Source of the DNA: a virus
Lineage: Duplodnaviria > Heunggongvirae > Uroviricota > Caudoviricetes
Strand: one strand, 5' to 3'
IMG/VR virus record: IMGVR_UViG_2531839252_000006
Length of the DNA stretch: 39,466 nt
Made by a program: the position numbers and the translations under genes
The notes under the pieces: generated by a model
Database searches by the model: none
What the model was told of the DNA's origin: nothing
What the model saw: only the letters and a program-made list of their open reading frames with translations
Shown: positions 1 to 39,466 of the stretch, piece by piece
How the letters are laid out: the number at the start of each line of letters is the position of its first letter
How positions within the stretch are numbered: position 1 is the first letter of the stretch

Positions 1-711
1 ATGAAAATTAGAAAAGTTGTTTTAACAAAAGCAGAGAAGTATTCTGATGAAATGGGTAATGAGATCCAGTACGAAGGTAGTTGTGACGTCAAACTAATTC
101 AGTTTAGAGGATCTAATAATAAACTTATCATTCATAAAGATGCATCATTAAAATATTTTGAGATATATTTTGACTGCAACAATGGGTATTTTGAAATTGG
201 CCCATGCCATATCGCAAACAAAGGTATACAAGCCCATATAAGAGTGGGTGAGAATTCCTCCATAAAAATAGGCTCTGATTTCACTTGCACTGGTAAAGGT
301 ATGATTTCTGCTGTAGAAAACTCAAGCATAATTATTGGCGATGACTGCATGTTTTCAAGTGGAAATGAAGTTAAAACTGATGACTCCCACCCTATTTTTA
401 GTGTAGTAACAGGTGAACGTATAAATATGCCAAAATCTATTTATATTGGAAGTCATGTCTGGGTTGGCCGCCGAGCGGCAATACTTGGTGGTGCAGAAAT
501 CGAAAGTGGTAGTGTTATTGGCTATGCAGCTGTTGTTAAAGGACACGTCCCAAATAACTCTATTGCAGCAGGAGTTCCAGCAAGAGTAATAAAAAAAGAC
601 ATTGCCTGGGAAAGACCTCATCTCTCCATACATAAACCTTATGTAAAGCCTAATAAGGACTCCATAAAAACCACAAGTGAATATTGGAACCTAACAAAAG
701 AAAAACAATAA
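1..711 (+). CDS. Hexapeptide-repeat (left-handed beta-helix) O-acetyltransferase; candidate NeuO-like polysaccharide O-acetyltransferase. The ORF starts at window base 1, so the true start may lie upstream.
   Basis: Translation shows tandem hexapeptide motifs typical of the LacA/NodL/CysE acyltransferase family (IGDDCMF, IYIGSHVWVGRRAAILGGAEIESGSVIGYAAVV, AAGVPARVI). It is convergent with the tailspike gene. The region looks AT-rich by eye. Confidence 0.75.
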   Translation: MKIRKVVLTKAEKYSDEMGNEIQYEGSCDVKLIQFRGSNNKLIIHKDASLKYFEIYFDCNNGYFEIGPCHIANKGIQAHIRVGENSSIKIGSDFTCTGKGMISAVENSSIIIGDDCMFSSGNEVKTDDSHPIFSVVTGERINMPKSIYIGSHVWVGRRAAILGGAEIESGSVIGYAAVVKGHVPNNSIAAGVPARVIKKDIAWERPHLSIHKPYVKPNKDSIKTTSEYWNLTKEKQ

Positions 712-745
712 AAACACACCATATATTGAACGACAAGTAAATCAC

Positions 746-784
746 ATGTCACTCCTAGAATGCGGTATCTTTAAGGAGTGACAT
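746..784. terminator. Inverted repeat (11-bp stems atgtcactcct / aggagtgacat, 17-nt loop) between the convergent acetyltransferase and tailspike genes; possible bidirectional terminator, but no clear U-tract.
   Basis: Seen directly in the sequence at 746-756 and 774-784. Confidence 0.3.
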
Positions 785-866
785 TTATCTATAACAAATT
801 ACTAAAACACCCAAAAAACATAGACTTCAATTGGTAATATTGAGACTTAAGGTGTCAGTAAAATAG

Positions 867-3599
867 TTAATTTGCAAGCTTATTTTCCAGTTCTTCAATC
901 CTCTTTATAATATTTTTCTGACGTATACCTAATGCAGCAATCATTAGATACTGTAATTCATCATTTCTGAATGCATAGCGTTCTCCTGCTTCATGCGTAA
1001 TAGTTATAGCCTCACGAACAAGGTTACCTTCATCATCATAAACAGCTGGATCTGTATCTGTATATGCATCCCATCTGTCATAGCAGATCGCTCCGTATTT
1101 AAATGGATCAAGTCCATTCTCTCTGAATATTTCCATTGCCCGTTGCACCGTAAGTCCGGCATGAAGTCTGGCATCAGCTCCCTTATTTTTTACACTATCA
1201 AGCCATTGATAAAAACCAATTTCATCAACAAGAGCTAACCCAACCGCCTGCTCTTTATCGGAAAGAGTTCTGACTTCCGTTTTCTCTGTTGCATCAGATG
1301 TATTTATAGTTGCAGTCCCTGCGTAGACCTGAGAAAAGCGGTTAACGGACCTTCCAAGTGATACCTGGTTATCAGTTGTTGGCCTTAATGTCGTCGTCGC
1401 CCATGTCGATGTAGTATCTTTAGTCGCAGAAAATACTGTTACATTCCCCTGCTTAAGTCTGACGACACCTCCATCTGTAGAGGCAAGTATCAACTCACCA
1501 GCCGCAGATGGACAATCAGCAGCATGGATATCAATATAAGCACCACCCGCAGTATTCCCATCTTTAGAACGGAACTGCATACCTCGAAAGTTTGAGTCGA
1601 ATACTGCTTTCGTACTTACCCATGAATTATTGTCATGTCCGTAATCTGTATCAAACAGGTTAAGGTTATTTCCATAATTCAACTCGAGGGATTTGGTATA
1701 CTCTCCAATGGCTTCGTCAAATATCGCAATAGTAAATGAACCGTGCTCACGGTTAAAGGCGATATCAGTTCCAGCATAATATTGATGCGCGGTTCCGGTA
1801 TACGGATCGGATTCTGCACCATGCACTGGATGGTTGCCAAGAATATCAGACAGGTTTGCTATTCCAAACAGATGCTTATTTCTGCGAGTATAATCACCTG
1901 ATTTATATGTTGCGCCTGAATCCCATTCACCACTTGTCGCTGCAAGCGATGTTTTTAACCAATAAGACCTGTTTGTCGGAAGATTTCCCTTGTTATCACC
2001 AGTAACAATACTTACCCAATTTTTACCACGATGGCTTACAACATCCCCTGCGCTTTTCCATACATCCATAGCACCACAGACAAGTTCATCACCTCTTATT
2101 GCCAGCCCTTCAGGCTCAAAGCTAACCGGAACTCCGATTTTAGAGTCAGAACCATTTAACTGAGTCTCTGTATAAAGTGATGCGGCAAGTGATACAGGAA
2201 ATGAACGTATTAGCGTACCACCCATATCATAAATCTGTACTGTCCTTACGCATCTTGCAGGAACGCCACCCCAAATTGTGTAAATATATCTGCTATCTGA
2301 TGTAATACCCTGAAGTGTTGCACCATACTGACCTTTACCACGGACAAGTGGAACAGGACCATTAATCGGTCTAACTTTCATTGGGTTAGAAGAAGATTCC
2401 ACTTCTTTGCGATCATATACGTATAAAAAGCGGCCAGTCCCAGCGTTTGATGTCGCAATTAATATGACATATCGCCCATCATTAGATACACAAATACTTG
2501 CCCGCTGCGCAAGGTTAATCAGATTATTATCACCCGGCTCACCAAATACTCGGTAATGAGTTATATCTTCAGCAGATGTTGATGCCCCTTTCCATTTTGT
2601 CTTTGAATACCCCTTCCCTCCTAGAGAGGAACCAGTCTCAGCAATTGTTGTTGTAAACAGATATAGTTCACCGTTCTCTATTGTGGCAGAAAGATCTGAA
2701 CCGTGACCAAGAGGCAATGGCTCTGTAAATGTCACAACATAAAGAGTTGAACCATCGCTTGTATAGTGCCACTCACTGATCCTTGTGAGGGTGTCCGTTC
2801 CCCAGTTAGAACCTCCAACCTGTTGAGTGATAAAAACCTTCTCAATACCTTCATGCCTTACACAAGCTATTCCCTGCAATGCATTTTGTGCATTCGCATA
2901 TATAGTTGGCGCATTGATATCATCACCAAAATTCAGGGTCGCAAGTTTTCTTTGTCCAATGGAGAAACTTTGCATCGGCGGATTAACAGAAATGCGAACA
3001 CCATTACTGATTAGAACACCATCACCGGAGAAGCGTGAAATATCTATTTTCGATGCATCAACTATAAACTCACCAGAAGGCACATGAACCAAACCACTAT
3101 TTCCTGCGCTAGATGCGGCGTCAAGAAAAGCCTGTGTTGAATCTCTATTCGCAGAGTCATCCGCCCCCCACCCGCGAACGTCTTTATCATCCCGCCATCG
3201 TGCAATCTGTAATTCAGGGTATTTTTTAGCACCATCAGGATCTTCTAATTGCTGCCGTAACTGATCCGGGTCATACTTCAGCACATTCGGAAAATAGAAC
3301 TGCTGCGTACCATAAGCATCGTACACAGCCATAGAGTGTCCTTTCACAGTAACGAATTTGGCAATCTGTCCGTTATATACAGGATATCCAGCAGCATTGA
3401 TAACGATTGGTTGCGAAACAGGAACGTGAGAACCTTCTTCATTCTCTACATAAACCTGAATCTGGTTTTCAGGATTTACAGGGTCAGTGTCAATTTTACC
3501 GATATAAATTTTGCCATTAGCTACGGCTTTAAAAGAACGAGCCATAGTGAAGAGTTGCGAAGGCATCCCAATTACAACATTTGGAGTTATATCAGGCAT
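867..3599 (-). CDS. Tailspike protein: P22 gp9-type head-binding N-terminal domain joined to a different receptor-binding domain and a C-terminal intramolecular-chaperone-like region; candidate endosialidase.
   Basis: N-terminal about 110 aa ([59 protein letters not shown] ... NVLKYDPDQ) match the remembered P22/Sf6/HK620 tailspike head-binding domain. Asp-box-like motifs ([16 protein letters not shown]) sit in the middle. The C-terminus ([10 protein letters not shown] ... [13 protein letters not shown]) resembles peptidase S74 chaperone domains. The long ORF extends to 3752, but the start was chosen at the ATG at 3599 with AGGA 8 nt upstream; ATG 3608 is an alternative. Confidence 0.8.
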
Positions 3600-3933
3600 A
3601 TTAGTCATCCTGTTTGAAAATTTAGATATTGAAGAAAACGGAATGACTGCAGACAAAGATGCAATTGTTTTGAAAAATAATCTTCTATTCACTTTAAAAC
3701 TATGCAACATGAACAAAACAATTATTTTACAACAAACAAGAATCTTGATCAACAGACATATGCTTTATGCGTTTAATGCGTCATTTAAAAATAACAAGTA
3801 CTACTTTTATTCCTATCGTCCATGATTTTCATTTTCAAATATTATTAAATAACAATTCCTATTTATAATATCTGTCATTTAATTTGCTCCAGATACAAGG
3901 AATCGCCGCAGCATGGCTACGGTGAATTTTGGG

Positions 3934-3962
3934 CATAAAAAAACCCAGCCGAAGCTGGGTCG
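3934..3962 (-). terminator. Rho-independent terminator downstream of ant.
   Basis: Stem acccagc / gctgggt with loop cgaa, followed on the minus strand by a T-run (plus-strand A-run 3936-3943). Confidence 0.6.
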
Positions 3963-3978
3963 TTGCGTTGGTTATCTG

Positions 3979-4881
3979 TCAGTAGTTATGTACTGAAGGA
4001 GGCAATTCTTTATTCTTAAGTCTCATCCATGCGGAAAGATTCGTTGGTCCGTCTGGCTCATTGATATCAACATCTCGTGTGTGATTGATTAAAACGTCTC
4101 TCGCCATTCCGATAACATACGAGAATTCATGACCGTAGTCGTAGCATCTGCCGGAATAGTTCGATTGAATTTGTTTTAGCGCCGGATACAGTTCGCGGAA
4201 TAATGCCTGTGAACGGTTGGCATAATCCCATAACCATACAAGGCTGTTTGCTTCTTTTGCAGAAAGCTCGTTTGCTTTCTTCTCTTGTTTGCCAATAAAC
4301 TCGCCTTCAAGCACTACCCTGTGGATGTACTCTACTGCTTGCGGTATCTGAGATGCATCAAGCTCTTCAATACTTTCCACGTTGAAACGCTGATGAATCA
4401 TTGCATAAGCTTCTGGGTACATTAGATGCTTTTTGCTGACTAGCATATTTACAGCATCACGAAGCGGAGTCCTGTCATCAACAGATGTTTTCTTACGTGC
4501 ATTTTCTTCCTTTCCCTTCGTCCAGTAGTCATGCAGCACGCTAAAGCATTCCTCCTGGTACTGAATCAGTTTATCACGGATGTCAGCACGAACTTTCTCA
4601 GGGTTGATGCTGAACAGCCATCCATTTAACTTCTTCAAAGGAAGGCAGAGTAGCTTACGAAGCTTCCCATCAGCGGCAACCATGTCCATATGAACACAGT
4701 TGAATTTGCTAATCTGCTTCATGAGTTTTGTTTGCTGCGTTGACCAGCTCATTCCAAGGTTTTCAACGATTGGCTTCATCGCAACATATGCAACTCCGGC
4801 AGCCATGGCGGTGATAATTTGCTGACCGTTGAATGGTACGTAAGAGGTGTTCACTGCTTCTAAAATTGCTATACTATTCAT
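3979..4881 (-). CDS. ant: Antirepressor Ant (immI region), 300 aa.
   Basis: Translation from [21 protein letters not shown] gives 300 aa, the length of P22 Ant, with a GGAG 10 nt upstream. Its position downstream of arc matches P22 immI. Confidence 0.85.
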
Positions 4882-4949
4882 GTTGGTTTTTCTCCACGGA
4901 TTTACTGACAACCGAAGCCCTGACTGTTCCCGCAGTTGGGGCTTCAACT

Positions 4950-5111
4950 TTACGCGCCAATGCGCCCTTCCTTCTTAAAGCTTTCCATTACTCTCTGATA
5001 AATCTCAGAGTTAACAGACCGACCATTCTCTTCCGCCACCTTGCGGACCAAATCCAATACTTCTTTAGGCCACCGCAAATTGAACTGCGGCATCTTGCTC
5101 ATTCCTTTCAT
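4950..5111 (-). CDS. arc: Arc repressor, 53 aa.
   Basis: Internal start gives [53 protein letters not shown], which matches P22 Arc except about one residue (from memory). Confidence 0.9.
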
Positions 5112-5125
5112 ATTCACCTCACAAT

Positions 5126-5174
5126 ATAGGTCCACCGTGGACCTATTGAGAATATAGTAGAGTGCTTCTATCAT
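5126..5174. promoter_or_regulatory. immI operator/promoter region: Mnt operator palindrome (ataggtccaccgtggacctat, 5126-5146) and Arc operator (atagtagagtgcttctatcat, 5154-5174), with divergent Pant/Pmnt.
   Basis: Palindromes seen directly; they match the remembered P22 Omnt and Oarc sequences and lie between divergent arc and mnt. Confidence 0.7.
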
Positions 5175-5201
5175 GTCAATACACTAACTTGGAGTGATGG
5201 C

Positions 5202-5453
5202 ATGGCTAGAGATGATCCGCACTTTAACTTCCGTATGCCTATGGAAGTAAGGGAGAAATTAAAATTCAGGGCGGAGGCGAATGGGAGATCAATGAACTCC
5301 GAGTTGTTACAAATCGTCCAAGATGCTCTATCAAAACCATCGCCTGTGACTGGATATCGCGACGATGCAGAACGACTCGCTGATGAGCAGTCAGAGCTTG
5401 TTAAGAAGATGGTGTTTGATACGCTGAAGGATTTGTACAAAAAACCCACCTGA
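5202..5453 (+). CDS. mnt: Mnt repressor, 83 aa.
   Basis: Translation MARDDPHFNFRMPMEVREKLKFRAEANGRSMNSELLQIVQDALSKPSPVTGYRDDAERLADEQSELVKKMVFDTLKDLYKK matches P22 Mnt (ribbon-helix-helix N-terminus). Confidence 0.9.
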   Translation: MARDDPHFNFRMPMEVREKLKFRAEANGRSMNSELLQIVQDALSKPSPVTGYRDDAERLADEQSELVKKMVFDTLKDLYKKPT

Positions 5454-5462
5454 AGGTGGGTC
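5439..5462. terminator. Hairpin cccacc-tgaa-ggtggg flanked by an A-run on plus (T-run on minus); terminator for the minus-strand lipoprotein gene, possibly bidirectional.
   Basis: Seen directly; overlaps the mnt stop codon. Confidence 0.5.
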
Positions 5463-5469
5463 CTATTTA

Positions 5470-5889
5470 TTAGTCTTGCTTTGTTGATGGTATAAGAGAT
5501 GCGTTTGCCTCTTTTGGCTTCAAGGTATACATCCCACCATTAAAAGGATCTACAGCAAGCCAACCAATTAACCCACCAAACACAAGGTTTCCACCAATAT
5601 ACCAGCCATTAGCATTGGCTTTGATTGGCAGGGTAACTGGTTCGTACCCATCCTTTTCCATAGTGATCTGGTAGCTCTTTTTGCCAAAATAACTACCATC
5701 TGACTTGGCAAGAGTTACTCCTTGTGGGGTCTTACCTTGCGCAACAATCACGCCTGATTCGTCTTTTACCTTAAAGCTCGCACCGGAAGGATTGCTGTTC
5801 ACTTGCACAAGCTGCGTTTCGTCACCAACAATAGTTGCGCACCCAGATAACAATATAGCGCCAGCAACGACGCCAATAATCCTCTTCAT
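5470..5889 (-). CDS. Predicted lipoprotein of unknown function (moron at the P22 sieA position).
   Basis: Start chosen at MKRIIGVVAGAILLSGC: signal peptide with lipobox LSGC. Glycine-rich C-terminal segment. Lies between immI and the ejection-protein genes. Confidence 0.6.
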   Translation of the reverse strand: MKRIIGVVAGAILLSGCATIVGDETQLVQVNSNPSGASFKVKDESGVIVAQGKTPQGVTLAKSDGSYFGKKSYQITMEKDGYEPVTLPIKANANGWYIGGNLVFGGLIGWLAVDPFNGGMYTLKPKEANASLIPSTKQD

Positions 5890-6006
5890 ATCAATTTCCA
5901 TATTTAAAAAACCGGAAACATCCTAATGACAAACCATTCAAATGTGAAGTAGGCAAAAGATGTTTACTTTTTTCATGGTATCCTGCTCAAAACTAAGGAG
6001 GTTGGC

Positions 6007-6396
6007 GTGAAGCAATTTCTTACTGCTATGTTCTTATTCATATCTTTTGGGGCTACAGCAGAGTGCTGGGTCGTTGGAGATATGCGCGGAATAAGCTATT
6101 CAGAACGAAATAATTTCCACCCGGAAGAAGATGGTTTTAGTGGAACATTCATCATTAAGACAAACGGTGAAGATGCCAGCATCACATATTCTGGGACAGA
6201 TGCGGGCGGCATGGCTTACAAAGCATTGTCTAAAAACTCCATCATAGGAATCGGCGCGAATGGCGAAACTCAACGCGTTATCGACTCATGGGTAATACAT
6301 CCTACTGGAACAGTTTTAATGTCAAAAACCATTTCCGGTTATGGAAATATGGATTCAACCAAAGCTTTTGTTGGAAAAGTAAAAAGAAAATGTTAG
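6007..6396 (+). CDS. Predicted secreted/periplasmic protein of unknown function (GTG start).
   Basis: AAGGAGG 6 nt upstream of GTG. N-terminal signal peptide MKQFLTAMFLFISFGATA. Divergent from the lipoprotein gene. Confidence 0.55.
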   Translation: MKQFLTAMFLFISFGATAECWVVGDMRGISYSERNNFHPEEDGFSGTFIIKTNGEDASITYSGTDAGGMAYKALSKNSIIGIGANGETQRVIDSWVIHPTGTVLMSKTISGYGNMDSTKAFVGKVKRKC

Positions 6397-6420
6397 CGAT
6401 TGAATCCAATTTCCCATACG

Positions 6421-8247
6421 TTACTGCTGTGTTGCCTCAGTAGCAAACAGCGGTCTGATGGCATTCGCAGCGTTATTTATCGCTCTTTCATAGGCTGGTG
6501 TTCCTGCTTTGGTGTTTGCCAAACGAAGAAGCATATTTCTTGCTGCTTTGGACTCATACAAGCGCATCATTGCACCAAAACCAGCCTCAAGCCCCATTGA
6601 TACGCCAAGGGTCGCAGTTGCGCCAATCGTCCTTATCCTGTTGGCTTGCGATTGCCCCGTCTGAGTTACTACATTTGCGGTGTCTGACCTTGCTGTTTGC
6701 TGTAGAACTTCATGAAGAGCATCAAGCTCTTTCATGTGCTTTCCAGAAAAAATAGTGTTGTAAATTTCACCGCCTGACTGAGATTTCAGCTTATTAACTT
6801 CAGTGATGAACTTGGCTGGAGAGTCCCCGGCCTTTTCCGCTATTTTGCTGACGTAAGCTGCACGCATAGCATCTTTCCCCTTATCATCCAGTGCGCTCCA
6901 GATTCGTTTCACGTCAGATGGTTTTCTGCTTAATACAACGGTATTTATAAGTTCAGGACTGGCTTCGCTGCTTGCCTTGTTGAGCTTGTTGGCAATGTTT
7001 TTATTAAGCACCTTATTATAAACGTTTGCATAATCGGAATTTGCTTTAAGGTATTTTGCTGCGTCTGATGCACCGAGGTTTTTAGCAACTGCGTTACGAA
7101 GGTCTTTTGACATTGCATTCTCTACCATATTGGTAGCTGCTTTTGCCTGGTTGGGGAAGACCATAGCATCTCCCTGAACATTAGATCTAAATGCTGTTCT
7201 GTGCTGACGCAAGAGATCAAACGTAACATCCAAATCAGTTGCAGGGTTTGCTAATTCTTCACGTAGGTTACGCAAGGATGTAAGCAGGCTTTGATTGGCA
7301 GACGTCCCAAGCCGTTCCTGTCTTGCGATCGCTGTATTCAGAGCATTCATGGTATTTGTGGTATCAACTGCGGCATTACCCATTTTATTGGTGACGTCAT
7401 TGATAACAGCGCCAGCGGCATCCTTCCGCCCCCTTAACGTGGTGGTAAGAGATTTCACCACATCATCAGGGTTGTACTCACCAAAACGGTCAAAATAATT
7501 GCTTACCAGCTTACTACGCGTTGCATATTGCTCCGCTCGCTTTGAGCCTGTCCCGAGCAAAGCCCCCTCAGCATCCTGAGTAAGTCCGCGAGTGAAAGCA
7601 TTTTTCGGCGGGATAACATCAGATGTCATTGGTGTCACGCCCATCGATTCTGATGTGGCAATTTTCTTCGCCACTTCTGGCGCAATATCACCTTTTATAG
7701 CCGTTATTCCACGCCCTATTCCCTTTGCTGCTGCGGAAAGAACACCCTGAGCGGCAAGGTTAACTCCGGCATTTTTAGCTGCATTTTGTGCGAAATCACC
7801 TTTCTGATTTGCGGCCTCTGCCAGTGATCCAATAGCCATACTTCCTGCCGTTCCAACTCCTGGAACTAAATACCCGCCAATTGTTTCTCCAGCTTGAGCG
7901 TAGGAGTCTGTCGGTCTGTCTACTGGACGATAGACATCATCCAATACTTTTGGCCCACCAAGCCCCTGACTGATTGCATTAATCAGACTTGCGCCACCCT
8001 GCAATACGTCAAATGGTATGTTTACCAGACCACGACCAGCCTGTTCTGCAATTTGCCCTGCACTTTGACCACCAGTGAGCCAGTCAGTAGCTTTTCCTAC
8101 CAGAGATTGTTCTTCTGGCTGCGATTGGTTTTGGGTGGATTGATCACCAGAAGACAGCATCTGAGCAATGCGACGTGCTCCCTCAGTATCACCAGCAGCA
8201 TCAGCATTCCTTAACGCCGTCATCAATTGTTCACGACTATAAGCCAT
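6421..8247 (-). CDS. Ejection (injection) protein, P22 gp16-like, 608 aa.
   Basis: Size and position immediately downstream of the gp20-like gene match the P22 order 7-20-16; Ala/Gly-rich composition. Confidence 0.75.
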
Positions 8248-9632
8248 TACTGCCCTCCGAGATATTTGCTAATTAATTCGTCATCGGACAATTGCTGTTG
8301 AGGTTGGCTATCGCCATAACTTGAGGAAAGAAAACGTTTTGCCGCAGAGTTCAATGATTCACCCTTCTTAACATCCATCCCCATGATGTTTCGGTTGCGA
8401 TCAGATTGTCCAGGGCTGCCGTTTGCACTCATCCACTCTGACCTAAACTCGTTGAACTTCGCGTTATTACTTTCCATTTTTGCCATACCCCTTAACCATC
8501 GAGCCATTACCATTGGATTATCCGTTTCGCTTGGAATGCCTTTCCTTGCAAACTCAATATCCTTATCTGATGCAGGGCCGGGAGGTAGAAGCTTGGTTGC
8601 CTGCGCATTGGCTAGTTGGTTGAATCTAATCCGCATATCTCGGAGGTAGTTATCTTGCCCCGTAAGCTTAGAGAACATATTTTCAGCGTTACCGAACAAA
8701 CCAGGAGTTGGCTTCTCCTTCTCCAGCGTGTCAGCGAGCGTTGTCATTGAATCGGCAGCATTACGACTAGCTGCCGCATCACCTGCTGATTTTTCTATAG
8801 CCTTTTCCATGTTCACGGATAGTTTTGGCGCAGCATTAATAAGTTCATCGGCCTTCTTTTGTGCCTGTTGTACTTCAAAACCGAATTTCTGCTTATCAAG
8901 TGCCAGTCTTTCTGCTGCAAGTCCGTGTCCAGTCATTGCTGACTGATAGGAAAGGTTTTGCCCTCTCGCCTGAAGTGCCTCGCCAGCCTGATTGCTGCGG
9001 ATTGTCTCTGCCAGCCTGCCTCGGTCAATTTCACGACCAGCCATCTTGTCCTGAACAGCAAACGCCTTTTCTGGCCCAAGTGCACCGAGAGACATAGTAG
9101 TCAGCATGTGTGATAGCTGCTCTGGATTCTGGATACCTGTCTGAATCATCCAGTCAGCATTAGCACCAACGCGATTTAACCTGTCCTTGTTGTCAGTAAT
9201 GAATTTACTGTAGGCTTCCGGTCCCTGAGAAAGAGCGACGTTAGCCCTCATGGCTAAATCGCCCATATCGTTGCGTTGCTGCTCATTAAGACCAGAAAAC
9301 GCCTGTTGTGCCTGTGCAACAAACGCTGGATTTTCCTGGGCAAACTTAAATAGTCCCGATGGATCACCAGAAGCCCATGCATCAGCATGAACCTTATTGA
9401 ACGCACTAATCGCTTTCTGTTGCTGTTCCTGATTGTAAATATCAGCAACTCCAGCCAGGCCACGTAACGCGGTCAGGCCAACGTTATTTGCACCTGAGCG
9501 AGCCAGTTCATTGTTTTCGCGGATCAGACCAAGCGTTGCGTTAATGTCGCTTGCCTTTGGCGCATTCTCATTTTGCGTACCGATGCCAGCCAGAAAACCA
9601 CCAGAATTAATACCCTGTTGCCACGTAGCCAT
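8247..9632 (-). CDS. Ejection protein, P22 gp20-like, 461 aa.
   Basis: Size and synteny with P22 gene 20; start overlaps the upstream gene's stop. Confidence 0.75.
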
Positions 9633-9642
9633 TGATTACCCC

Positions 9643-10338
9643 TTAATAAAGCAGTGAACCAAGCAGACCGATACCAGCACCGATACCAGCACCCCACGGA
9701 GTTGATGAACCAATTAATTTCGCAAGTCCAGCCCCAGCAATGGCACCAGACGCACCTCCACCAATAGCAGATTGCAATGCTGACGGTCGGTTGGCGTTTG
9801 CCGCAGCCAGCGCCGCGCTTTGCTGTGAAATCTGACTCATGTTGTTGGCATATGTTTGCCCGGCATTTGCCTGACCCTGAAGCGCGCCAAGACCAATATT
9901 TGCCAGATTCTGGTAGTTGTTCATCTGACCAGACAGCCACTGCTGACCAAGCGTTGGTGCGATTGTTGCTAACTGATTACTGGTTGCGGTGGAACCCAAT
10001 CCACCTGTTGCTTCCGCTGCCGCCAGACTCTGATAGCGCGCCTGACCAGCAAAGTCTTTGTACTGCTGAGAGTTGTAATACTGGTTAAGCGCCTGACCTT
10101 GCCCCTCCAGAGACGATAAGTTCTCGAGGCTGCCGACATACTTCTCAGCCAGAGGAGTAAACGGTTTCAGGTTGTTCATGATGGTGTTGAACTGCTGATT
10201 TTGCAGGTCTGCGGCATACTTCTGAGCTTCTGCTGCATACTTTGCGCTTTTATCAGAGCTGCCACCTTTCCCGCCTTTTTCAGGGCAATAAGGTTCCTCG
10301 CCGCGCAGTTTTCTGCCCAGCTTAAATGCATATAACAT
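9643..10338 (-). CDS. Ejection protein, P22 gp7-like, 231 aa.
   Basis: Size (P22 gp7 about 229 aa) and synteny. Confidence 0.7.
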   Translation of the reverse strand: MLYAFKLGRKLRGEEPYCPEKGGKGGSSDKSAKYAAEAQKYAADLQNQQFNTIMNNLKPFTPLAEKYVGSLENLSSLEGQGQALNQYYNSQQYKDFAGQARYQSLAAAEATGGLGSTATSNQLATIAPTLGQQWLSGQMNNYQNLANIGLGALQGQANAGQTYANNMSQISQQSAALAAANANRPSALQSAIGGGASGAIAGAGLAKLIGSSTPWGAGIGAGIGLLGSLLY

Positions 10339-10340
10339 GG

Positions 10341-10796
10341 CTATCTCCCGTTATTCAGGAAGTCGATTAGTTCTTCACGTGTGGCGCTGTAAAACGTCAC
10401 GTCATCCACGCCTTTGAAGTATTTCTTGATAGTTCCTACACGCTTAAGGCCAATCATTGCGCAGTACATCTGCCCGTGGCGGAATTTGCGCGCAGCGAAC
10501 GATGTGACGCACTGAACGGTGGTGTTAGTCAGAATGTATCGCCAGAACGCCAGACCGATTTCCTTGCTGAAGCCGCGAACCTCTGGCAGGTACATGGCGT
10601 GGCAATCGAATGTCAGCGGCTGAATCTCCTGATAGTAAACAATGCCGCCAAACTGACCGTGCACGTTAACCTCAAAGTAACGGCATTCAGGCTTGTAGTC
10701 GTATCCATCACCGTTGTTGCTCCCGGCGATAATGTCGGGGTGATTTCCCACGGCTTCTATCAGGTCGATGTTTCGCGTTGGTTTGAATGTAATCAT
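10341..10796 (-). CDS. P22 gp14-like virion protein, 151 aa.
   Basis: Position between the tail needle and gp7 homologues. Confidence 0.6.
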   Translation of the reverse strand: MITFKPTRNIDLIEAVGNHPDIIAGSNNGDGYDYKPECRYFEVNVHGQFGGIVYYQEIQPLTFDCHAMYLPEVRGFSKEIGLAFWRYILTNTTVQCVTSFAARKFRHGQMYCAMIGLKRVGTIKKYFKGVDDVTFYSATREELIDFLNNGR

Positions 10797-11497
10797 CAGT
10801 CAATCAGCCCATGTAATCTAAGTGCTGTTTCAAGCGCCAGAATACGCTGCCGCGACTGCTGCAAACCTGTAGCGAGATCTGCGACTTCGGATTGTGCGTA
10901 CGTAGTGCCGACAGTGTATGACTGGTTAGCGTTGAATGAGCCAAGAAGTGGCGTACCTGTGGCTGCAGTCCATCCGGTATTTCTTGCTCCAACAACCTGA
11001 ATGCCATCAACTGAATATGATGTTTTTACATCCAGCGGTGACGCAAGAGACTGCGATTCGGTTACGGTTTTCGATACGTAATCACTCTTAATGCCAGAGA
11101 CATCGTTTTCTACGTCATCCAGTCTTTGGTCAACAGTGACCAGATGCGCCTGAATATCGATAACCTCATCCAGCAAGTAATCAACATCGCTACGCAGTAC
11201 GACTATCTTCCCTTCGGCAGTTGTTAACCTGACCTCAAGTAGATTTATCGCTTTTGTGTTTGCGGTGATTCTTGCGTCGTGCTCAGCCAGTTCGACATCC
11301 TGTTCATCGTTTTTTACCTGGGCATCGTAAGCGCCCTGACCAGCCTGATTTGCCTTCCCGGCAATTGCGCCGACATCAGCCCCCTGATTAATGACATACA
11401 GCAGGTAAGACTGGCTGAATATATTGCGTGGAAGGATTGATGTATCGAGCCGCGTCGCCTGTACAATAACAGGTGTGTTGAGATTTGAATCAGCCAT
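10796..11497 (-). CDS. Tail needle protein, P22 gp26-like, 233 aa.
   Basis: N-terminus [39 protein letters not shown] and coiled-coil heptads match the remembered P22 gp26; same length. Confidence 0.85.
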
Positions 11498-12915
11498 TAC
11501 TCAATCCTTACCTGGCAACCAGACAAAGTGATAGGTGACTTCGTGATAACGCGCAATTTGAAGCCGACATTTTTCCTGACGCGCCCTACTCGTTTCCACA
11601 AAACGCGTTTGTCGTAAACGAACGGTTCATTCTGCTCAATCATCTGCTCACGTCCGTAATTAATGCCGTCAGTGGTTACCGATAGGAACAGTCGGTCGGC
11701 GTACTGCGCAACGCCAGTTGACGATTCAACCTCAAGGTCAAACACCCTGGCATTATCCGCTTTGAACAGTGGAGTAAACAGCAAGTGTTCCTGTTGCTTG
11801 TCGTACTGGCTGCTGATGTCGAATTGCAATTTCCCGGTCACGGGTTCCAGTTTATCGCCGCACGTTATCTGATTGCCTTCGTAAATGAAGTCGATAGCGC
11901 GGTACACATCGTCATACAGTCCAGTTTTCAGCACACACCATTGTGGGCCATTGGCGCTTGAAGATGCGTCGTAAACAAGAACATGGCGCGGCAGGTGGAT
12001 AATCAGCAACTCATGAGCATCAAAGCGCAACGATTCCATCACACCATCAGCCAGTTCATCAGCAGTGTAGGAGCGGAGGATTTTCTCAATGCTCGCGCTG
12101 GCGATTGGTGACACCTGACCGGATCCGATGATGTATACAGACGGCGCACCTGTTGCCGGATTGCTGATAAACGCATAGGAATCAGCAAACGGCGTTTTGC
12201 AGTAAGTCCCGGCGATGCCTTTTTGCACCATCAGTGATGGCTGTGCGACATACAAAGCAGCACCAACGGTGGTTGCTCCAGTAAGGGAGAAATATTCAAT
12301 AGTCGATGAACCAAAGCAGACGATGAAGTCTCGCCATGTCCCGATACCGATGATGCCGTCCGGCTGCGATTCTGCGCGATATTGTGCACTGTATCGGTCA
12401 GGATGCGATTCGTCTTCAAGGTCAGTGATAAACCATGAATCAGTTCCGTCTTTTGACCACGCATAACGCCCACGTAAGCGCGTAATGTCGCGGACCGAGC
12501 CTAACTCATACTGAGTGAATCCGCTATCAGTAGGCCAGTTTGAGACGGTTTTAACCGTGCCATCATAGCGATACTCTACCAGTTGACCATTAACGCCTAC
12601 CGCCTGTGATGTCCGGCCATGCGCCATTGATACACGACCACTTCCTGAAACATCACCGACTTCACTTTCTCCTTTGTAGAGCTTGCCGCCACACACACGA
12701 TAAACAGCATTCTGCGCCATGTTGTACTCGACGCCGCGAGATACACCGTTCACATCAGAGCGTTTGGCAATGCCAGGGAATGAGCGAAGATATCCGCTGC
12801 TGTTCAGTATTTCTTTGGGTGTAGCCAACATATTCACTGGCAGATAGTCGATATAGTCGGCATTTCGGAAGTCTTTGCCGACACCTTTCATAAGCGGAAG
12901 TTGCTGAATCGGCAT
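11497..12915 (-). CDS. Tail hub / head-completion protein, P22 gp10-like, 472 aa.
   Basis: Exact length match to P22 gp10 and synteny (4-10-26). Confidence 0.8.
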
Positions 12916-13416
12916 TTATTCGCTCCCGTTATCGCAAGGTTCCTTCCGGTGGAAGTAATTCCAACCGTTCCACTTCGCCAACTGATTACCACTACCAACA
13001 GGCATAAGGTTTGGATAACCGGACTTACATTTAGCGGCTTTTGCTCTGTCCATTGCAGACAGTTTGACGAGTCGCTCTTTCCCGTATCTGGCAGTGGTTA
13101 TAAGTTTTGCAGGCGCTTCCAGCGCATAATCCGGTGCAATGCGGCAGGCAAGGTTGAAAATGACAGCATTGATAGCGTTATTTGATAAACCGTGCTCATC
13201 GCCCGGATCTGGAGCGACATCTGCATCAGCGAAAATGTAGCCAACGTTGATACCAGGTGACACATCACCGCCAAGCCATTCAGCCATCATCATTTCAAGG
13301 TCATTGACGCCGTCTTCCATGGACTGCGGTTCGACATCAGTTAACGTGGCATTTGATGCCACACCGAGCTTACGTAATGCCGCAAGAACTAAATCACCCT
13401 TCGTTGTCAGGTTCAT
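12916..13416 (-). CDS. Head-completion / tail adaptor protein, P22 gp4-like, 166 aa.
   Basis: Internal start [21 protein letters not shown] gives 166 aa, the length of P22 gp4; the longer ORF to 13503 overlaps the upstream gene. Confidence 0.8.
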
Positions 13417-13642
13417 CTGCTGCCGCCTTAGGTTTTCGACCAGGCTTTTTACGCTGTTTTTCTTCTGGCTCTGGCTTTGGATCTGGCTCTGGATCTGCAA
13501 CATCCTTCAAAAGGTCATCAGGATGTGAAAACCAACCAGCATCCAGATATTCCTGAAGCTCTTCGGCTTTCACGATTTCAAAGTCGTATCCAACGCCTTT
13601 CCACTTCTTCATGTCGCCATGACGAAAGATCATGTGTGTCAT
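13394..13642 (-). CDS. Small hypothetical protein between coat and gp4 (82 aa, acidic Pro/Glu-rich C-terminus).
   Basis: GGAG 6 nt upstream of the ATG at 13642; overlaps the gp4 start by 23 nt in another frame. Confidence 0.45.
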
Positions 13643-13686
13643 GCTTGTCTCCAGATAAAAAAGGGAGCCGAAGCTCCCTCTGGTTA

Positions 13687-14982
13687 TCACGCGGTCTGGT
13701 TAGGAAGACCAACACCAATTGCCTCTGGTCGTACAGCACATGCTGAATACCACACAGCAATACGGCACTTACCAGACAGAGTGTTGATATCACCCTGCGT
13801 TGCGAAGATGCCGTTAACACCAATACCAGGAATGCTGAAGGAAGACGTTTTCATGCCAGCAAACAGTTCATGGGTTACCGGGATCGGCTGAGACAGCAGA
13901 CGGATTGAGTCATCAGCCCAGAACACATTAGCGGTGGTTGTTGCCACGTTCAGAACGTTTACCGGAGTGGTATCAGCAAGAGAGGTGTTTACGTTAGCGT
14001 AAGCCTTCTCTTCTTTTGTCAGTGACGCGTCATCCAGTGCAATCGGTTTCGGCGTGATTTCGATGTGAGTACCATCGATCACACGGGTGATTGAGAAAGT
14101 CGCATCATCAGTTAGCACGTTCTTCGCCATCTGAGACAGGAATTTCACACCAGTGAAACTGATTTTGTCGCCGCGCTTAAATCCGGTGGTGGAGGATACG
14201 GTCACCGTTGCAACACGGTTGTCGACGTTCTCTTTGTTACCATCGGTATCAAGGGTGTATGCCTGCGGCTTAAACTTCTGCGCACCAGAAACAGTTACAC
14301 CAGTAGCGGTTGACTTGGTAACTGCCGGAAGTTTCGGTGAGCGAAGAATTTCATCAAAGCCAGCAATCTGACGCTGAATAGTACCGTTGCGATACGCTTC
14401 TTCAGGAACGCGACCGAAGATGTCACCATCTACCAGGTTGCGGCCTGCTTTGCGGTAATCGTCAGGGTTCAGGAAGTAACTGATGCCCATGTCGCGGTTG
14501 AGTTCGCGGGAGAACATCAGGCGCTCTGCATCAGACACAAAATCCCAGCCAGACAGGCCAGTAGATGGACCAATTGCGCGGGTATCGTGAACAACAAGTG
14601 AGCCCATTTCAGTTGCCTGTTTGGCAATTGCTGACTCAATGTTATTCGCCAGTTTTTTAGCGGATGCCTGGATGCGGCGACGGTAAGAACGCTCATCACG
14701 CAGGTCATCTGCACGAAGCTCGAAGAAATCGTTATCCGGATCGCCCATGTTGCATTTCACGGAGAGTTCCAGAATCCCAGTTGCGTTGCCAGTTAAATCC
14801 CAGCCAGTCTGGGTTGGCGCTTCCTGCTCAACAGGCATCCACACGGTGTTGCTTGAACGCTGCATGGATTCTGCCGGAGGGGTGTATTTTGTCACTTTGG
14901 ACGCCATTGGCGTCAGATTCTGGACGGTTTCGATGATTTCATCCAGAGCATACGTGACCAGTTGACCTTCATTTAATGCCAT
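13687..14982 (-). CDS. Major capsid (coat) protein, P22 gp5-like, 431 aa.
   Basis: Length and synteny (8-5-4); start overlaps the scaffold stop. Confidence 0.85.
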
Positions 14983-15893
14983 TATCGAATTCCTTTATTC
15001 AGTTGCGCCTTGAGCTTGCGGTACGTCTCTACATCCCCTTTGTTTGCTGCCGCTTCCATCTGCTTTTCAATCGCAGAGATATTTGCAGCAACAGCGTGTC
15101 CCTGAATTGGTTCATCAGGTAACGGGGCTTCTGAAACAGGCTTGGCTCGAGGCTTGAGAGTTAAACGTTCTGACAGTCGAGTGAGTTCAATCAGCGCGGA
15201 TTGCCCGTCCATCGCCAGCAACTGGCGTGTTTTTTCAGGATTAGCACCAAGGTGATACATGAGAGCAGCGGATTTCTCCGGGAAGAGGCGCATGATGTCG
15301 GCACCGACTGCTGGCGGCACCAGTTGCATGAATGCATCCTCTTTCTCCTGATAGTCAGGGATATTGAGCTTTTCCGCTGCGTCGTAGTGCTTACGGGCTG
15401 CCTCGACGTATTGCGCTGATTGCTGGGTGAACTCCTGAGTTTTGCGACCCTGCTCGGCGACAGCCTGGCTTCGTGCGTCCATAGCCTTGATCTGCCATTC
15501 ACTGTTTGCCTGCTGGAAGGCAGCCAGTGCGCGGCTCTGGTCATAGTCGTACTTAGCCAGTGCATCTTCGGAAAGATAATCGTTAGGGTCTGGTTGTTTT
15601 GGTAACTCAGGGTTCACCCGCAGGTGCTCCGGCAACTCTCCACGCTTAACCGCTTCCATCTGCTGCTCAAGCTCACGCTGGCGTTTGCGTTCGATGCGGC
15701 GACGGGCAAATTCAGCATTAGTTGCCGGGTCTTGTTTTGGTTTCTCATCGTCTTTCAGGACAATCTCGAAGCCTTCTTCCTGACCTGCGTTGTCGTTGGC
15801 ATTATCGACAACTAAGCCATCAGCAGATGCCGCTGCATGATTGCCGGGCAGGGTTAATTCTTCAGAAGCCTGAATGTCGGTGGTTTGGTCCAT
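14982..15893 (-). CDS. Scaffolding protein, P22 gp8-like, 303 aa.
   Basis: Exact length of P22 gp8; charged, helical composition; lies between portal and coat. Confidence 0.85.
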
Positions 15894-15906
15894 GATTAAC
15901 TCTCTC

Positions 15907-18072
15907 TTATTGAGGTGTCTCGGCTACTCCGCCGGAGGGGATTTGAACTTGACGCATAAGATTCGCGAAATCCATGCGTTGTGAATGAGTCTGGTCTGCA
16001 TCTTTAAGAAGCAGCTCAGCGTTAGCACGAGCATCTTTGCTGCGCTGTTGCTGGAATTGACCTACTAGCTTGAGGTACTCACGCAGTTCTGCCTGCTTGT
16101 CGAGGTCCATATTGTTGAAGATTTCTGCAATCTTCGCGGCGTTGAGTTGGTTTTGGGCTTCAACCTTGGCGGCTTCAACCTGAATCTGCGCCTGTTGGTT
16201 CTCTGCCTTGAGCAATTCAGCCTGACCTTGCAGAAGGATACCCTGCGCCTGAATTTGCTCTGCTGATGGCTGCTGCGGCTGCTGTTGAGCCTGCTGTACC
16301 ATCTCCATCTCTTCAGGTGTTTCTGGTTTCTTCAGCCCCATCATCACCAGTTGCTTGTTCGCGTACTCTCGCATCATCTCGACGCCTTTACCGTCAAGCA
16401 GCGTGAAGTATTGCAGCATCAGCATCTGGAACTCTGGAGTACCTTGCGGAACCTTGGTTAGCAACTCCTGAATCTCTGCGCGATTCTGTTCCTTCATGCT
16501 CTGGAAGGATGGTCCGACGTCTGTATAGCACTCATAGCGACCGCGAATATCGTTGAGTGTGACCACATTGCCGGACTGGTAATCGACAACTTGCGCGTAG
16601 AGTTGAACGTCTTTCTCGCTACCATCTTCAAGTGTCAGCGTTACATGGCGAGGAACGTCATAAATATCGTTGACCATTGAGGCATAAATCTCGCCATCAC
16701 GTCGCATTGCGGTAGCCAGGTTATCCTGAAACACGTATGTCTCAAGGTCTGCCCGCATGTTCAGTTGATTGACGGTATCGAAAGCGACCTGAGAGTTTGC
16801 TGCCTGCGCATCCACGCCAAGACTAGCCACCTCTTTCACTGCGTTGGTGGCAGCCTCAAGCATGTAAGCGTTGGCTTGCGGCACTTCAGGGTTTTCCATG
16901 TAGGAGATTGGACCAATCGGCAGGTCGTTACCGTTTTCATCGGTCCTGTTCTGCAGATAGTACGGATAGTCATCATTTCCACCGTACATGTATTCGTAGC
17001 CTTCGATTTGCTCAGGGAAGAAGGTCGGTTTCTTCTTCGGTGAACGAGCAACAATATCGGCGTTGAATGACATGATCATGTTACGAAGGCGTTGACCGTC
17101 TTTCGTCAGCCTTACCACTCCTTCGTAGCACTCCTTGTCACCAGCGAATGACCATTCGCCATACACTGGAACGATTGGAATATGCTCTCCGGCTATCTTC
17201 TCGCGGTCTTTCAGTATCTGTGTACAGGTGACGATCGACTTATACACACGCCGACGCTTCACCTTACGCTCTGCTACCTTAATGAATCCACGATTAGCCA
17301 GGTCGTCGATAACGTCTTTAATATCCTGCTGGTAATAGCTGACCGGCTCACCTGTCAGCGGGTCGCGGTAGATGAAGACTTTCTCCTTCTTCTCTTCTAC
17401 CTCGTAATACTCAGCGACGTAGACGACATCATTCGATACCCACGGAAACAGCCATGTGTCGTTCGGATTCTGGAAAGATGGCAGGGTGTCAGGATCAATA
17501 CCGTAATCCTCTGCGAACTCTTTCCAGCCATTGCGTGACAAAGCGTTAATCACCGTGCAATGCTTAGCGTCGCTCTTATCCATCTGCTTGCTGTTGGCGT
17601 CCCATATGACGTGTGAGCAGGCTTCATGGATTGGCAGGCGTCTGATTACCTGATTGTTGCTTGTTGGATCGTTGTCTTCGTACTGTGTGACCAGACGCCA
17701 TGCACCAACGCCGGACTCTATCTGCTCACGAACGCCAACGTTAACGGCAATCTTTGCCGTGTTATGGCGCATATCAGTACGATACATTCCCATCAACACA
17801 TCGGCAGCATCAGGATTAGCGCCGTCTTTTGGTCTGAAGAGAACGTCGATAGGGTTACGGCGCATCTCTGCGACCAGCTTCCTGACCACCGGGCGGACAA
17901 CATCGAATTGTCCGCGATATTGCAGGGTGGTGTAGTTTGATAGCCAGTCATCCCATTGCGACACTCGGCTAAAATACAGGTCATTTGTCGCCTCGGTTCT
18001 GGCTTCATCGCTCGCCATCCAGTCCGCGTCAAACTTACACAGAATGGAATTGAGTCTGTTTTCGTCGGCCAT
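15907..18072 (-). CDS. Portal protein, P22 gp1-like, 721 aa.
   Basis: Translation aligns by eye with the remembered P22 portal ([18 protein letters not shown] ... Gln-rich C-terminal barrel ... SGGVAETPQ). Confidence 0.9.
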
Positions 18073-19572
18073 TTAAGTTCTCCGTGCGATGGGCCTGATT
18101 GGGGCTGGTATCTTTTTCTCTTTTGGTTTTTTGATGTCGCGCATCATTTTGGCGAAGCGGCGCATCATGTATGCATAGCGAACGGCTGAGAGAACGTCGT
18201 CGTTAAGCTTGACGATCTTCCCGTTTTCATCACGGTGATAGAGGCGGAATTCCTCAAAGAATGGTTCACAGGTGTTGAATACCTTGAAGCGACCATCTAG
18301 CATCATGTCGCGCAATTCAGTGATTCCAGGCTCAACAGCATTACCGCCATCAGGCCATGTCGCATGCTCCTGCAACATCATAAATCCAGCGTCCGCATAC
18401 TGCCCTTTGAGCTGCTCACCGCCGCCCTTCTCGTGCTGGTTTCCGTCATGGGGCCATGCGGTTGGCACTTTATGCGCCCATGGTTTAACGGCTCCCCACG
18501 CCTGAACGGCTGTCTTTTCTTTCGCCTTCCACACGCGTGAAAGGTAGATTATGTCTGCGTCCTTATCCCACCAAAGCTGAACCTGCGCCTGTGGGTGATC
18601 CCATCCGAAATCCATCCCGCCAATTACGTAGAAGTGATCAGGACACTCGAACGGCTGACACTTAATCGTCTCTTCAGGTATCTGGAAGATTCGACCACTA
18701 CCCATCGTAGGAATACCGCGAGCACGCGCCTCTCTCTCATGCTCGGGATAGGATGCGATGATTTGCTCTTTCTGCTCGTCGGTGTAGTGCTCAGCGTCGT
18801 AGATGGTCATGTTGACCACTTTCTGCGACTTGCTGGGATTCTTCAGGAACTTGGTAACAACGTCAGACATCCCCATCAGCGGGGTAAACGTCAGAATTGA
18901 GAATTGCCCGTATTTGTTGGTACGGGTAAGGCCTTCGCCATAAATGCTGTATGGTGGTTCTTCGTCAAACCACACGCCGTGGATTGTGTCACCCTGCCAG
19001 CGAGCACGGCCTTGCGAGTATGGCTTGAAGTAGCAGATTGAAATGCCATCTTCAACGCCATCAGCCGTGTGATGCTTAACCAGAAGATGATCAACAAGGT
19101 TCGGAAAGAAAGGAGACTTCTTCCAGCTAATGATGTCTTCTTTCGGTATGGAACCGTAGCCAGGTTCACCATTCTCTTCGATACGACCGCACAGGATGCG
19201 TTGAGTCGTTTTGGTTACAGTCTCGTTTGTCTCGCCACCAATCCAGAAGACAACAGGCTCATAGAAACGCTTACCTTTCCACTCACCGCCATATTTACCA
19301 TCAGCAGGATAGCCTTTTGTGCCCGGATAACGCCCGGTAAGGTGAAACGCGACTTCAGCAGCACCAGTAAATGACTTACCAAGCTGGTTACCAGCCATAA
19401 AACATCGCTCTGGATAGTCATGCCCGGCGTCGATGAACTCACGCTGTTTGCTGTATGGCGTAAATTCATATAGCAGGTGTGTGTTCCGGTAGCTCTCTTC
19501 TTCTTCGAGTAGCTCGAGCAATTCGATTTGCTCTTCGTCGCTCAGGTTATCAAGAATCGCGTCCAGTTCCAC
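18073..19572 (-). CDS. Terminase large subunit, P22 gp2-like, 499 aa.
   Basis: Exact length of P22 gp2; the N-terminal region ([12 protein letters not shown]) resembles a Walker A ATPase motif. Confidence 0.9.
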
Positions 19573-20038
19573 GGTTGAATAGCTCCTTGATACGAGAGCG
19601 TCGCTTATCGCGATCTCCCTTATCAGGTGTCACGTCTTCAACTTGCGACTGCTCTTTGAGGCCCAAATCACGGGCGATGATGTTAGCATTGAGAAGGTCA
19701 GCGGCTGCGCCAGAAAATTTCTGGTCGTAGATGACCTGTTCTGCTCGCGTAACGACTTCAGATAAATCTTCTCGCAGGCGATATGTGCGCCATGTTTCAA
19801 GCGTCACATCAATGAACAGAGTGAGGCCGGTAATGGTCATCGCTCGCATCTTGGCGATAGGCTCTTGTATCACTTCACCCTGATACGAGAACGCCTTCAT
19901 CTCCCATAGCGGGTTAGCTTCTACCCACTCGAAGTATTCACAACAAGCAGCCCACAGCGCCTCAGGCGATTCGAATTTAGGATTTCGCCCATGACTACTG
20001 CGGGCCTCCCAAAATCGGTTGCCCTTTGGTGCCGCCAT
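19550..20038 (-). CDS. Terminase small subunit, P22 gp3-like, 162 aa.
   Basis: From [47 protein letters not shown] the translation matches remembered P22 gp3; contains the pac sequence. Confidence 0.9.
19741..19772 (-). other. pac (packaging initiation) site inside the small-terminase gene.
   Basis: Minus-strand sequence agaagatttatctgaagtcgttacgcgagcag matches the remembered P22 pac site. Confidence 0.6.
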
Positions 20039-20061
20039 ATTCATCTCACTTAATTGTCATT

Positions 20062-20241
20062 TCAGGTTGAGGACTCTTTCGTGCTTTCAATCAATGACTG
20101 CTTCAGCAATTCGAGTGTGCCAATCGCCTCGCATAAACTGATTTCACCATCGTAATCATGGATGACGCTTTCCATCCGCTCGTATAGCTCTTGAGTAATT
20201 GGGAATTTCTTCTCCTTACCCAAATTGATTACGCGGCTCAC
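20062..20241 (-). CDS. Small hypothetical protein (59 aa, GTG start), probably the P22 ORF59a equivalent; below the ORF-track size cut-off.
   Basis: Hand translation (M)SRVINLGKEKKFPITQELYERMESVIHDYDGEISLCEAIGTLELLKQSLIESTKESST, with GGAG 7 nt upstream of the GTG. Confidence 0.4.
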   Translation of the reverse strand: MSRVINLGKEKKFPITQELYERMESVIHDYDGEISLCEAIGTLELLKQSLIESTKESST

Positions 20242-20242
20242 A

Positions 20243-20485
20243 TCATGCTCCGGTAGTGAACAGGTCTAACGCTTCCTTCGATTTACGCACCGCTTCGATA
20301 GTGCGAGATGTGAAGTCTGGATTTGCACCGCCATCGTTGTAGTGCAACTTGAACAATTCCAGTTTCAGTTGGTCGGCACTAATGAATGCAAAAGCTTCCT
20401 CTGCCGCTGAATTGTTCTTAGATAGCAGTCGGTAAATTTCTAACTTGAATTTCTGTTCTTCAGTCATGGGAATAATCTCTGCCAT
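20243..20485 (-). CDS. Hypothetical protein, 80 aa (P22 ORF80-like position).
   Basis: GGAG 6 nt upstream; position between Rha and terminase. Confidence 0.5.
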   Translation of the reverse strand: MAEIIPMTEEQKFKLEIYRLLSKNNSAAEEAFAFISADQLKLELFKLHYNDGGANPDFTSRTIEAVRKSKEALDLFTTGA

Positions 20486-20588
20486 TGTTGGCTCCGTTTA
20501 TCCGTTAAAAGGGATATCAGTTAAGTTATCCCGTGTAGGGTATAAGCCATTATCAAAGCCACTCTGTAGGGAATGGCTTTTGTAATAA

Positions 20589-20945
20589 CTACTGTTCGCT
20601 TAGCTTCTGCTTCAGCAAGTAACCTTCGAGCATCCAGATTTTGTTTACAGCATTCTGCCGGGCAATCTTCCGACCAATTTCTGCATCAAAATTTTCCGGA
20701 CTTGCACAGGCGCTCTCTCCGGTGACGGTGAAGCCATTCTTCAGCACCAGTACGCAGAAAGTCAGGAGGTCTGTAGATTTATGCGCTGTCCATGAATCGC
20801 CAACGCCCATATTGGCAGCACGAATGCCGTCATAAGCAGTAAAGAAATGCTCTTCAAGAATGATGCTTTCGATATATTGAAGCGTAACTCGCGGAGCGGT
20901 TTTGCCTTTCTCAACGATTTCTTTTTCGATTTGCTGGTCGTTCAT
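20589..20945 (-). CDS. Conserved phage hypothetical protein, 118 aa.
   Basis: Intact ORF in the late operon; family not confidently recognised. Confidence 0.5.
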   Translation of the reverse strand: MNDQQIEKEIVEKGKTAPRVTLQYIESIILEEHFFTAYDGIRAANMGVGDSWTAHKSTDLLTFCVLVLKNGFTVTGESACASPENFDAEIGRKIARQNAVNKIWMLEGYLLKQKLSEQ

Positions 20946-21103
20946 AATTATGACCCTGTGGAGTGGTTGCTTGATTAGGATGTCTTTCCATCAGTCCGCC
21001 ACCACAAAGAATCTTTTTTGCCATAAGGCAGGAGGTTCATCTTTCAGTGGCTGCCAGTGTTATTTCCCCACTTACTGGCTTGGGTTGTTTCGCTGTACTG
21101 CCG

Positions 21104-21646
21104 TTAATTAGTGAGTCCGGGGATTACGGTTTGCCCGTGCTGTTCAAGGCGTTCAATTCTCGCCAGTAGCTGAGGCTTCTTAATTTTTCCCCAGCGATTA
21201 AGCAGGCGACCTGACATGCTGGCAACATCCTTCTCTTTCATGTACTCCAGCATTACGGCATTTCTCTCTTCTTCAAATTGACGATGACCAACCTGAAGCA
21301 TGGCGTACATCCAGTTAAATGCGTTGATGTAAGCAATTTTGATACGCATTGCTTCTTTTTTGGTGTAGGACATAACCAAAAGCATCAACCCATCCTTGCG
21401 GAGACGGTAGAATTTTTGCGGCTTACCATTCTGTAACTCATTGTTTTTATAGCAAAGCTCAAAGTTGAGCTTTGTATCAAACTCAGGAGGGCAAGCTTCT
21501 ATGGTTCGTTCAATGTCACGAACTACGTTCTTCGGCAGCTTTCCAAATGCTTTTGCCACCATAAAAGAATCTGTAACCGGATCGTTGTTTGCCACAAAAA
21601 TCAGATCTCGGAAATCAATGCCGTTAACGATAGTTGGATAATGCAT
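21104..21646 (-). CDS. rha: Rha-family phage regulatory protein.
   Basis: N-terminal region (DSFMVAKAFGKLPKNVVRDIERTIE) is typical of the Rha domain; position matches P22 ORF201. Confidence 0.7.
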   Translation of the reverse strand: MHYPTIVNGIDFRDLIFVANNDPVTDSFMVAKAFGKLPKNVVRDIERTIEACPPEFDTKLNFELCYKNNELQNGKPQKFYRLRKDGLMLLVMSYTKKEAMRIKIAYINAFNWMYAMLQVGHRQFEEERNAVMLEYMKEKDVASMSGRLLNRWGKIKKPQLLARIERLEQHGQTVIPGLTN

Positions 21647-21790
21647 CAGTGATCACCTTTTAGTGATGAACCTTGTCACACAGGATTCCGGCCCACAGAA
21701 AGGCACCGATCACCAAACCGGCATCCTCAAGGGTCATCCTGAAAGGTTCTGTGTTCATAAGTCGCGCGTGTGAAGCGCGTTTACTGCGGA

Positions 21791-21818
21791 CATAAAAAAG
21801 CCCCGCATCGCGAGGCTC
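21791..21818 (-). terminator. Possible rho-independent terminator downstream of Rz.
   Basis: Minus-strand hairpin gcctcgcgatgcggggc followed by ttttttat. Confidence 0.4.
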
Positions 21819-21849
21819 ATTAAATGGACTTTGTGATTTGCAAAAAAAT

Positions 21850-22287
21850 TTATTTCAGGCACTGAGTCCTGATGTACTCCTGCAGGTAGTTAACCTGCGC
21901 GGTTATCCTGTCGATTCCACTTCGGAGACGGTAATAATTGAGTTCAGCATCTGCTGTAAGTCTTGGGCTTTCTCCATCGCCCATGCCGCTGGCTCCGGTC
22001 GTTGACTTTGCACAGGTGGCGGCGACTTGCAGGCGCTTACGCCCAGCAGAAACATCAGCACGGAGACTTTCGATAGTCGCGTTAGCATCAGCAAGCTCCT
22101 TTGTATATCTGGCATCGAGTTCTGCTACGTCACGTTGACGCTTCTGCATATCAGCGATGATGGATGTGGCTTTATCGCGCTGGTCTTTGTAGGCGATGGC
22201 GTTATCACGGTAATGATTAACAGCCCATGACAGGCAGACGATGATGCAGATAACCAGAGCGGAGATAATCGCGGTTAACCGACTCAT
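21850..22287 (-). CDS. Rz: Rz i-spanin, 145 aa.
   Basis: N-terminal transmembrane segment [19 protein letters not shown] followed by a coiled-coil periplasmic domain; contains embedded Rz1. Confidence 0.8.
21903..22088 (-). CDS. Rz1: Rz1 o-spanin lipoprotein embedded in the +1 frame of Rz.
   Basis: Lipobox LLGVSAC followed by a proline-rich short mature peptide; entirely inside Rz. Confidence 0.6.
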
Positions 22288-22375
22288 GACATCAACACCC
22301 CAACAGCCAGAAAACACGGCCACGCATCGTTGCCATTAAATGCGAGCAACGCTGCCATGAAAAAGCAAATCATGC

Positions 22376-22873
22376 TCATTGCTGCCCCCACAAACAGACT
22401 TCACGCTCAATCTCACGACGAGTCATCAGCCCTTTCCATTGCTTACCGCCAGCGTATGTCCAGCGACGTAGCTGGTCACATGCGCCTTTGATATCGCCCT
22501 GGTTTATTTTGCGAAGAAGCGTCGATGTTCTGAAATTGCCTGCGCCCACGTTGTAGACGAACGAGTAAAGAGCGCCGCGCGTTGTTTCCGGTATATCGAC
22601 TTTGATGTACGGGTTAATTTGTCTGGCGACCGTGGCAAGGTCTTTATTCAGGAGGGCTTTGCATTCTGCTTCGGTATACGTTTTACCGGGAATGATGTCT
22701 TTTCCGGTGTGTCCGTGACATACAGTCCATACACCAACGATATCTTTATATGGTATGTAGCTGACGCCTTCCAGACCATCGTTACCACTTGGGCCAGTGA
22801 TTAACACAGATGCTATAGCAATAGCCCCGCCACCAATAGCCGCAGCAACGGCTTTTCGTAATGATGGAGGCAT
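22376..22873 (-). CDS. R: SAR (signal-arrest-release) endolysin, phage 21 R-like lysozyme, 165 aa.
   Basis: Weakly hydrophobic Gly/Ala-rich N-terminal SAR segment ([20 protein letters not shown]) followed by a lysozyme domain; start overlaps the holin stop (TAATG). Confidence 0.85.
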
Positions 22874-23088
22874 TATTCACCTCTCGCAGCCTTTCTTCTG
22901 TCTTCTCTGATTTTGAAGTACAGATTTGTCAGATAGGTGAGAAAGCCCAACACAAGGCTTCCAAGCACTCCAATCGCAGCCCACTGTGATGGACTGACCT
23001 GATCCAACCACTGCAAAAACCAGTATCCCGCACTACCAGCGGATGTTCCGTAAGCAATGCCAGTTGAGATTTTGTCCATTGATTTCAT
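22873..23088 (-). CDS. S: Pinholin, phage 21 S21-like, 71 aa with dual start.
   Basis: [30 protein letters not shown] ... matches remembered S21; the MKSM dual-start motif gives antiholin and holin forms. Confidence 0.85.
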
Positions 23089-23377
23089 AGCAACGCCTCC
23101 GCCAGTAACGGATTGCGTAGTTCTTATATTGGGAAGGGGAAAAGAAGGCCGCAGCGTAACTATCGCTGATGAGTTCAGGATAGTCAGTGGCTACGGCTCA
23201 GTTTGGGTTGTGCTGTTGCTGGGCGGCGATGACGCCTGTACGCATTTGTTGATCCGGTTCTGCTTCCGGTATTCGCTTAATTCAGCACAACGGAAAGAGC
23301 ATTTATGGCTCGCATCGCGGGAAAAAGCCCACGGTAGAGAGTCGAACTCTACAAATGCTCTTACCTGTTGCACAGAT

Positions 23378-23440
23378 ATAAAAAATCCCGAAACCGTTAT
23401 GCAGGCTCTAACTATTACCTGCGAACTGTTTCGGGATTGC
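23378..23440 (-). terminator. tR' terminator (end of the 6S late leader).
   Basis: Minus-strand aatcccgaaac ... gtttcgggatttttttat matches the remembered lambda tR'. Confidence 0.7.
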
Positions 23441-23572
23441 ATTTTGCAGACCTCTCAGCCTGCGATGGTTGGAGTTCCAGACGATACGTCGAAGTGACCA
23501 ACTAGGCGGAATCGGTAGTAAGCGCCGCCTCTTTTCATCTCACTACCACAACGAGCGAATTAACCCATCGTT
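23380..23572 (-). ncRNA. Lambda-type 6S late leader transcript (PR' to tR'), including the qut site.
   Basis: The minus-strand sequence from the promoter to the terminator reads like the remembered lambda PR'-qut-tR' segment; predicted length about 190 nt. Confidence 0.5.
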
Positions 23573-23574
23573 GG

Positions 23575-23610
23575 GTCAAATTTACCCAACTTTATTCAAA
23601 TAGTCAATAT
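23575..23610 (-). promoter_or_regulatory. Late promoter PR' (-35 TTGACT at 23602-23607, -10 TAAATT at 23579-23584) with the overlapping Q-utilisation site.
   Basis: Hexamers seen on the minus strand with 17-bp spacing, immediately downstream of Q; same as remembered lambda PR'. Confidence 0.7.
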
Positions 23611-23649
23611 TATGCCGTTAATATGTTGCCATCCGTGGCAATCATGCTG

Positions 23650-24273
23650 TTAACGTGTGACCGCATTCAAAATGTTGTCTGCGATTGACTCTTCCTTGTG
23701 GCATTGCACGACCAGAGCGTCATACAGCGGCTTAACAGTGCGTGACCAGGTGGGTTGAGTAAGGTTTGGGATTAGCATCGTTACAGCGCGATATGCGGCG
23801 CTTGCTGGCATCCTGGAATAGCCGACTCCTTTGCATCTTCCGCACTCTTTCTCAACAACTCTCCCCCATTGCTCTGTTTTGGCTATATCAACCGCACGGC
23901 CTGTACCGTGGCAATCTCTGCATCTTGCGCCCGGCGTCGCGGCACTACGGCAATAATCCGCATAAGCGAATGTTGCGAGCACTTGCAGTACCTTTGCCTT
24001 AGTATTTCCTTCAAGCTTTGCAACGCCACGGTATTTCCCCGATACCTTGTGTGCAAATTGCATCAGATAGTTGATAGCCTTTTGTTTGTCGCTCTGGCTG
24101 AGTTCGTGCTTACCACAGAATGCAGCCATTCCGAATCCGGCTTGTGATTGCGCCATCCCCATAGCAGCCATCACATCAGTACCGGAAAGAGAGTCAGAAG
24201 CCGTAGCCCGTGGTGAGTCGCTCATCATCGGGCTTTTTGGCGAATGAAATTTAGCTACACTTTCGAGTCTCAT
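23650..24273 (-). CDS. Q: Late-gene antiterminator Q (lambda type), 207 aa.
   Basis: Translation MRLESVAKFHSPKSPMMSDSPRATASDS ... with zinc-binding cysteines (CRDCHGTG ... CGRCKG) matches remembered lambda Q, same length. Confidence 0.9.
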   Translation of the reverse strand: MRLESVAKFHSPKSPMMSDSPRATASDSLSGTDVMAAMGMAQSQAGFGMAAFCGKHELSQSDKQKAINYLMQFAHKVSGKYRGVAKLEGNTKAKVLQVLATFAYADYCRSAATPGARCRDCHGTGRAVDIAKTEQWGRVVEKECGRCKGVGYSRMPASAAYRAVTMLIPNLTQPTWSRTVKPLYDALVVQCHKEESIADNILNAVTR

Positions 24274-24458
24274 CGTCTTCCCTTTTTGCCTGGCGTGACC
24301 ATCAGGACGCCGTTAACTATTACGTGACGCTCGCCTTTGCTGTCTCGGTTGTACTTGAGCACTGTTCCTCTTGCGCAGGAAAGCATCCTTGCCACTTCGG
24401 TCTGATTGCCTCGTGTCTGGATAAGAAGCTCTGGTATCGTTTGAATTGTGGCGTTCAT
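24270..24458 (-). CDS. ninH: NinH-like protein.
   Basis: Motif GNQTEVARMLSCARGTVLKY resembles lambda NinH; overlaps neighbouring genes by 4 nt. Confidence 0.65.
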   Translation of the reverse strand: MNATIQTIPELLIQTRGNQTEVARMLSCARGTVLKYNRDSKGERHVIVNGVLMVTPGKKGRR

Positions 24459-24817
24459 ACGTTCTCCAGTTCGGTGATTTTTATTCCAAGCCTTCCGCCT
24501 GGTACTTTCACGCCACGAATTACGCGAATGTCATCGAATTGCTCGTCGTCTTCTGCAAATCCGGCGTGGATAAGGGAGTCGAGTAAACCTTTCAGGATGT
24601 TATCGAGGTCGCGGCGGCGGGAGTCTGGAACGTCTGCGATGACTTTGATGCGGAGTCGTGATTTGGTGAAAATATCTAACTTGAGTTGGCGGATTATTTG
24701 CTGTACATCTTTTCGGTATTTCTGGCCTTTATCGCTGATGTAGTATTGGCTTCCCCGTCTTCGCCAGTAGGTGTTCAGCGACGGCGGATATGGAAGCACA
24801 AACTGATATTCGTTCAT
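24455..24817 (-). CDS. rusA: RusA Holliday-junction resolvase, 120 aa.
   Basis: LPYPPSLNTYW and DLDNILKGLLD motifs are typical of RusA. Confidence 0.85.
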   Translation of the reverse strand: MNEYQFVLPYPPSLNTYWRRRGSQYYISDKGQKYRKDVQQIIRQLKLDIFTKSRLRIKVIADVPDSRRRDLDNILKGLLDSLIHAGFAEDDEQFDDIRVIRGVKVPGGRLGIKITELENV

Positions 24818-25104
24818 GACTTAATCTTCCCCTCCTTCAGCAGTATCACCTGCGTCCTGATCACGCCTTCGAGGTGGTAAAGTCTGGCGTCTTTGTTGTC
24901 GAGATTATGGGTGCGTCGGTCGATTTCATCGTGACACGCGCTACAAGCCCATGCACCGATCAGGTCGTCAGGCTTCATTCCAGTTCCGCAAATTCCAGCC
25001 ATCCGGTAATGTGCCAGAACTGTAGTTTCAGGATTGCCATTGCATATGCCGTAAATACGTACCTGGCATTCTCTGCCGCGCGCTTCTTTGCGTAGGTTAG
25101 CCAT
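24814..25104 (-). CDS. DUF1364-family (YbcO-like) nin-region protein, 96 aa.
   Basis: Cys/His-rich small protein; start chosen at the ATG at 25104 (AAGGAAA 7 nt upstream) rather than the GTG at 25125. Confidence 0.55.
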   Translation of the reverse strand: MANLRKEARGRECQVRIYGICNGNPETTVLAHYRMAGICGTGMKPDDLIGAWACSACHDEIDRRTHNLDNKDARLYHLEGVIRTQVILLKEGKIKS

Positions 25105-25444
25105 TGTGATTTTCCTTTTCGTCACATTTGCATTTGCAACATTCCATATGGTATGGGAATGAGCTATCCAGTTCGGTAAACCATTCCCTGCATTCAGGGC
25201 AATACAAAACCTCCCATGGAACTCCGTATTCCGTTATCCATTCGAGGACCTGCTTTGTCATTGGAATTGGCGGTATTGCTGAAACATCGTAATTTTTTAT
25301 GGATAATTCTTTCAAAGCCATGTCGTAACGATGCTGAACTGTCGAAAGGTGTCGATTTGTTATGACTAGCTGGCGTCTTAACTGGTAATTGGCTTCGATT
25401 AAATCGTTAATCCTTTTTCCTGGATGGGAAAGTGTTTTCATCAT
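25097..25444 (-). CDS. Hypothetical nin-region protein, 115 aa, Cys-rich C-terminus.
   Basis: Intact ORF with GAGG upstream; CPECREW ... CCKCKC motifs suggest metal binding. Confidence 0.5.
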   Translation of the reverse strand: MMKTLSHPGKRINDLIEANYQLRRQLVITNRHLSTVQHRYDMALKELSIKNYDVSAIPPIPMTKQVLEWITEYGVPWEVLYCPECREWFTELDSSFPYHMECCKCKCDEKENHNG

Positions 25445-25610
25445 CTTCTTCCTCGTACATTGAGCTATTCGGATCGCTCATCAGTTCTGCGCAGCAATCG
25501 GAGCACACGTGAACTTCCAGCACATGCAGCTTCTGACCGCAGTTAGCGCACGTTAAAGCCCGCTCGACGCTTTCTTTCTGGTATTGAAGAGATTGGGATG
25601 GACTAAGCAT
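25407..25610 (-). CDS. ninF: NinF-like protein.
   Basis: [36 protein letters not shown] matches remembered lambda NinF. Confidence 0.7.
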   Translation of the reverse strand: MLSPSQSLQYQKESVERALTCANCGQKLHVLEVHVCSDCCAELMSDPNSSMYEEEDDENTFPSRKKD

Positions 25611-26010
25611 GGCTTTCACCATTAAAAAGTCGCTTGTAAGCATCAATGTCTCGTTTTGCTTCACCAAGCTTTCGTCTTAATTCCATGTTTTCTGATTCAA
25701 GCTTTTCCATGTCTTGCTGGTATCGATCGCGGTGTTCTTTCCATGCTTTTCGATACGCCTTCATGTATGTCGTATTGGCCTTTCTCTTTGCCTGACGAAC
25801 TGCGTGGTGGTTTTTCACAAACCAGTCAGGGTCGTTAAATGCTGCTCTGGCGCATGTATACCAATAATTTGTTGCCTCCCTGTTTAGCCAATAAATACTG
25901 ATAAATGGCAACTGGATAGACACCATTTTTCGTTGAGACTCTTTCTCGCCAAACATGTGCCCTTTTTTGATGCTAAGGCCAAATCCAGGTTGAATTAAAA
26001 GCATTGTCAT
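25603..26010 (-). CDS. Hypothetical nin-region protein, 135 aa.
   Basis: ATG overlaps the ninE stop (ATGA); the start of the longer ORF track entry (26046) would overlap ninE. Confidence 0.5.
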
Positions 26011-26183
26011 TTCCTCGCACGATGTCTTAGCCACCGGATATCCCACAGGTGAGCCGTGTAATTGAAGGTTTTTACGTCAGATTCTTTTGGGATTGGCTTG
26101 CGTTTATTTCTGGAGCGTTTCGTTGGAAGGTATTTGCAGTTTTCGCAGATTATGTCGGTGATACTTCGTCGCTGTCGCCTCAT
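26007..26183 (-). CDS. ninE: NinE-like protein, 58 aa; not in the ORF track.
   Basis: Hand translation [58 protein letters not shown]; its ATG overlaps the ninB stop (ATGA). Confidence 0.65.
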
Positions 26184-26590
26184 TCATACCTCCTGTCGGT
26201 AAATCTGACACCCTGACCAATAGCCCAGGCTGTTGTGTACTCGATCAGACTTGCCATACGCTTCACGCTCATCTGTGCGCTACTCTCCCGAATGTTGACG
26301 AATTCGCCTTCAAGGCCGGGCAAAACATCAGCTTCCTGTTTTGTTGCCACTGCATGACCGCTGATCAACAAAACCTTCCATTGTTCTGGTTTTAACCATT
26401 TATCGCACCATTGAACCTGACGAGCGATATCCGCCAGCATCGCGTGAAATTTTGCGTTCTGGTCAAGATTTCGCTTGTAGTCAGTAATGCGGATGGTGAC
26501 TGGCTTGTCTTTATCGAGAGGAGTTGAGAGGATGGCATTTATTGCGGCTTGCTGTTGTTGCTTACTTCGGAGGAAGATTGTTTGCTTCAT
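26180..26590 (-). CDS. ninB: NinB (Orf-family recombination mediator), 136 aa.
   Basis: Size and position at the start of the nin region; similarity to lambda NinB from memory. Confidence 0.75.
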
Positions 26591-26592
26591 CG

Positions 26593-26907
26593 TTACTCCT
26601 TCACTTTGACTCCGGCAGCGCGGATGTTTTCCTCATAAGCATCCATTGCATCACCGAAGCCATTGGAATAATCAACAGTAAACCCTTTGGCTAATGCTTC
26701 TCTGCTGTCGATAAACTTTGGCGCGGTTATTTCAATAGCTGCTCGCGATGCCTGCCATAAAGCCCACCACTCATTTAAGGAGTGACGAATATCCATGCTT
26801 GAAAATGCGAAGTACCTATCACCATTTCTTGCCTCGGTTATCATCTCGAATGGTAATCTCAATTTTTTGGCAACGTATTCCTCAAACTTCTTTCTTGATT
26901 CGTCCAT
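26593..26907 (-). CDS. Hypothetical protein, 104 aa.
   Basis: Intact ORF in the early-right operon between helicase and ninB. Confidence 0.5.
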   Translation of the reverse strand: MDESRKKFEEYVAKKLRLPFEMITEARNGDRYFAFSSMDIRHSLNEWWALWQASRAAIEITAPKFIDSREALAKGFTVDYSNGFGDAMDAYEENIRAAGVKVKE

Positions 26908-26918
26908 ATCAATCCCCG

Positions 26919-27119
26919 TTATGACAGGTTAATTTTCACCCAACCCTTCCCACGCACATTTGCAACAAGCCCTTTCTTTCTCAGGTATTGCATACGGCGA
27001 TCGATGGTTTCGATATACATTCCATTGCTCCGCCATTTAAGCCAGATATCAAAAACAGGTGTTGGTCTTTCACTCAGCATTGAAAGAATGTTTTGATCTA
27101 ATTTTTCGTACTTGCTCAC
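26919..27119 (-). CDS. Hypothetical small protein, 66 aa (possibly a winged-helix DNA binder).
   Basis: Intact ORF; basic C-terminus. Confidence 0.45.
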   Translation of the reverse strand: MSKYEKLDQNILSMLSERPTPVFDIWLKWRSNGMYIETIDRRMQYLRKKGLVANVRGKGWVKINLS

Positions 27120-27442
27120 AAATACCCTCTCTCACTTAATCGCGCCCACGCTTCGTTAAACTCTTCTCGGGTTGCGCCGGATTTTCTTTCTTCAAACATC
27201 ACGCATTCGCTGATGTCTCCCCATGACTTTGGTCGCTTTTCAGCGAACAGATCATCCCATTCGAATACCCAGCGGCCTGATTTTCGGTAGTGGTAAATGG
27301 TCAGCCATGTTGTGCTGTTCGCTGGATACCCATAGAGAACTTCGACTTTTTGATCACGGTCTTTATGCTTTTTCAGAAGGATAAAGCCAGCAACCAGCGA
27401 AGCTCCGGCAAGAATGATGATTGGAATTTGCCAGTCAGCCAC
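27116..27442 (-). CDS. Hypothetical membrane protein, 108 aa (GTG start, N-terminal transmembrane helix).
   Basis: N-terminus IPIIILAGASLVAGFILL is hydrophobic; overlaps neighbouring genes by 4-8 nt. Confidence 0.5.
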   Translation of the reverse strand: MADWQIPIIILAGASLVAGFILLKKHKDRDQKVEVLYGYPANSTTWLTIYHYRKSGRWVFEWDDLFAEKRPKSWGDISECVMFEERKSGATREEFNEAWARLSERGYL

Positions 27443-27518
27443 ACTTCCCTCTCCCCCAAATAAAAAGGCCTGCGATTACCAGCAGACCTGTTATTAGCTC
27501 AGTGATGTAGATGGTCAT
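27435..27518 (-). CDS. Possible 27-aa hydrophobic peptide ([27 protein letters not shown]), coupled to flanking genes.
   Basis: Its ATG overlaps the upstream stop (ATGA) and its stop overlaps the downstream GTG start; a single transmembrane-like segment. Confidence 0.25.
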   Translation of the reverse strand: MTIYITELITGLLVIAGLFIWGRGKCG

Positions 27519-27784
27519 TGCTTCATCTCCCTTTCCATTTCATCAATGTCAACGTCATCAGGAAGATGGGAGCAATACGCCGCTATACCATGATGATTTA
27601 TCTCATACCCTTTGAACGTTACCATCTGATGCGTAATCTCAACTTCGTTCAGGAATCCGTCATCGCATAACTGCCTGGCTATTTTCGATTTGGTCTGGAT
27701 TATTGGTAGTGCCTGTTCTTTCAAAGCGCATGATATTTGTGCATCCCATGCCTTTTCGAGAATGGCTAATTGTTTTTTATTCAT
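27515..27784 (-). CDS. Hypothetical protein, 89 aa.
   Basis: Intact ORF immediately downstream of the helicase gene. Confidence 0.5.
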
Positions 27785-29156
27785 ACGTCAGCCCCTTGTG
27801 CATATCGTCTGCCACGCGCAGCAGGTGCATTTGATGCTGTGCAAATCTGTCTGGCTTCATCCTGGTCACATGCAACAAAGTGTCCGTTGCAGAACCGCTG
27901 GTAAACCGTACCAAGCGAGCCAAAACGGTTTTTCGTCACAATGATTTCAGCAAAGGGCGCGGCGCTACTGTTCTCGTCATATACCGCTTCCCGATAGAGC
28001 ATGATGATTGAGTCTGCGTCCTGCTCAATGCTTCCTGAATCACGCAAATCTGCGTTTGTCGGGCGTTTGTTTGGTCGCTTCTCAACATCGCGTGAAAGCT
28101 GGCTTAGGGAGATAACAGGCGTTTTCAGGTCTTTCGCCATCGCCTTCAGGCTTCCGGAGATGTGAGCAATTGCAAGGTCGTTGCGGTCTGCTTTCGGCTT
28201 CTCAATCAGGCCAAGATAATCCGCCATGATGAGTGACAGGTTTGGATTTTCCTGTTTGTGCCGTTCTGCGATTGAGCGAATTTCTTCGACCGATAACCGC
28301 GAGGCATCGACTACCCATACATCCAAATCTGCAAGCTGACTCATGCCGTTAGCAACACGCGCCCAGCCTTCGTCATCCATCGATGCAGGATTTCGCAGCA
28401 CGCTAACCACATCCTCCCGGCGTTGGCAATACTTCGCTCTGCAATCTGCAATGCGCTCATTTCCATTGAGAAAATCAATACTCCGCGCCGGACGTCAGAA
28501 CCAGGAATAACACGACTTGCAACGCCTTCGGCAATCTTCAGCGCCAGTTCGGTTTTCCCCATACCAGGACGAGCGGCGATAATCACCAGGTCTTCTGCGT
28601 TCATCCCTCCGGTGATTGCGTCAAGTTCTTCGATTCCGGTCTTCAGGGTATCTGACTCTTCTCCGTTCCTCAGACGCCTGTCAAGCGTGTCAGTGTAGTC
28701 AGTGATGATTTCCCCTAACCGTACAGGTTTAACCTCGTCACGGGGCTTTCTGATAGCTGAAAGACGCTTTACAAGTTCATCCATCGCCTGACTCGATGCG
28801 TCGATGGTTCCGCTCTGAATTGGTTCACGCATTTCATCCATGATTTCCAGCACCAGACGGCGGTGATAGTTATCCGCGACCATTCCAGCATATCCCTTCA
28901 GGTTTGCGGCACTCGGGCAGTTTTTGCTGGTCATCAGGATTGACGTGAAATGCTCCTCTCCGCACTCCTCGGCAACCATCAGCGCATCGATTAGGTTTCT
29001 GTTTCTCGCCTGCTTGCGGATAACCTCGAAGGCTTTCCTGTAGAGCGGAATTGAAAACGCTTCCGGCTCCAGCGTTGCCAGAACGTCGCTGGCGGTTGGA
29101 GTTAATCCACCAATCAGCAGGCCACCGATAACGCTCGCTTCGATATCCTGTCTCAT
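27781..29156 (-). pseudogene. DnaB-family replicative helicase (P22 gene 12 equivalent), split into two ORFs by a frameshift near 28400-28420.
   Basis: ORF 28341-29156 carries Walker A ([12 protein letters not shown]) and [21 protein letters not shown]; ORF 27781-28410 in another frame carries the downstream helicase motifs ([42 protein letters not shown]). Combined length about 458 codons. Confidence 0.8.
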
Positions 29157-29974
29157 GCAATTCCCCTGTCTGCAAACTTCCCTTCACGAACTCCCGTTAA
29201 CGAATCTTCTCTCAGCAGGTAATCAAAATCAGCCGTCCAGCCCGTGTCGTTGTCTCCGAAGTAAAACGGCTTGGCCTGATGCACAAACGCCCTGACATAC
29301 GCCCTGAAACCGTCCACGTTTGGCGTTTTCAGTTGCGGGATGATTTTTTTCAGGCGGCGTTTGCGTTTCTCGTTGACCGCAACAGCGTGTGGAAGTCTGT
29401 CACCGACTTCGGTGTTGTAGGCGTTCAGGAAGGATTCGTAGTCGATTCGTTCTGCCTTGCGACGTTCAGGTTTAACCTGCCCATCGCCGCCCCCGTTAGG
29501 GGGTAAGGGGGTATTTGTATTTATTGTCTTTTGTATATTGTCTTTTGTGTTTAGCTGACTTGGCTTATACCCATTAGCTGACTTGGCTAATGTTTTATTA
29601 GCTGTTTTAGCTAATGTTAAGCTGTCCTGGCTAATCCACTGCGAAACCACCTTGTTCACTCCGATTTTCACGCCATCAGCAATGAGGAATTTACGCTCAA
29701 TAAGCTGGCGCTTGGCAGCGCAAACATGAGTGTGATGAATACCTGTCATGGCTGCTATCTGCGTGTTTGTGAGTCGATCCATCGGCTTATTGAATCCGTA
29801 TGTCTTGCGCATGATAGCGAGCATCACCTTCAACTGCCGGACGGTTAAATCAGCCATCAGCAGACTGTCGGTAATCTCGTTAGCAACGCGCATGAAACCA
29901 TCTTCGGTATCTGCCACGCGATGCTCCACGACCTCAAGTTGAGGCCTGTAATCAGCTAACTTAACGACGCCCAT
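29153..29974 (-). CDS. Replication initiator, lambda O / P22 gene 18 family, 273 aa, containing the origin.
   Basis: Size and position upstream of the helicase; iterons and an AT-rich tract lie inside the coding sequence. Confidence 0.8.
29511..29640. repeat. Origin of replication: iterons (tagctgacttggct x2 plus degenerate copies) next to an AT-rich tract with attgtcttttgt x2, embedded in the O-like gene.
   Basis: Direct repeats seen at 29551-29636 and the AT-rich repeat at 29511-29550; same arrangement as lambda ori within O. Confidence 0.65.
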
Positions 29975-30122
29975 GTTTCACTCCTGCTTTGGCTAGTCTG
30001 TAAACACCAACAAGGCGCTCTGCGAACGCCCTGTTATTTGCTGCGGCTACCACTAATCCCTCAGGTGAATCAGGGTGTCGAATCTCTTCTTTTTCCTGGT
30101 ATTTCTTACGACGTTTTGTCAT
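29961..30122 (-). CDS. Small basic hypothetical protein, 53 aa, between cII and O.
   Basis: AGGAG 6 nt upstream of the ATG at 30122. Confidence 0.4.
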   Translation of the reverse strand: MTKRRKKYQEKEEIRHPDSPEGLVVAAANNRAFAERLVGVYRLAKAGVKHGRR

Positions 30123-30156
30123 AATTACTCCTGTGGATTGATCCAGTCTTTCTACA

Positions 30157-30435
30157 TCAGGCCTCAAAACTGTTGCAGCAGTCTTGAGGCTTTTCTTTTG
30201 TCAGCACCTTGGCTACTTTCTTTGCCAGTTCCGCCAATTCCTCGTCTTCAACACCCCACTCCAGCACAGCCAGAAGCATGGCCATCTTTGGGATAAAGCT
30301 GTCTTTCCATCGCGAAATTTGCGATTCATTAATCCCTAACGCGTCGGCAACCTTTCGCTGACCACGTACAGCAATTCGATTTAGGATGTTGCTTGTAATT
30401 GCATTCGCTTTCTTGCGAGTACTTGTAAGTTGCAT
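30157..30435 (-). CDS. cII: CII-type transcriptional activator (P22 c1 equivalent), 92 aa.
   Basis: GINESQISRWK and MLLAVLEWGV motifs match the lambda CII / P22 C1 helix-turn-helix region. Confidence 0.8.
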   Translation of the reverse strand: MQLTSTRKKANAITSNILNRIAVRGQRKVADALGINESQISRWKDSFIPKMAMLLAVLEWGVEDEELAELAKKVAKVLTKEKPQDCCNSFEA

Positions 30436-30493
30436 ATGTAAGTATTTCCTTAACAAATAAGAAGTTATACGCACCAACTGATGCGCGTTGTAT

Positions 30494-30537
30494 TCCCGCA
30501 TTTCGGCGGGAATGAGGACCATGACTGTTAAAGAGCA
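30494..30537 (-). promoter_or_regulatory. nutR: boxA (TGCTCTTTAACAG) followed by the boxB hairpin (tcccgc-cgaaat-gcggga) on the minus strand.
   Basis: Seen directly; the boxA matches the rrn/lambda boxA consensus and the same boxB sequence recurs at nutL. Confidence 0.55.
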
Positions 30538-30543
30538 ATTTGC

Positions 30544-30729
30544 TTATGCCGCTTTGCGATAAGCACTTTCTTGATACTTCAGGGCGCCAGCTGTAACGAC
30601 TTCCAGTCGATAGGCGTCTTTCTCTGGGATGACTTCCTTCCACTGAGAGACTGCTGCATCGCTAATGCCTAACGCTTTAGCTACCGCACGCTGGGTTCCG
30701 AAGTGGTCGATAACATCTTTCTTGTACAT
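30544..30729 (-). CDS. cro: Cro repressor, 61 aa.
   Basis: MYKKDVIDHFGTQRAVAKALGISDAAVSQWKEVIPEKDAYRLEVVTAGALKYQESAYRKAA matches remembered P22 Cro. Confidence 0.9.
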   Translation of the reverse strand: MYKKDVIDHFGTQRAVAKALGISDAAVSQWKEVIPEKDAYRLEVVTAGALKYQESAYRKAA

Positions 30730-30743
30730 AGACTCGCTCCGAA

Positions 30744-30808
30744 ATTAAAGAACACTTAAATTATCTATCAAAGGAATCTTAAGTCAAGTTTATTTAAGAT
30801 GTCTTAAC
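30744..30808. promoter_or_regulatory. OR operator region with PR/PRM: 18-bp operator attaaagaacacttaaat (30744-30761) plus two more ATTTAAG/CTTAA-type half-site pairs.
   Basis: Palindromic operators of the P22 type seen between divergent cro and c2. Confidence 0.7.
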
Positions 30809-30809
30809 T

Positions 30810-31460
30810 ATGAATACACAACTGATGGGTGAGCGTATTCGCGCTCGCAGAAAAGAACTCAAGATTAGGCAGGCTGCCCTTGGCAAGATGGTTGGCGTGT
30901 CTAATGTTGCTATTTCCCAATGGGAGCGTTCTGAAACTGAGCCCAATGGCGAAAACCTATTGGCCTTAGCCAAGGCTTTGCAGTGCTCCCCTGATTACTT
31001 GTTGAAAGGAGAAGATAGTCTTTCAAACATTGCCTATCACAGCAGGCATGATCCAAGAGGTTCGTATCCTCTAATTAGTTGGGTAAGCGCAGGATGTTGG
31101 ATGGAAGCTGTAGAGCCATATCATAAGCGTGCAATAGATAACTGGTACGATACAACCGTAGATTGTTCAGAAGATTCGTTTTGGCTGGACGTAAAGGGTG
31201 ATTCGATGACGGCTCCAGCCGGTCTTAGCATCCCGGAAGGGATGATAATACTAGTCGATCCTGAAGTAGAACCTCGTAATGGGAAGCTGGTAGTGGCAAA
31301 GCTCGAAGGAGAAAACGAGGCAACTTTCAAGAAGTTAGTTATTGATGCTGGCAGAAGGTTTCTAAAACCACTTAACCCACAATATCCGATGATTGAGATC
31401 AACGGGAACTGCAAAATCATCGGTGTAGTTGTCGATGCAAAAATAGCAAACCTTCCATAA
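30810..31460 (+). CDS. c2: Prophage repressor C2 (CI-type, LexA-like S24 autopeptidase fold), 216 aa.
   Basis: Translation MNTQLMGERIRARRKELKIRQAALGKMVGVSNVAISQWERSE ... GDSM ... matches remembered P22 C2; same length. Confidence 0.9.
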   Translation: MNTQLMGERIRARRKELKIRQAALGKMVGVSNVAISQWERSETEPNGENLLALAKALQCSPDYLLKGEDSLSNIAYHSRHDPRGSYPLISWVSAGCWMEAVEPYHKRAIDNWYDTTVDCSEDSFWLDVKGDSMTAPAGLSIPEGMIILVDPEVEPRNGKLVVAKLEGENEATFKKLVIDAGRRFLKPLNPQYPMIEINGNCKIIGVVVDAKIANLP

Positions 31461-31482
31461 GGGGCATTCGCCCCTTTTTTCT
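31461..31482 (+). terminator. Rho-independent terminator directly after c2.
   Basis: ggggc-attc-gcccc followed by tttttt. Confidence 0.7.
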
Positions 31483-31499
31483 TTCCTTTAAAAATCAAA

Positions 31500-31600
31500 G
31501 CAAAACTTAAACTTCGCAATAAAATTTAAGTTTTCTTCAAAAACACTCTCGACCACCAATTAAAGAAATCTTAAATTTAAGTCATCAGCAGGACGCTGGT
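31500..31600. promoter_or_regulatory. OL/PL region: 18-bp operator attaaagaaatcttaaat (31559-31576) and further CTTAAA/TTTAAG half-sites.
   Basis: Operator palindromes seen directly; position upstream of nutL and N. Confidence 0.5.
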
Positions 31601-31622
31601 AGCCAAACGGAACAGATTGGCA

Positions 31623-31664
31623 GGCTCTTTAACATTGATGGGATTGTCCCGCCGAAATGCGGGA
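31623..31664 (+). promoter_or_regulatory. nutL: boxA (GCTCTTTAACA) plus the boxB hairpin (tcccgc-cgaaat-gcggga).
   Basis: Seen directly; boxB is identical to the nutR copy. Confidence 0.55.
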
Positions 31665-31771
31665 ACCAAAGAGTAGTTGGCTTTGGGGTGACGTGAAGTG
31701 CAGCTGCACGACGGCAACCGGAAGATAAGCACCCGGCGCGTCACCGCCAAAGTCAATCATCGGAGGTCAAC

Positions 31772-32044
31772 ATGACAGTAGTCATTACATATCTGGCTGA
31801 CGATAACGCCAGAAATAGCCGCAGAGCACGCAGACAGGCTCAACGTGAACAGGCAATGCAAGAGCAGCGACTGGCGCGAAAGATTGCGCTAAAGCTCTCT
31901 GGTTGCGTCAGAGCAGATAAAGCAGCATCACTCGGAAGCCTTCGCTGTAAGGAAGAAGATGAACGCAGTGGAAGTATTTGCCTGCCAAACGTAGCTCTTT
32001 ACGCGGCAGGCTACAGGAAATCAAAACAACTGACGGCGAGGTAA
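31772..32044 (+). CDS. N: N-type transcription antiterminator, 90 aa.
   Basis: Arg-rich N-terminal motif (NARNSRRARRQAQREQ) and first gene downstream of PL/nutL; GGAGG 5 nt upstream. Confidence 0.7.
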   Translation: MTVVITYLADDNARNSRRARRQAQREQAMQEQRLARKIALKLSGCVRADKAASLGSLRCKEEDERSGSICLPNVALYAAGYRKSKQLTAR

Positions 32045-32046
32045 TT

Positions 32047-32340
32047 ATGGATATTTCATGTATTGAACAATTACTAATTGAGAAAACGAAAGAAATGCTT
32101 GATGTATTGGACATAAAAATATCTGAGTTAAAAGATACACCCGCGACACAACTTATTCTCGAACGTAGTCGAAATAAATTCTTAGAGTTAAACCCTGACG
32201 TTCAAAATATAGCATCTAAACTGCTGGCTACATTGATTGAGAGAAATGCATTGTTATCGATGTCATCAGATGAACGAAAAAAACTGGCGAACGAAGATGC
32301 TGCAACCATCCGCCAGGCATTCGAAATTTTGTTTTCTTAA
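32047..32340 (+). CDS. Hypothetical protein, 97 aa, in an AT-rich segment after N.
   Basis: GAGG 6 nt upstream of the ATG at 32047; the longer ORF-track start would overlap N. Confidence 0.5.
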   Translation: MDISCIEQLLIEKTKEMLDVLDIKISELKDTPATQLILERSRNKFLELNPDVQNIASKLLATLIERNALLSMSSDERKKLANEDAATIRQAFEILFS

Positions 32341-32505
32341 TTACTTACTGTTTATTCTGATAATCTCATCAAGAATTTTTTCATAAACAACTGTGATTGG
32401 CTTTCCGTCAATGCCAGGGGCAAGATTACCGGCTCTGATAAGCTCAACAATAATCTGTTGAGCGGCTTCGTGTGGGTTGGTTTTAGGATTAACAATATCT
32501 GTCAT
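32341..32505 (-). CDS. Hypothetical small protein, 54 aa, convergent with the preceding gene.
   Basis: GAAGGG upstream of the ATG at 32505; stop abuts the stop of the plus-strand 97-aa gene. Confidence 0.4.
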   Translation of the reverse strand: MTDIVNPKTNPHEAAQQIIVELIRAGNLAPGIDGKPITVVYEKILDEIIRINSK

Positions 32506-32715
32506 AACAAAGCCCTTCTTTTGACTGTGGAAACAACAGTCTACCCATTTCCTTTGACTGTGGAAAGTGAAGGAACCACCGAGCCTGATGTGGTTAAAAG
32601 ACAGGCACAATCTTTACTACCGCAATCCACTATTTAAGGTGATATATGGAAGAAGAATTTGAAGAGTTCGAAGAGCATCCTCAGGATGTGATGGAACAAT
32701 ACCAGGACTATCCGT

Positions 32716-32916
32716 ATGACTACGACTATTGATAAAAATCAATGGTGTGGACAATTCAAGCGATGCAATGGATGCAAGCTGCAATCGGAATGCATGGTTA
32801 AGCCTGAAGAAATGTTTCCTGTAATGGAAGATGGGAAATATGTCGATAAATGGGCAATACGAACGACGGCAATGATTGCCAGAGAACTTGGTAAACAGAA
32901 TAACAAGGCTGCCTGA
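32716..32916 (+). CDS. ral: Ral-like restriction-alleviation protein, 66 aa.
   Basis: Length and sequence (MTTTIDKNQWCGQFKRCNGCKLQSECMVKPEEMF ...) resemble lambda Ral as remembered; position after N. Confidence 0.6.
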   Translation: MTTTIDKNQWCGQFKRCNGCKLQSECMVKPEEMFPVMEDGKYVDKWAIRTTAMIARELGKQNNKAA

Positions 32917-33052
32917 TGGTGGCCTTTATTTTTGGCATAAACAACAGAATAAACACTGCACTGTGTATTCATTCCAACGAGTGAATACACGGAGCAATGT
33001 CGCTCGTAACTAAACAGGAGCCGACTTGTTCTGATTGTTGGAAATCTTCTTT

Positions 33053-33080
33053 GCCCTCCAATGTGAGGGCGATTTTTTAT
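33053..33080 (+). terminator. Rho-independent terminator in the PL operon (tL-like).
   Basis: gccctc-caatgt-gagggc followed by gattttttat. Confidence 0.55.
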
Positions 33081-33098
33081 CTATGAGGATATGAATAG

Positions 33099-33467
33099 AT
33101 GTCAAACATCAAAAAATACATCATTGATTACGACTGGAAAGCGTCAATAGAAATTGAAATCGACCATGACGTAATGACAGAGGAAAAACTTCACCAGATT
33201 AATAATTTCTGGTCAGACTCTGAATACCGACTCAATAAACACGGCGCTGTATTAAATGCTGTATTAATCATGCTGGCGCAACATGCTCTGCTTATAGCAA
33301 TTTCGAAAGACTTAAATGCATATGGTGTTGTTTGTGAGTTCGACTGGGATGATGGAAATGGTCAGGAAGGATGGCCTCCAATGGATGGTAGTGAAGGAAT
33401 AAGAATTACCGATATCGATACATCAGGAATATTTGATTCAGATGATATGACTATCAAAGCCGCCTGA
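33099..33467 (+). CDS. Acidic hypothetical protein, 122 aa, at the lambda ea10 position.
   Basis: Position between ral and cIII, and the same length as lambda Ea10; no sequence similarity was checked. Confidence 0.45.
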   Translation: MSNIKKYIIDYDWKASIEIEIDHDVMTEEKLHQINNFWSDSEYRLNKHGAVLNAVLIMLAQHALLIAISKDLNAYGVVCEFDWDDGNGQEGWPPMDGSEGIRITDIDTSGIFDSDDMTIKAA

Positions 33468-33542
33468 GCGCGGCTTTACCGCATACCAATAATGCTTCAC
33501 GAGAGGCATTTTCGTTATGCAATCAAATATAAGGAGTTACCC

Positions 33543-33677
33543 ATGATGCACTTTCAGCTCGCGGGTAGCGGCGTCATGTCCGCTTTCTACCCGCACGAAT
33601 CTGAATTATCACGCCGAGTTAAACAATTAATCAGAGCAGCAAAGAAACAACTGGAGGCGTTATGCGCAATGAAATAG
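33543..33677 (+). CDS. cIII: CIII-like protein (FtsH inhibitor), 44 aa.
   Basis: MMHFQLAGSGVMSAFYPHESELSRRVKQL resembles the lambda CIII core; AAGGAG 6 nt upstream. Confidence 0.6.
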   Translation: MMHFQLAGSGVMSAFYPHESELSRRVKQLIRAAKKQLEALCAMK

Positions 33678-33814
33678 CCATTAATCACCAGATGCTTCGT
33701 GCTGCACAGAACAAAGCAGTAATAGCCAGATTTATTGGTGATTCAAAAATGTGGCTTGAAGCAAATAAAGCGATGAAATCAGCTATCAACCTTCCGTGGT
33801 ATCGCAGGAAATGA
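33662..33814 (+). CDS. kil: Kil-like host-killing protein, 50 aa; not in the ORF track.
   Basis: Hand translation MRNEIAINHQMLRAAQNKAVIARFIGDSKMWLEANKAMKSAINLPWYRRK resembles lambda Kil; GGAGG 5 nt upstream; overlaps the cIII end. Confidence 0.5.
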   Translation: MRNEIAINHQMLRAAQNKAVIARFIGDSKMWLEANKAMKSAINLPWYRRK

Positions 33815-33970
33815 GTTTTACAGATAACTGGTCAGACGAAGAATTCATTCGTCAGATGAAAGAATTAATCGGTAACGAAGGAGATATTCATGTCACTTGC
33901 AACCACAGTGAAGGAGAGCAAGTTACAGAGACGCATGTACACGCAGAAAGCTCTCTGGTATCGCCATAAT
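33812..33970 (+). CDS. Possible small protein, 52 aa, coupled to kil (ATGA overlap).
   Basis: Hand translation MSFTDNWSDEEFIRQMKELIGNEGDIHVTCNHSEGEQVTETHVHAESSLVSP. Confidence 0.3.
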
Positions 33971-34068
33971 GGTGACCGCGAAGGAATGCGGGTATGCCTT
34001 AATTTGTCCCGAGTCGAAGTATTAAATCAGCGTTATTTCCTTGGGCCGTGTCCATTCTGAGGTGAATT

Positions 34069-34776
34069 ATGGATTTGAACAAATTCGATGAGCCATTCAG
34101 CCCTGAAGATATCGAATGGCGAATACAGCAAAGCGGTAAAACACGCGATGGCAAGGTGTGGGCTATGGTGCTGGCTTATGTCACGAACCGGGCAATCATG
34201 AAACGCCTGGACGATGTTTGCGGCAAAGCAGGATGGCGCAATGAATACCGCGATATTCCCAACAACGGCGGAGTTGAATGCGGCATATCAATCAAGATTG
34301 ATTCCGAATGGGTAACCAAATGGGATGCTGCTGAAAACACGCAGGTAGAAGCCGTCAAAGGTGGTCGTTCAGGTGCAATGAAGCGTGCTGCCGTTCAGTG
34401 GGGAATCGGTCGGTATCTGTATAACCTTGAGGAAGGTTTCGCACAAACATCTCTCGATAAAAAGCAGGGGTGGCACAGGGCAAAACTGAAGGATGGAACA
34501 GGATTTTACTGGCTCCCTCCATCGCTGCCGGGATGGGCAATCCCAGCATCAGATAACAAACCATCACCAGAAAATACCAACCAGAAATCTCCATCGGTTG
34601 ACTGCGAACAAATCCTGAAAGACTTCAGCGATTATGCGTCAACAGAAACTGATAAGAAAAAACTCATCGAGCGTTATCAGCGTGACTGGCAATTAATGGC
34701 TGGCAACGAGGAGGCGCAGGCTAAATGCGTTCAGGTAATGAACATCAGAGTTAACGAACTAAAACAGGCGGCATAA
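34069..34776 (+). CDS. Single-strand annealing recombinase, Rad52/Rad22-like, 235 aa.
   Basis: Motif GAMKRAAVQWGIGRYLY resembles the Rad52-family signature; followed by ssb and an exonuclease. Confidence 0.6.
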   Translation: MDLNKFDEPFSPEDIEWRIQQSGKTRDGKVWAMVLAYVTNRAIMKRLDDVCGKAGWRNEYRDIPNNGGVECGISIKIDSEWVTKWDAAENTQVEAVKGGRSGAMKRAAVQWGIGRYLYNLEEGFAQTSLDKKQGWHRAKLKDGTGFYWLPPSLPGWAIPASDNKPSPENTNQKSPSVDCEQILKDFSDYASTETDKKKLIERYQRDWQLMAGNEEAQAKCVQVMNIRVNELKQAA

Positions 34777-35283
34777 ATGGCAAGCAGAGGCGTAAATAAG
34801 GTGATTATCCTTGGTCGGGTAGGACAAGCCCCGGAAGTTCGATACTCACCATCAGGAACAGCGTTAGCTAACCTGACAATAGCCACATCAGAACAATGGC
34901 GAGATAAAAATACTGGCGAGCAAAAGGAATTGACTGAATGGCATCGTGTTGCTGTATCCGGGAAACTGGCTGAGGTCGTGGGGCAGTATGTGAAAAAAGG
35001 TGATCAGATTTATTTCGAGGGAATGCTGAGAACCAGAAAGTGGAAAGACCAGTCAGGGCAAGACCGTTACACAACCGAGGTTCATGTCGGAATTAATGGC
35101 GTGATGCAAATGCTTGGCGGCATTGGCGACAGCAAACAACAAGCAGCCAGCAGGCAATCACAGAAGCCACAGCAGCAATCATCACCAGCACAACACAACG
35201 AACCTCCGATGGATTTTGACGACGATATACCCTTTGCACCAGTAACTCTCCCCTTCCCTCGTCACGCTATTCACGCAATTTAA
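34777..35283 (+). CDS. ssb: Single-stranded DNA-binding protein (OB fold), with a 15-aa extension after the DDDIPF motif.
   Basis: N-terminus [41 protein letters not shown] is a typical SSB; Gln-rich linker; DDDIPF is followed by [15 protein letters not shown] before the stop. Confidence 0.85.
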
Positions 35284-35291
35284 GGACTTAC

Positions 35292-35840
35292 ATGAATCAC
35301 TTAATGGTTGACCTTGAAACAATGGGCAACGGGCCATACTCGCCAGTTATTTCTATTGGGGCGGTATTCTTTGACCCGAATACCGGAGAAACAGGAGAAG
35401 AGTTCTCGGTAAATATCTCGCTTGAGTCATCAATGCGATATCGGGCGCGTCCTGACGCTTCAACGATTTTATGGTGGATGGAACAGAGTGAAGAAGCCAG
35501 AAAATCGCTAACCAGCAACACTCAAGAGCTTTCAACGGCTCTTTCATGGTTATCTGAATTCATCATAAAGAACGCCAACCACAAATTCGTTCAGGTTTGG
35601 GGGAATGGAGCATCATTTGACTGCGTTATTCTCCGCAACAGTTATTCGCTGACAGGGCAGCCAGTTCCGTGGCAGTGGTGGAATGACCGCGACGTAAGAA
35701 CAATCGTCGAACTTGGGAAGGTAATAGGATTCGACCCTAAGCGAGATATGCCATTCAAAGGAACTCGCCACAACGCGCTTGATGATGCCATTCACCAAGC
35801 CAAATACGTTTCAGCGATCTGGAAAAAGTTAGCTAAATAA
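35292..35840 (+). CDS. DEDDh-type 3'-5' exonuclease, 182 aa.
   Basis: Motifs VDLETMG (D-x-E), WGNGASFDCVIL and HNALDDA (H-x4-D) are present. Confidence 0.75.
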   Translation: MNHLMVDLETMGNGPYSPVISIGAVFFDPNTGETGEEFSVNISLESSMRYRARPDASTILWWMEQSEEARKSLTSNTQELSTALSWLSEFIIKNANHKFVQVWGNGASFDCVILRNSYSLTGQPVPWQWWNDRDVRTIVELGKVIGFDPKRDMPFKGTRHNALDDAIHQAKYVSAIWKKLAK

Positions 35841-35856
35841 TCAACAGGAGAAAACC

Positions 35857-36150
35857 ATGCCAGCGCCTCTGTATGGTGCGGACGACGCGCGCCGCTGTTC
35901 CGGCAATTCCGTATCGGAGGTGCTGGATAAATTCAGAAAAAACTACGACCGGATAATGTCGCTACCGCAGGAAACGAAAGAGGAAAAGGAATTTCGCCAC
36001 TGTATATGGCTTGCAGAGAAAGAAGAACGCGAGCGAATTTACCAGACATCAATCCAACCATTCCGCAAAGCCACATATACCCACTTCCCTGAAATTGACC
36101 CGCGCCTGCGTAATTACCGCTCACGTTATGGCGCTATCAGTAATGACTGA
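35857..36150 (+). CDS. Hypothetical protein, 97 aa.
   Basis: Intact ORF in the PL operon. Confidence 0.45.
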
Positions 36151-36160
36151 GGAATTTACC

Positions 36161-36325
36161 ATGAGAGGACTTGCATACAATCCCGGCATTCTTCCGGCAG
36201 AAATGATTATTCGCCAACGCGTAAAGCCAATGCCATCGAGAGAGGAATTGCTTAAGAGAAATTCTTTTCCATCAGTAAATCAAAACAAATATCTGAATGC
36301 GATGTGGCGGAGTGGGAAGAAATGA
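36161..36325 (+). CDS. Possible small protein, 54 aa.
   Basis: GAGG 8 nt upstream of the ATG at 36161; overlaps the next gene start. Confidence 0.3.
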
Positions 36326-37227
36326 AACAAATGTCACTAATTGAGATGGATGGATTTCTGAAAGGTAAATGCATCCCACGAGATTTAAAGGTTAACGAAA
36401 CAAACGCTGAATATCTTGTCCGTAAGTTCGGTGAACTTGAATCAAAACTCAACGAGCAGCGTGAGTATTACGAGGGCGTTATCTCGGATGGGAGTAAGCG
36501 TATTGCTGAACTGGAGAAAAGCGAAGAGCAACTCATCAACGAGCGTGACCATGCTGAGTATGCTTTAGCTGATATGTATTTTGCAGCAACCGGGAACAGG
36601 CCGGAATGGAGTAACTGTTTCAGTTTTTCAGATGCAGTAGATGCCGTAGTTGACAGAATTGCTGATTTAGAAGTTAAACAGCCATCGCCAGTAGTACCGG
36701 AAGAAAAACCAATGCCGAACCCTCTTAGCATGTATGCGGTTGATGCGGTTGCAGCTATTGCAGAGGTGAGAGGCTGGAACGCCTGTCGTGCCGCCATGCT
36801 TCATGGTGCCAAACCTGTAAGCCAAACTTACAACTTGCCACAAACGGAGTTTGAACAGGTTGCTGACCTCTACAAAATGCAATTTGATGACGGTCGCACT
36901 TGTGCCTTTCACACTGATGCGCAAAAGGCTGCTCAATGGCTTCAGACGTGCGACGGAAACAGAGTTCAGGAATACGTGAAGCTGGAACGGTTGCAGAATG
37001 CGCTGTCTGGCAACTATCCGGTAACTCCGGATGGTTGGATAAGCTGTAGTGAGCGAATGCCAGATGATGGTCAGCACGTAATTATTTTATGTGATGGCGC
37101 ATTCGTTCTTTATGCGCAATATCGAGACGGTGAGTTTTTTGATGTTGTCCGCAATGGTGAGGAGTTCTTCGAAACGCAGAGCCGCAATGTAACCCACTGG
37201 ATGCCGCTACCAGAACCGCCGCTCTGA
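36322..37227 (+). CDS. DUF551-domain phage protein.
   Basis: C-terminal [18 protein letters not shown] ... [10 protein letters not shown] is the DUF551 hallmark; start chosen at the ATG at 36322 rather than the GTG at 36304. Confidence 0.55.
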
Positions 37228-37323
37228 TAGCGAATCTTATACATATCTTTTACATCAACAATATATTGTTAATTTCCAATCAATGTTACGTTGTCATCTC
37301 ACTCATGCTTTGGAGGTAGTGAT

Positions 37324-37503
37324 ATGTCTTGTCCAAAATGCGGTTCTGGAAATATTGCAAAAGAAAAAACAAGGCGTGGATGGTCTGGAGATTATGTGTG
37401 CAGTGATTGCGGATACAACAACTCTAAAGACGCATTTGGAATGCGCGGTAAAAACGAGTTTAGTAAAAATAATAAAGAACGCGGAAGCAACGAAAAAAGC
37501 TAA
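37324..37503 (+). CDS. Small zinc-ribbon protein, 60 aa.
   Basis: CPKCGSG ... CSDCGY motifs; GGAGG 7 nt upstream. Confidence 0.5.
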   Translation: MSCPKCGSGNIAKEKTRRGWSGDYVCSDCGYNNSKDAFGMRGKNEFSKNNKERGSNEKS

Positions 37504-37569
37504 ATTATTTATTCATATATGAAAACAATGTAACCAATATTCGAATTGAAGAACTGAAAGAACACTAAG

Positions 37570-37592
37570 CCGCCTGATGGCGGTTTTTTATT
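37570..37592 (+). terminator. Rho-independent terminator.
   Basis: gccgcc-tgat-ggcgg followed by ttttttatt. Confidence 0.5.
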
Positions 37593-37603
37593 GGAGACAA
37601 GAA

Positions 37604-37948
37604 ATGTCAGATTTGGCTATGAAGATTTTGAAATGGCAAACGACTGGCGATGTCGGCATCAGTAGCGCAACTCTTGCCTCAATCGCATGTGGACTGAAAA
37701 AGAATATCTATGGTCATCACTTCGGCGCTCCACATGACGCAGCCGATTTCCGACGATGCGTTGCACTTGTTGAGCAGATTCCAGAAATCAGAGATTCATT
37801 CGACAAGGTTGCAAAGCGCGTTCCGGCATTCAAAGGCATCCTCAACGAATGGGATTCTCTCGTTGCTCTGTTGAAGTCTGAAATGAAGATACACGGAAAC
37901 AAAGCACCAGAGACTTACAGAAGAATCAGAGAACTACGCAAGGACTAA
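37604..37948 (+). CDS. Hypothetical protein, 114 aa.
   Basis: GGAG 8 nt upstream of the ATG at 37604. Confidence 0.5.
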   Translation: MSDLAMKILKWQTTGDVGISSATLASIACGLKKNIYGHHFGAPHDAADFRRCVALVEQIPEIRDSFDKVAKRVPAFKGILNEWDSLVALLKSEMKIHGNKAPETYRRIRELRKD

Positions 37949-38069
37949 CTATGGAATCATACAGCCTCACACTCGATGAGGCCTGACAGTTTCTCAAGAT
38001 CGCCAGATCTACCGCAACCGACAATAACCGCCACTGAACGGTTTATTTCTTTATGGAGAAACCATACAA

Positions 38070-38300
38070 ATGACAATCAATATTCAGCCGATTCTAATAA
38101 ACCGCGAGCGTGTTCAGGAGATGCTTGGTGGTATCTCCAGAACTACTTTTTACCGGAAGCGTAAACAGTGGGAGCAATCAGGGACACCATTCCCTCGGGA
38201 AGTGGAAGAAATCCACCCACCGAAAGGCGGCGCCCTCTTTCGCTACAAGGAAGTTATTCAGTTTTGCAAAGATAAAGGATTGATTTCCGAACACTCTTGA
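38070..38300 (+). CDS. xis: AlpA-family DNA-binding protein; putative excisionase.
   Basis: Small helix-turn-helix protein (LINRERVQEMLGGISRTTFYRKRK) adjacent to the integrase; convergent with it and overlapping by 43 bp. Confidence 0.55.
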   Translation: MTINIQPILINRERVQEMLGGISRTTFYRKRKQWEQSGTPFPREVEEIHPPKGGALFRYKEVIQFCKDKGLISEHS

Positions 38301-39466
38301 ATTTTCTTAGCCCATAATTCTGCTGCGTCCTGCTGCTCGGGGATGTAGTCATACTGGTCATAAACAGCCAGCATCCCCGTGAGTTTATGCCCGAGAATTT
38401 TCTCCGAAACATGAGGTGCTACTCCAAGTTCAGCCATTTTTGTTTTGCACGTTCTGCGCAGATCGTGCAATGACCAGTGCTCGCCCCCCATAACATCTTC
38501 TACCTGTTCTGCAATAGAAATTAGGGTGCTGGCAGACATTGGGCGATTTTCCTGTAACTTAGCCGGAGGAAATACGATTGACAGATCAGGGTATAGATCA
38601 AATACCTGCTGCAAATAATCTGCTGCGAGTTTTGAAATACCGCGAACAAATCGCTTACGCGTTTTTGAGTTCTCTTTCGGTATAGTCCATTCTCTAGACT
38701 TCAGATCAAAATCAGTCTTCTTAGCCAACCGCAATTCAACACCACGACAACCAGTTAACGCAACAATTCGAATAAACATTTTGTTTTGCCACGACATTTT
38801 CGTTTTGTCGATGGCATTCCAGAATGCGCCTATCTCAACATCGTTAAGAAAACGTTCGCCATTATTAGGTCTACTGCCGATATCATTAATCTCAAGAAGC
38901 ATCAGTGCATTTGATGTTATGCGTTTTCTGCGTAACGCATAGCGGATCACTTGCTTCATCTTCACCAGTACATTTCCCGCCTGTACGGGTGACCCACCTT
39001 TTGTTATGCGAATGAATATTTGCTCCCACTCTACAGGACTCATTTCATCTGCAATCAGCTTACCGTAATTGTCGGTGATGTGAAGTTTCAGCATCCGCTT
39101 CCAGTATTCGTACTTCACCATCTCTTTTACTGAAGGAGTATCAAACCACTCGTCAACTAGGGTACTGATGCTTGGGGAACTTGATGCAATATCTTTGGCT
39201 TTCTTCCTTTGCATGGCTGGGTCTTTACCCTTCTCCAACCACCCTTTACACTCTTCCAATGCATCGCGAGCTTCCTTAAGCGACATCTTCCCGTACGTTC
39301 CGAGCTTTAACCTGGCGGGTTTTCCATTGAAACGATAGCGGTATTGAAAGGTGATAAGTCCCTTCGGGCTGATCCTGACAGAAAGTCCGCCTCCGTCAGC
39401 TATCTCCTCAGGTCCCTCATATGCTTTTCCGGATATACGTCGCAGCTTTGTATCGTTGAGTGCCAT
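38258..39466 (-). CDS. int: Tyrosine integrase (P4-type, arm-binding N-terminus); its start coincides with the window end, so the true start and the att site may lie beyond it.
   Basis: C-terminal catalytic motifs HDLRRTCKTKMAELG ... LGHKLTGMLAVYDQYDY; N-terminus GGGLSVRISPKGLITFQYRYRFNGKPARLKLGTYG is typical of P4-like integrases. Confidence 0.9.
   Translation of the reverse strand: MALNDTKLRRISGKAYEGPEEIADGGGLSVRISPKGLITFQYRYRFNGKPARLKLGTYGKMSLKEARDALEECKGWLEKGKDPAMQRKKAKDIASSSPSISTLVDEWFDTPSVKEMVKYEYWKRMLKLHITDNYGKLIADEMSPVEWEQIFIRITKGGSPVQAGNVLVKMKQVIRYALRRKRITSNALMLLEINDIGSRPNNGERFLNDVEIGAFWNAIDKTKMSWQNKMFIRIVALTGCRGVELRLAKKTDFDLKSREWTIPKENSKTRKRFVRGISKLAADYLQQVFDLYPDLSIVFPPAKLQENRPMSASTLISIAEQVEDVMGGEHWSLHDLRRTCKTKMAELGVAPHVSEKILGHKLTGMLAVYDQYDYIPEQQDAAELWAKKIQECSEINPLSLQN

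Follow-up and report, generated by a model that had tools for sequence, protein, structure and literature searches.

A P22-type recombination module with a Rad52-type annealing protein, SSB, and DEDDh exonuclease in a prophage

Introduction

[quoted passage not shown] The question arises at positions 34069-35840 of a 39,466-nucleotide stretch from a Caudoviricetes record (IMGVR_UViG_2531839252_000006), the whole of which is called the window here. The initial annotation, made from the sequence alone, read this cluster as a three-gene module standing where lambda has gam-bet-exo and P22 has erf-abc. Pfam and the open reading frame (ORF) list bear out the three families and their coordinates, but a fourth gene of the module, abc2 (35857-36150), had been overlooked.

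Organization of the module

The features of the region are as follows.

33796..34060, + strand: two overlapping small ORFs, 57 aa (33796-33969) and 56 aa (33890-34060) (ORF list)
34069-34776, + strand: SSAP (Rad52/Rad22-family annealing protein), 235 aa (ORF, PF04098)
34069..34518, + strand: SSAP residues 1-150, predicted Rad52/Rad22-type annealing core (PF04098, AlphaFold, Foldseek)
34519..34596, + strand: SSAP residues 151-176, end of Trp/Pro motif, then variable low-complexity linker
34597..34776, + strand: SSAP residues 177-235 and stop codon, Erf-type three-helix bundle (blastp, AlphaFold)
34777-35283, + strand: SSB, 168 aa (ORF, PF00436)
34777..35235, + strand: SSB residues 1-153, OB-fold core, Gln/Pro-rich linker, and canonical acidic tip (PF00436)
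35236..35283, + strand: SSB residues 154-168 and stop codon, 15-residue extension (comparison with relatives)
35292-35840, + strand: DEDDh 3'-5' exonuclease of the Rv2179c/DexA family, 182 aa (ORF, PF16473)
35857-36150, + strand: abc2, anti-RecBCD protein 2, the fourth gene of the module (PF11043)

The small ORFs are followed in order by the genes for SSAP, SSB, and DEDDh exonuclease and by abc2. The SSAP, SSB, and exonuclease genes are tightly packed: the stop codon TAA of the SSAP gene directly joins the ATG of ssb (gcaTAAATGgca), the gap between ssb and the exonuclease gene (exo) is 8 nt with an AAGGA ribosome-binding site, and that between exo and abc2 is 16 nt with an AGGAG site. Judging from the Pfam E-values, the family matches of the three proteins are far above chance level. 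Genes for an anti-RecBCD protein, SSB, nuclease, and SAP thus lie side by side at 34069-36150, and N, ral, cIII, and kil precede them.

The two small ORFs hold the position of arf before erf in P22, and their homologs are annotated in mEpX2 (gp35/gp34), HK75, and Sf6, while neither ORF had a match in Pfam or NCBIfam. They are not detectably Arf, since the only match to P22 Arf was a weak one (SDEEFI, E = 0.09); Phage_Arf proper (PF17585) is found at this position in divergent relatives. An N-like antiterminator is encoded at 31772, and a crude consensus scan of the + strand from about 33850 to 37560 found no promoter- or terminator-like site, for which reason we infer that the genes of the module would be co-transcribed after induction or infection. 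The repressor of the prophage is 93% identical to P22 C2, and a P4-type integrase is encoded on the opposite strand. A search of the whole window for lambda Exo, Bet, and Gam, the Erf N-domain, Abc1, and HNH found none of these.

Relationship to known recombination modules

At the nucleotide level, the module is 97% identical to that of phage mEpX2 and 89% identical to that of Salmonella phage epsilon34. The order SSAP, SSB, DEDDh exonuclease, and Abc2 is identical in mEpX2, mEp235, epsilon34, and g341c, as is the SSB tail, so that the module is essentially no different from theirs, while the surrounding prophage differs in its P22-type repressor and P4-type integrase. A 2025 survey of lambdoid recombination modules named this class, comprising anti-RecBCD, SSB, nuclease, and SAP, the 'ES18 type', and judged the 'epsilon34 DnaQ' nuclease to be a legitimate module member (PMC12315714). 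With a class already catalogued and a 97% identical relative, the locus is not the different recombineering toolkit that had been supposed; it is a known P22-type prophage recombination module. The exact three-gene block was present in 137 of 5426 complete E. coli genomes, and the family of Rad52-type SSAP with SSB and Abc2 is common in Enterobacterales (5594 homologs found).

The module shares its operon position after cIII-kil with arf-erf-abc1-abc2 of P22. The abc2 product matches PF11043 at E = 2.5e-62 and is 92% identical to P22 Abc2 over 97 of 97 residues, and residues 157-235 of the SSAP are 63% identical to residues 134-205 of P22 Erf (E = 3e-29). Because Abc2 is retained and the SSAP carries the Erf C-terminal domain, the module is a variant of P22 erf-abc, and not the alternative to it that was originally proposed. 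The two differ in the annealing core, which is ERF (PF04404) in P22 but Rad52/Rad22 (PF04098) here, and in abc1, which is absent here, with SSB and the DEDDh exonuclease in its place. The hkaM-sak4-ssb-abc2 module of HK620 likewise has an annealase followed by its cognate SSB and a P22-type Abc2, but it has the RecA-like Sak4 as annealase, a non-canonical DUF669 protein as SSB, and no nuclease. The HK620 SSB stimulates annealing and recombineering via its C-terminus (PMC5928155). Lambda Red (gam-bet-exo) also lies in the pL operon and also combines a Rad52-superfamily annealase with a way to neutralize RecBCD; however, in lambda, Gam blocks RecBCD and the phage supplies its own 5'-3' Exo, whereas the module described here presumably uses Abc2 to reprogram RecBCD. 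Unlike lambda Red, the present module encodes an SSB, and its sole phage nuclease is predicted to be 3'-5'.

The annealing protein

The 235-aa protein matches PF04098 (Rad52_Rad22) at E = 5e-26 (91.9 bits; curated cut-off, 20.3) over residues 4-136 and profile positions 7-153 of 153, and PF04098 is present in all 120 SSAP homologs listed. This was its sole Pfam match at E<=0.01, with neither PF04404 (ERF) nor RecT/Redbeta found, while P22 Erf, used as a control, matched PF04404 at 4.6e-46; blastp detected no similarity between the N-terminal domains of the SSAP and P22 Erf. The profile comparison initially suggested for this protein, Rad52/Sak versus Erf/RecT, is thus decided in favor of Rad52. 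The PHROG label 'Erf-like' on this SSAP is a mere family name.

The AlphaFold model of the SSAP has a mean pLDDT of 82, and about 90 over most of the core. When this model was compared with the PDB by Foldseek, the top 16 matches were all Mgm101 or human RAD52 (probability 0.92-1.00, best E = 8.7e-4), with TM-scores that were low (0.21-0.35) because the query was the entire two-domain model. The SSAP shares the Rad52-type annealing fold with Sak of the lactococcal phage ul36, human RAD52, and yeast Mgm101, with only about 15% identity to the solved RAD52 and Mgm101 structures; Sak and Sak3 have been described as Rad52-like SSAPs (PMC5928155). Sequence searches of the PDB, with the single sequence or a profile, returned no Rad52; a PRP40 WW-domain-like match at residues 129-164 (E about 0.1) was insignificant. 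Compared with Sak, RAD52, and Mgm101, the enterobacterial SSAP has an extra Trp/Pro motif, a linker, and the Erf-type three-helix domain. The motif, which closes the core (W148, P151, L153-P154, W156, and P159), occupies invariant columns in an alignment of 31 sequences, in which the linker differs in both length and sequence; the pLDDT falls below 50 at residues 162-176.

Modeled alone, from an alignment that excluded P22 Erf, the C-terminal domain forms three helices with a pLDDT of 90. It showed no similarity to lambda Bet by hhalign (probability 0.3), its profile found no family in the PDB or Pfam, and its model matched only generic three-helix bundles in the PDB (E>1), without a significant fold match. 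So generic a fold does not point to a particular binding partner; the domain is presumed to be a partner-binding one. Every P22-type C-terminal domain examined came with Abc2, while seven lineages with divergent C-terminal domains and a readable downstream gene have other proteins of ~100 aa at the Abc2 position (the contig of an eighth divergent lineage, L197, ends short of that gene). These ~100-aa proteins match no Pfam family, and blastp does not relate them to Abc2 or Abc1.

On sequence grounds, the SSAP is a chimera of a Rad52-type annealing core and the P22 Erf C-terminal domain. It would be expected to form a ring oligomer that binds single-stranded DNA (ssDNA) and anneals strands, although a literature search found no experimental work on this SSAP subfamily.

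The SSB and its C-terminal extension

The 168-aa protein matches PF00436 (SSB) at E = 7.8e-36, and bacterial SSB structures of the E. coli type match it at E = 1.6e-58 (7f2n) and E = 5.9e-57 (1eqq), with alignments that stop at residue 153 (IPF). The DDDIPF motif (residues 148-153) is therefore internal rather than C-terminal, and the usual terminal Phe is buried by 15 residues, encoded by a nearly invariant 45-nt junction sequence. The extension was found on the SSB in 94 of 94 distinct stretches free of HNH. Where an HNH gene is present (30 stretches), the extension ends the HNH protein instead and the SSB always ends at IPF; in three exceptions to the former, the HNH ORF is interrupted or the tail is missing. 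The extension is retained, with amino-acid changes, in relatives whose SSAPs are 65-70% identical. The masked tip may make the phage SSB behave unlike a canonical SSB, a point against the model given below.

The exonuclease and its slot

The 182-aa protein matches PF16473 (Rv2179c-like 3'-5' exonuclease) at E = 6.4e-73 over profile positions 1-177 of 177, and its DEDDh residues D7, E9, D109, H160, and D165 align with those of T4 DexA and EcD; its 3'-5' polarity is predicted from this family. It is not a constant partner of the SSAP in close relatives, where near-identical SSAP-SSB pairs occur with any of four arrangements. Of the 79 SSAP-seeded viral loci, all of which have a near-identical SSAP, 37 have nothing in the slot between ssb and abc2, 16 have an HNH gene there, 23 have the exonuclease, and 3 have both, so that the exonuclease is missing from 53 of the 79, while Abc2 lies downstream in all of them. 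HK75-type phages, with 27 members (PMC12315714), have SSAP-SSB-Abc2 only and are viable, and comparison with HK75 shows clean boundaries of the exonuclease cassette. The exonuclease is an optional cassette and not a fixed partner of the SSAP.

These counts bear directly on the reading of SSAP, SSB, and the 3'-5' exonuclease as a self-contained recombinase of three genes that would replace the erf-abc or gam-bet-exo solutions, with the exonuclease dedicated to resection as lambda Exo is for Bet. The close packing of the three genes is in keeping with it, as are the occupation of the slot by the exonuclease in 80 of 80 exo-seeded close relatives and in a Phytobacter relative whose SSAP is only 70% identical, and the ExoX-like DEDDh gene adjoining the SSAP gene in L197. 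We nevertheless think it highly improbable: abc2 follows at 16 nt and is constant where the exonuclease is not, the HK75-type phages do without the nuclease, the SSAP bears the C-terminal domain of Erf, whose own P22 module has no exonuclease, and 3'-5' degradation would give 5' tails. Because this polarity is wrong for 3' tails and many otherwise identical modules lack the exonuclease, we take it not to be the resection partner.

The nearest characterized relatives of the exonuclease function in DNA scavenging, intron homing, and anti-T4 defense, not in annealing recombination. A second alternative is a DexA/EcD-like accessory unrelated to annealing, inserted in a permissive slot of the pL operon, that would scavenge nucleotides or degrade competitor DNA, such as 5hmC-modified T-even DNA ('HREX' defense). 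DexA and EcD, which act on DNA (PMC12153337), have PF16473 and the DEDDh catalytic residues in common with the exonuclease. The nearest solved structure is that of T4 DexA (8kel/8ken, E about 2e-13), a protein of 227 aa with extra loops compared with the 182 aa here; of W152 and D169, by which DexA recognizes 5hmC, W152 aligns with W130. An EcD-like protein, recovered via the published cloning primers of EcD, shares 37% identity with the exonuclease across the full length (E = 1e-38) and is a homolog, not the same protein; EcD was reported to digest T4 DNA, to spare unmodified dsDNA, and to protect cells from T4 (PMC12153337). The PF16473 family occurs in 1854 records from widely differing phages, and EcD-like genes lie in early operons of P2-like prophages without an SSAP; the optional cassette with its clean boundaries would also fit.

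Set against this, the identity to EcD is just 37%, and the equivalent of DexA D169 is ambiguous (F147, adjoining D148). PADLOC returned generic weak DEDDh matches only, NCBIfam gave nothing specific, and the evidence on EcD comes from plasmid expression. The crude scan showed no promoter signal for exo itself, which is flanked by gaps of 8 and 16 nt, and its expression in the lysogen, where defense pays, is therefore doubtful. DEDDh nucleases are moreover associated with recombination-module proteins in three independent cases, namely the lineage with 70% SSAP identity, L197, and mEp460, in which the exonuclease domain type is fused to a RecE-like N-terminal region. We regard an accessory unrelated to annealing as unlikely, although 3'-5' ssDNA exonucleases usually inhibit recombination (PMC12315714), which counts against the recombination role that these associations favor.

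A model for the module

The genes described here are probably the core of a recombination module that is of the P22 type, depends on Abc2, and belongs to the early-left (pL) operon of a lambdoid prophage whose immunity is P22-like. Abc2, known as a RecBCD hijacker (PMC5928155), would bind RecC and convert host RecBCD, which otherwise destroys linear phage DNA, into a resection engine that exposes ssDNA; this reprogramming is established for P22 Abc2 and is expected here because of the 92% identity, so that RecBCD reprogrammed by Abc2 is the most likely source of resection. The phage SSB, whose translation would be coupled to that of the SSAP, would coat the exposed ssDNA, and the Rad52-type core of the SSAP would anneal complementary strands. 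The Erf-type three-helix domain, on its flexible linker, would contact a partner, for which the Abc2-RecBCD complex and the SSB tail are candidates. The DEDDh exonuclease would be a facultative add-on whose most likely task in recombination is to trim 3' ends or flaps or to process DNA ends in some other way.

A further proposal is a joint one, and we consider it rather doubtful as a whole: that the Erf-type C-terminal domain is a portable docking module to Abc2-reprogrammed RecBCD, and that the 15-residue SSB extension is functional. If the former were true, the domain would couple any annealing core fused to it (ERF-type in P22, Rad52-type here) to RecBCD, in a phage analog of RecBCD-mediated RecA loading. 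If the latter were true, the phage SSB would be insulated from the host SSB interactome, and HNH insertion would toggle the extension off.

Significance

The locus is a routine and recognizable prophage recombination module, and its residual value is practical. There are natural variants of it that are alike except for the nuclease slot and an exposed versus masked SSB tip, and they provide a ready-made experiment on what annealing recombination owes to the 3'-5' exonuclease and to the C-terminus of the SSB.

Organization of the recombination module

The three genes that the initial annotation had claimed at 34069-35840 were recovered as ORFs at exactly these coordinates, and their families were confirmed by Pfam; abc2, which follows directly, had been overlooked.

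Genes of the recombination module and of the region upstream
30810-31460: repressor, 93% identical to P22 C2 (upstream)
31772-32044: N-type antiterminator (upstream)
32716-32916: ral (upstream, as are a DUF2528 protein, cIII and kil)
34069-34776, + strand: single-strand annealing protein (SSAP), 235 aa; ORF, Pfam Rad52_Rad22
34777-35283, + strand: ssb, 168 aa; ORF, Pfam SSB
35292-35840, + strand: DEDDh 3'-5' exonuclease, 182 aa; ORF, Pfam Rv2179c-like family
35857-36150, next gene after the exonuclease gene: abc2, Pfam Anti-RecBCD_p2

The ssb start codon directly abuts the SSAP stop, and the gaps between ssb and the exonuclease gene (8 nt) and between the latter and abc2 (16 nt) each hold a ribosome-binding site. 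Abc2 (Anti-RecBCD_p2, E = 2.5e-62) is 92% identical to P22 Abc2 across all 97 residues. Because of the genes lying upstream, and because a consensus scan of the + strand from ~33850 to 37560 returned no promoter- or terminator-like sites, the module looks like a single stretch of the pL operon. Lambda Exo, Bet and Gam, the Erf N-domain, Abc1 and an HNH endonuclease gene were not found in the window.

Past abc2, a 307-aa mosaic protein (36304-37227), Ea22-like in its N-terminal segment and ending in a DUF551 domain, gives piecewise matches to 16 different PHROGs, typical of the shuffled ea region. A 70-aa zinc-ribbon protein (37291-37503) weakly matches Lar restriction alleviation (E = 6e-4) and, together with ral, would make two restriction-alleviation candidates in the pL operon. 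The integrase (38258-39466, - strand; Arm-DNA-bind_3 and Phage_integrase domains) is convergent with this operon, its start codon falling on the last base of the window, whereas mEpX2 and HK75 have an integrase of another type that runs in the same direction as pL; thus, prophages with different integration modules share the recombination module.

The annealing protein

Whether the SSAP is of the Rad52 or the Erf type, a question raised in the initial annotation, was settled by profile search: PF04098 was the sole Pfam match of its N-terminal 150 residues (Rad52_Rad22, E = 5e-26, the whole 153-position profile spanned), while the positive control, P22 Erf, matched PF04404 (4.6e-46). The 16 best PDB matches of its AlphaFold model (mean pLDDT 82) were Mgm101 and human RAD52 (probability 0.92-1.00), with TM-scores kept low by the use of the full two-domain model as query. 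Residues 162-176 form a disordered linker, and residues 177-235 a three-helix bundle (pLDDT 90 in a separate model), which is 63% identical to the P22 Erf C-terminal domain (E = 3e-29). The bundle matched no Pfam family, bore no resemblance to the C-terminal domain of lambda Redbeta, and gave no fold match that reached significance. By sequence, the SSAP is a chimera of a Rad52-type N-terminal part and the P22 Erf C-terminal domain.

Past the Rad52 core lies a Trp/Pro-rich motif, GWHRAKLKDGTGFYWLPPSLPGWAIP (34465-34545, residues 133-159), in which W148, P151, L153, P154, W156, A157 and P159 are unchanged across 31 homologues; the AlphaFold model shows short strands here, and the motif's WW-domain-like matches to PRP40 are weak (E about 0.1).

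SSB and its C-terminal extension

The SSB (E = 7.8e-36) can be aligned with its bacterial counterparts as far as ...MDFDDDIPF (residue 153), where the PDB alignment ends and where canonical SSBs, Sf6 SSB among them, terminate; residues 154-168 (35236-35280) form a 15-residue extension past the DDDIPF tip. Among 124 distinct ssb-abc2 stretches, this extension was present in all 94 without an HNH gene, while the SSB ended at IPF in all 30 with one. The HNH protein itself (e.g., Sf6 gp26, 3601-4080 of locus L003) bears this same tail in 27 of those 30, its ORF being interrupted or the tail missing in the remaining three. This pattern looks as if a mobile HNH gene had inserted in frame, or been precisely lost, at a conserved junction. 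The 45-nt tail segment is identical at the DNA level in 132 of 161 copies. Of its variable sites, 4 are synonymous and 5 non-synonymous, which does not point to protein-level selection. Relatives with 65-70% SSAP identity retain an extension of 15 residues in which several amino acids differ; in others the SSB ends canonically.

Elsewhere in the protein, E. coli SSB Phe60, which contacts ssDNA, is replaced by Ser, as in Sf6 SSB, since residues 57-62 (34945-34962) read RVAVSG against bacterial RVVLFG in the structure alignment.

An optional exonuclease cassette

We fetched 159 related viral loci, 79 of which had been retrieved with a near-identical SSAP as seed, and assigned their genes by tblastn. 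Abc2 was found in 79/79 of the seeded loci, and the space between ssb and abc2 was empty in 37, held an HNH gene in 16, the exonuclease in 23 and both in 3. Among named phages, HK75 exemplifies the empty state, Sf6 the HNH state, and mEpX2 and epsilon34 the exonuclease state. Comparison with HK75 gave clean boundaries for the exonuclease gene, which is an optional cassette; with this space empty or otherwise filled beside a near-identical SSAP, the enzyme cannot be obligatory for this SSAP.

The exonuclease matches the Rv2179c-like family over its full length (E = 6.4e-73), a family with 1854 phage records of many kinds. Its nearest solved relative is T4 DexA (8kel/8ken), and D7, E9, D109, H160 and D165 align with the DEDDh residues of DexA and of its E. 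coli homologue EcD, which, according to the DexA paper, digests 5hmC-containing T4 DNA, spares unmodified dsDNA and guards cells against T4 (PMC12153337). EcD-like genes were found via the published cloning primers; the recovered protein (189 aa, beginning MIDTET, alanine at 78) agrees with that report. At 37% identity to it, the window enzyme is an EcD homologue and not the same protein. The EcD-like gene belongs to an early operon of a P2-like prophage, and this operon has no annealase. In locus L190 (EcD, 6401-6970) it neighbours genes for a ParE-like toxin, a Dam-type methyltransferase, a DUF4406 protein and a Cox-like regulator; between the published reverse primer and the recovered loci there is an indel of one base (GAAAC versus GAAC).

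A DexA/EcD-like role is nevertheless unlikely for the window enzyme, since DEDDh nucleases are linked to recombination modules in three separate cases, which argues against a purely accessory role. The exonuclease occupies the same position in a Phytobacter relative whose SSAP is just 70% identical. In L197 (SSAP identity 60%), a different DEDDh exonuclease (3327-3998; 223 aa, RNase_T with an ExoX-like C-terminal motif) stops 3 nt ahead of the SSAP start. In phage mEp460_ev081, an 823-aa protein (L206, 1578-4049) ends in a DEDDh domain that shares 58% identity with the window exonuclease, and the 640 residues at its N-terminus match PHROGs of the RecE/exonuclease VIII type; it looks like a RecE-like protein whose 5'-3' nuclease domain was swapped for a 3'-5' one. 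Because of these three links, we favor optional DNA-end or 3'-flap processing in recombination as its role.

Farther upstream of the ExoX-like gene, L197 holds a gene for a GmrSD-type modification-dependent nuclease, and the mEp460 gene lies between dicB and xis-int with no annealase annotated nearby.

Divergent relatives

The SSB gene directly follows the SSAP gene in all six SSB-encoding divergent lineages (L205 has none, and the L197 contig ends just past the SSAP). Abc2 was not detectable in any lineage with a divergent SSAP C-terminal domain, L197 ending short of its position, which is elsewhere taken by different proteins of ~100 aa that fall into two or more families (30-36% identity inside a family) and lack any Pfam match.

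Proteins of ~100 aa in the Abc2 position
L193: 5158-5670
L195: 5200-5502
L198: 5821-6132
L199: 5208-5537
L202: 2283-2582
L203: 5203-5517
L205: 4726-5037

These may be unrecognised RecBCD modulators, and the distribution hints, in a small and phylogenetically non-independent sample, that C-terminal-domain subtype and downstream small protein co-vary.

Relation to the P22 system

P22 Abc2 is known to bind RecC and turn RecBCD into a resection activity (PMC5928155, citing Murphy 2000); at 92% identity, the window Abc2 would do the same. Judging from families and gene order, phage SSB would then coat the ssDNA and the Rad52-type ring would anneal complementary strands, to circularise the genome, to repair DNA or to allow recombination-dependent growth. 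The cognate SSB of HK620 acts through its C-terminus to stimulate the annealase (PMC5928155), and SSAP-SSB compatibility hinges on the last seven SSB residues (bioRxiv 10.1101/2020.04.14.041095); by analogy, SSB and SSAP would cooperate here.

The 3-kb block shares 97% identity with phages mEpX2 and mEp235 and 89% with Salmonella phages epsilon34 and g341c, in all of which the four genes are annotated. The three-gene block occurs in 137/5426 complete E. coli genomes (at least 80% of the query covered), where its products are annotated as a Rad52/Rad22 protein, an SSB and a 3'-5' exonuclease. A survey published in 2025, covering 325 lambdoid phages, describes an 'HK75 type' (anti-RecBCD, SSB and annealing protein; 27 phages) and an 'ES18 type' (the same with a nuclease; 25 phages), and names an 'epsilon34 DnaQ' among nucleases said usually to inhibit recombination; partner-domain shuffling lies outside its scope (PMC12315714). 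Our literature search found no experimental work on this SSAP subfamily.

With an Erf-type bundle and a 92% identical Abc2, the window prophage shares both elements with P22 and differs from it in the annealing core, which is of the Rad52 type. The protein families named in the initial annotation thus stand, but its 'different recombineering toolkit' does not: the module is best read as a variant of the P22 system, already known and annotated, whose natural variants in ssb-abc2 content and SSB tip are the sole feature meriting experiment.

Follow-up and report, generated by a model that had tools for sequence, protein, structure and literature searches.

Mobile-element SSBs of the Enterobacterales carry a conserved peptide beyond the acidic tip

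[quoted passage not shown] The C-terminal carboxyl group of SSB is anchored by R132 in RecO (PMC3152348) and by R452 in DnaG, a feature described as common to partners (PMC5872125), and partners bury Pro176 and Phe177 of SSB in a hydrophobic pocket (PMC3152348, PMC5872125). Among phage proteins, the HK620 SSB ('SSB-2') needs its last six residues, NDYPPF, for the loading and stimulation of Sak4 (PMC5928155, Hutinet et al. 2018). The 'SSB-1' proteins are, in the passages on ssb of a 2025 survey of lambdoid Rec modules (Genome Res 2025, PMC12315714), without experimental study.

Here we analyse an ssb gene of the SSB-1 type in which the tip is followed by further residues. The window, by which we mean the whole stretch of 39,466 nucleotides analysed, comes from a prophage or phage of the P22-like and lambdoid kind, so its ssb is encoded by a mobile element, away from the chromosomal ssb locus. 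The rest of the window holds a P22-like virion module that shares about 95% identity with phages HZ41 and IME10. The features of the ssb region, all on the plus strand, are as follows.

34069..34776, +, Rad52/22-family single-strand annealing protein, upstream of ssb (PF04098, E=5e-26)
34777..35283, +, ssb gene, 168 codons plus stop, a single ORF in the ORF list
34792..35088, +, OB-fold ssDNA-binding domain, residues 6-104 (Pfam match)
35116..35199, +, disordered Gln/Pro-rich linker, residues 114-141 (pLDDT, column entropy)
35200..35235, +, canonical acidic tip, residues 142-153, internal instead of terminal (sequence, ORF list)
35236..35280, +, 15-residue post-tip extension A154-I168, a conserved disordered short linear motif
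35263..35280, +, 9-nt tandem duplication CACGCTATT/CACGCAATT encoding HAI-HAI (read from the sequence)
35292..35840, +, Rv2179c-like (DnaQ-type) 3'-5' exonuclease, downstream of ssb (PF16473, E=6.4e-73)

The gene encodes a single-strand DNA-binding protein of the SSB-1 type, as found in lambdoid recombination modules; the SSBs of HK75 and mEp235 are 99% identical to it. The Pfam SSB family (PF00436) matches residues 6-104 with E=7.8e-36, TIGR00621 gives the protein 163.6 bits (cutoff 53.95), other NCBIfam SSB models match too, and matches among PDB sequences include the SSBs of E. coli and Klebsiella. In an AlphaFold2 model of the monomer, the OB barrel has a pLDDT of 81-88 over residues 11-100, and pLDDT is below 50 from residue 117 through 168. 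The tip matches D-F-D-D-D-I-P-F of E. coli exactly (residue 147 is at 35215-35217); DDDIPF occupies 35218-35235, and the stop codon lies at 35281-35283. In other words, the OB fold and the linker with acidic tip of a bacterial homotetrameric SSB are both present, but the tip is not terminal, since 15 residues follow F153. Judged from its sequence, fold, linker and tip make this a bona fide SSB, but one that lacks the functional hallmark of a terminal tip. Because the TIGR00621, NF004972 and NF005170 profiles all reach their last position at residue 153, the extension lies outside the curated SSB profiles.

The 15 residues after DDDIPF had been pointed out in an initial annotation of this DNA, and re-reading the ORF at 34777..35283 confirmed both its coordinates and its peptide exactly. 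The sequence offers no frameshift that would yield an IPF-terminated product: past CCC, the +1 frame reads LHQ and then a stop, and no stop follows TTT. Programmed frameshifting or readthrough to an IPF end was therefore rejected.

Together with its neighbours, ssb forms the recombination module within an early-left operon of the lambdoid kind. Phage epsilon34 shares the order in which the exonuclease gene follows ssb, and relatives carry abc2 downstream of the exonuclease gene. The TAA of the Rad52-like gene abuts the ATG of ssb (GCATAAATGGCA, 34774-34779), a layout typical of translational coupling. Two substitutions, D18A (34828-34830) and F30L (34864-34866), distinguish the window SSB from those of HK75, Huey and epsilon34, at columns that are each at least 90% conserved in 108 homologues. 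Among complete E. coli genomes there was no 100% match to the window ssb gene, the best being 99.4%.

Earlier mention of the extension is scarce. A search of the literature for the peptide, or for extended phage SSB tips, found nothing, and no solved SSB structure with the extension came up in the PDB sequence search. In the lambdoid survey cited above, the passages on ssb, HNH and single-stranded DNA-binding hold no mention of it that we found (PMC12315714). The only prior trace found is a note in the GenBank record of Sf6, which remarks that gp26 shares 14 contiguous residues with 'E. coli SSB'.

A conserved motif in the SSBs of mobile elements

The initial annotation had suggested a comparison with homologues, and the result is largely that of a uniform extension: about 110 of the best 120 SSB homologue clusters carry 15-16 residues after the tip. 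Variants among these clusters include a Klebsiella aerogenes form, APIGLQFSRHSIHAI (Phytobacter), APIGLPYPRHAIYVI (Proteus), APATLPFPSHAVYAI and SPVGLQYGKHRVYAL, and loci taken from genomes and viral contigs add the more distant AYIGLQYPSHAIHSI (Mixta), APIGLMHPTHAIFSI and APFGLQYGKSRIYAL. The extensions IGFGYGVPKSAIHAL and LGHGYGVSRKAIYAIS belong to ssb genes that adjoin topoisomerase and DUF3577 genes. A search of representatives at 50% identity found further post-tip tails, such as APIGLQYPALLSVM, MGLGYDTARSAIYAL and APVPFY. Where an SSB resembles the chromosomal protein of E. coli, it ends with DDDIPF in every one of about 70 species sampled.

The extension of the window fits the motif [AS]-P-x-[TG]-L-x-[FY]-x-[RK]-H-x-[IV]-[HY]-x-[IL] (108 aligned members). 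We counted as members of the family those proteins with 15-16 residues after [DE][IV]PF that fit either this motif or the wider core [RK]-x-A-I-[HY]-A-[IL]; the motif core of the extension itself reads G-x(4)-[RK]-x-A-I-[HY]-A-[IL]-COOH. The distant integrative-element-type variants keep only the last ~7 residues, and the first half of the motif may therefore be confined to certain lineages. Among the 2,623 ORFs of the fetched loci, the C-terminal motif occurs only in SSBs and in the endonuclease of a cassette described below, with one chance hit besides. The duplicated HAI is not universal: Salmonella cluster P0078 (588 member sequences) has one copy only and ends ...PRHAI.

Five loci (L011, L015, L042, L054 and L065) have the layout topoisomerase, DUF3577 and ssb, which we take to be typical of integrative conjugative elements, together with a diverged extension of 15-16 residues; one integrative-element-like record is labelled Pseudomonas lundensis. 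In Proteus and Providencia phage SSBs, the tip is degenerate (PQDWDDPIPF, PQDWDEPIPF, DGEWIDDIPF) and the extension APIGLPYPRHAIYVI is unchanged (loci L139, L145-L147, L154 and L020).

Conservation along the protein was measured as mean column entropy in the 108-sequence alignment: the tip has 0.22 bits, the OB fold 0.34, the extension 0.48 and the linker 1.59. The extension is thus conserved almost as well as the OB fold and far better than the linker, the least conserved part. Specifically, P155 and L158 are invariant in the 108 homologues, and F160, P161, R162, H163, I165 and I168 are each kept at 90% or more. The AlphaFold2 pLDDT of the extension is about 31, and because it lies below 50 we regard the extension as disordered.

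These data show a genuine short linear motif, kept by selection at the C-terminus, that defines a large family of mobile-element SSBs in the Enterobacterales. The family takes in the Rec-module 'SSB-1' proteins of lambdoid prophages together with the SSBs of integrative-element-like loci. That the extension is real, conserved and ancestral we consider very probable. As far as their sequences define them, the extended SSBs are a coherent, previously undescribed subfamily of mobile-element proteins with a capped tip.

Possible functions of the extension

The initial annotation proposed that the extension could alter or block the binding of host proteins, and by analogy with the known partner complexes this is plausible for an internal DDDIPF. 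Phe153 is left without a free alpha-carboxylate, and as a consequence carboxylate-anchored docking to ExoI, RecO, chi, DnaG, RecQ and PriA would be lost or weakened, and ssDNA coated by the element's SSB would fail to recruit host nucleases and helicases in the usual way. What the initial annotation did not foresee is that the extension is itself a conserved motif, and this argues for a specific function beyond simple blocking. Because mere blocking needs no conserved sequence, the extension most likely carries a specific signal; the 15 conserved residues would form a new docking site for another partner, and they probably add a second signal for docking or stability. The partner would most likely be encoded by the host, since the neighbouring recombinase varies and the integrative-element-like loci are without any of them.

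The gene beside the extended ssb may be Rad52-like, ERF, AAA_24, or topoisomerase plus DUF3577, and a partner tied to one family of annealing proteins was rejected on that ground. We also dropped a beta-clamp-binding motif (PVTLPF, compared with what we take to be the beta-clamp hexapeptides QVELEF and QLSLPL), because its Leu and Phe positions are lost in the integrative-element-type variants GFGYGV and GHGYGV.

The best explanation overall is an ancestral, selected motif that caps the tip and signals to another partner, to which we give a probability of roughly 0.55. The narrower proposal, that capping is combined with a new partner-binding motif, is tentative and falls somewhat short of even odds. 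Several observations weigh against the best explanation. The tip of extended SSBs is still extremely conserved, at the 0.22 bits given above, so although internal it still does something and may bind some partners. Sf6 and Huey, in which an endonuclease cassette described below cuts the SSB off from the extension, are viable phages that can do without it, at least in the laboratory. The conservation of only the last ~7 residues in the distant variants counts against it as well. In addition, the E. coli phage set has a tail that is invariant in its DNA, so that recent recombinational spread adds to the uniformity.

The main rival to a reading in terms of capping and docking is a C-terminal degron. 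The end of the extension, ...R-H-A-I-H-A-I-COOH, which is non-polar with basic flanks, would by analogy act as a proteolysis signal of the ClpXP, ClpAP or FtsH type. The element's SSB would then be short-lived and would not disturb the replication of the host after repression of the element, and the endonuclease with its inherited tail would be short-lived likewise. Non-polar C-termini destabilise proteins, and the end of the extension resembles what we take to be the C-terminus of MuA, RRKKAI. The part common to all variants is the last ~7 residues, ending [HY]-[ASVG]-[ILV](S), the tail is disordered and exposed in the models, a host protease would explain why the motif is independent of the neighbouring recombinase, and such a signal would make sense on an endonuclease that inherits the tail. 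The likeness to known degrons such as the ssrA-like or MuA-like ClpX signals is loose, however, and the lambdoid family conserves all 15 residues, including P155, L158, F160, P161, R162 and H163, beyond what known degrons need. On balance we consider a degron unlikely.

A further alternative places the conservation in the DNA and concerns one block at the end of the gene.

35238..35283, +, 46-nt block at the end of ssb or of the endonuclease gene (alignment)

This block would be a mosaic boundary, a recombination or regulatory site, or the target of an endonuclease, with the peptide incidental. It is 100% identical in five aligned phages of E. coli, Shigella and Salmonella despite diverged flanks; the whole 46-mer is found at 100% in 23 of 26 phage records, where it is annotated as SSB or endonuclease and the flanks differ by 10-30%; and it sits at a module junction, with the abc2 or exonuclease gene beyond. 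Outside the E. coli set, however, synonymous sites vary freely while the peptide is kept. Counting synonymous and non-synonymous differences from the window, we found 7/0 in L132, 5/0 in L133, 2/0 in L005 and 2/0 in L109, and the pooled pN/pS is 0.42 over 14 distinct tails, with pS near saturation. The family-wide constraint therefore sits on the peptide. Neither a promoter-like nor a terminator-like site was seen at the block, nor was RNA structure (z = +0.30), and the 46-mer was rejected as a DNA or boundary element that would be the main cause of the conservation; we think it very unlikely. That E. coli phages have an invariant 46-mer is put down to its recent spread or to recombination at the module junction; such recombination probably explains the local uniformity but not the conservation across the family.

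A putative endonuclease cassette at the end of ssb

In two close relatives the SSB ends canonically, in Huey as ...NFDDEIPF-stop and in Sf6 as ...NFDDSDIPF-stop. In both, a gene for a putative endonuclease of 155-159 residues lies 8-15 nt downstream of ssb, and its C-terminus matches the extension.

35235..35236, +, insertion site of the cassette, between F153 and A154, empty in the window and filled in relatives

Sf6, Huey and IME10 carry this cassette, of the Sf6-gp26 type, as do about 98 complete genomes of E. coli, and its endonuclease is unannotated in E. coli RefSeq genomes among the matches listed. It is absent from the window, where the next gene is that of the Rv2179c-like exonuclease. 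We located it in L001 (1978-2445), L002 (1984-2463), L111, L116-L118, L143, L148, L150, L151, L155, L159 and L160. The endonucleases of L116-L118 end in the complete 15-residue extension, with GCA or GCG as the Ala codon; since they include Ala154, the junction lies exactly between F153 and A154.

The extension-like tail is not native to the endonuclease. Sf6 gp26 matches phrog_2340 (E=2.6e-47) with a profile that covers residues 1-143 only, and in a 61-member alignment the conservation of the endonuclease family stops at ...WHKHNKPIY, beyond which the tails are unrelated (PEDLKAA, GEAA, PEDNQANTPSNPDLTQ). The AlphaFold2 model of the endonuclease has a pLDDT of 97-98 for residues 1-140 and 41-67 for the tail. 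A Foldseek search with the model of this putative HNH-like endonuclease gave no significant match.

Alleles that bear the endonuclease also have a recoded tip (35208-35235). The 27-28 nt that precede the stop hold 8 of the 21 differences between the window and Huey (binomial p = 1.7e-8) and 10 of the 25 between Sf6 and HZ41 (binomial p = 9e-11). Where the endonuclease family follows other ssb genes, listed below, the ORF upstream of it ends PPM(N/D)FDD(S/E/DQ)DIPF-stop in every case, which suggests that the cassette targets, or carries, the sequence coding for the tip. The simplest reading is a mobile cassette directed at the conserved tip-coding DNA of ssb. It would bring a recoded tip with its stop, then a ribosome-binding site, and last an endonuclease ORF that lacks a stop codon. 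In the E. coli lineage it would have landed between F153 and A154 of an extended ssb, the endonuclease reading into the old extension. On this comparative anatomy the alleles of Sf6 and Huey that stop after IPF are derived, with the extension ancestral to them.

The same endonuclease family also follows other ssb genes, in L169 (2061-2974), L171/L172 (2041-2935) and L173/L174 (2031-2992). In L169 and L173/L174 the N-terminus of the upstream protein looks unrelated to that of the window SSB, and the L173/L174 protein is without a Pfam SSB match. A second type of endonuclease borders ssb in L119 (2734-3231), L140 (2188-2709), L142 (2484-3011) and L172 (1577-2044). The L119 nuclease matches phrog_1872 and phrog_59, has no detectable similarity to the Sf6-gp26 type and is resembled by that of L140; those of L142 and L172 match PF13392 (HNH_3). 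Mobile nuclease genes seem to have a hot spot at the flanks of ssb. In L111 (3466-3945) and L118 (3468-3947) the endonuclease tail has H replaced by N at the H/Y position and L by F at the invariant Leu, substitutions that are absent from the 108 SSBs and hint at relaxed constraint on the endonuclease-borne tail. Klebsiella phage phiKp_30 (L006, 2350-2550) holds a decayed remnant of the endonuclease gene, in which ~90 nt of unrelated sequence stand between ~34 nt from the 5' end and the final ~70 nt, with the tail altered to ...PRHAAYAI. Chimeric ORFs that join SSB to endonuclease or endonuclease to exonuclease are found in P0011, P0014, P0024, P0053, P0060 and P0063.

The cassette could also be read in the opposite direction, as we did in our starting hypothesis: an ancestral ssb ending in IPF and a stop was followed by the endonuclease gene, an in-frame deletion, running from the ssb stop almost to the end of that gene, fused its last 14 codons to ssb, and the tail is a tolerated remnant. 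The tail is indeed identical to the endonuclease C-terminus, with 46 nt of identical DNA, and the endonuclease gene does decay, as the phiKp_30 remnant and the chimeric ORFs attest. Yet the tail lies beyond the endonuclease family profile and is disordered there; endonuclease homologues that adjoin other ssb genes have unrelated tails; and some endonucleases carry the full 15 residues, Ala154 included. Diverged extensions occur in Proteus, Mixta and Klebsiella phage SSBs and in integrative-element-like ones, at least the five integrative-element-like and seven phage loci examined have no such endonuclease next to ssb, and the extension is under purifying selection. We rejected the deletion scar on the homologue surveys, the endonuclease profile and alignment, and the disordered tail in the model, and regard it as most improbable.

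With the extension read as ancestral, the stop of the relatives is the later arrival. The initial annotation had raised a lost stop codon or a read error; the lost stop is turned round, the stop in close relatives having come with the endonuclease cassette. Identical or near-identical extended ORFs are found in HK75, mEp235, mEpX2, epsilon34, g341c, ECP1, CP-1639 and HZ41, with DNA identity of 99% in HK75, mEp235 and mEpX2 and 88.8% in the Salmonella phages epsilon34 and g341c. In ECP1 and HZ41 the extension sits on SSB bodies only 72-75% identical, and in CP-1639 on a similar, Sf6-type body. Among complete E. coli genomes, 296 of 5,426 cover the tip and extension (89-nt probe, coverage of at least 80%). 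A sequencing or assembly error or a stop lost privately in this genome, for which nothing speaks beyond the prior expectation of the initial annotation, is effectively excluded because the extended ORF, with the same frame and junction, spans these phage isolates and hundreds of independent genomes.

Significance and comparison with known systems

A large family of phage and integrative-element-like SSBs keeps the tip yet buries it under a second conserved motif. Some 5% of complete E. coli genomes have a member of this family, as do many genomes of Klebsiella, Salmonella, Citrobacter and Proteus, and annotation pipelines call all of its members plain 'SSB'. If the cap does block host proteins or recruit a new partner, it would show elements shielding their ssDNA from host nucleases or reprogramming its processing. 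It would also bear on the choice of SSB and annealase pairs for recombineering, and would offer a natural 'internal tip' control for studies of SSB interactions. The alleles that carry the cassette are ready, natural uncapped comparators. The broadest proposal, that capped-tip SSBs form a class that would divert the element's ssDNA from the host SSB interactome to a different partner or protease, with the cassette toggling between capped and canonical forms, is possible, but we hold it with still less confidence than the combination of capping and partner binding.

Among known proteins, the E. coli chromosomal SSB (PF00436/TIGR00621; PDB 1EQQ, 4MZ9) shares the OB fold, the disordered Gln/Pro-rich linker and an identical tip with the window SSB, and over residues 1-113 most positions agree with the Klebsiella-type chain 7f2n in the stretches of alignment printed. 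The difference is at the end: the chromosomal protein stops at Phe with a free carboxylate for docking, whereas the window SSB goes on for 15 conserved residues. The SSB of HK620 belongs, like that of the window, to a phage Rec module, and a specific interaction depends on its C-terminal residues, as it may in the window SSB; but it is distant and differently built, with a terminal tip and no extension after it.

Closest of all are Sf6 gp27 and ES18 gp48, lambdoid Rec-module 'SSB-1' proteins (PMC12315714) whose genes occupy the same place, between the annealing protein and abc2 or a nuclease. The SSB-1 bodies are 70-97% identical to the window SSB, and Sf6 gp27 ends ...NFDDSDIPF-stop because the endonuclease cassette with gp26 lies between it and the extension. 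Phages also carry free-standing homing-endonuclease cassettes, such as the seg and mob genes of T4. The Sf6-gp26-type cassette is like these in occupying one precise site in a conserved gene, in being present or absent between near-identical alleles, and in having clustered substitutions that flank the insertion.
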